A stretch of 64,000 bases of DNA, from NCBI GenBank assembly GCA_963735595.1, contig CAVTLK010000001.1, positions 64,001 to 128,000 on the forward strand. Direction: 5' to 3'. The notes beneath the pieces are model-generated. The model was not told the origin of the DNA, did no database searches, and saw only the letters and a program-made list of their open reading frames with translations. This stretch comes from an uncultured delta proteobacterium. GTDB taxonomy: Bacteria > Desulfobacterota > Zymogenia > Zymogenales > Zymogenaceae. Each line of letters starts with the position of its first letter. Position 1 is the stretch's first letter. The translations under genes and the position numbers were made by a program. Positions 1-64,000 of the stretch are shown one piece after another.

Positions 1-802
<802 letters not shown>

Positions 803-827
803 TTGTATGGGGGGCGCTTTAAACCGG

Positions 828-856
828 TTGATAATTTTTCAAATTACAGGTACAAT
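828..856 (+). promoter_or_regulatory. sigma70-type promoter of tRNA-Ser
   Basis: TTGATA-17 nt-TACAAT just upstream of the tRNA. Confidence 0.7.
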
Positions 857-873
857 ACATACAGAGCGTTCAT

Positions 874-959
874 GGAGGGATGGCCGAGTGGCTTAAGGCG
901 GCGGTCTTGAAAACCGCAGAACGAAAGTTCCGTGGGTTCGAATCCTACTCCCTCCGCCA
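874..959 (+). tRNA. tRNA-Ser(TGA)
   Basis: GGAGGGA acceptor stem, anticodon arm GCGGT-CTTGAAA-ACCGC, long variable arm, GGTTCGAATCC T arm, 3' CCA. Confidence 0.97.
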
Positions 960-1121
960 GTACGAGAAAATAGCGGTATACAAGTCGCGGAGTAACACCG
1001 CTTCGGCGGCGGCAGGGTTTTTTGGATATCGGCCACCCCTTTTTATTAGATAGGGCGATAACCCGTCATTGGCGCGGATTACAGGCTGGTCGGTATCGGA
1101 TAACGTAACGTAAATATATGC

Positions 1122-1216
1122 GGAGAGATGGCCGAGCACGGCTGAAGGCGCTCGCCTGCTAAGCGAGTGTAGGGGCTAAACTCCTACCGAGGGTTCGAAT
1201 CCCTCTCTCTCCGCCA
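1122..1216 (+). tRNA. tRNA-Ser(GCT)
   Basis: GGAGAGA acceptor stem, anticodon arm CTCGC-CTGCTAA-GCGAG, long variable arm, T arm, 3' CCA. Confidence 0.97.
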
Positions 1217-1243
1217 CTTTATTTCTCCCACTGTGATCAACAG

Positions 1244-2546
1244 ATGATACGAAAACTTTCGCACGTCCTGGCATTATTCCTGGTGCTGGCCGCTGTTGCG
1301 TCCTGCGGGCGGTCGGTCTCGCCGGGGGCCCTCAAGCACGCGGCCGAGGGCCAGCGGCTTTTCGAGCTCATGCAGTACGAGGACGCCGTCAAGGAATACA
1401 ACGAGGCCATCAAGATCCAGCCCTCCTTCGCAGCCGCGTACCTGGGAATCGGGAGATGCCTGGCGGAGACCGGGAGATTCGACGAGGCGCTTAAGCAGTA
1501 TAAGACGGCGATGGATCTGGACCCCAAGAACGAGACCATCATGTACGAGATCGCCCGGGCCTACATCGAGAAGGATCTCGATGAAGAAGGGCTGTTGATG
1601 CTGGATAGGGCAAAGGGGCGCGACGCCGACAACCCGAAGTATTTTCTCTACCGCGGAATATATTACTACAAGAATTTACAGTTCGCGCCGGCCATAGACG
1701 AATTCCTGAAGGCGGCCGATGAAGATTCAAAATCCCCCGAACCGTATATCCAGTTGAGTCTCCTGTATAGTAACGCCAGCAACCCCTCATATAGAGACGG
1801 TGAAAAGGCCGTCGGGTATGCGGAAAAGGCCGTCGACCTTGCCCCGGATTCGCTCAAGGCCCTCGATACGCTGGCGAACGCGTATTTCTCCGCGGGGAAA
1901 TACGACGCCGCCGAGGAGACGATCAGGCGTGCGATGGAGAAATCCCCGGGCAATTCCGTGCTCACGGAAAGCCTCATGCGTTTCCAGAACACCGTCAAGG
2001 GGTCGGCCGACGAACATAACCTCAAGGGGGCGGAGCTTCTGGAAGCGGGCGACTACGGCGCCGCGGCCGAGGAATTCAAAATGGCCGTCGAGATTGATCC
2101 CAACGTTCGCGGACGGCTACTACAACCTCGGCAAGGTCTATTCGCAGATTAAAGATTATGAGCAGGCGCTGGCCTCATACAAGAAGGCGATCGAGCTGGA
2201 CCCAGAAAACGCGCGGTACCACTATAACCTCGCGATAGTTTACGGGCTAAAGGGGTTGACTAAAGAGAGCGAGCAGGAATACCTTTTGGCGATATCGCTC
2301 GATCCATACTACGACAAGGCCCATAACAACCTCGGCGCGCTGTACGTTAAAATGGATAAGCTGAACGAAGCCTTGATTGAGTTCGATAAGGCCTTTGAGA
2401 TTAATCCGAGAAGCGATTATAAGAATAATAGCGACATGGTACGGGCCATGATGGAAGAGCGGGGCCTCGCCCCGAAGAATACGCCGCCCAGACAAGGGGA
2501 AGAGCCAGTATTAAGCATCGTCGTAATCGAGGTTGTCCATGAATGA
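1244..2546 (+). CDS. TPR-repeat lipoprotein, frameshift near 2105
   Basis: signal peptide ending VASC; repeated A..Y..AI.LDP TPR motifs in ORFs 1244..2152 and 1800..2546. Confidence 0.85.
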
Positions 2547-3523
2547 TTTAGAAGGTAAGGTTCCACAGATCGAGGGTAACTTCACCGCGCTCTCTCTGGT
2601 AAGCCTGATACAGGGTATCTCGGCAAACAAGCGGATGCTGATCACGCTGTTCTCCATCGACGGAAGCGAGGGCAGGCTCTATTTCGAGAATTCCCGCATC
2701 GTGGGCGCCTTTGTTGGGGAAGATTTAACCGGTAAGAAGGCGTTCTTCAGGATGATCGAATGGGAAGACGCCCGTTTCCAGGCGTATGATATTACCGATA
2801 TAGACCAGTCCAGGTTCAATATCGATCTGGAGGTCTCTCACCTGCTGCTGGAAGGTCTCCGGCAGAAGGACGAAAAGGCAAAGATTAAGAAACGGATCCT
2901 GCCGATCTACAAGATAACGAAGGCCGAGGGGAGCTTCGAGTTAGGCGACAAAGAGCAGGAGCTGTTTTCGATCATCCCCGCCAGACGGCATCTTCGTCAA
3001 TACGCTGGTGAACATGACCTCGATGACCGACTGGGAGGCATATACGAACCTGTCGTCGCTGATGATCAAGCGGGCGATCATCTTTGTCAAGATCAAGACG
3101 CTGGTTATCGACGACAGCGAGTTCATGACCAAGATCGTGCGGGATATCCTCGAGAACCTCTATAAGGACGTCCTGGTCATCAAGACGTTGAAGACGGGAG
3201 GCGAAGCTATCAAGCTGATCGCTTCTCCCGAGTCAAAGGTCCGCCCCGACCTGATCTTTACCGACATCGTAATGGAGGGGACCAGCGGGATGGAGGTCAT
3301 CAAGGCGGCGAGGGCCCAGAGCCCCCCGATCCTGACCATCGCCGTAACCTCGCTCCAGCGGGAGATGAAAGAGATCCTCGACGCCGGCGCAAACTACCTC
3401 CACAAGAACTGGATCACGCGCGACAACATCGGCGATATCATGAGCGACCTCGTGGAGCGCACGATCTGCGGAGAAGTCGGCGTCATCGGCGGCGAGACCT
3501 ACATCAAGCCCGCGGTATCCTGA
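2539..3523 (+). CDS. DUF4388 + response-regulator receiver domain protein, frameshift near 2980
   Basis: N-terminal EGNFTALSLVSLIQ...GRLYF...LLLEGLRQKDE (DUF4388-like); C-terminal LVIDDS...PDLIFTDIVM (REC). Confidence 0.8.
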
Positions 3524-3555
3524 GCGTCCGCCCGGCCGGCAAACCTCACGGTAAT

Positions 3556-3606
3556 AGACCCCGGTGAAAGCCCCGGTAAAAAGCCCCGGAAAAGCCCCGG
3601 TAAAAG
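3556..3606 (+). repeat. short tandem repeat, four copies of about (A)AAGCCCCGG(T)
   Basis: GACCCCGGTGAAAGCCCCGGTAAAAAGCCCCGGAAAAGCCCCGGTAAAAG. Confidence 0.8.
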
Positions 3607-4143
3607 TCATTCATACCAACACACCCAACAGACACAACCTCACGAAGACGAGGGAGCTTGCCGAGGTGGCGGTTATCTCCGCCCTCTACGTGGCGCTGAC
3701 CTACCTGGTCGCGCCGGTCGCATACGGGCCGATCCAGTTTCGCGTCAGCGAGGCGCTGGTAATCCTGGTGGCGGCGCGCCGGCACCTGCTCTGGTTCGTT
3801 CCCGTGGGCTGCGTCGTCGCCAATCTTCTCTCGCCCTACGCGGGCGTGTGGGACCTCGCGTTCATGCCGGCCATGAGCACCGTGGGGGCGCTCCCCCTCT
3901 TTTTCATGGGGCGGCGGTTCGTGCTGGCGGACGGGCTGGTTTTACGGGTCGGTGACGGGGCTCTCGGTGGCGCTGATGATCTCGGTCATCGAGGGGGGCG
4001 GGTTTGCGGTCCTTGCCGTCTCGGTCACGGCAAGCCAGCTGATCATCATGACGATCGGGTGGCTCCTGCTCTCCGGCTACCTGCTGGTGTTTAAGTCCGG
4101 AGGAAAGGGGAACGGCGGTGAGGCGCGCGGGACGGACGGATGA
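3564..4143 (+). CDS. queT: QueT-family transporter S-component, frameshift near 3930
   Basis: AVISALYVALT...YGPIQFRVSEAL motif; hydrophobic continuation in ORF 3952..4143. Confidence 0.8.
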
Positions 4144-4194
4144 TGGCGGAGGGACGCCCGGCGTGTCGGTACCGGGAGGCCGGGACAGGCCGCG

Positions 4195-5104
4195 TCAGGC
4201 CGATTCGGCGATACCGCGGATGATCGAGAGTATCTCGAGGTACTTGTTCCTGGTCCCCTCGACGATATCGGGCGGCAGGGCAGGGGCCGGCGGCCGCTTG
4301 TCCCAATCGGTGGTCTCCAGCCAGTCCCGGACGAACTGCTTGTCGTAGCTTGCGGGGGACTCTCCCAGGCGGTAGGACTCCACCGGCCAGAAGCGGGACG
4401 AATCGGGCGTCAGCGCCTCGTCGATCAGGATGACCCGTCCGTCGTAAATCCCAAACTCGAACTTGGTGTCGGCAAGGATCACCCCGCGCTCGCGGCAGGC
4501 GGTCGTGGGCGAAGCGGTAGATCGAAAGCGACAGCTCTCCGACGGTGCGGACGACCTCGCGCCCAGGAGGCCTTCGGCGTCCGTCACGGAGATGTTTTCG
4601 TCGTGGCCCACGTCTGCCTTGGTGGAGGGGGTGAAGATCGGCTCCGGCAGCTGCTCGGCAAGCCTGAGGCCCGCCGGGAGCGCTATGGCCGGAGATCATC
4701 CCGGTCTTCTGATAGTCCTTGTAGCCGGAGCCCGCCAGGTACCCGCGGACGATGCACTCGAGGTCGACGCGCTGTGCCTTCCTGACGAGCACCGATCTGC
4801 CGGAAAGCTCGGGCCTGCCCGTGAAGGGGGCGGGGAATTTGGCGGCGTCGGTCTCGATGATATGGTTTTCGACGAACGTCAGCAGCGAAAACCAGATGTT
4901 GGATATCTCGGTGAGTATCTGCCCCTTGCCGGGGATGCCGTCGGTAAAGACCACGTCGAACGCCGAGAGGCGGTCCGTGGCGACGATGATGAGGCTGTCG
5001 CCGAGGTCGAAGATCTCCCGGACCTTGCCGGAATAGTCGGGCCGCCTGCCGTCGACGGCGATTGAGGTGAGGGCGTGTGGGGTCTGTTCCACGTTTTCTT
5101 TCAT
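4195..5104 (-). CDS. purC: SAICAR synthetase, frameshifted
   Basis: YSGKVREIF, VATDRLSAFD, ECIVRGYLAGS, ILADTKFEFG, DEALTPDSSRFW, SYDKQFVRDWL. Confidence 0.95.
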
Positions 5105-5111
5105 GGGGGCG

Positions 5112-5140
5112 ATTGTAGCAGATCGGGGCGTGCCGGTCAA
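5112..5140 (-). promoter_or_regulatory. sigma70 promoter of purC
   Basis: minus strand TTGACC-17 nt-TACAAT with extended TG, ending 7 nt before the ATG. Confidence 0.7.
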
Positions 5141-5263
5141 CGTTTTTTGCCGGGCGCGTATCATTTCCGGGCAGGGGGAAAGGCGAACCGTTTGACCGCC
5201 CGGCGCATCATATAGAATAGAGAAGGCCGCAACGGTGCGGCAGGACAGATTGCCGAACGGCGG

Positions 5264-5290
5264 CAAGCCCCGAATAAGGGGCTTTTTATT
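5264..5290 (+). terminator. intrinsic terminator-like hairpin
   Basis: AAGCCCC-GAATAA-GGGGCTT followed by a T-rich tract. Confidence 0.55.
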
Positions 5291-5296
5291 TTAAAG

Positions 5297-5495
5297 AGTG
5301 TCGCCTTCGGCGACGTTTATTATCGTCATTGCGAGGAGGCCGTCAGGCCGACGCGGCAATCTGCAGCAATGTCGCCCCCGGCGACGTTTATTATCGTCAT
5401 TGCGAGGGGCCGAGGCGCCGCGGCAATCCCCTGTCTGTCACGATCAACCCCTTCCCCGTCATTGCGAGGAGGCCGTCAGGCCGACGCGGCAATCT
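5297..5495 (+). repeat. cluster of three REP/RPE-like palindromic elements CGTCATTGCGAG...GCAATC
   Basis: copies at 5324-5362, 5395-5428 and 5457-5495 (first and third identical over 39 bp); the first two are preceded by a TGTCGCC..CGGCGAC hairpin. Confidence 0.9.
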
Positions 5496-5683
5496 CGGAC
5501 GCGACTTAGTCTCGCGGGCCCATTGAGTATGTATGCGGTAAGCATCTCGCACAGGACTGATGAACATGGGGCAGGTTCATTCTTCCTGTAAATTATTCAT
5601 AGAATTTACTATACCTATGTCCCACTGTATTATAATCATGCATAATTGACAGGAAATTATAGTACATTATATGCCTTTTTTGC

Positions 5684-5712
5684 TTGACACGTCCCCCATT
5701 TTATGGCATAAT
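5684..5712 (+). promoter_or_regulatory. sigma70 promoter
   Basis: TTGACA-17 nt-CATAAT upstream of the lytic transglycosylase gene. Confidence 0.6.
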
Positions 5713-5790
5713 TATTACTAACAAATCAAGAAACCCACAAGACCAACAATCCCACTGATAAAAATCTGTTGTCTATTTAAGAGGTGCTGT

Positions 5791-6495
5791 GTGAAGCTCA
5801 ATGTAAATTGGACTATGTTTGAGGACCGTGCGCAAAAGATGAGAATGAAACAGAGGCACAAGTGCCCGAAGCTCGTGACCTGGTCGCTGGTCTGCCTGAC
5901 GGTCGTCGCGATCACCGGCGCGGCGCTGGTATCCCGCGTGGTGGTCGGGCCGGAATCGGTCGACCGCCTGGTGCGGACGGCCTGGCTTTCGGACGAGACG
6001 GCAGCCTGTCGGAAAGGATCAATTCTTCGATCTACGACTATATCCACTCGTTCAATACGGGGCTTTCGGACTCCGAGGAGCGCGAGCTTGCAACGCTGAT
6101 CTATTTCGAATCGATGAAATACGGATACGACCCGGAGTTTATCCTGGCCATTATCCAGACCGAGAGCGCGTTCAACCCGGAGGCCGTCTCCAACGTGGGG
6201 GCGTACGGGCTGATGCAGCTGATGCCTTCCACCGCACGCGAGATCGCCCACGAGGTGAAGATCCCCTTCGAGGGCAAAAGCACGCTGAGCCAGCCGGACC
6301 TGAACGTCCGCATGGGGACGTATTATCTGTTTAAGATGATGCTCCAGTTCAAGGACGTGCGGCTGGCGCTGGTGGCCTATAACTGCGGGCCGGGGTTCGT
6401 GGAGGAGATGGTCAGAGAGGGGCAACAAGCTGCCCGAGGAGTATGTGGATAGGGTCATGGGGAATTACGAGAAGATCAAGACGATGGGGATGTAG
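5791..6495 (+). CDS. SLT-domain lytic transglycosylase with N-terminal membrane anchor, frameshifts near 6010 and 6420
   Basis: AIIQTESAFNPEAVSNVGAYGLMQLMPSTA and ALVAYNCGPG motifs. Confidence 0.9.
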
Positions 6496-6524
6496 ATTCG
6501 TCCAACGCATATAACGCGCGCACG

Positions 6525-6551
6525 AAAAACCCGCCGAAAGGCGGGTTTTTT
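6525..6551 (+). terminator. intrinsic (bidirectional) terminator
   Basis: AAAAACCCGCC-GAAA-GGCGGGTTTTTT. Confidence 0.9.
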
Positions 6552-6594
6552 ATATTTTTCTCTAAAACGAAGTACTAAATATGTGATTTTTATT

Positions 6595-6623
6595 TTGACA
6601 GAACTTGTACAATAGTTTAAAAT
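6595..6623 (+). promoter_or_regulatory. sigma70 promoter of the islet operon
   Basis: TTGACA-17 nt-TAAAAT. Confidence 0.7.
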
Positions 6624-6656
6624 TAATAAAAAGTAGTTTAATTATAGGAATGAAAT

Positions 6657-6880
6657 ATGAGTGAAGATAAACTTGATATTATCATTGCGCAAGGCTAAAA
6701 ATGCTCACTAAAATTGTGGCACTTAGTATGATGAAAGATAGTCTGGGTAAGCTAGATAAGACTAAAGATAGAATAAAACTCGTGATGGATTTGGGATTTA
6801 CGGACAAAGAAGATATCGCTAATTTAGTAGGTTCAAATCCTGAGTCTGTAAGAAAAGCCATTGAAAGAATGAAAAGTTAA
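6657..6880 (+). CDS. small HTH protein (cassette 1, gene A), frameshift near 6693; not in ORF track
   Basis: MSEDKLDIIIAQ then KMLTKIVALSMMKD...RIKLVMDLGFTDKEDIANLVGSNPESVRKAIERMKS*. Confidence 0.7.
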
Positions 6881-6896
6881 CGTAGAGGTGTTCCGA

Positions 6897-7145
6897 ATGA
6901 CAAAAGAGAGTAATAAAGAACTATTAGGACAAATGCTAATACTTAATAGGTTGGTAGCGTTGTTAATATTTTCGATAGAGAAAAAGAATAGCCAAGTGGA
7001 GAGAATTGAATTGTTGAAAACGACAGGTTTCAGACCGGCAGAAATTGCACAGCTAATAGCGAAGCCAGTGAATTTCGTAACAGCAAATATCAGCAAGATA
7101 AAGAGTAAGGATAGTAAAGAAAAAGAAGTAGTAAAAAGTAAATAG
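6897..7145 (+). CDS. small HTH protein (cassette 1, gene B)
   Basis: SD GAGGTG; ERIELLKTTGFRPAEIAQLIAKPVNFVTANIS HTH-like motif. Confidence 0.75.
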   Translation: MTKESNKELLGQMLILNRLVALLIFSIEKKNSQVERIELLKTTGFRPAEIAQLIAKPVNFVTANISKIKSKDSKEKEVVKSK

Positions 7146-7171
7146 TAGATTATTGAAGATAAACCTGGAAA

Positions 7172-7756
7172 ATGATAAATAGGAAGGTTAGAGAAGAATT
7201 GTTGAGGAAGTTCGGTTATAAAAAACCTCAACCTCTTTATAAGAAAATTAGCGATATAGTAGAAGCATTCCCATTAACGCCGGAACAGGCCGCGTATTTA
7301 TTGGCTCAATATAGGGGTATAGTGTTATCAAAATACTTAGGGAGTACCGAACTCGCTGAAATACAAACCCTCTTCGGTCGCTATGATTTGTCCCGGTACG
7401 CCCTCGGCCGTAAAAGGCCGACTAAGCAAGAAGTTGCGACTGCAGAGAAAACTAGAGTTCAATTGAGTATAACAAGAAGTCAGAAAAAGAGTAACGTTGG
7501 CGGGAAAAGGAAGAGAGCGGTAAAATACGGCTTTTCGTATAGGAATTTATTAGTTACGTCCGCATTGTTTCTTATAGTTCTTTTGTGCACCCTTTTCTTC
7601 ATAAAACGGTACGGAGAAGGTGAGAATTATCTTCAAAAAATAGCTAATACCTCAGATATTCTACTCTTCGAGTTCATAGCGTATTCATTTATTGCGTCAG
7701 CATCCGGACTTTTCGACAGGATAAGGGGTTATCTAAAGGACAAGTTGAGTATATAA
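7172..7756 (+). CDS. hypothetical protein: shared N-terminal domain, basic linker, two TM helices (cassette 1, gene C)
   Basis: 194 aa ORF; N-terminus aligns by eye with 8162..8971; hydrophobic LLVTSALFLIVLLCTLFFI and ILLFEFIAYSFIASASGLF. Confidence 0.75.
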   Translation: MINRKVREELLRKFGYKKPQPLYKKISDIVEAFPLTPEQAAYLLAQYRGIVLSKYLGSTELAEIQTLFGRYDLSRYALGRKRPTKQEVATAEKTRVQLSITRSQKKSNVGGKRKRAVKYGFSYRNLLVTSALFLIVLLCTLFFIKRYGEGENYLQKIANTSDILLFEFIAYSFIASASGLFDRIRGYLKDKLSI

Positions 7757-7767
7757 CTAGCTACTAA

Positions 7768-7878
7768 ACATTCTATATATTAAAACACGTAGGTTTCCAG
7801 AATGAAGAGATAGCCTCGTTGTTTGGGGCTAACGAAGAAACCGTAAGGTCAATACTAAGCCGGTACAAAAGAAGATAA
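7768..7878 (+). pseudogene. 5'-truncated small HTH gene (cassette 2, gene A)
   Basis: frame reads TFYILKHVGFQNEEIASLFGANEETVRSILSRYKRR* with no start codon after the in-frame TAA at 7765. Confidence 0.65.
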
Positions 7879-7890
7879 AGGAGTTGATCG

Positions 7891-8121
7891 ATGGACAATG
7901 ATAGCGGTAAGGAGCTTAGAAACGACAACTACAGCGAGCTTGTCGATGAGGTAAGAAAGATAAAAAGCCTTTTAGCATTTGTACTTGCTAGTCAAGGTAC
8001 TGAATTGACCGAAGATAAGAGAATGAGAATCTTAGAATATGGCGGCTTTAGCCAATCACAGATTGCAGAACTAATCGGAGTAAATCAGAGCACCGTGAGC
8101 AGACATCTAAAAAAAGGATAA
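7891..8121 (+). CDS. small HTH protein (cassette 2, gene B)
   Basis: SD AAGGAG; RMRILEYGGFSQSQIAELIGVNQSTVSRHL HTH. Confidence 0.85.
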   Translation: MDNDSGKELRNDNYSELVDEVRKIKSLLAFVLASQGTELTEDKRMRILEYGGFSQSQIAELIGVNQSTVSRHLKKG

Positions 8122-8161
8122 ATGTTAGCAATAATGGGACAATTTAAATCGGTCTTTTGAA

Positions 8162-8971
8162 ATGAGATATACTGACCTAGTAGAAAAACTAATAAAAAAG
8201 TTAGGTAGTAGGGCAACGGTATATAGAAGAGCCGGTGAACTGGGAGAAGAGCTCTTTATACCGACGAAGGAGGCCATGTACTTGTTGGCCTTTAGCGAAA
8301 AAATCGGCCTGGAAGACTTATTGGATGGAGCCGAAAAGGATAGACTTAGGGTGATGTATTTCACTTATAAGGACAGAATTGGGGAACCTAGTACTTCGAA
8401 GGATACCGCTAAGACTCCAGAAACTCGGAAAAACAGACGCAAGTCAAAGGGGGAGGTTGTACTGAATATTGATGATTTGGGTAATATAGTGCCAAGGGTC
8501 CTATTACCAGAGCAGAAGTTTAAAGACGCCGTCGAAATGGCGAAGATGTACATTCTACTATATGTAGTAGAGAATTCTATAAGGGAAGTTATCGACCTAA
8601 GAATGCATAAGATATACGGCCCAAATTGGTGGGATTTGAAAGTACAAAAGAAGCGAAAAGACAAAGTTGACGAAAGGAAACAGGACGAGCATGCAAACCC
8701 GTGGTTTGGCCAAGAAAGAGGGGCTAGACAGATCGACTACCTTGACCTAAATGAACTTCCCGATATTATACATAATAATGAGAAGGATTTTATACCGGAC
8801 ATCTTCCCAACATATTCCTGGATAGATGAAAAGATTCATGACCTTTATAGATCAAGGTGCGTTGTCGCCCACATGAACCATCTTAAAAAGTATAATAGGG
8901 AAGACGTAAAGGGCATCCTAAGGAAGTTGGAAGCTCAAATAAAGGCAAAGAAGACTCTGATTATGCCCTAG
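8162..8971 (+). CDS. Swt1-like HEPN domain protein (cassette 2, gene C)
   Basis: YILLYVVENSIREVI...GPNWW...DYLDLNELPDII and RX4H motif RCVVAH near the C-terminus. Confidence 0.8.
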   Translation: MRYTDLVEKLIKKLGSRATVYRRAGELGEELFIPTKEAMYLLAFSEKIGLEDLLDGAEKDRLRVMYFTYKDRIGEPSTSKDTAKTPETRKNRRKSKGEVVLNIDDLGNIVPRVLLPEQKFKDAVEMAKMYILLYVVENSIREVIDLRMHKIYGPNWWDLKVQKKRKDKVDERKQDEHANPWFGQERGARQIDYLDLNELPDIIHNNEKDFIPDIFPTYSWIDEKIHDLYRSRCVVAHMNHLKKYNREDVKGILRKLEAQIKAKKTLIMP

Positions 8972-8991
8972 CTGAAGAAAACCTTCTCCCC

Positions 8992-9575
8992 CTACCGCTT
9001 CCTCAGCACAAACAGGCACGATTCCTGCCCCATGGCCTTGCACGTCTCCTCCACCACCTGCATCACCCCCTTGCCGTAGGTCCAGTCCGTCATGAACTGG
9101 AGCCCCCCGCCGTATTGCGAGCAGTAGGGCTTGGCGCTTTTTGCGCCGGTGCAGGTGAGGCAGTCGAACACGTCAAAGCGGGGCAGGCCGTCCTCCCCGA
9201 TCACCACCCGGCCCTTGTTGAGCACGGCCTGCGAAAATTCGAAGCACTTGACGATCTTTTCGCCCGCGGGCAGGTCCTTGATGGAATCCAGCGCGTGGTA
9301 CGTCATCACGCCGAACTCGACGTTCTTGTAGCCCATCTGCCGGAGGATCCCCTGTGCGCCCACCGCCCCCACGAGCGCGATCGTTTCCCGGTAGATGGCC
9401 GCCTGTTCGGAGAGCGTGAACCCCTTGTCGAAGGTCGGCTCCGGCGGGGAATCGATGACGCGGAGAGGCCCGCGGCCTTGAAGATTATCTTTCGGGCGTT
9501 TTCGCCCATGACCTCCCCGAGGCTGTCGTATGCCGCGCGGATAGCCATATTGGAAACGGTCTTTTCCTCGCTCAT
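8992..9575 (-). CDS. V4R domain protein, frameshift near 9470
   Basis: MSEEKTVSNMAIRAAYDSLGEVMGENARKIIF; C-terminal DCLTC...YCS...VEETCKAMGQESCLF. Confidence 0.8.
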
Positions 9576-9806
9576 GGCACACCTCCATTGGATTGAGGGT
9601 ATCGAGAAACGCACTCAGGAAGAACAGGGGGGATCGACCCGCGATAGGTGCACTATCGCGTCCGGCTCGTTCGGGCGAAGTATATCCGATACTATAATTA
9701 TACTACCGTATTATAAAAATGCCATCTTTTTACGGCGCGGGCGTCGGGGCGGGCCGGTGTGAAAACCGGGAGATCGGGGTAACTGCGGCAGGAAGCGGGG
9801 GAGGGG

Positions 9807-10847
9807 CTACTCGAAAATCCGCAAGATCTCGTCGCGCTCCCGGTAGGGGAGCGGCTCGGTCGTCCCGTTTGTCCGAACGATGAGAACAGAGTCGTGCGAT
9901 TTGACCGATTTCCCCGATTTCACCAATCGCCGAGACCGGGATGCCCTTCTTCGCGAACGCGCCCTCCACGGCGGCCCGGTCGGCCGGGCGCGGCGGTAAA
10001 GAGCAGCGCGCCGGAGGCGATCGTGCCCAGCGGGTCTATCCCGAAGGCGTCGCATACGACCCGTCCCTCGGGGTAGACGGGGATCGCGTCCTCGCGCACC
10101 GTGATGGAGACGCCCGCCGCCATCGCCAATTCATTCAAGCCCGCCGCGAGGCCCCCCTCGGTGGGGTCGTGCATGGCCGTGATCTGGGCGGCGGAGGTCG
10201 CCGTCATCGCGTCCGTGACCACGCTGATGCCGGGGTCAAAGAGAAAGCGCCGCGCGCGCTCGATCGTCGCCTCGTCGATCCCGCGCTCGCGCAGGGCGTC
10301 GGCCTTTTCCTGGGCGATGATGGCCGTCCCCTCCACGGGTATCCCCTTGGTCAAAAAGAGGAGGTCGCCCGGCCGTGCCCCGCCGGTGGTGACGAGCCTG
10401 TCCTTTTCGACCTCGCCCAGCATCATGCCGGAGACGACGCGGCTGGTTCACGGCGTCGGTCACCTCGGTGTGGCCGCCCACGAGCGTCAGGCCGAAGGGG
10501 ACCATGGCCGCGCGCAGCTCGTCGAACACGCTACGGGCCGTCGCCTCGTCGCTCGCCGACAGCGGTAGCAGGATCGTGGCCAAGAACCAGAGGGGCCGCG
10601 CCCCGCGTACGGCGATGTCGTTTGCGTTGACGTTGATGGCGTAGTACCCGATGTTTTCGGCCGTAAACGTGATGGGGTCGGCCGTGACGATCAGGTAGCG
10701 GTCGCCCATGTCGATGACGGCGGCGTCTTCGCCGATGCAGGGGCCCACGATCACGCGGGGGTCCGCGGCCGGAAAATCGGAGAGTATCCGTCCCAGCAGG
10801 TCGTATTTCAGTTTTCCGGTGGGGAGCTTCGTGTCGTTCGTTTTCAT
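9807..10847 (-). CDS. AIR-synthase-related (HypE/ThiL-like) protein, frameshifted
   Basis: GPCIGEDAAVID, TADPITF, NANDIA, VGGHTEVT, MHDPTEGGL, C-terminal ERDEI. Confidence 0.85.
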
Positions 10848-10899
10848 GTTACCCGTTTATGTCGATTATGGGGAGGCGATGTATCGTACCGGACGCGCA

Positions 10900-11172
10900 C
10901 ACGGACAACGGGGTTGTCCGTGGCACCCAGCCCGTGTTTGAACCCGCAGGGGTCGCATATATGCGACCCGCGGAACGACGAAGGAGAAAAAGGGACAGTG
11001 TGAGTCGTTCCCGGTGACAGTCAGGGGATTGCCACGACACTATCACCCCAAAAGGCAGGCCTTTTGGGGGCCCGATTAAGCGCACAGGCCTCGCAATGAC
11101 AATAATAACCGTCGCCGAAGGCGACAATGCTAATCATAGCCGAGTCGCCTCCGGTTCCTCGCAATGACGATA
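10900..11172 (-). repeat. cluster of REP-like palindromes including two copies of the GTCATTGCGAG element
   Basis: CACGGACAAC/GTTGTCCGTG hairpin; perfect palindrome GGGTCGCATATATGCGACCC (10950-10969); CTCGCAATGAC near 11090 and 11158; TGTCGCCTTCGGCGAC hairpin as at 5299. Confidence 0.85.
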
Positions 11173-11832
11173 TCCTATAGATAATCCAACAAGCTCATCC
11201 GCACTAGTGAGGACAAGGGACGCGCCCGCAGCCGTCAACTGGTCTGCGCCGATCTTTCCGGTGGTCACCCCCACGGGGACCATGCCCGATTTGAGGGCGG
11301 ACTCGATGTCGATGGGGTGGTCGCCCACCATGGCGGCCCGGTCGGCCGCCACCGCCAGCAGGGAAAGCGTCCGGTCGAGATGGGCCGGGTCCGGCTTGAC
11401 GCGCTCGGTCCGCTCCCGCGGCACGAAGGCGTCCACCATCGCCTCCACGTCCGGGAATACGATCTTTACCGCCGCCTCGCAGTTTCGGGTGACCAGGCCC
11501 GTCTTCACCCCGCGGGAGCGCAGGGAGGTCAGGAGACCGCGGGTGCCGGCAAAGAGGGACGCGCTCTTGGCCGATGCCACCTCCTCGTCCACAACGAGCC
11601 TGTTCGCGGCGGCGTAGAACTCTGCGGACGCGCCGTCGGCGAGCTGGCGGGTCATCTGGTCGATCTGCTCGATCAGGTAGCTTTCGGTTATCCGGCTCCT
11701 GTCCACCCCGAAGCGGTCGGCCAGCTCAAAGATCCTGAGGTAGACGGCGGGAAAGTCTATGTTAAGCTCGGCTAGCGTCCCGTCGAAATCAAAGACGACG
11801 GCCGAGACGCCGTCAAGTGGCGGTCGTGTCAT
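11134..11832 (-). CDS. HAD-superfamily hydrolase (phosphoglycolate phosphatase-like)
   Basis: FDFDGTL, VTRN, KPDP, MVGDHPID motifs. Confidence 0.9.
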   Translation of the reverse strand: MTRPPLDGVSAVVFDFDGTLAELNIDFPAVYLRIFELADRFGVDRSRITESYLIEQIDQMTRQLADGASAEFYAAANRLVVDEEVASAKSASLFAGTRGLLTSLRSRGVKTGLVTRNCEAAVKIVFPDVEAMVDAFVPRERTERVKPDPAHLDRTLSLLAVAADRAAMVGDHPIDIESALKSGMVPVGVTTGKIGADQLTAAGASLVLTSADELVGLSIGYRHCEEPEATRL

Positions 11833-12916
11833 GCGAAAATCTCCGGTAGAATGCGTCGAGGCGCTTGAGCGCCTCTTTCTTTTCGGTCATGCCGATACGC
11901 GCCGATTGCGCCGCGCGCCTCAGCGTATCTATGGAACGGTCGTAGTTTTCCCGGTCAACGGGGTAGGGGTGGCCGTCCTTTCCGCCGTGGGCAAACGAGA
12001 AGCGGGCGGGGTCGGAAAACGAGGCGGGCGCGCCGTAGATCACCTCGCCGATGAGGGCCAGCGCCCTGATCGTCTTGGGCCCCACGCCCGGAAGCGACAG
12101 CAGCTCCTCGAAATCGGCTGGCCTGCGCTCGTAGGTGGAAAGGAGTATCTTTTCGATCCTCCCGGGGTTGATGTCTTCCGTGGTCACCTCGTGGCGGCGC
12201 GGAAGAATAAGGCGCCTATTAACCTCCCTGATCTGTGCAAGGGTGCGCTCCGGGTGTTCACGGGAGAGCCCGGCCGCAATGTCCCGCGCCCGGTCCGCGT
12301 CGGCGTCGGTCAGGTTCATGATCTGCCCGAGCCGCCGGTCGTCGCAGACGGCGGCATGGGGGGAGACGGTCATGTCGGCTACCGTGTCGGAGAGCCAGTG
12401 GTAGCGGCGGGCCGTGGCGGTCGTATCGTTCATCCCCTGCTGCACGACCGCCCAGCGGCCGTCCGGGGTAAAGAAGAAATTATGGATATAGAGCTGGTAG
12501 CCGTCCTGGACCGCGTTGTTGTCGACCTTCGCGGTGAGCCGCGAGAGGTAGACGAGGCGTGCCGGGTCGACGGAAATATCGGCCCCCCGCGCGATGATCT
12601 CGTCGGGCGTCCTACGGGAGTGCGCGCCCTTTCCGCCGGCGGCAAAAAGCCCGAGCTCGGCCTCGATTCCCGAGATGCCCTGCTTGACGGCGGCGCAGAC
12701 CGTGGTGGTAACGCCGGAGGAATGCCAGTCGAACCCCAGGAGGCAGCCGAAGGACTGAAACCAGAAGGGGTCCGACAGCCGCCGGAGCGCCTCCGGGGCG
12801 CCGAAGTCCGAGACGATAATGATGACGATCTCCCGGGCGAGGCCGACCATCCGGCGCATGAGCCAGGCCGGGGCCTTCCCGCCGTGCAGCGGCAGCGTGG
12901 CGGTTGCGCGTCTCAT
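11813..12916 (-). CDS. DUF763 family protein
   Basis: LPLHGGKAPAWL, DWHSSGVTT, KVDNNAVQDGY, FSFAHGGKDGHPYPV. Confidence 0.9.
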   Translation of the reverse strand: MRRATATLPLHGGKAPAWLMRRMVGLAREIVIIIVSDFGAPEALRRLSDPFWFQSFGCLLGFDWHSSGVTTTVCAAVKQGISGIEAELGLFAAGGKGAHSRRTPDEIIARGADISVDPARLVYLSRLTAKVDNNAVQDGYQLYIHNFFFTPDGRWAVVQQGMNDTTATARRYHWLSDTVADMTVSPHAAVCDDRRLGQIMNLTDADADRARDIAAGLSREHPERTLAQIREVNRRLILPRRHEVTTEDINPGRIEKILLSTYERRPADFEELLSLPGVGPKTIRALALIGEVIYGAPASFSDPARFSFAHGGKDGHPYPVDRENYDRSIDTLRRAAQSARIGMTEKKEALKRLDAFYRRFSHDTTAT

Positions 12917-13008
12917 GCGCGCCTCCGGGTGCGCCCGTTTAGGTCAATGGCGTTGGTCATCGTCGGGTATCTCACGAATCTGCTTGAAAAGAGCCGGTAC
13001 AATCGTGT

Positions 13009-14733
13009 ATGATGATTATAAGGGACTACCGGTACCGATGCAAGGGGAAAGGAAAAGCAACGAAACTTTACGGTAACACCACGGGCCTCAAGGCCAGCGA
13101 GGAAAAGAGGCTGCTGAACCTCTATCGGCGGCGCATGCCGGCCGATCGAATCGTCACCCCGGAGTTCGCCCGGACCCTCACCGAGCTTTCCGCCGAGATA
13201 CGCCGTCAGATCTGCGCCCTGGTCGACCGCAAGGGGACGATCCAGTATATCATCATCGGGACCAACTCGATGGTGGTCATCCCGGATATTTCCCGCTTCC
13301 GCATGGGAGACGCACGTCTGCGGGGCCTTCGCTCGATCCACACCCATCTCAAGGGAGAGCCGCTCTCCCGCGACGACCTGGCCGACCTGGCGCTCCTGCG
13401 GCTTGACCTGATAGCCGCGCTGGGGGTCAAGGAAGGAGGACTTCCGGGGGACGTCTACGTGGCCCACCTGGTCGCGGAAAACGGGTCGGGGGATATCTGG
13501 CAGGAGCTCGAACCGGTGCCGGTCTACCGGCTCGAAACCGATTTCAGCGATCTCATATCGTCAATCGAGGACGAGTTTGTCAGGAAGTTCAAGGCGCGCC
13601 GGGTCAAGGTCGAAGACGGGGCGATACTCATAGGGGCCTATTACGGCAGAGGCGGCGATTCTGACGACAGCCTGGCGGAGCTCAAGGAACTGTGCGCCAC
13701 GTCGGGGCTAACGGTGCTGGATACGGTCGTCCAGAGGCGCGACAGGCCCGACCCGAAATGGGTCATCGGCAAGGGAAAGCTCTTCGATATGGTCGTGCGG
13801 GCCCAGCAGGTCAACGCGGGGATCCTGGTTTTCGACGGGGAGCTTGAGCCCGACCAGATCAGGACGATCACCGATTTTACGGAGATGCGGATCATCGACC
13901 GGACGCAGGTGATCCTTGACATCTTCGCGCGGCGGGCCGTCAGCAGGCAGGGAAAGATCCAGGTAGAGCTGGCCCAGCTTAAGTACCTGCTGCCGAGGCT
14001 GATCACGAAGAACACCGCTATGAGCAGGCTGACCGGCGGTATCGGCGGGAGGGGGCCGGGCGAGACGAAACTCGAAATCAACCGGCGGCGCGCCCGCGAC
14101 CGCATCCACCGCCTGGAGCGCGAGATCAAGCAGATCGGTAGAGAACGCGGCCAGCAGCGCTCTCAGCGGATGAAGCGCGGGCTTCCGATCATCTCCATTA
14201 TCGGCTACACGAACGCGGGTAAGTCCACGCTCTTGAATACGCTTACCAAGAGCAACGTCGACGCCCGGGATATGCTTTTTGCGACGCTGGACCCGTCGAG
14301 CAGGCGGCTGAGGTTTCCGCGCGACTTCGAGGTCATCATCACCGATACCGTCGGCTTTATCCGCAACCTCCCCAAAGACCTCGTGACCGCCTTTTCGGCG
14401 ACACTCGATGAGCTCAAGAACGCGGACCTCCTCGTGCACGTGGTTGACGCGTCCGACCCTCGTTATCCTTCCCGCATCGAGGCGGTAGAGAAGATACTCG
14501 GGGACCTGGAGCTCTCCGACATACCGGTGCTCATGGTATTCAACAAGGTCGACCTTGTCGGCGAGATCACGCTGGCGCAGATGCGCGAAAGACACGACGG
14601 GGTGTTCATTTCCGCCGTCGATTCCTCCACGCTGATGCCGCTCATCGACCGGCTCGAACGCCAGATGCTGGTGGTGCTGGAGCACGACCAGGCGGCGATG
14701 CCCGAAGAAGAGGGCGGCCAGACACTCCATTAG
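13009..14733 (+). CDS. hflX: GTPase HflX, long form (start uncertain)
   Basis: GYTNAGKS, LFATLDP, DTVGF, NKVD; GRGPGETKLE; N-terminal GNTTGLK...IHTH extension. Confidence 0.95.
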   Translation: MMIIRDYRYRCKGKGKATKLYGNTTGLKASEEKRLLNLYRRRMPADRIVTPEFARTLTELSAEIRRQICALVDRKGTIQYIIIGTNSMVVIPDISRFRMGDARLRGLRSIHTHLKGEPLSRDDLADLALLRLDLIAALGVKEGGLPGDVYVAHLVAENGSGDIWQELEPVPVYRLETDFSDLISSIEDEFVRKFKARRVKVEDGAILIGAYYGRGGDSDDSLAELKELCATSGLTVLDTVVQRRDRPDPKWVIGKGKLFDMVVRAQQVNAGILVFDGELEPDQIRTITDFTEMRIIDRTQVILDIFARRAVSRQGKIQVELAQLKYLLPRLITKNTAMSRLTGGIGGRGPGETKLEINRRRARDRIHRLEREIKQIGRERGQQRSQRMKRGLPIISIIGYTNAGKSTLLNTLTKSNVDARDMLFATLDPSSRRLRFPRDFEVIITDTVGFIRNLPKDLVTAFSATLDELKNADLLVHVVDASDPRYPSRIEAVEKILGDLELSDIPVLMVFNKVDLVGEITLAQMRERHDGVFISAVDSSTLMPLIDRLERQMLVVLEHDQAAMPEEEGGQTLH

Positions 14734-14825
14734 CGGCGCAATCCGCTGCCGCACTCAAAATAGATCCACCGACCACCCGTTCAAGGGACACTCGTCCTTA
14801 CCCGGCGATTCTATCGAGAATTTAC

Positions 14826-14889
14826 TTGACAGGGAATATTTAGCTGTATAAAATAATACTCGGTAGATAATAAAAATACTAAGCAGTAT
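14826..14889 (+). promoter_or_regulatory. sigma70 promoter with probable TetR operator
   Basis: TTGACA-17 nt-TAAAAT (14826-14854); ATACT-N4-AGTAT palindrome at 14876-14889. Confidence 0.6.
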
Positions 14890-14947
14890 AACACGCGGAT
14901 GGGGTAAAAGGCCGCCAATCCGGCAGTAGAAAAGGGACGAGACAATA

Positions 14948-15553
14948 ATGGCACGAAAATCAATCATCGAGGATATCAGGAAAGACCAGATCATAGAGAG
15001 CGCTATTGACGCGCTGGCGTCGGTGGGGTACACGAAGACGACACTGGACCAGATCGCGGATATGGCCGATTTCAGCCGGGGCGTGATTACGTACTACTTC
15101 AAGAGCAAGGACCAGCTCATCACCGAGGTCATGAAACGGATGTTGTCCACGCAAAAAGAACGCATCATGAGCCGGGTAGATTCAGCCGGGCCGCCAACGG
15201 AAAAGCTGGCCGAATATATCGCGGCAAGCATCGATCACATGAAGTCGGACCGAAAACACTACGAGGCGCAGGTCGAGCTCTGGTCCAACCTCGAGTACAA
15301 GAAAGAATTCAACCAGAAGATATATATCGAATGTATCAGGACCGTATCGACGATACTTGCCGAAGGAGTCAAGGGGGGAGTCTTTCGGGAGATGGACATC
15401 CAGAACTCCGCTGTGCTTATCCAGGGGGCAATCGACGGCATCATGATCCAGTGGGTATTCAACGAGGGATCCGTTAATCTCGATACGATCAGTAGTCTTC
15501 TCGTCGACACGATATTTGCGGCGATACGGCGGCAGGAAACCGTCACCCAATGA
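14948..15553 (+). CDS. TetR-family transcriptional regulator
   Basis: GYTKTTLDQIADMADFSRGVITYYFKSKDQL HTH. Confidence 0.93.
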   Translation: MARKSIIEDIRKDQIIESAIDALASVGYTKTTLDQIADMADFSRGVITYYFKSKDQLITEVMKRMLSTQKERIMSRVDSAGPPTEKLAEYIAASIDHMKSDRKHYEAQVELWSNLEYKKEFNQKIYIECIRTVSTILAEGVKGGVFREMDIQNSAVLIQGAIDGIMIQWVFNEGSVNLDTISSLLVDTIFAAIRRQETVTQ

Positions 15554-15638
15554 GCAGCGTCGCGCGGGCCTTCAACGGCTCCAAACGTCCATCTCGCGCA
15601 TACGGCCATGCTTGATATATAAGCCCACCGGAGGATAT

Positions 15639-16499
15639 ATGGAAAACAGAATTATCGATTTCAGGGTCAGGCTCCCATTTAAAGAGGAATTCCCTAATGC
15701 GGACCCAAACGACCTTTCGTTTGTGCCCCACTGGATGAGCCACTACGTGGAGCTCTACCAGGCGGCCCTCAAGGTCGACCTCGGGGTGGAAACGCTGCTG
15801 GCGTCGATGGCGGAAAACGGGATCGAGCGCGCGGTCATGCAGGCGGAGTGGGAGTTCGGCGACTACAAACACCTCAACAACGCCGTCCATAGAATAGTTA
15901 CGAGATACCCCGACAAATTCATCGGTTTCTGCACCGTTCACCCGGAGGAGTCCAAGGACATGGCCGCGGAGCTCCGGGACTGGGTCGCGGCGGGGATGCG
16001 CGGGGTCAACCTGCAACCCTGGGCCTACCGGATGGAGGCACACGACCGCCGCTTTTACCCGGTCTACGAGGTGGCAAATGAGCTCGGTATCCCGGTGACC
16101 GTCCACACGAGCGTCAACTGGACACTGACGCGGCCGATCTTCTACGGGAGGCCCATCAACCTTGACGTGGTGGCGTGCGACTTTCCTGACCTTGTGCTGA
16201 TCGCGAGCCACGGTGGATGGCCGTGGGTCAACGAGATGGTTGCGGTCGCCTGGAAGCACAAAAACGTCTATATCGAGACGGGAGCGGTCAGCCCCAAATA
16301 TATCGGGAGGCCCGGAACCGGTTGGGAAACCTTCATCCAGTACGCGGACAGCATCCTGAAGAACCAGATACTGTATGCCAGCGAGTGGCCGCTGCTGACC
16401 TTCGAGCGGGTGGTGGCCGAGGCCGAGGCACTCCCGTTGAAGGAGGAGGTAAAACAGGCCTACCTCTACGAGAACGCCCGGCGGCTTCTGAATTTGTAA
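15639..16499 (+). CDS. amidohydrolase_2 family protein
   Basis: IIDFRVR, PVTVHT, SHGGWPW, NVYIE, ILYASEWP. Confidence 0.85.
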   Translation: MENRIIDFRVRLPFKEEFPNADPNDLSFVPHWMSHYVELYQAALKVDLGVETLLASMAENGIERAVMQAEWEFGDYKHLNNAVHRIVTRYPDKFIGFCTVHPEESKDMAAELRDWVAAGMRGVNLQPWAYRMEAHDRRFYPVYEVANELGIPVTVHTSVNWTLTRPIFYGRPINLDVVACDFPDLVLIASHGGWPWVNEMVAVAWKHKNVYIETGAVSPKYIGRPGTGWETFIQYADSILKNQILYASEWPLLTFERVVAEAEALPLKEEVKQAYLYENARRLLNL

Positions 16500-16521
16500 G
16501 GCCATCGTCCAGGGGGGAGCT

Positions 16522-18141
16522 ATGGAAATTCCGTATTACGATTACTATTGGCAATATGTCCGGCACTGGGGCGAGGTCGATCCCGACTTTCCGGCGCTTC
16601 GGGGGGGAGATAGGACGGTAACGTCGGGAGAGTTTAACCAAATGGTGACGAGGCTCTCGGAGTCACTCCTCGACCTCGGTGTTAAGAAGGGTGACCGCAT
16701 TGTCACGATCCTGCCGACAGGTATCGAGTTTGTCCTTTCGCTGGTTGCCGGGCAGAGCGTCGGGGCGGTTATCGTGCCAATGGACACGAAGTTCAGGCCG
16801 GCCGACCTGAAACGGTTTCTCGCACATTCCCAACCGAAACTGATCATCTCGATTGTGGCGGTAAAGGACTTCGATATCGCCGGGACGCTTGCCTCCCTCG
16901 GGCCGGAGCATAATCCGATCAAGAAGGCGACAGTGGGGCCGGGCCCGTTCGGGCTCACGTTCGAGGATCTTGTCACGGGCAGTCCCGGATCCGAGTCTGA
17001 GGTAACACGGGTGCGGGAGTCGATATCTCCCGATGACGCCGGGCTCATCGTATTTTCGGGCGGTACCACGGGCGTCCCCAAGGCGGCGCTCCTCTCCAAT
17101 ACGAATTGCGTCTATATGTCGTATATCGAGGTGCTGCTTTTCAATAAGTGGCTTGGCTCCCGCGGAGCTGCCGGCAGGATCAAATCGGTGGCGGCGCTCC
17201 CGCCCAGCCACGTTGGCGGCACCGTGGAATTCATCGGCACGGGGATAGTCGGAGGCCTTGAGCTGATCATGATGGATACGTGGAATCCCTATACGGTACT
17301 GGAGATGACCCAGAAAGAGCAGGTGCCGTGGATTGGGGGTGTTCCGACGATGTACGCGATTATCCTGTCGCTTCCCGATCTGTCGAAATTCGATCTTTCC
17401 TGTCTGAAGCTCGCAATCCTATCGGGAGAAAAGGTCAGCCTCGAGCTGTTGACCGGCATCCGTGATAGGATCGCCCCGATCGTCATCAACGGGTACGGGA
17501 GCACCGAGGCGGGATCGGAGGTCACGTTTACCGAACCGGACGACGAGTTTGCGCGACTTGCCGACGGCTACGTGGGCAAGCCCATCGGGGGAATGCAGAT
17601 CAAGATCATCGACGAAAAGGGCGGGGAACTTAGCCCAGGCGAGCCGGGCGAGGTTATTACTAAGGGGCCCTTATCGATACAGCGGTACTATAACATGCCC
17701 GAGGAAGACGAGGTCGGTTTTACGAAAGACGGCTGGTGCAAGACCGGAGATCTCGGGTACCTGGTGGCCGACGGCGGGCTCTATATAAAGGGAAGAATTA
17801 AGCAGATCATCAGGGTGGGAAGCTATACGGTGCTCCCGACGGAGATTGAGGAAGTCGCAATCGAGTACGAGAACGTTGGGTTTGCGGCCGCCATCGGTGT
17901 GCCGGACAAGGTATACGGGGAGGTCGCGTGGCTCTTTATCGCTCCGGTCTGGGGGACTGAGGTCAACACAGAGGGTCTGATGGCTTTTCTTGCCACGAAG
18001 CTTGCCAAGTTCAAGGTCCCAAAGAAAATTGTGATCAAGGACGATATTCCGATCACGAGAATCGGAAAGGCCGACCGCACGAGGTTGCGTAATGAGGTAG
18101 TCAATCAACTCGAAAAGGAAAAAGACAAAGCGCAATCGTAA
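16522..18141 (+). CDS. AMP-dependent acyl-CoA synthetase
   Basis: FSGGTTGVPK, GYGSTE, TGDLG, KGRIK motifs. Confidence 0.92.
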   Translation: MEIPYYDYYWQYVRHWGEVDPDFPALRGGDRTVTSGEFNQMVTRLSESLLDLGVKKGDRIVTILPTGIEFVLSLVAGQSVGAVIVPMDTKFRPADLKRFLAHSQPKLIISIVAVKDFDIAGTLASLGPEHNPIKKATVGPGPFGLTFEDLVTGSPGSESEVTRVRESISPDDAGLIVFSGGTTGVPKAALLSNTNCVYMSYIEVLLFNKWLGSRGAAGRIKSVAALPPSHVGGTVEFIGTGIVGGLELIMMDTWNPYTVLEMTQKEQVPWIGGVPTMYAIILSLPDLSKFDLSCLKLAILSGEKVSLELLTGIRDRIAPIVINGYGSTEAGSEVTFTEPDDEFARLADGYVGKPIGGMQIKIIDEKGGELSPGEPGEVITKGPLSIQRYYNMPEEDEVGFTKDGWCKTGDLGYLVADGGLYIKGRIKQIIRVGSYTVLPTEIEEVAIEYENVGFAAAIGVPDKVYGEVAWLFIAPVWGTEVNTEGLMAFLATKLAKFKVPKKIVIKDDIPITRIGKADRTRLRNEVVNQLEKEKDKAQS

Positions 18142-18190
18142 CGGAGCCGGGCGGCAGTAGTGCGACCGGCAGGGAAATTCGGGGGGCGCT

Positions 18191-18985
18191 ATGGATTATG
18201 TAGACATTTCGTATGAGAAAAGGAACGGAATCGCCACTATTACGTTTACCAGGCAGGAGGCCCGAAACGCCGTCCGCCATCAGACGTGGCTTGACCTTTC
18301 GGGGGCACTCAACGATGCCCGGCAGGATGACGCCGTCCGGGTACTCGTAATAACCGGAAAGGGTAAGGCCTTTTCGGCCGGTGCGGACCTCTCGGAGATG
18401 GCGGCGATATTCGGAACGCAGGTCGATCTCTTCGAGGTGCGGCGGGCGCTCCTCGGAATCCAGGAGGTCACCAGGCAGATGCTCGATCTCCCCAAACCGA
18501 TTATCGCGGCGCTCAACGGATATGCCGTGGGTGCGGGCGCGGAGATCGCCATTGCCTCGGATATTAGAATCGCCTCCGAAAAGGCGACCTTCGAGTTCGC
18601 GGAGGTGAAGGTGGGACTCTTTGAGACTAACGGCGTGACCTATCTTCTTCCCCGAATCATCGGCTACGGGAGGGCCCGGGATCTGATGCTGACGGGCCGG
18701 CGAATTGACGCCCGGGAGTCCTTGTCGATCGGCCTGGTTTCGAAGGTGGTCGCGGCGGAGTCGCTGATGGACGAGACGATGCAAACGGCCGACCGGATGA
18801 CCGGCAATGCGCCGGTGTCGATGGCGTTGGTCAAGGAGTGCCTCAATCGCTCGGGCGAGATCGCGCTCGCGGACGCGCTCGTCTACGAGACTGAGGCGAT
18901 GATGGCCTGCGCCATGACGGCGGACGCCCGCGAGGGCGCGACGGCGTTTATGGAAAAGAGGACGCCCCGTTTTAGGGGCGCGTAA
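18191..18985 (+). CDS. enoyl-CoA hydratase/isomerase
   Basis: AFSAGADL, PIIAALNGYAVGAGAE, EVKVG, AFMEKRTP. Confidence 0.93.
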   Translation: MDYVDISYEKRNGIATITFTRQEARNAVRHQTWLDLSGALNDARQDDAVRVLVITGKGKAFSAGADLSEMAAIFGTQVDLFEVRRALLGIQEVTRQMLDLPKPIIAALNGYAVGAGAEIAIASDIRIASEKATFEFAEVKVGLFETNGVTYLLPRIIGYGRARDLMLTGRRIDARESLSIGLVSKVVAAESLMDETMQTADRMTGNAPVSMALVKECLNRSGEIALADALVYETEAMMACAMTADAREGATAFMEKRTPRFRGA

Positions 18986-19048
18986 CGTGGTATAATTGAT
19001 TTGCGTAAAGGATTTCATTACACTGGACAATTATAGGAGGAGTCGAAT

Positions 19049-20419
19049 ATGGCCAAGGAAGAACTAAAGCGCGGGCTTGGTCTCGGCGGGGCGGTATCTA
19101 TCCTTATGGGATACGTCATCGGCGCGTCGATTTTCATCCTGATCGGCCCCATCGCCTTCAAGACCGGTCCGGCTATCTGGGTGACGTACCTGATCGCATC
19201 GGTGCCTGCAATATTCATATGTTTTACCTCCGCGCAGATCGGCAGCACCCTACCGGTGGCCGGGGCCAACTACGTTCTGGTCAGCAGGACGATGGGACCT
19301 TTCTGGGGATTCATGACGGTATGGACGATCATGATAACGACGCTGATTGGAATACCGTTGGTGGCCTATGGCTTTGCGGAATACCTCGGGTTTTTTATAC
19401 CGGGATTGCCCCCCATGGGGACGGCCGTCGCCGTGACGATCCTGTTCGGGATCGTCAATATTATCGGTATCTCATTCACCGGCTGGGTACAGAACCTCAT
19501 GGTTATCCTGATGATGGTGGCGTTGGCGATCTTCGGGATAGCTGGGCTCTTCTTCGTCAAGCCGGAAAACATCACACCCCTGATGCCGAACGGATTCTCT
19601 CCGGTGGTCATGGCGGCCATCCCGGCGTATTTCTCCTACGTCGGGTTCATGGTGCTCGCCGAGCTTGGTGAGGAGATCAGAAAACCTTCCCGGACGATCC
19701 CTCTGGCTATCCTGATATCGTTCTTTGCGGTCCTGATAGCCTATTTCCTGACAACCTTCGTTCTCACCGGGATCCTCCCCTACGGGACCCTCGAGGGTAC
19801 GAAGGCCGCGGTGTCCGAGGCGGCAAAGACCTTCCTCCCCTACTGGCTGGTAGCCTTCATATCAGTCGGGGCGATACTGGCGGCGTTCACGACGGTCAAC
19901 GGAATACTTGCCGCAAATCCCCGCGAGCTGTTTGCGTTGGCCCGTGACAAGGTAATGCCCGGGTGGCTGGCGAGGACCTCGAGCATCTTTAAAACCCCCT
20001 GGGTTTCGATAGCGGTGGTAACGCTGCTGGGTGTGCTCGGCGTCCTTCTGGGACAATCGATAGAGAAGTACGCGTTTGTAACGGTCATGGGAGTGATGGT
20101 CTTTACCCTGCTCATCGGAATTGGATCGCTCCGGCTAAGAAGGAAGCTCCCCGATCACTATAAACGGGCCGCGTTTAAATTAAAGGGATTCTGGTACTGG
20201 TTCTTCCCGATCGGCGCCATATTCTTTGCCGTAGTATACATATTGCTGGGTTTCGTGGAAGACCCGGTATCGGTAGGGATATTCATGGGGGCGATCGTCT
20301 TGGGAGTGATACTCTTTGCGGAGCGTCGTTGGCGTCTGAAACGGGCGGGAGTCCTCATGAGCGAGATCTTTGAAAAGGACGTCCATGGCGTGCTCAAACG
20401 GGCGAAGGAGTCCGAATAG
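19049..20419 (+). CDS. APC-family amino acid permease
   Basis: LKRGLGL...IGASIF, EEIRKPSRTIP, about 12 TM segments. Confidence 0.9.
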   Translation: MAKEELKRGLGLGGAVSILMGYVIGASIFILIGPIAFKTGPAIWVTYLIASVPAIFICFTSAQIGSTLPVAGANYVLVSRTMGPFWGFMTVWTIMITTLIGIPLVAYGFAEYLGFFIPGLPPMGTAVAVTILFGIVNIIGISFTGWVQNLMVILMMVALAIFGIAGLFFVKPENITPLMPNGFSPVVMAAIPAYFSYVGFMVLAELGEEIRKPSRTIPLAILISFFAVLIAYFLTTFVLTGILPYGTLEGTKAAVSEAAKTFLPYWLVAFISVGAILAAFTTVNGILAANPRELFALARDKVMPGWLARTSSIFKTPWVSIAVVTLLGVLGVLLGQSIEKYAFVTVMGVMVFTLLIGIGSLRLRRKLPDHYKRAAFKLKGFWYWFFPIGAIFFAVVYILLGFVEDPVSVGIFMGAIVLGVILFAERRWRLKRAGVLMSEIFEKDVHGVLKRAKESE

Positions 20420-20458
20420 GTGACCGCGTAACATTCGATTGCGATAAACGAATAATCA

Positions 20459-20493
20459 GGAGATGCGGGGTGATATCATCCCGCATCTCTTTT
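20459..20493 (+). terminator. intrinsic terminator
   Basis: GGAGATGCGGGGTGA-TA-TCATCCCGCATCTCT followed by TTT. Confidence 0.7.
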
Positions 20494-20555
20494 CGTATCG
20501 CCTTTTCATATCACTGCGTCCGTGCTACAATAAATTTATCGGAGGGTGGAAATAG

Positions 20556-20960
20556 ATGATCAAGAAGACCGAGCTGACAAGTGATAAGCTACCCGTTATG
20601 GGGTTCCCCTGGGCGCTGTCGGTAACCGGCGCGAGCCAGCTGGTATTTGTGTCGGGCGTCCCGCCGATGAACGAGATGAGGAAGGTCGTTATCTCCGACG
20701 CCTACGATCAGTTCGCCTATGAGCTTGAACGGATCAAGGAAATACTGACCGCGGCGGAAATGGGGCTTGGCGATATCGTCTACCTGACCGTAACGGTTAC
20801 CGAGAAGGCACAGCTTTACGATAACTGGAACCGGTTCGTCGAGATATGGGGTCGGTATTTCCCCGAAAGGCCGGGCCCGGCCGGGGGCACGCTCAGGATT
20901 GTTTCCGGGCTTTCCCATCCCAAGATGATGGTTGAAGTCGAGGCGATCGCTGCACGGTGA
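20556..20960 (+). CDS. RidA/YjgF family protein
   Basis: LVFVSG, C-terminal MVEVEAIA; 134 aa. Confidence 0.85.
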   Translation: MIKKTELTSDKLPVMGFPWALSVTGASQLVFVSGVPPMNEMRKVVISDAYDQFAYELERIKEILTAAEMGLGDIVYLTVTVTEKAQLYDNWNRFVEIWGRYFPERPGPAGGTLRIVSGLSHPKMMVEVEAIAAR

Positions 20961-20990
20961 TCTGTTTGAACAGGCGAAAACGGATAATGT

Positions 20991-21959
20991 ATGATACAGG
21001 TAGAACACCTCACGAAGAAATTCGACGATGTGGTAGCGGTAAACGACATCTCGTTTGTCGTCAAGGAAGGGGAGTCCTTCGGGTTTCTCGGCCCCAACGG
21101 GGCCGGTAAGACCACGACCATCAGGATATTGACCACGCTCCTTCCGCCCACGTCGGGTGCGGCCCGGATCGGAGGGCTGGACGTCACGAAGGCATCCAAC
21201 CGGGTTCGAGAGAAAATCGGCATTATATTCCAGGACCCGAGCCTCGATGAGCGACTTACGGCCTACGAGAACCTCTACTTCCACGCGGCGCTCTACCGGG
21301 TTCCGCGAAGACAGATCAGTTCAAGGATCGACAAGGCCCTGGAGATGGTCGAGCTTTCGACCTCCCGCCACAAGATCGTCAAGACCTTCTCGGGTGGGAT
21401 GAAGCGGAGGCTCGAGATTGCCAGGGGGTTCCTGCATTTGCCGCGGGTCCTCTTCCTGGACGAGCCGACCATCGGGCTGGATCCCCAGACAAGGAAGGTC
21501 ATCTGGGAATACATCAACGAGCTGAAGCGCAACTTCGGGGTTACGCTCTTTCTAACTACCCATTATATGGAGGAGGCCGACGATTCCGACCGTGTAGGCA
21601 TCATCCACCAGGGTAAACTCGTATCGCTCGATTCGCCCGACAGGTTGAAGCGCAAAATGGGGGGGGCGACGATCGTGCTTGTTTCAAAGGATGAAAACCA
21701 GCGGAAGCTCAAAGAGCTGAAGGTCCGATTTAAAGCGGTTAACGAGCATATCTATATTGCGGTTGCGGAGCGGTTCATCGCAACAGGATACTCTCATACA
21801 ATGATCGACGCAAGCATTAACCTCGACGAGATGGTGATAACGCAACCGACCCTTGAGGACGTCTTCATAAAACTAACCGGAAGCGCCATCCGCGATGAGG
21901 AGGCAGGCCCCATGGATCACCTGAGGGTGGTGCGGCGGGTCAGGGGGAAAAACCGATGA
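20991..21959 (+). CDS. ABC-2 exporter ATP-binding subunit (DrrA-like)
   Basis: GPNGAGKTT, FSGGMKRRLEIA, LDEPT, PTLEDVF. Confidence 0.95.
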   Translation: MIQVEHLTKKFDDVVAVNDISFVVKEGESFGFLGPNGAGKTTTIRILTTLLPPTSGAARIGGLDVTKASNRVREKIGIIFQDPSLDERLTAYENLYFHAALYRVPRRQISSRIDKALEMVELSTSRHKIVKTFSGGMKRRLEIARGFLHLPRVLFLDEPTIGLDPQTRKVIWEYINELKRNFGVTLFLTTHYMEEADDSDRVGIIHQGKLVSLDSPDRLKRKMGGATIVLVSKDENQRKLKELKVRFKAVNEHIYIAVAERFIATGYSHTMIDASINLDEMVITQPTLEDVFIKLTGSAIRDEEAGPMDHLRVVRRVRGKNR

Positions 21960-22717
21960 TGGGATTTGTCGGGAAGTTCCTGTACGGCTCATTCATTATA
22001 TGGCAGCGCGATATCAAACGAATGCTGCGCGATAAGCACCAGTTCTACGGATCGTTCGCCCGGCCGGTGCTCTGGCTCCTCGTGCTGGGCATGGGTTTGA
22101 GGCCGGTCTTCAAGGAAAACGGCGGGGTAGACTATCTCCAATTTATCTTTCCGGGCATCGTGGCCATGTCGTTGATCTTCTCGGCCATGTGGTCGGGCAT
22201 ATCCATTATATGGGATCGAGAGTTCGGTTTTCTCAAGGAGATCCTGGTTGCCCCGATTCCGCGCACGTCCATCGTTACGGGAAAGATCATGGGAGGCGCA
22301 ACTCAGGCGATGGTTCAGGGAGGCATTACGCTCCTCTTTGCTCCGCTGATCGGGGTAAAAATAACTCTCGCCGGGTTTTTTGCGCTCCTGGGGATCATGC
22401 TGATTATCTCGTTTGCCTTGTCTTCAATGGGCATCGCGCTGGCAAGCAGGATCTACAGCTACGAGGGATTCGGGACGATCAGCAACTTCGTCATCATGCC
22501 TCTCTTCTTCTTATCGGGGGCCGTCTATCCGGTACAGACACTGCCGTCCTGGCTCAAGGTGATCGTGAGCCTCAATCCGGTGACCTACGGAGTTGACCTG
22601 ATGCGGGGGGCGGTCTTAGGGGTATTTCAGTTCTCGATATTTCTTGACCTGCTGTACATAACGGGGTTTGGGGTAATCATGGCAATGCTGGCGGTTTTCC
22701 TTTTCAGGAGATATTAG
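21956..22717 (+). CDS. ABC-2 exporter permease
   Basis: WDREFGFLKEILVAP, FFLSGAVYP, NPVTYGVD. Confidence 0.93.
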   Translation: MMGFVGKFLYGSFIIWQRDIKRMLRDKHQFYGSFARPVLWLLVLGMGLRPVFKENGGVDYLQFIFPGIVAMSLIFSAMWSGISIIWDREFGFLKEILVAPIPRTSIVTGKIMGGATQAMVQGGITLLFAPLIGVKITLAGFFALLGIMLIISFALSSMGIALASRIYSYEGFGTISNFVIMPLFFLSGAVYPVQTLPSWLKVIVSLNPVTYGVDLMRGAVLGVFQFSIFLDLLYITGFGVIMAMLAVFLFRRY

Positions 22718-22771
22718 CAGCCGGCGTCTCGGTTATTTCGGCATGCTGGATGATCCGCGTGGGAGTTATCT

Positions 22772-23044
22772 ATGAGCCTTTTTGAGATTATTATGCTGAT
22801 TTGCTTCGGGAGCGCATGGCCGTTTTCAATTTACAAATCCTGGACTGCGCGGACGAACAAGGGCAAGAGCCTCTGGTTCCTGGCGATCGTGTTAGCAGGG
22901 TACGTCTCCGGTATAATCCACAAGATTCAGTACAACTACGACCCGGTGGTATTCCTGTACGCGCTGAACGGCTCGATGGTATTGATTGATATGACGATCT
23001 ATGCGAGAAACCGGCGTCTTCATCGGCTGCTTCCGGCCGGTTGA
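22772..23044 (+). CDS. small 3-TM PQ-loop-like membrane protein
   Basis: FEIIMLICFGSAWPFSIYKS...KGKS; SD GGAG. Confidence 0.7.
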   Translation: MSLFEIIMLICFGSAWPFSIYKSWTARTNKGKSLWFLAIVLAGYVSGIIHKIQYNYDPVVFLYALNGSMVLIDMTIYARNRRLHRLLPAG

Positions 23045-23130
23045 GACGGCCGGCAATCCTGCGATACCCGCAATAGAATTATACTTGTTCCGGAGACGTA
23101 ACACCATTCGGAATACGGCGGGCCGGTGTT

Positions 23131-24253
23131 TTAGGACGATTCGTGCCCCGATGCCGATGCCATGAGGTAGGTCTCAATGAATCGATCTATCTGGCCGTCC
23201 AGCACCGCGTCGACATTGCCAACCTCCATCCCGGTTCGATGATCCTTGACAAGCCGATAGGGCTGCAGGGTATACGTCCTGATTTGGCTACCCCACGCAA
23301 TCTCCTTTTTCTGGTGGTGGAGAACGTCCTGTTTGGCCCGCTCCTCATCGAGTTTCTTCTCGTAGAGGCGGGATTTGAGGATCTTCATGGCGGTTGCCTT
23401 GTTGCGGTGCTGGGACTTCTCGTTACTGCAGGTCACGACGATTCCGGTGGGAATATGGGTGATGCGGACGGCGCTGTCGGTCTTGTTGACGTGCTGGCCA
23501 CCGGCACCGGATGCGCGAAACGTGTCGATCCGAAGGTCACTCTCGTTTACCTCAATCTCAAAATCCTCGTCAATCTCCGGAGATACGGAGACGGAGGCAA
23601 ACGAGGTATGCCGGCGTTTACCGGTATCAAAAGGGGAGATACGTATCAGACGGTGGACACCGTTTTCGGCCTTCATGAGTCCGTATGCGTATTTGCCCTC
23701 CAGCAGAAAGGTAACGTTCTTGATCCCGGCCTCGTCGCCGGGAAGCAGGTTGACGACCTCGAGATGGTAGCCCTTTGTTTCGGACCAGCGGCTGTACATC
23801 CGGAAGAGCATTTCGGCCCAATCCTGGGCTTCGGTTCCGCCGGCTCCGGAGTTGATCAAGACAATTGCCGAGAGCACATCGTCCTGCTCGGAAAGCATCC
23901 GCTTGGTTTCCATGGTCGAAAACGCCGCCTCGAGATTGGATAGCTTCTGCTTGATTTCCTCTGCTGCCGCGGACTCACCATCGCGATACATATCCATAAG
24001 GATGCCGAGCTCCTCGATATCGGTCTCCCGGGCGGCAAGCCAGCCGAGCTGGTCCTGGATGGTGTTCTTTTCTTTTGGAAAGCGATGAGCGTTTTCGGGA
24101 TCGTTCCAGAAATCCGGCGCGGACATCATCGATTCGAGCTCAGTGAGCCTTTGTTTCAGGACGTCCGGTTCAAAGATACCTCCGAAGGATGGCGAGCCGA
24201 TCCTCATACGATTCGTAGGTCTGGTTCAGGTCAAGGGGAAGATCCGATGCCAT
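23131..24253 (-). CDS. prfB: peptide chain release factor 2 with programmed +1 frameshift
   Basis: GGQ and SPF motifs; 27-codon first ORF MASDL...RRYL ends GGAGGT-AT-CTT-TGA-A (CTT TGA A at 24175-24169). Confidence 0.97.
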
Positions 24254-24254
24254 A

Positions 24255-25862
24255 CTATTTCCTCCGTTTCTTTTTTCCGAGTAGGCGGTACGCGTGTACG
24301 ATAAAGGGGGTAAAGAATACCGCGGTTATCAATTGTGCGAAGACGTCACCGAACCGGGTATAAAAGGTTAGCCGCGGTTTCGGAATAACCTCGCCCAAGG
24401 CGACGGTTCGCGTGAAAATGTCCGTCCTGATTTCGTCTTTTCCCGTAGGATCGACAATGGTGCTGATGCCGGTATTGGCGGCGCGGACCAGAAAAAGCCG
24501 TGTCTCTATGGAGCGCAGCCTGGCCATCGAAAAGTGCTGATAGGGTGCGCTGGTCGTCCCGAACCAGGCATCGTTCGTTATATTGACCAGAAGGCAGGCG
24601 CCGTTTCTCGCAAAGATCCGGGCAGATTCCGGGAAGATCGCTTCGTAACATATCAGGGTTCCCACGGGGCCGATGGCCGTCGGGATAGGATCGGTGATCG
24701 TTCCCATGGAAAAATCGCCGGCGGCGCCCTTTGCGAGCTTGTCGACAAAGAAGAAAAACCGCCTCATAGGAACGTATTCCACGAAGGGAACCAGGTGAAT
24801 CTTATCGTATCGGCCGACTATTTTACCGTCCTCAGAGAGGAGATAGGCCCGATTATAGTATTTTATCGTCCCCGCCTCGTCCTCGTACGCCGGGGTGCCG
24901 AAGAGGAGGGGAGCGCCGGCGAGGCGGGGCAGCTCCTCCACCCGCGGCCGGAAGATCGGATGATTCTGGAAAAAGAAGGGGGTCGCGGTTTCAGGCCATA
25001 CGACGAGGGAAGGCTTATGAGGGGCCGAGGCCAGCGTCATATCCTCATAGATCGTCATTGACTCTTCCTGGAAGGTAGGGTCCCATTTTAGATCCTGGCG
25101 GATGTTCGGCTGAACAAGGGCCACCTCCACCGGCGTCCCCGCCCGCATAATCGCCTGTTCCCGCTTAATCGCAAAGATACCGTATATAACCAGGACGGCC
25201 ACCAGGAGAGCCGATACGGTTGTTTCCGCCAGGGGGAAACGCCCTGATCGCCGGGCGAAGTGCTCAATGATCAGAAAGAACGCCGCGTTGACGGCCACAA
25301 CCACGAACGAGACACCGAATACGCCGGTAATATCCAGAACCTGCATGAGGGTGAGCCAGGGAAGCTGTGACTGCCCTATCAGACCCCACGGAAACCCGGT
25401 AATGAAAAACGACCTGAGATATTCGAGGAAGACAAAGGCAATAGGTGCCGAGACGAACACTGACAGCCCCAGGCGCTCACGCGTCCATGCCACGAAGGCG
25501 GCAAACAGGCCAAGGTATAACGAGATATAGGAGACCAAGAGGAGCATAAATACGACGGCCAGCCCAACGGATATCCCCCCGTATACGGAGACGGGATACA
25601 CCGTCCAATATAGGATACCGATATAGGCCGTCAGTCCGAAGACGAGCCCCAGGAGGGAGGCTTTCTCCGGCGCCTTGTCGCGTATAACGAAAAGGAGGGG
25701 GATCAGGCAGATCCAGGCCAGGATAAAGAGCCCGGCTTTCGGAAACGACAGGGCCATCAATATTCCGCCGATAACGCAGAGGAATACGTCGTAAAAGCTG
25801 ATTTTCCCGGTTCTTGTCAACGGACCGGCGGTACCGGATTTCTGTCTCGTCTGCTTTTTCAT
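24255..25862 (-). CDS. lnt: apolipoprotein N-acyltransferase
   Basis: TGFPW, VQPNI, WPETA, YDKIHLVPF, ICYEAIF, NDAWFG, RAANTGIS. Confidence 0.95.
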   Translation of the reverse strand: MKKQTRQKSGTAGPLTRTGKISFYDVFLCVIGGILMALSFPKAGLFILAWICLIPLLFVIRDKAPEKASLLGLVFGLTAYIGILYWTVYPVSVYGGISVGLAVVFMLLLVSYISLYLGLFAAFVAWTRERLGLSVFVSAPIAFVFLEYLRSFFITGFPWGLIGQSQLPWLTLMQVLDITGVFGVSFVVVAVNAAFFLIIEHFARRSGRFPLAETTVSALLVAVLVIYGIFAIKREQAIMRAGTPVEVALVQPNIRQDLKWDPTFQEESMTIYEDMTLASAPHKPSLVVWPETATPFFFQNHPIFRPRVEELPRLAGAPLLFGTPAYEDEAGTIKYYNRAYLLSEDGKIVGRYDKIHLVPFVEYVPMRRFFFFVDKLAKGAAGDFSMGTITDPIPTAIGPVGTLICYEAIFPESARIFARNGACLLVNITNDAWFGTTSAPYQHFSMARLRSIETRLFLVRAANTGISTIVDPTGKDEIRTDIFTRTVALGEVIPKPRLTFYTRFGDVFAQLITAVFFTPFIVHAYRLLGKKKRRK

Positions 25863-25881
25863 TGGAACAAAAAGCCCCCGC

Positions 25882-26337
25882 TCATGAAGTGATATCTATG
25901 CCTATGCGTGATAGCAGTTCCCGTTCCCTTGACTCCATTGAGTTGCGGTCCTGGTCGGTTGCCCCTTCTTGCTGGTCGTGAATACACCCGAGGAGGTGAA
26001 GAAGGCCGTGAACACACAGGATAATGATCTCATCGGTAATGCTAACTCCCCGAATCTCCGATTGGCGTTTAGCGGCGTCTATATTGACGGCAATGTCCCC
26101 GAGAATATCGGGGCCGACGGGAAAGGCATGCTCCACTCCGAAGGATATGACGTTTGTTGTGCCGGTTCTTCCGAGGTAGCGCCGGTTATAGTCGGTTATG
26201 CCGGTGTCGTCGGTCAACAGTATTGACAGCTCGCTAGTGCCCCTTCCCAGGTGTTCGAGCAGTCCCTGCATTTTTGTGGTTATTGTTTTTCCTGTTATTC
26301 GCTGAGGGTGCCTCTCTTTTGTAAGGAGCACTGTCAC
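25882..26337 (-). CDS. ybeY: rRNA maturation endoribonuclease YbeY
   Basis: TNVISF, LGDI, HGLLHLLGCIH; probable GTG start at 26337 after an SD-like sequence. Confidence 0.88.
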   Translation of the reverse strand: MTVLLTKERHPQRITGKTITTKMQGLLEHLGRGTSELSILLTDDTGITDYNRRYLGRTGTTNVISFGVEHAFPVGPDILGDIAVNIDAAKRQSEIRGVSITDEIIILCVHGLLHLLGCIHDQQEGATDQDRNSMESRERELLSRIGIDITS

Positions 26338-28708
26338 CGTTGTTCCTCTCCTTGTATGATTCCTCGAATTCTTCGTCAATGACCGGCACGGGGTAGTCGA
26401 TGCGCTGGTGAAAGATACCGTTGAGCACCTTAGTGAAACTCTTTCCGATGGCGTCCAGGTCCTTCAAGGTAAGCTCACACTGGTCAAGCTGACCGTCGAG
26501 AAAGAGGCGGTTGATGATACTCTGGACCATCCCCTCAACCCTCGACGGTGAGGGATCGACCAGGACCTTGCTCGCGGCCTCGACGTTGTCGGCAAGGAGC
26601 ACGATTCCCGCTTCGCGCGTTTGAGGTTTTGGGCCGGGGTAGCGGAAGTGTTTTTCATCGACCGGTCTCTCTTTGGCATCTTCTGATTCCCTGGCCTTCT
26701 GAAAAAAGAAGTTCATGAGGTGGGTGCCGTGGTGCTGCTTGATGATATCGATAATCTCGGAACCGAGCCGGTACTTTTTGCCCATATCCACGCCTTCCTT
26801 GACGTGGGAAATGATTATCAGACCCGACATGTGGGGGGTTAACCTATCATGGGGATTACGCTCGTTTCTGATATTTTCAATAAAGTAGTTCGGCTTGTTT
26901 ATTTTCCCGATGTCATGGTAGTAGGAGCTGACCCTGGCAAGGAGCGGATTGACGCCGATAGCCGTCGAACCGGCCTCCGCGAGCGTCCCTACGATAATGC
27001 TGTGGTGATACGTCCCCGGAGCGGAAATTATCATCTCCTTGAGCAGGGGATGTTCCAGGTTGCTGAGCTCAACCAGCTTGATATCGGTGATATAGCCGAA
27101 CGCGGCCTCCACAAGCGGCGTGACGCCCAGAACAATCACGGAAGAGATTATACCGCCGGCAAAACCCATCACCATATCGAAGACTATCGTCTTGAAATCC
27201 GATCCGATACTGGAAAGGACATCGGTCGACAGCAGATTGAGGCGGGATAGATAGATCACGAAAATCAACAGCGCGTTCATAAGACCCACGAGCAACCCGG
27301 CGTTGACGATCGTCGAGCGCTGCTTTGTCTGGGCTACAAGATGGGAGCCCAGAATCGAACCGATAAAGATATAGACGGTAAAGAAGATGTCGCCGCCGAT
27401 GATGATCCCGGTGAACGCGCTCACGATGATCGAATAGATGACGGCGACCTCGGAGTTGAGAACGATCCTCACCAGCATCGCGCCCGCGACGATAGGAGCG
27501 GCGTACTTATACGATACGTCGGGAATAACCGTGAAGGTATCGGCCACCGAACCTGATATGAAGATAAAGAAGCGGGTAAGGGCGCAAAATAGGAGCGCAA
27601 CGACCCCCAGGAGAAGGAGGTCCCTGTTGGTCAGGTTAAACTTTTTGATATTCCTGGTAGCAAAGAGATACGTGCAATAAATAATAATCCCGATAAAAAG
27701 AAAGATCCCGCAGTAAGCGAGGAGGATATTGTAATCGTTTTGCGATTCAATAATTCCCTCGAAAATCGTCAGGTGGTATTTGAGGACCTTGGCGCCGTCC
27801 CGGATGATCATCTCTCCCTTCTTGATGGAAATCGTGACCGGTTTTACGCCTTCCGCCGCCAGATGCCGGCGTCGATCGGTCTCAAGGAAGTTAAAGGTAA
27901 CGTTTGGTTTTACCAGGTATGTCGCCACGTCGCGCGCTAAAGAGACAGTCCGCCCTGGAAATTTTGAGTAGAGGGAGTTAGACTTCTTTTCGATAAGCTT
28001 CTTGGCATCGTTGAGCTCGACGATTTCATCAACGTTACGCAAGAGCGTTTCCGATTTCGTCTGGTCATCGATAATGACTATGCCGTTTTTCTTGATCTCG
28101 GGGACGATCGTAGCGTAGGAGGCGACGATGTACCGGCTGTAAAGGCCGTCCAGAAGCTGCTTGAGTGCGGCGTCTATCTGAGGCCTAAACCGTTGGCTCT
28201 TGAGCTCCAGGAATATCTCGTCGGGCAGCTGGGTCCCGATGAGATCAAAGAAGTCGGTACGATTCCGATCAAAGAGGGCGTCGCGGTTTTCGTCATTCTG
28301 TGTTTCGGCGGCGATTTCTCTCATGTGTCCGAATGCGGAGTTTATGCGTCCGAAGGTTCTTGTCTGGGCGTTTACATCGAGGTCGTAAACCGCGGGTATC
28401 TTGCTGGCGGCCTCTTCCCTGAGTTCCTTGGTGGCCACCTTGTCGGTGATCAGGTAATCCCGGTTGGCCTTGATATCGGTCGTCGAAAAGTCACCTATCT
28501 CGTAGGAGAGATTGGGCATCCGGGAGCTCGGGTTGATGACGAGAGCCATGAGGGTTACAAAGGTTACGAACATCAACAACCGCTGGATGCGCGGGTTGCG
28601 ATACGTCTCCTGGTCTATGAGTATCGTCAGGGGCTTGAAGAGCTTGCTTTCGTTGAGCTTCTTCATCAGCAGCCAGTAGGCCCGAGACAGGTTAGTCTTG
28701 AATTTCAT
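26234..28708 (-). CDS. 7TM-HD phosphohydrolase (PgpH/YqfF family)
   Basis: large extracytoplasmic domain, 7 TMs, [33 protein letters not shown]. Confidence 0.92.
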
Positions 28709-29690
28709 TGGAATCGGTATTTCTTTCCTTTTTATGGTTATCTTTGTTATCGTAGGCCTTGATGATCTCGCGGACGAGCCGATGACGGACTACGTCGGTA
28801 TCGGTAAAGTAGCAGAATTTTATCCCTTCAATGTCCGTGAGGATTTCGTTGGCCTGCACCAGTCCGGACCGCTTCCCGTCGGGGAGATCGATCTGGGTTA
28901 TGTCTCCAGTTATGACCGTCTTGGAATTGAAACCAAGCCGTGTCAGGAACATCTTCATTTGCTCGCCCGTGGTGTTCTGGGCCTCGTCTAAAACTATAAA
29001 CGAATCGTTGAGAGTCCTGCCCCTCATAAAGGCCAGGGGGGCCACTTCAATAATTCCCTTGTTTACGAGTCTCTGGGCCTGATCGAAGTCCATCATGTCG
29101 TGAAGGGCATCATAAAGAGGGCGAAGGTACGGGTTGATCTTTTCATAAAGATCGCCGGGGAGAAAGCCGAGCTTCTCGCCCGCCTCCACTGCAGGCCGGG
29201 TCAGGATTATTCTATCGATTTTTCCTTTGGCGATCCAATCCATTGCCGTTGCCATAGCGAGATAGGTTTTTCCTGTCCCGGCCGGCCCGATGCCGAATAC
29301 GATATCATATTTTCGGATTGATTCTATATAGCGTTTCTGGGCGAGGCTCTTTGGTGTAATGTGACGCTTCTTTGCCGAGATATAGACTGTGTCCAGAAAG
29401 ATGTCCTTGAGATTTACTCGACGATTGGATTTGATAATGCGAAGGGCGAAATCGATATCGGGCGAAAAGACAGGATATCCCTTTTTAAGCAGATCATAGA
29501 GCTGTGTGAGGAGGTTACGGATGATTTCGACTTCATCCTTATCTCCCGAGATTACGACCGTGCCACCCCGAACGGAAATTCTTGTTCCGGTGTCTCTCTC
29601 GATAAGAGACAGGTGATTGTTGTTTTCTCCAAAGAGCGCACGCGCAAGATTATTATCGTCAAATTCGATTTTTGTCGTATTTTCCAACAA
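28692..29690 (-). CDS. phoH: PhoH-family ATPase
   Basis: [38 protein letters not shown]. Confidence 0.96.
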
Positions 29691-29692
29691 TA

Positions 29693-30841
29693 TTACCTTG
29701 TTTCGAGCGTATAGTCCTGCAATGACGGCGTGTAGTCGAACAACGATTCCCAGCCGGGCCGTACGTCTTCGAGGTAGCCGCTGCCTGACAGCTCATCGAG
29801 GTCATCTGGATATCTCCCATTAAGGAGATAAAATGTGGAAAGAGGGTAGGTTATTGTATCTTTAATCGCGATATTTTGTGCTTTGTTAAAACTCATCCGT
29901 GTTTTGTCTGAAATAGAAAAATTGGAGACAATACGGGGATAGGAGAAGAACAGGAAGACGACCAGGATAAAGAAGATCCCGAAGAAGATACCTTTTAACA
30001 GGACATTATGGATAGAAACGGGGGCCGCCGCGTCCTTTCTCTCCTCGACCTCAAATGAAATATCTATAAGCTGTTTTTCCATCAGTGATACGAGGGCCTT
30101 GATGGTCTCAAACTCGCCAAGCCGTCCGATATTAATAATATCCTTTACGGTTTTGGTTCCGTCGACAAGATAAAACAGCTTCTTTTCCTCGGGCGTGATC
30201 ACCTTATCATCACTCTGCGCGTTTTTTTCCTCGGCGAATATTGAGTGCTCATCGACTCCTTCGGCATGTTCCAGAACCGTCCAGATCCCTATCTCCTCAT
30301 CGGCACCCGGCATTTTCTCAAAGACGAGATTGTAGGAATAGACCTTCCGTCTGAGGTCGGGAAGCTCGTCTATCATACGAAGACTATCCATGAGGAAATG
30401 CTCGGTATTTATCGGCTCAATCGCCTTCTTGTCATAGTTAATCAGACGCTGGTTAAAATAATAATCCCCCCGCTTCCAGGAAAGGAGTTTGAAGATCGTT
30501 TCGTGGGTCTGAAGTTTGAGAAAATGGCGCAGGTCGACGATCGAAATAAAGCCTGCCTCGATCAGGATATCGCCAAGCTTCCTGAGCGTCTCCCTCTGAA
30601 GCTCGAGGGCATTCGTCAATTGCTTGCGGGAAATCAGGTTAGCCTTTATAAGCATCTCACCGAGGTTTTCCTGTTCGGTCCTTTTCTTTAAATTGGCCGA
30701 TACGATTTGGCCCCTGTCGAAAAGGACATCGGCTTGATTATCTTTTTCTGAAATAGTCAGAATACCGCTCTTCTGCTGTTGATAGAGAAGCTGCAGTATG
30801 TCTACTACGGAAAAGTCTTTGATGTCGCCTTGAAGGGCCAC
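29693..30841 (-). CDS. DUF4388 domain membrane protein with MshEN-like repeat
   Basis: [19 protein letters not shown]...[20 protein letters not shown]...[13 protein letters not shown]-terminal TM. Confidence 0.8.
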
Positions 30842-30853
30842 AACGCTCTCCTG

Positions 30854-32818
30854 TTAATTGTCGGACAGTTCGGATCTAATGAAATCACTTTGGGCGAAGA
30901 TATACGTTATAATAGCGCCCGCAACAAAAAGAAACGGACTATGAATAAGCGGGAATCCCAAGGATTTTACGGGATAGACTACGATACCACGAAGGAAAAC
31001 AAGCTGGACAAGGAAGAAAGAAAACAAAGAGAGCGTAATAAAACCTCTCATGCTACGGCCGCGATAGATTCGTCCGAAGCCCGGTATCACGGTGTTGGCA
31101 ATAATAAGGACGATCTTTCTGATATAGTTGGTTTGATCCACTTTCATTCGCAGGTCGGCCTTTGTTTTTGGGTCAATTCCTTCCTTGCGAACGAAAACCG
31201 AGAAGCAGCGATTACAGGCATCACGCCGTTCCATGTGTGGCTGGGATTTGAGGAGAAACGGAAGGCCGCAGAATCTGCAGTATTTGGAAATGACGTTCCT
31301 GTTGGCAAGGGAGCCGGAGATCAGCAAGAAAATTATCCCCACTACGCCGACAACCGGAACGGCGCGTAATCCAATCCCTTTCATCAGGTTGCTAAAAATT
31401 CCGTCGGCAAGCTCACGGGGTTCGCTCATAATGAAGACCCGTTTCCATAATAGGCTGTCGGGCAGGTCCTCGTCGAGGACCATACGGTTAGTTCTTTCGA
31501 GAAACGTGGGCTCACCCGCATCTTCTTTGATTTCAACGTCAAGGAATGCGGTGATACGTGCGGGATCGAGTTTCATCGCCATATCGTAGTATTCCTCGGC
31601 GGTCCTCAGGTCAAACCGGGTCATATCGATCTTGTATAGGTTATAGTAAGGGGCAACAAGATCGGGGTCTGCGGCACTTGCCGCAAGGAAAAGATCTTCG
31701 GCGCGCGCATAGTCATGGATAATAAAATGGATGGCGCCGAGGTTATTGAGGGCGGGTGCGGATGAAGGATCAATCTCGATGACCTTTTCGTAATAACGCT
31801 GAGCATAATCGAGATAGCCCGTGCGCTTATTGAGGGTTCCGAGGGTAAAAAGGGCAGGGATGTCGTCGGGGTTATCGGCAACCCAGTCGTTCAGGGACTT
31901 TTCCGCCTCGAGGGTGTAGGTATCCTCTTTGATCTGTACGATCTCATCGATAACGTCGCGGTGAGTGGAAAGCATAAGGGCCGAGGTGTAGTTAAGGTAA
32001 ATCGGGGATAGGATAACAAGAACGTAGAATAGCCCGAAGAGAATCTTTTCGGTCCTGGTATAGTAGATCAGGAAGGCGAAATTCATAAGAATGATAAGCC
32101 AAAGCAGGCCGATACCGAGAGAGAAAAGGAAAATAAAGAATACCGCAATGAAAACGGAAAAAAGCAGAAGCGGTATTTCCCACCCAAGCCGTTCCCTGAT
32201 GTCATGCGCCGCCACCAGGACATACTTGGCCGAGAGGCAAAGTGCAAAGAGGAAGAAAACCAACAGAACCGCAATAATCAGGCCGAGGGCAAGGTTGGCG
32301 CCGAGGGTGGTGATAATGGTGATATCGTTAGCGGACAGCTTGAGGCCGCTAACGGTAAGGTTGACAATATCGTATAATCGGCCGGGTTCGTTTCTCCAGA
32401 TAAATGCGGCCTTGTAGAAATAGAGACGCGGTATGTCCGGCGAAAGGAATATCGATTCATCTATGAGCCTGGCGGCGGTTTCAAGGTCACCTTCCTCTTC
32501 CTGTTGCCGGGACAAGGCGAGGAGTGCATACGAATAGAAGGAGGCGTTCTTGTCTCCGTAGTTGAATTTGGCGGTATGGAGAGAGTCAATTACCCTCAGG
32601 GCATCGGTCTTGTTTCTATCCGACAGGGTAAGGAAAAATGGAAACCACGCCTCGTCATAATTATAGAACTCTTTACGAATCGACGGGAGGGGCGGCTCCT
32701 CCAGCGAGTTCATGGAAGGATCTAACTCGGCGGAAGGCGAAGGAATAAAGTCCTGGGCGAGGCAGGGTGAGATAAGAAGGAAAAAAAACCCCAATAAGAT
32801 TATGCGTCTGGCGTACAT
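30854..32818 (-). CDS. membrane TPR protein with C-terminal Zn-ribbon-like motif (start uncertain)
   Basis: signal peptide, TM block, TPRs (ALNNLG, PYYNL), CRFC...CNRC, IPGFG. Confidence 0.8.
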   Translation of the reverse strand: MYARRIILLGFFFLLISPCLAQDFIPSPSAELDPSMNSLEEPPLPSIRKEFYNYDEAWFPFFLTLSDRNKTDALRVIDSLHTAKFNYGDKNASFYSYALLALSRQQEEEGDLETAARLIDESIFLSPDIPRLYFYKAAFIWRNEPGRLYDIVNLTVSGLKLSANDITIITTLGANLALGLIIAVLLVFFLFALCLSAKYVLVAAHDIRERLGWEIPLLLFSVFIAVFFIFLFSLGIGLLWLIILMNFAFLIYYTRTEKILFGLFYVLVILSPIYLNYTSALMLSTHRDVIDEIVQIKEDTYTLEAEKSLNDWVADNPDDIPALFTLGTLNKRTGYLDYAQRYYEKVIEIDPSSAPALNNLGAIHFIIHDYARAEDLFLAASAADPDLVAPYYNLYKIDMTRFDLRTAEEYYDMAMKLDPARITAFLDVEIKEDAGEPTFLERTNRMVLDEDLPDSLLWKRVFIMSEPRELADGIFSNLMKGIGLRAVPVVGVVGIIFLLISGSLANRNVISKYCRFCGLPFLLKSQPHMERRDACNRCFSVFVRKEGIDPKTKADLRMKVDQTNYIRKIVLIIANTVIPGFGRIYRGRSMRGFITLSLFSFFLVQLVFLRGIVVYPVKSLGFPLIHSPFLFVAGAIITYIFAQSDFIRSELSDN

Positions 32819-33068
32819 CGAGCACCTTATACAAAATTGATTAAACATATCATATAAATAGAGAAAAATCAAGTTTTTATTATAGAAAGCGTTTCATCTT
32901 GATTTTTTACCCGTTCTCCCGTATCGTGAATAAGAGCGGTCGGATCGGCAGGGATCCCTCGGACGTATTCGGCCGGCCGACATGTAAACCGCGGAATATA
33001 TACCGGCGTCCGTGAGACGTTTCCCACGTTTCGATCGGACAGCGGTAATAACCGGAGATTTGGAGTAG

Positions 33069-33854
33069 TTGGAAGAGAAAAAGAACGTATATGATCTCGT
33101 GCGCCTTATGGCCGTGCTGCGCTCCCCCGAGGGGTGTCCCTGGGACAAGGCGCAGCGGGTGGCCGATCTAAAGCCGTATATCATGGAGGAGGCCCTCGAG
33201 CTTATCGAGGCTATCGATTCCACGGACGGTAACAAGATCAAGGAGGAACTGGGCGATCTGCTATTCGAAGTTATTTTTGTTGCACGGATAATGGAAGAAG
33301 AAGGTGCGTTTTCGATAGACGATGCCGCAGATTCAATCGGGAAGAAAATGATTGAGCGACACCCCCACGTATTCGGCAATGAACGGTTGGCGACTCCGGG
33401 AGAAGTCGAGGAGAGTTGGACACGAATAAAGGCGCGAGGCAAACGCGGCGATTCGGCGCTCTCCGGAATCACCGAGGACCTGCCCGCGCTGGTCATCGCG
33501 CATAAGTACGGGCAGCGGGCCGCGGACGTTGGATTTGACTGGGAGGATGCCAAGGGAGTAATCGATAAACTCCATGAGGAGGCCGCGGAGCTTGAAGCGG
33601 CCGTCTCGTCCAATAACCGATCGCAGGTCGAGGACGAAATCGGGGATATCCTTTTTACCGTCGCCAATATTGGTAGATTTCTGGGTGTCCACCCGGAGCT
33701 TGCGCTCAGGAAGGCCAATCGAAAGTTTCGGCGCCGATTTCGTTTTATTGAGCAATCGGTTAGCATAACCGGCCGAACACTGACGGAGATGAGCATCGAA
33801 GAGCTGGAAGTGCTCTGGAACGAGGCCAAGAAAGGGGAACGGGAAGATGGATAG
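33069..33854 (+). CDS. mazG: nucleoside triphosphate pyrophosphohydrolase MazG
   Basis: LRSPEGCPWD, EELGDLL, RHPHVF, GFDW, EIGDILF, KFRRRF. Confidence 0.95.
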   Translation: MEEKKNVYDLVRLMAVLRSPEGCPWDKAQRVADLKPYIMEEALELIEAIDSTDGNKIKEELGDLLFEVIFVARIMEEEGAFSIDDAADSIGKKMIERHPHVFGNERLATPGEVEESWTRIKARGKRGDSALSGITEDLPALVIAHKYGQRAADVGFDWEDAKGVIDKLHEEAAELEAAVSSNNRSQVEDEIGDILFTVANIGRFLGVHPELALRKANRKFRRRFRFIEQSVSITGRTLTEMSIEELEVLWNEAKKGEREDG

Positions 33855-33904
33855 ACCGGGGATAAAATACGCCGTCCGTTTGCGCACGTGAGGGTATCGA
33901 GAGG

Positions 33905-34261
33905 ATGGAAAGGAGATATACTTCGATCCTGCTATCGGGGCTTGTCTTTCCCGGCGCCGGGCAGTTATATAATAATCAGGCCGTGAAGGCAATAGTCTAT
34001 ATCCTGCTCACGCTCTGTTTTATTATCGCGCTGGTCTACGTAGTTGTGCGAGATTTTTGGCGCGCCCTGGAATACTCCGAATCCACGGGAGGGCCGGTAT
34101 GGGACGGGATCGTGCAGGGATTTGGCGGCTCCAAGACGGCGATCGTCGTGTTGTTGGCGATACTGGGAATAACGTGGGCGGCCGGTATCGTTGATGCATA
34201 CCTGACGGCGCGGAAAGGGGAGGTCCGGGAGGTACAGCGGTTCATCGCTCGTAGAAGATAA
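33905..34261 (+). CDS. small membrane protein
   Basis: LSGLVFPGAGQLYN motif, three hydrophobic segments, IVDAY. Confidence 0.75.
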   Translation: MERRYTSILLSGLVFPGAGQLYNNQAVKAIVYILLTLCFIIALVYVVVRDFWRALEYSESTGGPVWDGIVQGFGGSKTAIVVLLAILGITWAAGIVDAYLTARKGEVREVQRFIARRR

Positions 34262-35076
34262 GGAAATTTGCCACGGCGGCCTCCGGTCGATCCCCGCGGC
34301 CCTCGCTGTAACTCGACCTGCCTAACCGGTCAACCGCCGATGCGCTGCTGCCTCCGTCCAGAGCTCCGACGACGGTGCAGCCGTGGGTCTGTCTCATATA
34401 CTGATCCCCGTACGTGAAGTTCGTGTTCTTGTAGATAACATCGACAATTCCCTCGGGGGTCGTGCCGATAAGGTTTCGGGGCACTTGCCGCTTATAGGTC
34501 TTATCCTCATAGAGCTTGAGATCGTCCTGGGTGAGCAGATTGATTTGGAGCGCGTCGACGATACTGTCTTTATGTTCGGCATACTGATACTTTGATATAA
34601 TGTGTACCCGCCGTGAACGGTCAACGTAAAGTATCCCGTCACCCTTGCCGTAGGTGACAGGGCTCTTCTGAGAGCCGTCACACACAAGAATGCCGCTCGG
34701 CGATCCATCGCCCTCAAAGAAACTCCCGTTCACGCAAACAAAGGCTCCGGTTGCGTCGAGGATCTCTCCGGTGGTGGCAAATGTTTTGCCGAGGATATCG
34801 CGGGCGGTCACGACCTTTGCAAGGTAACTGCCGTGGAGCGCCGCTGTGATGAAGACGTGATCTTGTTTGCCAATGCGCCTGGCCTGGGTGGTTATGGGCA
34901 GGCCGCTCGCGCGAAGGCGGCCCGGGCAGGCAAGGAGGCCGGCGGCCAATGCGATATGGCCAAGGAAGACGCGCCGCGTGCAGTATCCGCAAACCGCGTG
35001 CGCATGCGGGGTCGTGGCAGGACGGTTGCGCGCATATCTGGGGGTCGGCGGGGGTCTTTCTGCTATCGCTTTTCAT
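34242..35076 (-). CDS. phosphodiester glycosidase (NAGPA/DUF2233) family protein with Tat-like signal; 5' end probably frameshifted
   Basis: VNGSFF, PRNLIG, ALDGGSS; in-frame upstream TRRVFLGHIALAAG. Confidence 0.7.
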
Positions 35077-35974
35077 CAATAAGCCAATCGTGTTGCCAAC
35101 AGCCAAACGGATAACCCATGCGGCAGATCACCGAGAAGTCGGCCAGGGCCTCCTTGGTTCTGCCCAGTTTCCTCAGGAGGTTCGCCCGATAGTTGCGGAT
35201 GTAAGGATCCTTCGGGGCGATTTCGACGGCCCGGGAATAGTCCGCCAATGCGTCGTCGAGGCGCAGAAGACCGTATTCGTAGACAGCGCCCCGATAGAGA
35301 TATGGCTCCGGGGATTCCGGGGAGAGGGAGGCGGCCGACGTGAGGTCGGCAAGGGCCTGCTCAAAACTTCCGATCCCGAAACAGAACCGGCCGCGGGAGA
35401 TCAGGGGGACGGAGTCGCCCGGGGAAAGGATTACCGCCCGGTCAAAATCGGCGCGGGCCTCATCCGTCCGCTCCAGCCGTTCCAGGGCGCGCCCTCGCCC
35501 GAGATATGCATCCGCGTTATCCGGCCAAAGAGCGAGGACGGAAGACCAGTCAGCCCGTGCGGACTCAAAGCGCCGACGGGCAAACGAGAGATCGGCCCTC
35601 CGCAGGTATGCGTCCACGTATTTTGGTTCGAGTTCGATGGCCGTGGTAAGGTCAGCCTGGGCGTCTCGGACACGGGCGAGTTTTTCTGCTGTGCCGGCCC
35701 GGTTATAGTAAAGCTCGGCCGACCCCGGGGAAAGGGCGATCGCCTCGGAGAACGATTCGTAGGCCTGTTCGTATCGCTCATGGCGGTATTGTTCGAGTCC
35801 GGTCCTGTTGAGAAGGGCGGCGGTCCGTGCGGCGCAGCCCGCGGAGGTGAAAAACGCAATGGCTATAAAGAACGCCGCAGCAAAGATGGGGAGCACGCGA
35901 CGCGTTCGTGAGGACTGTATTAAGTAATCCAAACCCGTTTCCTCCGGATGGGACGTGACGGCAACCCCGTGCAT
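35063..35974 (-). CDS. TPR-repeat lipoprotein (start uncertain)
   Basis: SAGC lipobox; repeated YYNRA/AYLRRA/AYLGRG TPRs. Confidence 0.85.
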   Translation of the reverse strand: MHGVAVTSHPEETGLDYLIQSSRTRRVLPIFAAAFFIAIAFFTSAGCAARTAALLNRTGLEQYRHERYEQAYESFSEAIALSPGSAELYYNRAGTAEKLARVRDAQADLTTAIELEPKYVDAYLRRADLSFARRRFESARADWSSVLALWPDNADAYLGRGRALERLERTDEARADFDRAVILSPGDSVPLISRGRFCFGIGSFEQALADLTSAASLSPESPEPYLYRGAVYEYGLLRLDDALADYSRAVEIAPKDPYIRNYRANLLRKLGRTKEALADFSVICRMGYPFGCWQHDWLIDEKR

Positions 35975-36110
35975 CAGTCAGGCGTGTATACCGCCGTTCG
36001 GTGTGGGTTTACGTAAAATTATAACAGAAATATGACGTAAGATGTCAAGCTTTAAGGTGAAGAATAATCGGGCCGGGAAGAAAGAAACTTCGGACGCGGG
36101 TTGGACGAGG

Positions 36111-36440
36111 TTACTGGATGGTGATATATATACGGTTTGGCAGGCAGATGATGGAGTCTCCCTTCTCCGAGATCTTTCCCATGTCGATGCACACCTTGTT
36201 GGCGCAGGGGGAATCGGCCATGTAGACCTCGCCGTGTTCGATGACGACCGTCGAAATCCCCAGGGGGCCCTGGACCGGGATCGTCCTGTCTTCAGAGAGC
36301 GGGTAGCTTCCTACGACCTCGTTTCCCTCTTCGATTACGACCGTTCTTCCGTGGCCGTTGGAGACTATTTCAAACGCGAGGAACGCCCCGGCAATCAGGA
36401 GGGCCGCCAGAAGGATAAAGACGATGTCGCTTTTTTTCAT
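36111..36440 (-). CDS. NusG domain II (DUF1312) membrane-anchored protein
   Basis: MKKSD.., N-terminal TM, SPCANKVC..MG.IS..G.SIICLPNRI. Confidence 0.9.
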   Translation of the reverse strand: MKKSDIVFILLAALLIAGAFLAFEIVSNGHGRTVVIEEGNEVVGSYPLSEDRTIPVQGPLGISTVVIEHGEVYMADSPCANKVCIDMGKISEKGDSIICLPNRIYITIQ

Positions 36441-36525
36441 ATATGCGCCTTGTTACGGGGGTGTAATGATATCACCGGGAACGAAGGCCCTGCGGGCGCC
36501 GCAAGAGGGCGGACACTCGGTCTAC

Positions 36526-36600
36526 AACGGATATGTACGGGCGGCAGAGACGACAACGGGCAGACCCCCCATATGACTGGGGGGTCTGCCCATATCCGTT
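36526..36600. repeat. long intergenic hairpin
   Basis: 14 bp stem GGGCAGACCCCCCA/TGGGGGGTCTGCCC (36558-36591), flanked by AACGGATATG/CATATCCGTT. Confidence 0.8.
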
Positions 36601-36993
36601 CAGTTTCTCTGGGTATGGCAGCCCAGGCACTCGACCGGCGGGGTCAGCCCCTCTGCGGTCTTGTTGATGTGGCAGATGACACAGTTCTTGTGCATCGCGT
36701 CCTTGAAGGTGATCTCGGCGTCGGCCTTGTGGCACGCGTCGCAGCGGGCCGACGGCGTACCGGAGACGAAGTCCGCCTTTTCGGTATGGTGGCATGTCAC
36801 GCAGGTAATCCCGAGGTCCTTGTTGTGGTACTCGTGCTTGAAGGTTGATCCCCAGGTACCGGTCGGTGGCCTTGGTCGTGTCGTCGATGGTGACGGTATT
36901 GGGGCCATAATCGACGGAAAAGGCCGCCACGCCCATGAAGAAGAGGAACAGGACACAGGCGGCAGCGATTGATATCAGGTTCTTCTTTTTCAT
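36600..36993 (-). CDS. tetraheme class III cytochrome c (c3), frameshift near 36860
   Basis: signal peptide; FKHEYH, CVTCHH, CDACH, HKNCVICH, CLGCH. Confidence 0.9.
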
Positions 36994-37008
36994 ATATTTC
37001 CTCCGCTT

Positions 37009-38645
37009 TTATTCAATACCTTCTCTGTCGAGGATGAGCCGCGCGGCCCTCCATCCGTTGATCTGGGCCGGAACCGACCCCGAACCATGCCTGGGTCCAG
37101 TTGCTGGCGACAAAGATGTTGTCGATGGGGGTATCATTGGGGATCTTCTGCCACTGGTCGACGTTCGTATAGAACCCGTAGATGACACCGCCCTCGTTCA
37201 TGGTAAACTCCTTGAGGGTACCGGGGTGATGATCTCCTTGACCTCGACGTTCCTGGGGTCGGCGAGCTCGGGGATGACATTTGCGGCAAGCGAGATGAGC
37301 TCGTTTGCCTTTTCTTCCTTCATCTTCAGGTATTCGGCCTGATCCTTGGGCCAGATGTTGATGTCGGAATAAGAGTGAAGCACGACGACCGATTTGCCCG
37401 GAGGGGCGTAAATCGGATCGTCGTAGTTCGAGTAGACGGTGATCGGTCGTGGCGCCGTTGGCGAAATCGCCCTTCATCATCGTGTCGTAGAGCACGGCCG
37501 AGTCCTTCGTGGTGCTGTAGAAGGCCTCGGTGAGATCGTAGCCCCTGGCCTTGAGGTCGATGTTGAGGCCCATGTAGACGCCGAACAACGAGTTTGCCGG
37601 CTTCAATTCCTTGAGCTTGGCCACGTAATCGGCCGGGCAGGTTCTCTTCGCCGATCAGCTTGAAGACCATCTGGTAGGGGTCGGTGTTGCAGACGACGTA
37701 GCGGCTGGAGTAGGTGTTGCCGAGGGCCGTCTCGACGCCGGTGGCCATGCCGTCTTCGATGATTGATCTTGGTGACCAGTTCGCCGACCTTGACCACACC
37801 GCCCAGCTCCGTCTATACGCTCGGCGTAGGCGTTGGAGAGGGCCTGTGATGTACCCTTGACGTGCCAGGGACCGTCGGTGAGATAGCGCGTCGGTCGCGG
37901 CCGGCGAAGATGAGCGAGGTCTGTTCCGTGATGGGGGCACCGTAGTAAACCCAGAGCTGGGAGACGACGGCCTTGATGTCCTCATTGGTGAAACACTCGT
38001 CCATGAGGTCCTGGGTCGTCTTATCCTTCCACTCCATAGAAGGTCTTCTGCTTGAAGGGGACCTGGGCCTTGGTAAGGAATGCCTTGAATCCCGTCTCGC
38101 GGAAGAGGTTCTTGAGCGAGAGCAAATCGTTCATCATGCCCGAGCAGATGACGTGGAACTTATCGATTCCCGCCGATTCCTCGGGCCACTTTTCCTTCAG
38201 CGTGGCGTCCCATTCTTCCCAGTTGTTGGGCATGGTGACGTCCAGACCTCCGGGGTAGACCGAACGATACAAATCGGGGACCGATAGAGCTCGACTTTTT
38301 CGCCCGACGCCGCATCACCTCCAGGAGCTTATAGAGCCCCCGGTCGGCCCTGCCGGGGCCGCCGCCTGCCATCTCGTGCAGGGCCGTCTCAAAGGTAAAG
38401 TCGCCCCGTGTGAAGTTGGTGGTACATCCGCCGACCTTGTGGTGCTGTTCGAGCAGCAACACTTTGAGGCCCTTGCTGGCCAGGTGCGCGCCGGCTGAAA
38501 GTCCTCCCATCCCGCCTCCGATGATGATGACGTCATAATCGGCCTCATTGGTAGGGCGCTTTTTGCTGGCGCATCCCCCCGTTACGAGGAAGGTCACGGC
38601 GAGAAAGAGGATAAAGACTGTTAATAGTGTCGATTTCTTTCTCAT
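37009..38645 (-). CDS. lipoprotein FAD oxidoreductase, phytoene desaturase/RetSat family, copy 3, several frameshifts
   Basis: TGGC lipobox, DVIIIGGGMGGL, LEQHHKVGGC..F.RG.F.FE, C-terminal LILDREGIE. Confidence 0.85.
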
Positions 38646-38857
38646 CTAAAGACCTCCATAAAAGATAAACACATGCCGTTCATGATCAATGGAGATCATT
38701 GCGGGCAAAAAGCCGTTAACTGGCTGGCAGGTACAGTACCGATATCCATCGTTAGTGTTACTTTGCTCATCAGGTCCTTATTGCCGATTCGGGACCGCTG
38801 AACTAAAGACATTCCCGCCGTGCATTATACACCCGGTATTCGAAAAAGCCACGTTTA

Positions 38858-39284
38858 CTATTGCCGTTGCCGGTGACACCGAGGCACTGGGTCGGCGGAC
38901 TTTCTTCGTAATCTTCCTGAATTTCCCCGTCTTCACCGACGGCGGCTTCCCTGGCCTTCTTGATGTGGCATAACACGCAGCGCCGATGCATGGCGTCCTT
39001 GAAGCTGATCTCGGCGTCGGCCTTGTGGCACGCCTCGCATCGGGCCGGCGTCCCGGAAACGAAGTCCTTGTTCTCCGTGTGGTGACACATGACGCAGGTC
39101 AGGCCCACCTCGTCGACGTGCTTGGAGTGACTGAAGCCCACGCCGAGATAGCGGTTTGTTGCCTTGGTAGTGTCGTCAATGGTAATCGGTCCCGGGCCGT
39201 AATCGACGAAAACGCCGCGGCGCCGGCAAACATAAGAAAAAGGATGAAGACGACAATACCGGGAATGATCGTCTGTTTCTTCAT
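38858..39284 (-). CDS. tetraheme cytochrome c3 paralog, frameshifts near 39210 and 38878
   Basis: signal peptide MKKQTII; FSHSKH, CVMCHH, CEACH, HRRCVLCH; CLGCHRQRQ* restored by one base. Confidence 0.88.
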
Positions 39285-39300
39285 ATCCTCTCCTTTGCAT

Positions 39301-40921
39301 CTATTCAATGCCCTCACGATCCATGATGAGCCGGGCGGCCATCCATCCGTTGATCTGGGCGGAACCCACGCCGTGCCACGACTGGGTCCAGCTTGACGTG
39401 ATGAAGAGATTCTCGATCGGGGTGTTTATCGGTATCTTCTTCCACTGATCCAGATCGATATAGAAGCCGTACGGGATCCCGTGGTAGTTCATGGTGAACT
39501 CCTGCAGGGTAACCGGCGTCATGACTTCCATGACATCGACGTTTTTCGGATCGGCAAGCTCCGGGATGACGTTGGCGGCAAGCTCGATGATCTCCCGGGC
39601 CTTTTCGTCCTTCATCTTCTGGTACTCGTCCCGGTCCTTGGGCCAGGAATCGTAGTCGGAGAACTCCAGCAGGCCGACGAGCGATTTGCCCGGCGGGGCG
39701 TAGATCGGGTCGCCGTAGTTGGAGTAGATCGTGATCGATACCATGCCTTCCTTGAAGTTGTTCTTCATCATGTTGTCGTAGACGGCCACGGAGTCCTTGC
39801 TCGTGTTGTAGAATATCTCGGTATCGGTATAGCCGAGCTTCTTGAGGTCGATGTTGAGCCCGAGATAGGTTACGAACAGCGAATTGGCGGGCTTGAGCTC
39901 CTTGAGCTTTTCGACGTAGCTCGTGGGGAAGTTCTCCTCGCCGACCAGCTTGAAGACCATCTGGTACGGGTCGGTGTTGCAGATGACGTACCGGGAGGTA
40001 TAGGTATCGCCGTACTCGGTCTGTACTCCGGTGGCAATCCCGTCTTCGACGATGACCTTGGTCACCAGCGTCCCGGTCTTGACCTCACCGCCCAGTTCCC
40101 GGATACGCTCGGCATAGGCGTTGGACAGTTCCTGGGAAGTGCCCTTTCACGTGCCAGGCGCCCTCGGTCAGGAAGACCTCGTTGGCCGCGAGGGTCAAGG
40201 AGTGCGATCTCGTCGGGGATCGGGGCGCCGTAGTAGACCCAGAACTGGGAGACGACGGCCTTGATGTCTTCTCCGGTGAAGCAGTAGTCCAGCAGCTCCT
40301 GGAGCGTTCGTCTTGCTCCACTTGACCAGCTCGGGATGCTTGATGGGCACTGACAGCGACTCAAATATCTTCTTTGCGCCGCTATAGCGGAAGAGGTCCT
40401 TCACGCCCATGATATCGGCGAAGACCTCGGTTGACAGGCTGTGAAGCTTATCAACGCCCTCGGATTCCTCCGGCCATTTGGACTTGAGGGTGTTGTCCCA
40501 CCCCTCCCAGTTTGCGGGCATGGTCACGTCGATGGTCGTTTCGCCGGGCAAGATCGAGCGGTACAGGTCGGGGAGCTGATAAAGCTCAACCTTGTCCTTT
40601 ACACCGCACAGATCCATAAGCTGGAAGAGACCGCCCCCGGCCAGTTCGTGCAGCGCCACCTCGAAGGTATAATCCCCCCTTGTGAAGTTAGATGCGCAGC
40701 CGCCGACTTTGTGGTGCTGCTCCAGGAGTAAGACCTTAAGACCCTTGCTGGCAAGGTGCGCCCCGGACGAGAGGCCCGCCATGCCGCCGCCGACGATGAT
40801 GACGTCGTACTGCGGTGCGGCGACCGGTTTTTCCGGACGGCCCGCACGAGTTTGCGGTAAACAGAAATACGGCGAGCATAAGGATAATAGCTGTCTTGAT
40901 ACGTAAACCGGATATATTCAT
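39301..40921 (-). CDS. lipoprotein FAD oxidoreductase, phytoene desaturase family, copy 2, frameshifts
   Basis: ANSC lipobox, GGGMAGL, LEQHHKVGGC, C-terminal LIMDREGIE. Confidence 0.85.
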
Positions 40922-41044
40922 ACTCCACCTCACCATGGATGAACGATACACTAATCACGCGAAAAAACGGAAGGTTATTCAATATTCAGCTATAGTTTCC
41001 ACCGGGCATACACACCGGCCGGACTTCTATGCTCGCATACTCGG

Positions 41045-42677
41045 CTACTCGATGCCTTCCCGGTCGAGGATCAGACGTGCGGCGCGCCACCCGTTGACCT
41101 GCCCCGCGCCGACACCGTGAAATCCCTGAGTCCAGTTACTGGCGATAAAGACATTGTCGATGGGGGTGTTGTTGGGAATCTTCTCCCACTGGTCAAGGCT
41201 CATGTAGAAGCCGTACGGGCTGCCCTGATAGTTTTTCGTGAACTCTTCCAGGTAACCGGAGTAATGATCTCCATGACCTCGACGTTCTTCGGATCGGCGA
41301 TCTCCGGGATAACCTCGGCGGCCAGCGCGACGAGGTCGGCCGCCTTTTCCTTCTTCATTGCGCGATATTCGTCCGGGTCCTTCGGCCACAGGTTGGTATC
41401 GCTGTAGATCAGGATATTCAGCGAGCGATTTGCCCGGCGGTGCATAGATCGGGTCGCCGTAGTTGCTGTAGATGCCGATGAGGCATGCGCTGTCCCTGAT
41501 ATCTCCCTGTCATCCACTTGTCGTAGACCTCGTTGGAGCTGTAGGACTTGTTGTAGATGATGTCGGTGTCGGTGTAGCCGAGCTTCTTCAGGTCGATGTT
41601 AAGGCCGAGATAGACTCCGAACAGCGAGTTGGCCGGTTTCATCCCCTTGATCTTTTGCGACGTAGCTGCCGGGCAGGTTTTCCTCTCCGATGAGCTTAAA
41701 GACCATCTGGAATGGATCGGTGTTGCAGACGACGTAGCGGGCCGTGTAGACATCGCCGTATTCGGTCTCTACGCCGGTGGCAATTCCGTCTTCGATGATG
41801 ATCTTGGTGACCAGCGTCCCGATCTTTACCTCGCCGCCGAGCTCCTCGATGCGCTCGGCATAGGCGTTAGACGAGCGCCTGGGACGTCCCCATGACGTGG
41901 CACACGCCTCCAGAGAGAAACATGTCGGTGGCGGCAAAATTCATAAGTGACGTCTGGTCATCGGCCGGACCGCTATAGTACATCCAGAGCTGGGACATGA
42001 CGGCCTTGAGCTGCGGATCGGTGAAGCACTCGTCCATCGTATCCTGGAGGGTTTTGTCTTTCCACTCCATGAGGGTCTTCTGTCTGAAGGGGATCTGGAC
42101 CTTCGTTATGAGCGCCGTGAGGCCGGACTGCCTGAACAGGTTCTTGATCGACATGATATCGGCCGTTACCTGGCGGCAGAGGTGCTCGAATTTGTCGATG
42201 CCCGCCGACTCCTCCGGCCACCGCTCCTTGAAGGCCGCGGTGTAGGCCTCCCACGACTCGGCCGGGACGGTGAAATCGACGTCGGGATAGATCGAACGAT
42301 ACAGGTCGGGCAGTTCATAGGCTGTTATCTTTTCGTCAACGCCGCAGGCCTTCATGAGCTGGTAGACGGCCCCGTTTTTCTCCTTAACGGCTCCCGGCAT
42401 GACGTGCAACGCGACCTCAAAGGTAAAGTCGCCCCGCGTGAAATTGGTGGTGCATCCGCCCGACCTTGTGGTGCTGTTCCAGGAGCAGGACCTTGAGGCC
42501 TTTGCTGGCCAGGTGAGCCCCGGCAGACAGCCCGCCCATGCCTCCGCCGATAATTATCACGTCGTATTGGGCATCGGATGCGGGACGTTCACGCCCGCCG
42601 CATCCCGCCGACGAGAAGAGAAGGACCAGCAGCGATACAACAGTAAGAGTATACAAAAGGTAGTAGTTTCTTCTCAT
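41045..42677 (-). CDS. lipoprotein FAD oxidoreductase, phytoene desaturase family, copy 1, frameshifts
   Basis: SAGC lipobox, DVIIIGGGMGGL, C-terminal LILDREGIE. Confidence 0.85.
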
Positions 42678-42704
42678 CGTAAACCTCCCGTTAATAGCGG
42701 TGCT

Positions 42705-43397
42705 TCATCCTTTCTTTGGAAGTTTATCCATCATCTCCTTTACCCTGGATTGGAAGAGCCTTCGGAGGATGTAACCCCGAAGCTCATCGGCCTGCTCGGA
42801 GAGGGTAACGGTGATCCTTATATTCTCGTTCTTGGTTTTGCCGGCAACGATCTTCTTGCGCAGCCTAAGCTCCTCCTCGACGATCTTTTCGCCATGCTCG
42901 ATATAGAAGGTCATATCCCGGATGTCGATCCCCAGCTCCTTACTGCCCCTCATGAGCGTCTTGGCAAACAGCACGTCCTCCTGGTTATAGGGCTTGGTGC
43001 CGCCCTGATTATAGGGGACCAGGATTTTGAGCTTTTCGGCGGTATCCAGGAGCGACTTCTCGATACCGGTTGCCGCCAGAAACTCCTGGCGCGACATGAG
43101 GCGTTGCTCCCCCTCGGTTCGGGGGCGGAAGATAGCGTCTTCAAGTGAGAGGAGGGAGGGGAGGGATATTCCGTTATCCATCCGGCTGATTATGTTCTTG
43201 ATGACCGACAGGGGATAGTATCGTTTTTCCTGAAGCTCTCTGACCAGCGCGATCCGCTCGACGCACGATTCGTCGTAGTAGGCCATTGACTTGTTGACCT
43301 TTGTCGGCTGGGGAAGAAGCCCCTCCTTAACGTAGTATCGTATGGTCGATTGGGGTACGCCGGTGATACGTTCCAGTTCGCTTATTTTGACGGGCAT
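42705..43397 (-). CDS. MerR-family transcriptional regulator
   Basis: KISELERITGVPQSTIRYYVKEGLLP. Confidence 0.92.
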   Translation of the reverse strand: MPVKISELERITGVPQSTIRYYVKEGLLPQPTKVNKSMAYYDESCVERIALVRELQEKRYYPLSVIKNIISRMDNGISLPSLLSLEDAIFRPRTEGEQRLMSRQEFLAATGIEKSLLDTAEKLKILVPYNQGGTKPYNQEDVLFAKTLMRGSKELGIDIRDMTFYIEHGEKIVEEELRLRKKIVAGKTKNENIRITVTLSEQADELRGYILRRLFQSRVKEMMDKLPKKG

Positions 43398-43430
43398 TGG
43401 CTAAAAGCTTAAAGTATAAAGTTGGACTTC

Positions 43431-43459
43431 AAGATAGCGGAAAAGCCCTTAGGTGTCAA
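43431..43459 (-). promoter_or_regulatory. sigma70 promoter of the MerR operon
   Basis: minus strand TTGACA-17 nt-TATCTT. Confidence 0.6.
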
Positions 43460-43739
43460 GGTTTTTTTCTTCATGAGGGTACCGGCGCCACACGCTGTCA
43501 GGCAGGACGGAAGAAAAAAAACTGACGCTGCTCAACATTTTTAGTATTGAAAATTGTCGGCGGGATGTATATAATTCGATCGGGTGAGTGACACTTATTA
43601 AAACATCCGGCGGCCCAACGCACGCTCCCGTGAGGCCGTCACCTCGACGTCCGGGAGCCGGGATGGCCGCATCATCCTTCGAGCCAATCGCACATCCTTA
43701 CTGCGGGTGCGAGATATCTAATATTATTAGGGGACTGAT

Positions 43740-44282
43740 ATGAAAGAACAATCGATCGTCGTCAGGCCGACGTTATCGTATCGGCTCAAGAAGATGGTGG
43801 TCGGGATCGCGCTCCTTGCCCTCGGAGGCACCTTCGAGAAGGTCTCGAAACACAGCGCCGAGCTTAAGGAGGAAATCAAGACTTGGAAGAAGGGAATCGT
43901 TATCTCTCTGGGAGTGCTCCCCAACGGGCCGTCCATCTCGCTCAAGGAGGAAAACGGAACGATCCGCTACCTCGGAAGGGGATATAAGAACCCCGATGTG
44001 AAGATCATATTCAAGAACATGGACAGCGCTTTTTTACCGTTTACCGCCCAGATGGGGTCTCATATCGCCTTTGTCCAGCACCGGGCGATGGTGCATGGCA
44101 GCGTCCTGGACGGGATCAAGGCAAACCGGGCCATGGGAATCGTCCAGGCGTATCTCTTACCCGGTATCGTCTTCAAAAAGGTTTTCAAGCTGCCGCCAAA
44201 GCTGACGCTCAAGCAGAAGCTCTTTAAGCTCTATGTCTACCTCACGATGGGCATCGACATGGCGCTCAACGCGGCCAAGTGA
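43740..44282 (+). CDS. hypothetical protein, possibly SCP2-like lipid-binding fold
   Basis: 180 aa ORF; PDVKIIFKN...RAMVHG resembles SCP2-like pattern. Confidence 0.6.
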   Translation: MKEQSIVVRPTLSYRLKKMVVGIALLALGGTFEKVSKHSAELKEEIKTWKKGIVISLGVLPNGPSISLKEENGTIRYLGRGYKNPDVKIIFKNMDSAFLPFTAQMGSHIAFVQHRAMVHGSVLDGIKANRAMGIVQAYLLPGIVFKKVFKLPPKLTLKQKLFKLYVYLTMGIDMALNAAK

Positions 44283-44348
44283 CCGTGTTCGAATGGAGCC
44301 AATTAAACGATTCTTTTTAATATAATATCCAGATAGGAGATACAAGCG

Positions 44349-45523
44349 ATGTTACCAGACTATTATGAATTTATCTGCCCGGTCAAGATATTAAGCGGCC
44401 TCAAGGCCCTCTCAAACCTTCCCTACGAGCTGACGCTGCTCGGTGCAAAGCGCCCGCTCATCGTCACGGACCAGGGTGTCGTGAAGGCCGGGCTCCTCAA
44501 GCTCGTTACGGAGGCCTTTTCGGAATCCAAGATCAAGCCGGGGGCGATCTTCGACGAAACCCCGCCCGATTCGGGCAGCGCCGTCGTCAACAAGGCTGCC
44601 AAACTCTTCAAGGATAAGAAATGCGATTCGTTTGTAGCCGTCGGCGGCGGGAGCGTCATCGATACGGCCAAGTGCGCCAATATGATCGTGGTGGAAGGCA
44701 CCAGCGACCTGATGAAGTTCCAGGGGGTAGACCGCCTCGAAAAGGATATGAAACCCTTCGTGGTCATCCCGACGACGGCGGGCACCGGGTCGGAGGTCAC
44801 GAGCGCCGCGGTTATCTATGACGAGAATACCCACACGAAAATGGCCTTTACCTCGAGCAAGCTCTTCCCCAAGGCGGCCATACTCGACCCGCGTATGACG
44901 ATGACCATGCCGCCCAAGATCTCCGCGGCCACCGGTATGGACGCCCTCACGCACGCGGCCGAGGCCTACTACTGCCTGGCAAAGAACCCGGTGTCGGACG
45001 CGTTTGCGATCGCCGCGATCAGGCTCATCTTTGGCAACCTGCTCACCACGGTTAAGGAACCGAAAAACAAGGAGGCACGGCTGGCGATGCTCAACGCCTC
45101 GTTGCTTGCCGGCGCAGCGTTTTCCAACTCGCTGGTGGGCGTCGTGCACGGTATCGCCCATGCAACGGGCGGGGTTGCCCGGGTGCCCCACGGGGTGGCC
45201 AATTCTATCCTGCTCCCCTACGGGATGGAGAACAACTTCAAGCGGGTCGGAGCCGATCATCGGCGAGCTCGCTCCCTTCATGGGGATGCCCGTCGACGGG
45301 AAACGCCAAGAAGGACGCCGAGAACGCGGTGGCGGCCGTCAGGAAGCTGGGTAAGCAGCTCAAGGACGCCAGCGGCCTGCCGACGAAGCTCTCGGAGGCC
45401 GGCGTAACCAAGGAGCAGCTTCCCGAGATCGCCAGGTCCGCCATCAACGACGGCTCCTGCACGATCAACCCGGAGGAGATCACCTACGAGGTGGCGCTGG
45501 ATATCCTCAAGAAGGCGTTTTAG
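44349..45523 (+). CDS. iron-containing alcohol dehydrogenase, frameshift near 45250
   Basis: GGGSVIDTAK, PTTAGTGSEVT, DALTHAAE, HGIAH, PHGVAN. Confidence 0.93.
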
Positions 45524-45579
45524 CAGCTCAAAGAAAGCTCCGATTTCCATATTCTTCGGTAGGTATAAAAGAAAGCAAG

Positions 45580-45601
45580 CGGGCGCCTGAAAAGGCGCCC
45601 G
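45580..45601. terminator. hairpin between convergent genes
   Basis: CGGGCGCCT-GAAA-AGGCGCCCG. Confidence 0.65.
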
Positions 45602-45646
45602 TTAGTTTGTGGGAGATTTGTTGGATCCGCGGGTTAATACTCCCGC

Positions 45647-46805
45647 TTACCTCAGCACCTTGGATATCAGCCCGAACCGGCGGTCGGCCGTCTCGGCGCT
45701 GTGGATCTTGAACATTAACGAGCGGATCGGCCGGATGTAGCGGTAGTACGAAGCGACTTTAGCGTATATGGGGTGGGTCTTGATCTCGGCCTCCAGACGG
45801 TTCATGTCCCGGTTCTTCCACGACATTCCCGTCTTGACGTCCCGGGCGAGGATCTGTCCCACGTGGTGCCCGATGAGAAACGACGAGGCGATACCGCTGC
45901 CCCCCTTTGCCTCGACCTGGCCCGCGGAGTCCCCCACCATGACAACGCCGGGGGCGGCCACGAACCGGTCGATGAAGCCGCCCATCGGGATGATCGTGAA
46001 GAGGCGGTAGGTCTCTTTGGTGCCCTTCATCCGGTCGCGAAATACCGGGTGTTTTGCGATAAAACGCTGGAGGAATCCGTCGACCGAGGCGGCGTCGGGA
46101 ATAGGGATACCCCGGGGGGTATTGGGTTTGAAGATAAGAAGCCCGATGTCCGCCCTGCCGTTACCGGACGGGAAGATGTAGCCCACCGACGGCGGGTCGC
46201 CCTCGTGGATATGGGTGAAGTACTCGAGGCGGATGTCGGGATATCGACATGTTTTCCACGCGCAGCTTCAGGATCGGGCAGTCGATCTTTCCCCGTCCGA
46301 TCCCGAGTTCGCGTGAGGTAATCCCCTCGGTTCCATCCGCCCCCACGACGACCCGGGCCCTTATCTCGCGCACGTTTCCCTTGTTCCGTACGCGGACGCC
46401 CGCGACGCGGCCATCCTCCACGATCAGGTCCATCACCTCGGAAGAAAACATGATATCGAGCCCGTTCGCCTTTGCGACGGCGGTCATGTCGTGCATGAAG
46501 GGGGTCCACTCAAAGATGAGGTTCGGATCATCGATGACGCGGTCGATCCACCTCGTGTCGGTCGGGGAATAGTAGCGGCGGCGGTTGGTAACGGCGACGG
46601 TGTTTCGGTCGAAAAATCCCTTGCCGAGGATCGTTTCCATCTCCGGGTTGAAGTGGATCGTTTCCCCTTTAATGGTGTCACCCACGTTCTTCTGGCGCTC
46701 GACCACGAGCACCTGCGCGCCCCGGGCAAGCGCCCCCATGCCGGCGCCGAGTCCGGCGGGGCCGGCCCCGATCACCAGGACATCGACGTGATTTTGCTGG
46801 GTCAT
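45647..46805 (-). CDS. geranylgeranyl-reductase-family FAD oxidoreductase, frameshift near 46235
   Basis: DVLVIGAGPAG, VVGADG, GYIFP, MVGDSAGQV...GGSGI. Confidence 0.85.
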
Positions 46806-46988
46806 ACCATCGGCCTCATTTCTATAATTTGATACAAAAATGAGTATCTCACAGCGGCGGTAAAATAGCGCTAAAAAAGTTGCGCCGGCATAGAAAAAAG
46901 TGATAACAGGATACACACGGGGCGATTCGAATTATAGGACGTAAGACGAGGGTATCGGAGATTGAGGTCAACCAGGAGGGATGCCTGT

Positions 46989-47753
46989 ATGTATATCGAT
47001 AAGCTGAAGCTTGAGAAAAAGACGGCCATTATCACCGGCGGCAGTCGTGGAATCGGCAGGGAGATCGCGCTGGCATTCGCCGAGCTGGGGGCGAACGTCG
47101 TCGTGGCCAGCAGAAAGCTTGCCGACCTGGAGCGGGTAAAAGAGGAGATCGAGGCGGCGGGAGGGGCAGGGCTTGCCGTGGCGGCCCACGTGGGGAAAAC
47201 CGAGGACCTCGAGAACCTCGTGAAATCGACCGTCGACCGGTTCGGGACGGTCGATATCCTGGTGAATAACGCCGCCGTCAATCCGGTGTTCGGGCCGATC
47301 GAGAGCATCGACGAAGCGTTGTTTACCAAGATGATGGATGTCAACGTCAAGGGATATCTCATGTTGTCCCGCATGGCCATGCCCTACATGGAAAAGGCGG
47401 GCGGCGGCTCAATAATCAACATCGCCTCGGTGGAGGGTTTCAAGCCTTCCTACGGCACGGGGCTCTACAGCGTCACGAAGGCCGCCGTTGTCATGCTCAC
47501 GAAGGTGCTGGCCCTGGAATGGGCGGCACGGAAGATCCGGGTCAACTGTATCGCCCCGGGGCTGGTCAGGACGCACTTTTCGGAGTTCCTCTGGAAGAAC
47601 GAGGAGATACTGAAGATATACCTGGAGCATTGCCCCGTACAGCGGATCGGGGAGGCATACGAGATCGCGGGACTGGCGCTCTTCCTGGCCTCCGATCTTG
47701 CCGGTTACACGACCGGATCCGTTTTTACCGCAGACGGCGGGTATCTGATCTGA
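46989..47753 (+). CDS. short-chain dehydrogenase/reductase (DHRS4-like)
   Basis: TGGSRGIG, NNAAVNP, YSVTK, RVNCIAPG. Confidence 0.93.
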   Translation: MYIDKLKLEKKTAIITGGSRGIGREIALAFAELGANVVVASRKLADLERVKEEIEAAGGAGLAVAAHVGKTEDLENLVKSTVDRFGTVDILVNNAAVNPVFGPIESIDEALFTKMMDVNVKGYLMLSRMAMPYMEKAGGGSIINIASVEGFKPSYGTGLYSVTKAAVVMLTKVLALEWAARKIRVNCIAPGLVRTHFSEFLWKNEEILKIYLEHCPVQRIGEAYEIAGLALFLASDLAGYTTGSVFTADGGYLI

Positions 47754-47811
47754 AACCGCATGATAGGGCGTTGAGATTTAGGCTGGTCGGGGGCGGCCGG
47801 TATTTTAGGTA

Positions 47812-47840
47812 TTGACAAAGAAGAGCCGCTTGTGTATCGT
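47812..47840 (+). promoter_or_regulatory. sigma70 promoter of tRNA-Val
   Basis: TTGACA-17 nt-TATCGT. Confidence 0.65.
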
Positions 47841-47850
47841 TGAAAGAAAT

Positions 47851-47925
47851 GGGCGGTTAACTCAGCGGTAGAGTGCCATCCTCACACGGTGGAAGTCACT
47901 GGTTCAAATCCAGTACCGCCTACCA
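47851..47925 (+). tRNA. tRNA-Val(CAC)
   Basis: GGGCGGT acceptor stem, anticodon arm CCATC-CTCACAC-GGTGG, GGTTCAAATCC, 3' CCA. Confidence 0.95.
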
Positions 47926-48225
47926 TCTCAGGATTGAAGAAAGGCCTTTGCGGGGTATACATAATTAGACCTCCGCGGGGCCTTTTTGTTTCCCCGTGGC
48001 AATGTCCGGCGGTCTGCGTTCCAATCCTATCGAAAGATGGGCTGCATTTCGAGCAGTGTTCAATGTTACCGTATCTCTACACGTCCACGAAGCAAATAGA
48101 GGAACAATTCAAGCCGGACATGAAATAGACGAATCGTATCCAAATAATTGAAAAACTATTGAACATCTAACCTATATTATGTATAGTAATGGCCTGAATC
48201 GGCAGAAATCGGACTTATAGGGGGA

Positions 48226-48777
48226 GTGCGGGTGTTGTCTGAGAAGATCCGAATCAATACTCCTGAAGATCTACAAGTCACAAAAGATAATCTTGCCCTG
48301 GACGACGAGGGCATGATTACCTACCTGAGAAAACGCTTTATCCTTACTCCCCAGGACACGTTCAGCGACATGATGAAGGCGGCGGCGGACCTTGGAGGAA
48401 TTAATCTTGCCAAGGTATTCATGCGAAGGGCCGGGTATGAGGCGGCGTACAAGGTCTCCCTGGCGATGATCGAAAACCTGAACATAACGGGTGAAGAGCT
48501 CGTAAGGCACTATACTCGCACCGGCGGAAAGCGGGGGTGGGCGTTTGACGAGGTGGAAGTCATCGATGGTGCAAAAGGCACGTTCCTTTGCAAGGCGTAT
48601 TATTCTCCGTTCGTCATCCGTTTTTCGGGGAAATCGCACGTTTCTGTCTGCGACTTCCTTTCCGGGGCCTTCGAGGCGATGTGCCACGCCGCAGGCTTCA
48701 AGAATATGCGTATTATCGAGACCAAGTGTATAGCAAAGGGAGACGAGGTTTGCGTCTTCGAGAATATGAAAGTATGA
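48226..48777 (+). CDS. V4R domain protein
   Basis: RGW, SPF, VCDFLSG.FE, ETKCIAKGDEVCVF. Confidence 0.85.
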   Translation: MRVLSEKIRINTPEDLQVTKDNLALDDEGMITYLRKRFILTPQDTFSDMMKAAADLGGINLAKVFMRRAGYEAAYKVSLAMIENLNITGEELVRHYTRTGGKRGWAFDEVEVIDGAKGTFLCKAYYSPFVIRFSGKSHVSVCDFLSGAFEAMCHAAGFKNMRIIETKCIAKGDEVCVFENMKV

Positions 48778-49046
48778 TAAGATCCGTTATGTAGTTGCGG
48801 ATCCCTGCTCTGCGATCGGACAGATTGTCTGCTTATTGGGATTCCGGCATCTCCTTCCTGTTATCGTTCGCGCGATTGTCTCATCGGCCGGGCTTGCTTG
48901 CCGTAACCACAGCTTGTTACGTAACGGTACTCTTGTTGTATGAAGGGAACGTACCAACGATACGGCGGACGGCCGCGTATTGATACGATCCGGTTATTCC
49001 GGATCGAAAGTACCGTCTGTTAAACCCGGAACCGGGATATCTACCT

Positions 49047-52000
49047 GTGCCGCCAACACACCAGGGTGAGGTTTTTGTGAATCCCGAGTCATTTGAAAAA
49101 ATCCTGGGTAATCTGCCGGACGGTATGATTGTCCTTGATTCGGCCGGTACCATTCGGTGGATAAACCGCGCTGCACGGGAAATATTAGCCGTCGGTGACA
49201 GTAATACCGTCGGTAAAAAAGCCACTGCTTTACTGGAATCCGAACAAACGCCGGGTTGGTCGGTTTTAATCGAGAGTGTTGTTTCCGGTAGCGCCCCGGA
49301 TCAATACGAGCTTACGATCATTCTGACGGACGAGACGAAGACATACCTCGATATCAGAAGTCAAAAAATAGAATGGGGTTCCGAGAGCGCGCTACTGCTG
49401 ACTATCAGCGACGCCGGTGAGAAGAAAGGGCTTAAGAAAAGCCTTGCGGGGGCGGAAGCCCGGTATCAGGACCTTTCCGACATTGTTGCGGATGCGGTTT
49501 TTACGATTGACCTCAAGGGTAACTTTACGTGGGGCAACCGTGCCATGGAACCGCTGAGCGGATATACTCGAGAGGAATTCATAGGCAGGCACTTTAGTGA
49601 GTTTGTGAAGGCGCAGGACGTGGCGTTTATTACCGGTCTATATACTCAGATGTTCGATACGGGGCAATCGGTGAGAGGGGTAATCCACGAATTCATCAAG
49701 AAAGGCGGGGATATCAGGACGGTCGAGGCATACCTCGGCGTCATCAAAAAGAGGGGAAGGGCGGTCGGCTTCTACGGCTCAATCAGGGACGTAACGGAAT
49801 TGAGGCAAACCTATGGGTCGCTCGCGGAGAGCGAGGAACGGTACCGAACCCTGATCGAAAACCTCAACGACATTATATATACTATTGATGATAACGGGTA
49901 CTTTACCTATGTCAACCCCTCCTTCGAAAGGGTTTTTCGCTTCAGTCCGGAAGAAATCATGGGCAGACACATGGCCACCGTCATCCACCCGGAGGACCTG
50001 TCGGCCACCAAGGAGAGAATCGAGACCGCGGTACACGGGAATCCGGAGTCGTTTGAATTCAGGGCGTATGACAGGGAAGAAGGGCTACATCACATCCAGG
50101 CTTCAGCACGGCCCTTTACAAAAGGCGGAGCTTTTAGGGGTGTGACGGGCATCATGATGGACCTTACACATAGCCGCGAAATGGAGTGCCGTCTTCTCGA
50201 ATCGGAGGAGAAATATCGGCACCTCATCGAAAACGTCAACGACGTTATTTACTCGCTTGATCTGAACGGTAAGATAACCTTCGTAAACTCAGTTGCTGAA
50301 AACCTTTTTGGATATCACCCGGACGAAGTAATCAACAGACGCTTTGCCGACTTTATCTATCCGGATGATATACCTAAGCTAATCGAAGGTTTCAAGAGGT
50401 GGAATCCCCATTTTCATGACAGTCCGAAAAGCGCCGGCGAGCTCCCGGACTTTTTGGCAAGTATACAACATCCCGTCATTGGCCATCTGGGATCGATGGA
50501 ATTCCGGTTGGTCAGGAAAGACGGTGGGTTACGTTATGTGCGGTCTTCGTTTCGGATAATCCTGGAATCGGGAGTCCCGTCGGGAATGTCCGGGGTTCTT
50601 GTGGATATTACTAAAATGAAAGAGATGCAGCGAGAGCTCAGGCAGGCAAAGGTCAGGGCAGAAGAGGCCAATCGCGCCAAGAGCGTATTTTTAGCCAATA
50701 TGTCCCACGAGATCCGGACCCCGATGAACGGGATTCTCGGGTACTCGGAGCTCCTCCTGGACGGAGAACTAAACAACGAGCAGAAGGAATCGGTGAGAAT
50801 CATCCATGAATGCGGTGAGAGCCTGCTCGGCCTCATTAACGAAATTCTGGATCTCTCAAAAATAGAATCGGGGAAGATCGAATTACGGCCTGAATCATTT
50901 TACCTTTACGAGTTCATGAATCGGACGCTTGCCGTGCTCACGCCAAAAGCCCATGAAAAGTGCTTAGCCCTTGATTTCGTTCTGCAGGACGAGTTGCCCG
51001 CGAAGATCGTGACCGATCCAGATAAGCTCAGGCAAGTTATCATAAACCTCGCGGGAAATGCCGTGAAATTTACCGACGAGGGGCAAGTCAAGATCTCGCT
51101 TTCGATGGAATCGTCCGACAGCGGGATAGACTTTCTTACCGTGGCGGTGTCTGATACCGGACCCGGGATACCGGGAGGTAAGCAGCGTGCGATTTTTGAA
51201 CCGTTTACCCAGCTTGACTCTACGGCGGCCAAGAAGAGCGCCGGCACCGGATTGGGCCTCAGCATTACCAAGAAACTGGTTGAGCTGATGGGAGGAACCA
51301 TTCATGTTAACTCAACGGTAGGGAAGGGAACGACATTTACCTTTTCGATTCCCGTGGAAAAGACTGCCCCGGACAAGACCAGAGAGAGGAATCTTAATGA
51401 AGAACATGAGGCCGGAGGAAATATTCTCATCGTTGAAGACGATCTAAATACAAGCAGGTTTTATCAGAGCTTTCTTCTAAGAAATGCGTTTCATGTGATC
51501 ACGACGATACACGGACGTGAGGCGCTTTCACTTGCCGAAACCCACCGTCCCAGACTCATAATCCTGGATATTGTCCTGCCGGACATCTCCGGATGGGAAG
51601 TGCTAACGCTCCTCAAGAAGAACGTAAAGACCGCCGATATCCCCGTACTGGTGATCTCTGTTCTATCGGAAAAGGATAAGGCCATCAGCCTCGGGGCTAT
51701 AGACTACCTTGAGAAGCCGGTTATGGGCAGCGACCTGGTTAGGAGGGTGAGGTTACTGTCGGGTTACCACAAAAAGAAAAAAGAATGCGCCATCCTCGTT
51801 ACCGACCACGACAAAAATTTCCTCGAATTTTATCGGAACATCCCTAAAAGGGGAAGGGTACGTCATCTTTCCGTTTTCCGATTATCAAGAGGCGCACCGA
51901 TTTCTCGCGGAGAAAAAAAAGATCGATATTATTATACACGAAATAGGTTTCTCGGGTAACGCCGGTCTCGATTTGCTAAAATATCTAAAAGAAGATACGG

Positions 52001-52887
52001 ATCTCAGGAACGTGCCGATTATCCTGACAACGGAGAGAGAGTTAGACCGGGATGAGCTTAAGAAACTCCAGGCGATCTCCCGCACGCTCTTGAAGAAAAG
52101 CAGCGTAAATACGGATCGGATGGTACGTGAGATAGAATGGATATTACGGGATCTTAACATTGTCTCTCGGGACCGCGGAGATGCTCCGGTACGAACAACA
52201 AAGAAGGGACGGCCTGTCAGTATACTGCTGGCTGAGGATAATCCTGTTAACCAGAAACTGATTTCAACAATACTTACGCGTGAAGGGTATGCCGTGAGCG
52301 TAGTTGGTGATGGCGCCAAGGCGATACAGGCGCTGAGCGAGGAGACCTTTGACCTCGTTTTGATGGATATCCAGATGCCGAATATGGACGGCAACGAGGC
52401 GGCCAGACAAATAAAAGGAAATCCCTGGTATGAGATGATCCCACTGATTGCCCTGACCGCATTTGCCATGAAGGATGATGAGGTACGTGCGCGGGACGCC
52501 GGATTTAACGGCTATCTCACCAAGCCGGTTAAAAAAGAGGAACTCCTCAGAATCATTACCGATCACCTGACGACATTGGATGCGGCCGACAATAACGAGC
52601 CGGCCGTCCCGGTAGACGAGCTTGCCGAGATCGAGAACGAATACATCAGGAGTCTGCCGGGCCAGCTTGAAAAAATCGTAACTGCTTCAAGCGGACAGGA
52701 TTATGACGGGGTGTACAGAATAGCCCACGACTTGAAGGGAACAGGGGGCGCCTTCGGACAGGAAATGATCAGTACGCTCGGCAAACAGATCGAGAGCGCC
52801 GCCAAAGAAAAGAATAGGGAGAGCCTCGCGTCCCTGCTGGAATCACTCTCGGAAGAGATCCAAAGGATTACGGCACATATTGTCTAA
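49047..52887 (+). CDS. multi-PAS hybrid histidine kinase with three REC-like domains and Hpt, frameshift near 51845
   Basis: four PAS repeats, FLANMSHEIRTPMNG, NAVKFT, GTGLGL, ILDIVLP, LMDIQMP, AHDLKG. Confidence 0.92.
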
Positions 52888-52913
52888 CCGGGTCATATGA
52901 AAAAGGGGGAAAA

Positions 52914-53285
52914 ATGAAAAAGATCTTAGTGGCCGAAGACAGCGAATCATTCCTTAAGCTCCTCGTTTACTGGCTTAAAAAAGACGGCTACGAGACGTTT
53001 ACCGTTCTTCGGGGTGATAAGGTGCTCGAAGCCTTCAGCGAGTGCAAGCCGGACCTTGTGATTCTTGACGGGCTCCTCCCGATGAAAAATGGTTTTGAAG
53101 CGGCAAAGGAGATCAGGGCGCTTCCCGAGGGTAAGAATGTGCCGATAATTCTCCTTACCGGCGTGTATAAGGAATCCGAGTTTTACAAGTACTCACAGCA
53201 GATTGGGGTGAATCTCCACTACGACAAGTCGTCTTTTAACGAGAAGGATTTCCTTCCCCAGGTAAAAAAACTATTAACCGAGTAA
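52914..53285 (+). CDS. single-domain response regulator
   Basis: KILVAEDS, PDLVILDGLLPMKNG. Confidence 0.9.
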   Translation: MKKILVAEDSESFLKLLVYWLKKDGYETFTVLRGDKVLEAFSECKPDLVILDGLLPMKNGFEAAKEIRALPEGKNVPIILLTGVYKESEFYKYSQQIGVNLHYDKSSFNEKDFLPQVKKLLTE

Positions 53286-53297
53286 TGGACAAAACCC

Positions 53298-54995
53298 ATG
53301 ATTATCGATCGTAATGTCGAAAAAGTGCTGATCAAAGAAGGCGTACTCACGCAGGAACAACTTGACGCCGCCCTCGCTGAGCACAGGAAGACCAAGGAAA
53401 ACCTCACCTCGATTCTTGTCCGGTTCGGGTACGCCGGCGAAGAGGGAATCATCAAGGCTATCAGCAAGCACTATGAAATCCCCTACGAGGAGATTACGCC
53501 CGAATACGTGGAGGCCGACGTCATACGAATGATCAAACCCGAGCTTGCCCGGAAGTTCCAGACGATTCCGATCAATCTCATTGCAAACCAGATGACTGTT
53601 GCGATGTCCGACCCGCTCAACCTGATAACGCTCGATACCCTTTCGTTTACGCTCGGGAAAAAGATCAAGCCGATCGTCTGCAAGGTCGAGACAATAAATA
53701 ATCTCATTGACCATTTCTTCGGGATGGATGATCAGTTTAAAGCTGAATTGGAGTCGGACGTGAAAGGGGCGGAGGCCAGCTACTACTATGTTTCAGAGGA
53801 AGAACCGGAGAAGACCGAGATCGAGGCAAACGCGGCCCCGATCATCAGGCTGGTCAACCAGATCATCGCCCAGGCGGTAAAGACCAAGGCCTCCGATATT
53901 CATATCGAGGGAGCAAAGCGGGACCTCCTCGTGAGATTTCGCATCGACGGGGTTCTCAGGGAGATGAACACGCTCCCAAAGAAAATTCAACCGTCGGTGG
54001 TTGCACGTATTAAGATTATGTCGAGTCTCGATATCGCCGAGCGCATTAAGCCGCAAGACGGCAGGTTTTCCATTCGCCAGACTACCGGCAACGAGATCGA
54101 TTTTCGCGTCTCAACCTACAGCACGGTAAACGGGGAATCCGTCGTCATGCGGATTCTCGATCAGTCCAAGGCGCAGATAAGACTGGGCGATCTTGGACTC
54201 GATGAGGAGGACAGCGCCGCGATCAAAAACCTCCTGAAAAATCCCACGGGGATGATCATCGTATGCGGGCCGACCGGAAGCGGGAAAACTACGACGCTCT
54301 ACGCATTGTTGAACGAGCTCAACAGCGTCGAGAAGAAGATCATCACGATTGAAGACCCGGTCGAGTATCGAATGCCGCTTCTCAACCAGATCATGATCAA
54401 CGTGCGCAGGGGCCTCACATTTCCAGCAATCCTGAGGGCGGCGCTCAGGCAGGACCCGGACATCATCCTCGTGGGCGAAATCAGGGACAAAGAGACGGCG
54501 GATATCAGCGTTCACGCGGCGCTTACGGGCCATCTCCTGCTCACTACACTCCATACCAACTCCCCGGCCGAGGCCTTCGGGAGGCTCACCGATATGGGAA
54601 TCGAACGTTACTACCTGACGGACGTACTGTCGCTCATCATTGGGCAGCGGCTCATCAGGAAGTTGTGTCAGCGATGCAAGGAGCCCTACACCCCCACGCG
54701 GGAGGAAATCATACGACATGCGTTGAAATATGACCAGGAGAACCCGACCTTTTATAAGTCCCAGGGATGCAATTCGTGCGATTTTACCGGATACCGGGGT
54801 ATGACGGGCATCTACGAGCTGATGGTGATGAACGAGGATATGCGCGATATCGTTTCGAAGGGTGAATCGGTAGACAAGATAAAGCACGAGTCCAGGCGCC
54901 TCGGCAGCGCCAGCCTGTGGGACAGCGCGATAAAGAAGGTCTCGCAGGGGATAATCTCTATAAACGACGCGGTCAAGTTCATACCCCACGATTGA
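53298..54995 (+). CDS. GspE/PilB-family secretion ATPase
   Basis: ASDIHIE, PQDGR, GPTGSGKTTTL, TIEDPVE, LRQDPDIILVGEIRD, LTGHL, two CxxC. Confidence 0.93.
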   Translation: MIIDRNVEKVLIKEGVLTQEQLDAALAEHRKTKENLTSILVRFGYAGEEGIIKAISKHYEIPYEEITPEYVEADVIRMIKPELARKFQTIPINLIANQMTVAMSDPLNLITLDTLSFTLGKKIKPIVCKVETINNLIDHFFGMDDQFKAELESDVKGAEASYYYVSEEEPEKTEIEANAAPIIRLVNQIIAQAVKTKASDIHIEGAKRDLLVRFRIDGVLREMNTLPKKIQPSVVARIKIMSSLDIAERIKPQDGRFSIRQTTGNEIDFRVSTYSTVNGESVVMRILDQSKAQIRLGDLGLDEEDSAAIKNLLKNPTGMIIVCGPTGSGKTTTLYALLNELNSVEKKIITIEDPVEYRMPLLNQIMINVRRGLTFPAILRAALRQDPDIILVGEIRDKETADISVHAALTGHLLLTTLHTNSPAEAFGRLTDMGIERYYLTDVLSLIIGQRLIRKLCQRCKEPYTPTREEIIRHALKYDQENPTFYKSQGCNSCDFTGYRGMTGIYELMVMNEDMRDIVSKGESVDKIKHESRRLGSASLWDSAIKKVSQGIISINDAVKFIPHD

Positions 54996-55063
54996 TGGCG
55001 GGAGGTCGGGCCACCCTGAGTTCCGGGGCGGATGTACGAACGAATAGTCTGGCGCAGAGAATG

Positions 55064-55094
55064 ACGGGTGCTACCGGAAAACGGTAGCACCCGT
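55064..55094. repeat. REP-like perfect hairpin
   Basis: ACGGGTGCTACCG-GAAAA-CGGTAGCACCCGT. Confidence 0.75.
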
Positions 55095-55231
55095 ACCATC
55101 AATATGAGCGCCTTTACGAAAAAATAGATGTAATTACCCGGTATGCCGTGATACAATGCCGGCCATTGGCCGGCGCCGGCAGAGGGGCCGTCTTTTTTAG
55201 TAGACAGCACACGAATTAACATTATCTCCTA

Positions 55232-57647
55232 ATGGAGGTTACCGTGGCAGCGATATCGGTCACAGAAGGCAACGAAGTCCTCTATATCTCCAATTCCTTC
55301 ATTCGGCTTGGCCTTAATCTAAAAACAGGCAGGCTTTCGATCAGTCGGCCGGATCTAATATTTCCTCGGGTTCGCGAAGCGGTAATAGCGGCCGGATTCA
55401 GGATCGAACGCCTCGCGTCCTCTTCGGTGTTTGCGACCGGCCGGGTTACGGTCTCGAACGACGCGTTGAACGACGTGCATGGAAAGGGGAGGGAAGTCCG
55501 TATCGTCGACGATCAACGGCCCGATCATCTTGAGATGATGCTCACCGTGCGCCTCTATGAGAACCGTCCGTTTTTCCTTATGAGGCTTGGAGTGCGAAAT
55601 ATCGGTGACGGATACGCTTGCCCTCGATGACCTGTTCCTGCTTGACGCTTCGAACGCATCGGGAGGACGGCTGGAGCTGAGCCAGGAGAATCGGCCCCTT
55701 AATTTCTTCAAGGTCGGATGGCATGACTGGTGCTACTACGGGACTCCTGACCGCCCGCGATCGGGACGTCTCCACCATGATCGGGCATTGGGTCGGTAAG
55801 ATGTACTTCAATCCCACCACGCCCATCTCGCGAAGGCGAGGGGACTTCTGGGGCGAGGGCTGGGGAATCGTGACCGATCAGAAAACCGCGATCGTGGCCG
55901 GCTTTGCCACGACGGCAGACCAGTTCGGGCAGCTGCACGTGGACTGTCATCCCCGTCGGGAAGCGCTTACGCTCGTCGCCCGGGCCGACGGAATCCCGCT
56001 TGACCCGAACGAGGAATTCCTATCCGAATGGGCGTTCTTCCAGTTTGTGGATCTTCCGCATCCTGACCCGGCCGCCGACTATGCGGAAACGGTGGCGCGA
56101 TTCATGAAGCCCCGTGTCTCGAGCCCAACCCGCCGGCCAAATGGACCCACTGGTACCATTTCTTCCACGATATCACCGAGGACCTCTTTATCCAGAATCT
56201 GGAGACAATAGACACGATTCGTTCGACCGTTCCGTTCCATACGGTTCAGCTCGACGACGGCTACCAGTCGGCCTGGGGAGACTGGTATACACCGAATGAG
56301 AAATTCCCCAACGGCCTGAAGTACCTGGCGGGCCGGGTTGCGGATAAGGGATTTGTGCCCGGATTATGGCTTGCGCCCTTCGTCGCCGATCCGAAGTCGG
56401 AGCTCGCGCAAAAGCATCCCGATTGGCTGGTGAAAGACCACAAGGGTAAACCCGATTATCGGGGGATACTTCTGGGAGTTCTTCGGATACGTCCTTGACC
56501 TGACCAATCCGGCGGTGCTTGACTGGCTCACGACGCTCATGGAAACCGTCGTGAAGGAATGGGGATTCGGTTTCGTCAAGACGGATTTCGTATATTCCGG
56601 GGCGCTGCCGGGTATTCGATCATGACCCGAAGATTGACCCGCGCCCAGGCCTTTCGAAAAGGTATGGAGGCGATTCGAAAGGGACTGGGTGAAAAGACGT
56701 ATCACCTGGGCTGCGGCTGTCCCTTCGGGCCGTCCATAGGTATCGTCGACGCGATGCGCATCGGGCCGGATACGGCGCCGAACTGGAAGCCGTTCATCAT
56801 GAACATGCGGTGGGCCTCTCCCCTGATCACCCGTGAGAAGAGCATTGCCGCCCTTCGCAACAATATCCGTCATACCCTGAACCTCGGGACCGTCCATAAT
56901 CGCTGGTGGACGAGCGATCCCGACTGTCTGATGGTCAGGAACTACGATACGACGCTCACCGATGAGGAGATTAAGAGCAACGTATCTCTCATCGGCCTTC
57001 AGGGCGGGCTTGTCATCAACTCGGATGACCTGACCCGGCTTTCAGTCGACCGGCAGCGGCTTATCTCATTGCTCCTTCCGGTCATGAGCACGCGGGGCCG
57101 CGCCGTTGACCTCCTCGAGAATGAGATGGTCGAGCTGTACGCCCTGGATATGAACAAGTCATGGGGTAATTGGATTATGGCGGCCCAGTTTAACTGGGAG
57201 CGTAAGACAAGCCGGAAAACGGCTTGACATCGACAGGCTTTCCCTCGATCCGCAAAAGGAATACCACGTCTTTGACTTCTGGGACGCTTCGTATCGATTA
57301 CATACCGGACAATGATATCGACCTTCCCGATATTCCCGCGCACGGGTGCAGGTTGCTGCGTCTGTGCGAAAACACCGGCAAACCGACGGTCGTCGGGTCG
57401 AACGATGCACATTACGTGCGGCGGCGAGATCCAGACTCTGAAGACGGGCAAGCGGGAGGCGACGCTGGTCGTCTCGGACCTGGGAAGACATGCCGAGGGA
57501 GAACTATGGCTCTGGCTGCCGGGGCAGATTACGAGCGCGAAGGCGGGTAAATCCACGATCCCGGTGCGAAAACGGACCGATAACGTCTGGGCGCTCAATC
57601 TATCGCTTCACGGCAAGACAACCGTCACGGTCACGTGGCTCGAATAG
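55232..57647 (+). CDS. GH36 alpha-galactosidase, several frameshifts
   Basis: WTHWY, VQLDDGYQSAWGDW, GLWLAPF, VKTDF, LGCGCP, MRIGPD, DPDCL. Confidence 0.85.
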
Positions 57648-57739
57648 TCTCTGTGAAGTGACGCAGCCCCAACAGCGGGAATGCGGCCCGGTATCAAAAC
57701 AATGGCGAACTGTTTCTTCTCCCGAAACAGGAGGTTACT

Positions 57740-59061
57740 ATGGCTAAGGTAAGAATGTCATCGCGGGATATCATCACGCTGACGCTTCTGGTGGCGATGT
57801 CGGCCTTTTTCTTCGCCGACCAGCGGATCATGACGGCTATAATCAAGGAGCTGTCGATCGAATACGGGGTGAGCGAGAGCATCATCGGGCTATATCGGCT
57901 CGGCCTTTATGCTCATCGGCGCCTTCATCAGCATCGTCTTCGGATATCTGACCGATAAGGTGTCGCGAAAATGGCTCCTCGTGGCGACGGTCCTAATCGG
58001 GGAAATCCCCTGCCTGATGACCGGCTTTAAGGTCTTTACCCAGACAATCGAATCGTTTACGATCCTGAGAATCCTCACGGGCATCGGGATCGGCGGCGTA
58101 TACCCCATCTGCTACTCCTGATTGCGGATTACTTCCGCGAGGAACACCGGCCCACGGCCACGGCGTGGGTTAACGTCGCGTGGATGATCGGTATGGTCGC
58201 AGGCCCGGTGATGGCGGGTTTTCTGACGAACACCTACGGGTGGAGGCTTCCGTTCATACTGGCGGCCCTACCCGGGTTTCCGACGGATCCTCTGTTGCGC
58301 TCTACGCAAAGGACCCCGAGCGCGGCAGGACGGAGGCGGCGCTGGAAGACCTGATCCAGAAGGGACTTACCTACAAGCAGAAGATTAAGCTTTCCGATTT
58401 CAAGGTCCTCTTTACCAACAAGACCAATATCTGGATGTTCCTGCAGTCGCTGCCGGGCACGGTACCGTGGGGTATCCTCGGGTATTGGATGATCCATTTC
58501 CTCGAAAAGTCCAAGGGGATGTCGAAGGAGGCCTCGACGCTCGTCTTTCTGCTCCTTGGGGGTGGCGCCACGGTAGGCGGCATCGTCTTTGCCTATGTCG
58601 GCGAGTGGCTTTATAAAAAGAACCCGAAATACCTCCCGATACTCTGCGGTACGTTTGTCCTGCTCGGTATCATCCCCGCGGTCGCCCTCGTCAATGTGCC
58701 GCTGGGCGCCGGAGGGATCGGGATCGGTGCATTTTACGTCCTCTCGTTCGTCACCGGTTTCATGGTGGCCGTTGCAACGGCCAACGCCAAGGCCATTACC
58801 ATGAACGTCAACCGCCCGGAACACCGGGGATCGATCTTTGCCCTCTATAATATATCGGATAACATCGGGCAGGGATTCGGACCGGCCATCGGGGGGGCGC
58901 TGATCGGCTTCGGCTACACCTTTATGATGAACTTCGCGCTCCCGTTCTGGCTAGTCTGCGGAGCTTTCCTGTTCGTGGTGGCCCGGTACATTACGGCCGA
59001 TCGTGACGCCCTTCAGAAGTATCTGAGGGATCGGGCCGAGGAAATGAAAAAGACGTTATAG
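57740..59061 (+). CDS. MFS transporter, frameshifts
   Basis: FFADQ, GYLTDKVSRK, RILTGIGIG, VNRPEHRG. Confidence 0.85.
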
Positions 59062-59138
59062 CTTACCGTACCGTCCGTTTCGCCGCCTGCCGGGTTACCC
59101 CCGCCGGCGGCGTTGCCGACTGCGTGGAGGCACGCTTC

Positions 59139-60557
59139 ATGGAGCAGGACGAAAAGAAGAAGAGACTTCCGGTCTGGTTGAAGTTCTCCTACGGGGCGGC
59201 CGAGGGGTCCAATACCCTCGGCTGGACGATGTTTTACGTCTATTTCCTCTTTTTCCTGACCGACGTCGTCGGTCTCTCGCCGTCGTTTGCTGGGCTCGTC
59301 ATGATGATCGGCACGCTCTGGGACGCAGTGACCGACCCGGCGGTGGGGATCTGGTCGGACCGGACAAAATCGAGGCTGGGCAGGCGGCGGTCGTTCATCC
59401 TGTTTACGTCTATCCCATACGGGATAGCCGTGTGGCTCCTCTTTTCCCACTGGGGCCTCTCGCCCCTGATGACCAAGTTCTATTACATCGCGGCGGTCAT
59501 CCTCTATTTCTTCGTCTTTACCTGCCTGAATATCCCGTATACGTCGCTTGCCGCCGAAATGACCCAGGACTACGACGAGCGGACCAGTCTTATCAGCTAT
59601 CGGGCGGGATGGAGCCAGGTCTTTTCGATCATCGCGGCGGCCACACCGCTGATCCTCGTAAAATACTTTTCCGATCGATACGGCTCGGGAGTCGGTTCGA
59701 CGGACCCGGTCGGGTGGTCGATTACAACGGGGATATTCGGAGTCTTGATGATCTTTCCGATCCTTTGGACCTGGCGGGCCACCCGGGGATGCGAGCTCTT
59801 TCCCGAAGAGACAGAAATCTCGTTTCGGGACATCTTCCAGGGGGCTCTCAGGAACCGGCCGTTCCTGTATATTATCGGTATCTGCGCCCTGAGCGGCGTC
59901 GGCCTCAGCGTCGCCGCTGCGGTGATGGTCTATTTCATGAAATACTATATGAACTTCACCGAGGCGCAGCAGTCACTGGCATTCCTGTTCTTCTTCGCGT
60001 GCACGATCCTCTGGATCCCGCTTATCACCTACGTTTCAACGAAGTATGAAAAGCGCTGGGCGTATATCATTTTCATCGGGCTTTGGGCCGTCGTCCAGGG
60101 GGTCGGGGTAATGTTGGTCAAGCCCGGCAATATCGTCTACTTCTACGTGCTGGCGATCCTGGCCTCCGGCGGGGTTATTGCGGTTACGATGATAAATTGG
60201 ATGATGATCCCGGACGTTGTGGAGGTAGACGAGTTCAAGACCGGCCACAGGCGGGAAGGCCTCTATTTTGGAATAACGACCTTTGTCGGCAAAGCCGCCG
60301 GCGCCGTCGCCCTCTGGATCAACGGCATCGTCCTGGAGTGGATCGGCTACGTGGCCAACGTTCCCCAGACAAAGGGCGCGCTTTTGGGAATCCGGCTCAT
60401 CTACGCCGAGGGAACCACGTTCTTCCTCGTTGTCGGGTTGGTCCTTGCGTATCTCCTTCCGATGACCAGGAAAAAGCACCAGGCCCTTCGTAAGGCGATA
60501 GTGCTTAAGAGAGAAGGCAAACCCTACGACGTGTCGCCGTTTAAGGATATCATATAG
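59139..60557 (+). CDS. GPH (MelB-like) glycoside:cation symporter
   Basis: WDAVTDP, GRRRSF, IPYTSL, YDERTSL, RREGLYFG. Confidence 0.92.
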   Translation: MEQDEKKKRLPVWLKFSYGAAEGSNTLGWTMFYVYFLFFLTDVVGLSPSFAGLVMMIGTLWDAVTDPAVGIWSDRTKSRLGRRRSFILFTSIPYGIAVWLLFSHWGLSPLMTKFYYIAAVILYFFVFTCLNIPYTSLAAEMTQDYDERTSLISYRAGWSQVFSIIAAATPLILVKYFSDRYGSGVGSTDPVGWSITTGIFGVLMIFPILWTWRATRGCELFPEETEISFRDIFQGALRNRPFLYIIGICALSGVGLSVAAAVMVYFMKYYMNFTEAQQSLAFLFFFACTILWIPLITYVSTKYEKRWAYIIFIGLWAVVQGVGVMLVKPGNIVYFYVLAILASGGVIAVTMINWMMIPDVVEVDEFKTGHRREGLYFGITTFVGKAAGAVALWINGIVLEWIGYVANVPQTKGALLGIRLIYAEGTTFFLVVGLVLAYLLPMTRKKHQALRKAIVLKREGKPYDVSPFKDII

Positions 60558-60700
60558 CATCCAAAGATGCCGTTACGGGCCGTAACGATACCGCCGCAAA
60601 GACCCGCTCCCGGTTCGTCCGGCCCCCGTGGGGGATAGTCGATGGTGTACGGATCGGTTTTCGTCTACGGGCACGTACGTGCGGTATTCCTGAAAGGAGG

Positions 60701-61681
60701 ATGTGGTTGAAACAGGACTATTCGGTCTTCCTCGGCAACGTCGGTTCGTGCTGCGACCGCTTTTGCCGGGCCTACGGGCGTGACTTTTCGGTTGCAGAGC
60801 TCTTCGAGCGGGTAGCCTCCATCGAGGGGATCGGCGCCGTCGATCTTGTTGCGGATCGCAGCCTGTATGAACACGAGGAGGAAATCGTCGCCCTCGTCGA
60901 GAAAACGGGCCTCGTCGTGCCGGCGGTGACGGTGGAGCTGTTCGGCGACCCGAGGTGGAAGGACGGGACCTTTTCGTCGGCAGATCCCGGGGTGCGTAAA
61001 GAGGCCGTCGCATGGGCAAAACGGGCAGTCGATTTTGCCGTGAGGGTGAAATCCCCGATCGTGGGCATCTGGCCGGGCCAAGACGGCTACGACTACCTGT
61101 TTTCGGCCGACTATCTCTCCGACAGGCACAACTTCATCGAGGGGGTGAGGGAGGTTTGCCGCTATAACAGCGCGGTCACCATCGGCCTTGAGTACAAACC
61201 AAAAGAGCCTCGAACCCATAACTACGTGAGCAACGCGGGGATATCCATACTCATGGCCCGGGAGGTCGGTGAGCCTAACGTCGGTGTGATACTCGATTAC
61301 GGGCACGCGCTGTACGCCAACGAAAACCCCGCCGAGACCGTGGCGCTTCTTTTTAACTACGGCGATCTGCTGTGCCACATACATATCAATGATAATTACC
61401 GCTATTGGGACGACGACCTGATCGTCGGAACGGTTCATACCCTCGAATACCTCGAATTCTTCTACTGGCTTGACCGGACAGGGTACCAGGGCTACCTCAC
61501 CATCGACCAGTTTCCCTATCGGGAGGACGGACGTGACGCGGTGGCGGAAAGCGCCCGGTGGCTCGATGCCCTGAGGGGTGTGGTTAACCGCGCCGATACA
61601 GACGAGATCGGGCGTATAATCGCGCGAAAGGACGGCGTTGCCGCAAGTTCCCTGATGCGTAAAATTCTCTTTGGGAAGTGA
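60701..61681 (+). CDS. xylose-isomerase-like sugar isomerase
   Basis: WPGQDGYDY, LEYKPKEPR, LDYGH, HIHINDN, DDDL. Confidence 0.85.
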   Translation: MWLKQDYSVFLGNVGSCCDRFCRAYGRDFSVAELFERVASIEGIGAVDLVADRSLYEHEEEIVALVEKTGLVVPAVTVELFGDPRWKDGTFSSADPGVRKEAVAWAKRAVDFAVRVKSPIVGIWPGQDGYDYLFSADYLSDRHNFIEGVREVCRYNSAVTIGLEYKPKEPRTHNYVSNAGISILMAREVGEPNVGVILDYGHALYANENPAETVALLFNYGDLLCHIHINDNYRYWDDDLIVGTVHTLEYLEFFYWLDRTGYQGYLTIDQFPYREDGRDAVAESARWLDALRGVVNRADTDEIGRIIARKDGVAASSLMRKILFGK

Positions 61682-61682
61682 C

Positions 61683-62279
61683 ATGAGACAAGACTTGAAG
61701 GACCTGGTGCTTGAAATCGCGGGGATCATCTGGGAGCGGAGGCTCTCGGATACGGCGGGCGGAAATGTCAGTGTCCGCGACGGAGACGCTATCTGCATAA
61801 CCCCCCGGCTGATGGGCTACCGCCTCCGTTGGCAAATAACCGAAAAGGATCTCTCGATCGTTACGCCGGACGGTAAGGTCCTCGAGGGGCCCGAGCAGAT
61901 CACCCGGGAGGGGCTGATGCACCTGGGGCTTTACCGGGAGTTTCCCGACGCCGGGGCTATTATCCACGCCCACCCCTACTGGACGACGGTATTCGTCGCC
62001 CGGGCGCAGCCCATCGTGCCGATGCTGGAGACGACCGGTAAGTTCGGGACGATTAGCTGCGTCCCGGAAGCCCACGGATATTCCGAAGAGCTGGCCGAAA
62101 ACGTCATCACCCATTTCAGCTCGAAGCGTGCCCAATGGGAAAAGACGCCGCTTATGACGATCCTGCCCCGGCACGGTATCGTGGCGATGGGCAAAGACAT
62201 GAACGCCTGCTTTGATATTGTTGATCGAATAGAGACCGAGTGCCGGTGCCAGATTCTCGGTAAGCTCCTTGACCGCTGA
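61683..62279 (+). CDS. class II aldolase/adducin family (fuculose-1-P aldolase-like)
   Basis: GGNVSVR, ITP, E..MH, IIHAHP, RHG. Confidence 0.9.
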   Translation: MRQDLKDLVLEIAGIIWERRLSDTAGGNVSVRDGDAICITPRLMGYRLRWQITEKDLSIVTPDGKVLEGPEQITREGLMHLGLYREFPDAGAIIHAHPYWTTVFVARAQPIVPMLETTGKFGTISCVPEAHGYSEELAENVITHFSSKRAQWEKTPLMTILPRHGIVAMGKDMNACFDIVDRIETECRCQILGKLLDR

Positions 62280-62306
62280 TTAAACCTCGATACGTCGGAC
62301 TCCGCT

Positions 62307-63239
62307 ATGATCCTTACCGTTACCCTCAACCCCGCCGTAGACTTTACCGTATTCGGGGGCCCATTCTTGCCGCACCGCACGAACCGGGGCAGGCAGATCT
62401 ATCCTGATCCGGGGGGCAAGGGCAACAACGCGGCCCGGGTCGCCCGAAGCCTCGGCGCCGAGGTGACGGCCACCGGGCTTCTCGGCGGCTTTACGGGGGC
62501 GTTCGTCGACGAATCGTTAAAGACGGAAGGGATCGTTACGTCGTTCTTCCCTATCTCCGGCACCACCAGGTTTACTGCGGCCTATATCGAGGATGAGACG
62601 GGCGCGGAAACCAAGATTGTCCCGGACGGCCCCGCCATTACAAAAGAGGAGGCGGATGGCTTTCTTGCGCACTATGAGCGGCTGATCGGAACCGGCCCCT
62701 GTTCGATTGTCGTCTTATCGGGCTCACTGCCGCGCGGCGTTCCGGAGGATTTCTACTGCACGCTCATTGGAATAGCGGCGGACCGCGAAATACCCGTCGT
62801 CCTGGATACAAGCGGTAATGCGCTGGTGGCGGCGCTTAACAGGCCCCCCTTTATGATCAAGCCTAACCGGGTTGAGGCAGGGGAACTGGCCGGTACCGAC
62901 GACATGGACGGCATCGTGCGCTTTCTCACGGGGCTTTCGGAGACGGTCCCGGTGATCGCGCTGACTCTGGGACGAGACGGGGCCCTGTTCATCACGGCCG
63001 GCCGCACCATACGGATAACCGCGGGCGTCCCGGAATCCGTAAATCCCGTCGGGGCGGGGGACGCCTTTGTGGGGGGATTTGCCGCGGCGTACGACCGATT
63101 CGGTGACGATCGCGACCGCCTTTTTCGATGGGCGGCGGGCGCCGGGACGGCCTGTGCCCGAACCGCGGGGCTCCTCTTTTCGCGGGAGTCATTCAAAGAA
63201 GCCGTCGAAGCCCTCGTTATCGAAGAGATTGAGGCGTAG
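62307..63239 (+). CDS. 1-phosphofructokinase/LacC-family PfkB kinase
   Basis: TVTLNPAVD, GGKGNN, LSGSLP, IKPN, VGAGDAF. Confidence 0.92.
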   Translation: MILTVTLNPAVDFTVFGGPFLPHRTNRGRQIYPDPGGKGNNAARVARSLGAEVTATGLLGGFTGAFVDESLKTEGIVTSFFPISGTTRFTAAYIEDETGAETKIVPDGPAITKEEADGFLAHYERLIGTGPCSIVVLSGSLPRGVPEDFYCTLIGIAADREIPVVLDTSGNALVAALNRPPFMIKPNRVEAGELAGTDDMDGIVRFLTGLSETVPVIALTLGRDGALFITAGRTIRITAGVPESVNPVGAGDAFVGGFAAAYDRFGDDRDRLFRWAAGAGTACARTAGLLFSRESFKEAVEALVIEEIEA

Positions 63240-63395
63240 CGGACGGACCGGGAGCATACTTTAGGATAGTATCGGGATGTATGGAGGGCCGGCGATCAGG
63301 CGGCAGAAACGCCCGAACAAATAGGGTTGATTAATTATGTCCAGCGGGATATGATTATCCATCTTTTGTCATATCATCTCAGGGAGTACTACCAC

Positions 63396-64000
63396 ATGGA
63401 AGAAAAAAAGCTGTCCGTCGGGACGAAGATTGGCTACGGTATTTGCGACCTTGGCGGCAACCTCTTTTTTACCGCAACGGCGTTCGTTCTCCTTAATTAC
63501 CTGACCGATACGGTCGGCCTGGCGGCAGGCCTTGCGGGTACTGCCCTGATGGTAGGGCGGCTCTGGGACGCCTTCTATGACCCGATCATCGGGTACGTCT
63601 CGGACAGGACGCAGACCCGGTGGGGGAGGAGGCGCCCCTTTATGTTTGTGGCGGCCATCCCCCTCATGTTCGCGATGGCGCTTATGTTCGTCAACCCGTC
63701 GATGCTCTTCGGTGAAGGTATCCGGACGCTCAATAACCAGATTCCTCTCTTCATCTGGGTCATGGCCGTCTATATCGTTCTGTGCACAACTTATTCGACG
63801 GTGAATATCCCGTATTCCTCAATGACCCCGGAACTGACGACCGACTATAATGAGCGAACGTCGCTCAACGGCTACCGCTTCGGTTTTGCGGCAATCGGGA
63901 CGCTGTTGGGAGCAGGTGCGGCGCTGCCCATTATCGGACTATTTGCCGACAAGAACGCCGGATTTGTAGCCATGGGGGTGATCTTCGGCGTTGTCATGGC
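63396..64000 (+). CDS. GPH (MelB-like) symporter, runs off the window
   Basis: MEEKKLSVGTKIGYG, WDAFYDP, WGRRRPF, IPYSSMTPELT.DYNERTSL. Confidence 0.9.
   Translation, partial: MEEKKLSVGTKIGYGICDLGGNLFFTATAFVLLNYLTDTVGLAAGLAGTALMVGRLWDAFYDPIIGYVSDRTQTRWGRRRPFMFVAAIPLMFAMALMFVNPSMLFGEGIRTLNNQIPLFIWVMAVYIVLCTTYSTVNIPYSSMTPELTTDYNERTSLNGYRFGFAAIGTLLGAGAALPIIGLFADKNAGFVAMGVIFGVVM

Follow-up and report, generated by a model that had tools for sequence, protein, structure and literature searches.

A low-GC islet at positions 6556 to 8993 of the window, the 64,000-nucleotide stretch of DNA analyzed here, probably constitutes an anti-phage abortive-infection operon. Small HTH genes precede two effector genes that share an N-terminal domain homologous to the AROD/DUF2240 domain of archaeal RPA and differ in their predicted toxin parts. 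Since sister genomes have established anti-virus genes in this position, the islet likely encodes an undescribed bacterial anti-phage system, whose toxin would be restrained or triggered by the small HTH proteins.

The islet occupies a variable defence slot

The GC content of the islet is 38%, against 57% genome-wide, in line with its initial annotation as AT-rich. It fills a variable slot (6556..8993, no strand assigned) that runs from the terminator of a lytic-transglycosylase gene to a V4R-domain gene, and within which no integrase, transposase or flanking repeat was seen. The left edge is an intrinsic-terminator-like hairpin 3' of the SLT gene (6524..6551, + strand), identified from the sequence and also present in genomes G217, G125 and G247. 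In two of these, the same-genus genomes G217 and G125, the slot flanks are 83-95% identical to those of the window and the cargo differs: G125 carries a DRT4/DRT6-type RT (E=8.5e-158), G217 GajA/GajB fragments representing a decayed Gabija system. The islet position is thus a defence slot, in agreement with the proposed link to defence islands, and points to a hotspot for defence genes within the genus.

A sigma-70-type promoter candidate, TTGACA-17-TAAAAT, is located at 6595..6623 (+ strand; 11/12 consensus), so that the islet does appear by sequence to have a promoter of its own, as had been claimed. This site ranks first among 6, the chance expectation for the loose class being 5.6 sites. 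Promoter-like sites, judged by eye, are also found upstream of many homologous arrays. No RNA dataset matching the islet was present among the runs listed.

Two effectors share an N-terminal domain

Four ORFs of the islet (6897-7145, 7172-7756, 7891-8121 and 8162-8971) are intact. The first effector gene, C1 (7172..7756, + strand), encodes an AROD-like domain delimited by profile HMM (7172-7384), a basic linker and, according to hydropathy, two predicted TM segments, one strong (~7547-7603, residues 126-144, KD 2.87) and one moderate (~7658-7714, residues 163-181, KD 1.78). The probability that 123 codons beyond the domain remain open by chance is ~5e-5; among 165 candidates, the only full-length C1 homologue was C1 itself.

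The second effector gene, C2 (8162..8971, + strand), encodes an AROD-like domain (8162-8368), a basic linker and a Swt1-like HEPN domain, as assigned by Pfam, PADLOC models and HMM. Its C-terminus scores 22 bits against the Pfam Swt1-like HEPN family PF18731 (E=2e-4), below the cut-off of 27.5 that several C2 homologues pass, and residues 109-254 match the PDC-M34B model (E=4e-33). The RX4H motif, RCVVAH, corresponds to R232-H237 (nt 8855-8872) and is retained in 81/92 full-length Swt1-type proteins. Judged from its sequence, the C2 HEPN gene looks intact in this genome. The different C-termini ascribed to the two proteins were correctly described. The linker is basic and rich in Lys/Arg in C1, C2 and the relatives that were read.

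In a direct BLASTP comparison, the N-termini of C1 and C2 are weakly similar (24% over 85 aa, E=0.004). An N-terminal HMM built from 39 outside C2 homologues, with the window's own row excluded, confirmed that the domain is shared, scoring 46.8 bits for C1 and 31.9 bits for C2. When all 77,900 segments of the genome were searched, the corresponding E-values were 3.9e-12 and 1.2e-7, with the next best match at 0.23.

A variable array of small HTH genes precedes the effectors

The initial annotation described one gene order, with two HTH genes before an effector, repeated twice. Small HTH genes indeed precede both effectors, but the first of each pair is defective. A1 (6657..6880, + strand), a small helix+HTH gene of what we term the H family (HMM E=3.5e-8), is frameshifted near 6690-6700: a stop follows after 14 codons and the HTH sits in a different frame. 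The frameshift is possibly an assembly error. Indels were also observed in housekeeping genes neighbouring the islet. A2 (7768..7878, + strand; HMM E=2.2e-6) is a start-less remnant comprising the C-terminal HTH half of an H-family gene; its N-terminal half, sought in three frames including under the end of C1, gave no signal. The second cassette of the window is damaged. Two sequencing runs contain 7-8% of the words, and the exact pieces listed for them (6962-7112, 7188-7338 and 8363-8643) cover neither the frameshift in A1 nor the truncation of A2.

The other two helix+HTH genes of the H family, B1 (6897..7145, + strand, 82 aa; HMM E=3.9e-13) and B2 (7891..8121, + strand, 76 aa; Pfam HTH matches, HMM E=3.9e-6), are intact, and no pairwise alignment between them was obtained. 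One family HMM, derived from other loci, matches all four small ORFs (next best 5.6e-4), and hence 'A' and 'B' are paralogues rather than two fixed gene types. A fold search with one H protein returned generic sigma-4/LuxR-type HTH folds (Z <=6.2). The first 14 residues of H proteins are acidic (-1.4, -1.9).

As had been anticipated, small HTH genes also lie upstream of the homologues. Related loci were chosen through HEPN peptides, independently of HTH genes, and are biased to Swt1-HEPN versions; their DNA context covers Swt1-HEPN and two TIR loci, leaving out Ymh-HEPN, 1-TM and Paceibacterota TIR proteins. Within this sample, one to five small HTH genes precede the domain gene in 69/70 loci with enough upstream DNA, or in 30/31 clusters at 70% identity, and in the single array-less locus (1/70) the domain is 5'-truncated. 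The nearest small gene ends <=100 nt from the domain in 65/69 cases, often overlapping it, and an H gene is found upstream at both TIR loci seen. When 301 genomes of the phylum were searched with both profiles, the domain and HTH matches fell in the same 2 genomes. G478 was set aside by eye as containing an unrelated winged-HTH protein. The upstream position of the HTH genes therefore stands; the fixed pair gives way to a variable array of 1-5 HTH paralogues. Other genes intervene between array and effector at four loci, and locus L001 has an array of winged-HTH genes only. An hhalign comparison of the H and W families aligned the HTH, not the N-terminal helices.

A universal operator was rejected across 34 promoter clusters, as the best dyad count was 4 versus a shuffle maximum of ~3.8. 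The dyad TTAC-N7-GTAA, a motif chosen post hoc, occurs twice in the promoters of 10/43 loci (~0.1-0.2 expected each) and is absent from the window itself.

The shared domain is homologous to AROD/DUF2240

The homology of the shared domain to AROD/DUF2240, which is new here, is based on a profile match to the domain of archaeal RPA (E=9.5e-8, residues 8-55) and on fold comparison, in which AROD is the top match (Z 7.5, rmsd 2.0 over 54 residues, 33% identity) and HTH folds reach Z <=4.4. DUF2240 itself is detected weakly in 3/19 domain members (best E=4e-4), and NCBIfam at cut-off holds no family for either the AROD-like domain or the H proteins. Publications treat AROD/DUF2240 as specific to archaea and connected with RPA. 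The present domain is likewise an N-terminal three-helix bundle followed by a linker, but it is bacterial, has a fourth helix, is basic rather than acidic and, in the full-length matches classified, is fused to HEPN, TIR or TM parts instead of OB folds or standing alone as in archaea. It extends AROD/DUF2240 from archaeal RPA to bacterial toxin proteins and would connect immunity with an interaction module of the replication fork.

We favour, with a confidence somewhat short of even, the explanation that the HTH array gates the toxin by docking on its AROD-like domain. The array proteins would hetero-oligomerise via their long N-terminal amphipathic helix, while their HTHs would bind DNA, at least some repressing their own promoter. 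The AROD-like domain, the sole part common to every effector, would act as the adaptor to the array complex, which would keep the toxin off until infection disturbs it; possible triggers are shut-off of the host, degradation of DNA, or contact between the array and a phage protein that binds DNA. By analogy, infection would then release or cluster the effector, and HEPN dimers cutting RNA, TIR domains depleting NAD+ or TM tails damaging the membrane would lead to arrest of the infected cell. These release or clustering and killing steps are predicted from the established behaviour of the HEPN, TIR and TM effector families. In this genome, the TM cassette would provide a second effector driven by the same promoter. 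Counted in favour of this reading were the conserved upstream array and its co-occurrence with the domain, effector swapping behind a constant domain, the homology to AROD as a protein-contact module, the opposite charges of the basic domain and the acidic H N-termini, the defence slot and the retained RX4H motif. Counted against it were the mix-and-match composition of the array, the N-terminal helices of the H and W families that did not align, the slightly acidic domain of C2, the many homologous loci among housekeeping genes, the lack of a universal operator and the short-tailed domain matches that could be effector-free.

The main rival to docking, which we consider rather unlikely, holds that the AROD-like domain is itself a phage sensor that binds the OB-fold SSB of the phage, clusters on SSB-ssDNA filaments and activates the oligomerisation-dependent HEPN, TIR or TM effectors, the array being only transcriptional. 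The homology to AROD speaks for it, since AROD contacts OB folds through all three helices (PMC10122647); so does phage SSB as a known trigger, described for retron Eco8 and Hachiman (bioRxiv 10.1101/2022.08.27.505566) and, at abstract level, reported for DRT4 and DARNA. The operator-like TTAC-N7-GTAA dyads would fit a transcriptional array. However, of the AROD K16/E23/E27 positions that form OB-fold salt bridges, K is kept (87%), and E23 and E27 correspond to Ala (75%) and Arg (77%), respectively; the acidic surface of AROD is not found, the domain having a mean net charge of +4 (slightly acidic, -2, in C2). Moreover, an array acting simply as a repressor would leave unexplained why as many as five diverged HTH paralogues are coupled to the effector at the level of translation.

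That same charge, together with conserved basic residues (R7, K13, R24 and R64), the Lys/Arg-rich linkers and weak matches of Pfam HTH/MarR models to helices 1-2, would suit an improbable third reading, namely that domain and linker bind nucleic acid directly (phage DNA, ssDNA or RNA), whether by themselves or next to the DNA-bound array, and thereby localise and oligomerise the effector. Against this, archaeal AROD mediates protein-protein contacts and does not bind DNA by itself (PMC10122647), and the HTH folds rank well below AROD. The idea that the domain is itself an HTH, related by descent to those of the array, was rejected (hhalign 3.8%).

Returning to docking and its main rival, we regard it as plausible, though still tentative, that the islet represents a new immune class in which the HTH array serves as a combinatorial sensor or guard wired via a domesticated AROD domain to cell-killing effectors, the domain reading either the array or phage SSB. 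If true, an undescribed core module would be added to the immune systems that pair a constant sensor with swappable effectors, and two testable ideas, HTH-array docking and phage SSB sensing, would follow. The whole system measures about 1.3 kb, which makes synthesis and testing cheap.

Effector variety and distribution

The prediction that varied effectors would lie behind the common domain proved right: it is fused to Swt1-HEPN, Ymh-HEPN, CAP12-type TIR or TM tails. Short tails in 51 of the 150 domain matches listed are possibly effector-free proteins or contig-end fragments. The distribution is patchy (about 1% of genomes) and includes, by record titles, Chloroflexota, Acidobacteriota, Planctomycetota and Patescibacteria; the system thus occurs in poorly sampled phyla. 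Candidate stretches in IMG/VR were not confirmed (0/21 and 0/3), phage records and PHROG gave no match, a viral fold search gave none that was significant, and both domain queries of the ESM Atlas returned no usable match. Among plasmids, one record matched, in the HEPN part only.

These data bear on a further explanation, that the islet is a selfish or stress-related toxin-antitoxin-like module with several HTH antitoxins or repressors and without an anti-phage role. Small HTH genes before a toxin, a promoter of their own, candidate operators and a patchy distribution would be expected of such a module, and many loci have no defence neighbours; in the 92/223 neighbour representatives scanned, defence neighbours were seen at some homologous loci only, many lying among housekeeping genes. 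We nevertheless consider it quite unlikely: the slot is common to DRT4 and Gabija, the effectors with TIR or TM parts are immune-type, and absence from phages with a single HEPN-only plasmid record differs from many addiction modules.

Comparison with named systems

As the initial annotation had supposed, the islet matched no named system in Pfam or the PADLOC models (v2.0.0, 2023). No description of the array-effector layout was found in the literature searched; subscription papers and supplements, which lay outside the search, may list the family. One resemblance is to the PADLOC candidate PDC-M34, since the HEPN part of C2 is recognised by its B model. However, the B models (147-192 positions) miss the N-terminal domain and the islet adds an HTH array. 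Membership was rejected, none of six islet ORFs matching PDC-M34A; that model (PDLC04589) matches only another G000 contig and 0/4 of the other genomes carrying the system. In homologues, the Ymh-HEPN and TIR parts are recognised by models of PD-Lambda-3 and PDC-S35, but these matches span the effector and at most the linker, and the array genes tested were unmatched; the PD-Lambda-3 B model matches only the effector part of P0110/P0174.

C2 belongs to the Swt1/Abi2-family HEPN clade and has its RX4H motif. Fusions reported for this clade include a DUF499 ATPase, TM, PLD, ParB and helicase/wHTH giants, whereas the AROD-like domain and the HTH array are unmentioned in the available part of that account (Anantharaman et al. 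2013, PMC3710099). In contrast to HEPN-MNT toxin-antitoxin systems, the upstream genes encode HTH proteins, not a minimal nucleotidyltransferase.

Systems based on an effector-associated domain (EAD) have a small helical N-terminal adaptor common to diverse effectors, as does the islet, which differs in having no NTPase core and small HTH proteins as partners; Pfam EAD models did not match the domain. CBASS, Pycsar and retrons combine a constant core with swappable HEPN, TIR or 2TM effectors. Their logic and effector pool, including CAP12-type TIR, resemble those found here, but the constant part of the present system is the HTH array plus the AROD-like domain. No cyclase, RT or nucleotide-sensing domain was found among the islet ORFs, and no CD-NTase or pyrimidine cyclase in these ORFs or the 92 neighbours scanned (E<=1e-7). 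One cyclase-like ORF was noted by eye at locus L002, and at that locus only.

Islet architecture and assembly quality

The region 6556-8993 has a GC content of 38%, compared with 57% for the 3.63 Mb bacterial genome. A strong terminator-like hairpin (6524-6551) precedes it at its left edge, and a promoter candidate matching the sigma-70 consensus at 11 of 12 positions lies at 6595-6623. The initial annotation described an islet with its own promoter carrying the order HTH-HTH-effector twice. GC content, promoter and gene order bear this out, but not every gene is complete. B1 (6897-7145), C1 (7172-7756), B2 (7891-8121) and C2 (8162-8971) are intact ORFs; in contrast, A1 (6657-6880) opens at 6657 but is interrupted by a stop after 14 codons, with the rest of the gene in a different frame, and A2 (7768-7878) retains the HTH half only, without a start.

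Single-base indels were found at about 10 places in the genes flanking the islet, where the same-genus genomes G217 and G125 agree with each other and their intact proteins match the window in two frames. Judged from these comparisons, the assembly is probably error-prone and, because of the flanking indels, the A1 frameshift may be a sequencing error. A2 has lost about half of its length, for which a single indel would not account. Neither of these sites lies in a stretch covered by public sequencing runs. The purC, SLT, V4R and purM-like genes are split or shifted by indels relative to G217 and G125 (4183-6555 and 8994-10986). A family of short repeated, partly palindromic elements occurs at about 5300-5500 and 10900-11170 and is present in numerous copies in each of the three genomes of the genus that were searched.

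C1 and C2 share an AROD-like N-terminal domain

Direct alignment of the effectors C1 and C2 is weak (E=0.004). Using C2 as query, 39 other full-length relatives were retrieved, and an HMM was built from their first 78 columns, leaving out the window's own row. C1 scores 46.8 bits against this HMM and C2 31.9 bits, and no other segment of the genome does better than E=0.23. On this profile comparison the shared domain is real, and the proposed homology of the two N-termini holds. AlphaFold2 predicts a four-helix domain (pLDDT 90).

Among 48,161 chains, the best fold match was the AROD, the N-terminal domain of archaeal Rpa1 (DUF2240), from Pyrococcus abyssi (Z 7.5, rmsd 2.0, 54 residues, 33% identity; next unrelated match Z 4.9), a Z that by itself is within the range the tool regards as common for helical bundles; the Foldseek probability was 0.94. 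The homology is independently confirmed by sequence, as a diverse domain profile matches Rpa1 residues 8-55 (E=9.5e-8, single domain 3.7e-5; next match 0.25). DUF2240 itself matches 3 of 19 domain members weakly.

According to Madru et al. 2023 (PMC10122647), AROD is specific to archaea, an acidic bundle of three helices with no DNA binding of its own, and contacts OB folds through K16/E23/E27. In contrast, the bacterial domain is basic (mean net charge +4) and, at these salt-bridge positions, keeps K16 but has Ala for E23 and Arg for E27. It is an AROD homologue with a changed surface.

The strongest rival to the mechanism favoured below, though an unlikely one, is that the domain keeps the ancestral role and senses phage SSB, a trigger documented in a preprint (bioRxiv 10.1101/2022.08.27.505566). 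From the changed surface, we infer that the domain probably does not contact an OB fold in the manner of AROD. Four further works reportedly describe SSB as a trigger. Direct binding of nucleic acid by the basic domain appears improbable.

Effector exchange

A 32-row domain profile retrieved 274 representatives at E≤0.001, the best 150 of which were classified with purpose-built HMMs. These 150 comprise 80 Swt1-HEPN fusions, 51 proteins in which fewer than 60 residues follow the domain (either fragments or stand-alone domains) and 19 with other tails. The last group contains seven Ymh/TIGR02391 HEPN and two CAP12-type TIR proteins (Pfam), two with hydrophobic tails (C1 and the single-TM protein P0176) and eight that by eye resemble disrupted or incomplete HEPN fusions. 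With a second profile of greater diversity, 14 longer proteins were obtained, namely eight TIR fusions, C1 and C2, and four Ymh fusions that were already in its query. The effector list is a lower bound, because the query was HEPN-biased and classification covers the best 150 of 274. The expected variety of effectors on a common domain was thus found. For the two-TM tail of C1 no homologue was found; its 123 open codons after the domain have a chance probability of about 5e-5, and an open frame by chance alone is unlikely.

Four of the eight TIR fusions (P0192, P0194, P0196, P0197) carry a C-terminal Fis-type HTH, which may represent a genuine third domain or the remnant of an adjacent regulator entered by read-through.

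HTH arrays accompany the effectors

We collected 97 loci: 80 metagenomic and 12 genomic ones from HEPN peptide patterns, and five from domain searches. Of these, 70 contain an ORF with the domain and have 300 nt or more of sequence before it. In 69 of the 70, and in 30 of 31 clusters formed at 70% identity, one or more small HTH genes precede that ORF in the same orientation; the single exception lacks the beginning of its domain. The nearest HTH gene ends within 100 nt of the domain ORF in 65 loci, often overlapping it. Arrays hold one to five genes, so that the association stands but not the fixed pair first proposed. Two main kinds occur, H (long helix and three-helix HTH, two subtypes homologous at 98.9%) and W (helix and winged HTH). 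The four small ORFs of the window all match an H model built from other loci, and an H gene is upstream in both TIR loci found here, whose TIR genes are broken. In two loci arrays flank the effector on both sides.

Extra small helix-HTH genes follow the effector in L100 (228-970) and L082 (502-932); some downstream genes form a more divergent subtype, H5, also present in L032, L040 and L094. In L053 (3905-4939), L063, L089 and L093, a gene of 330-344 aa lies between the HTH and HEPN genes, with a winged-HTH N-terminus and a C-terminus resembling, by eye, a restriction-endonuclease-fold nuclease. It has no Pfam or PADLOC match and is possibly a second kind of effector.

Distribution and genomic context

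Of 301 genomes from the phylum of the host, two match the domain profile, and the same two match the H profile. Among 301 Dehalococcoidia genomes, one matches both and a further one carries an H-H-W array close to the end of a contig; in Terriglobia the domain matches 5 of 301 (totals include the centre genomes). By record title, the range extends to Planctomycetota and includes a TIR protein from Paceibacterota. The phage collections searched yielded no relative.

The islet flanks are conserved in the genus. In the same slot, G125 carries a reverse transcriptase of the Drt4/Drt6 type (461 aa, E=8.5e-158; L125 1188-2573), G217 a decayed locus with fragments matching GajA and GajB of Gabija (L124 1150-3790), and G247 unrelated short ORFs up to the contig end; in two further genera of the family the slot is replaced by a short spacer. 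Bounded by the SLT terminator and the V4R gene, the slot (6556-8993) is a defence hotspot of the genus. At this site the anticipated defence-island setting is borne out; around homologous loci the neighbours (92 of 223 representatives scanned) are mixed, many being housekeeping genes; they include a type ISP restriction-modification gene, two DNA methylases, two Fic, AbiEi, HEPN, DUF4209, Cas1, ArdC and an integron-cassette protein. A non-immune toxin-antitoxin role seems to us improbable. The ORF directly after the HEPN gene in L002 (896-1546) resembles a class III nucleotide cyclase by eye, with no Pfam match at E≤1e-7.

Relation to known systems and proposed mechanism

CBASS, Pycsar, retrons and EAD systems combine a constant core with exchangeable HEPN, TIR or TM effectors. 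The islet system shares this plan, its constant parts being array and AROD-like domain and its variable part the toxin, but lacks their core enzymes. As initially supposed, it matches no named system among those in PADLOC: the models PDC-M34B, PD-Lambda-3_B and PDC-S35 match effector parts only, and PDC-M34A is not adjacent to the gene matched by PDC-M34B. Apart from generic HTH matches and weak ones to DUF2240, neither the H proteins nor the domain correspond to a family in Pfam, NCBIfam or PHROGs. No description was found in the open-access literature searched (supplements excluded), PMC3710099 and PMC10853773 among it. The islet holds a candidate defence system that is real and conserved and apparently has no name, and array plus AROD-like effector possibly constitute a new class. 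Elsewhere in the host genome, a separate 282-aa gene (L129 1081-1929, G000:C4) combines an N-terminal match to PDC-M34A (E=3.8e-18) with an RNECAH motif in its C-terminal part, which suggests a fused PDC-M34A-HEPN protein.

Toxins of these types act after dimerising or oligomerising in other immune systems. In the simplest wiring, which we favour tentatively and at slightly less than even chances, the AROD-like domain would link toxin and array complex, and the complex would keep the toxin inactive until it is released or clustered upon infection. Indirect support for this reading comes from the tight coupling, the reciprocal co-occurrence, the role of AROD in protein contacts and the opposite charges.

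Under any of these readings autoregulation is plausible from promoter sequences. TTAC-N7-GTAA, a motif chosen after inspection of the promoters, occurs twice per promoter in a cluster of eight related loci and in two other loci (0.1-0.2 expected each); it is absent from the window, and no dyad is common to all promoters. Upstream of the Acidobacteria-type arrays L067, L068, L071 and L092, two to four GCTAA/TTAGC half-sites per promoter form a candidate second operator family.
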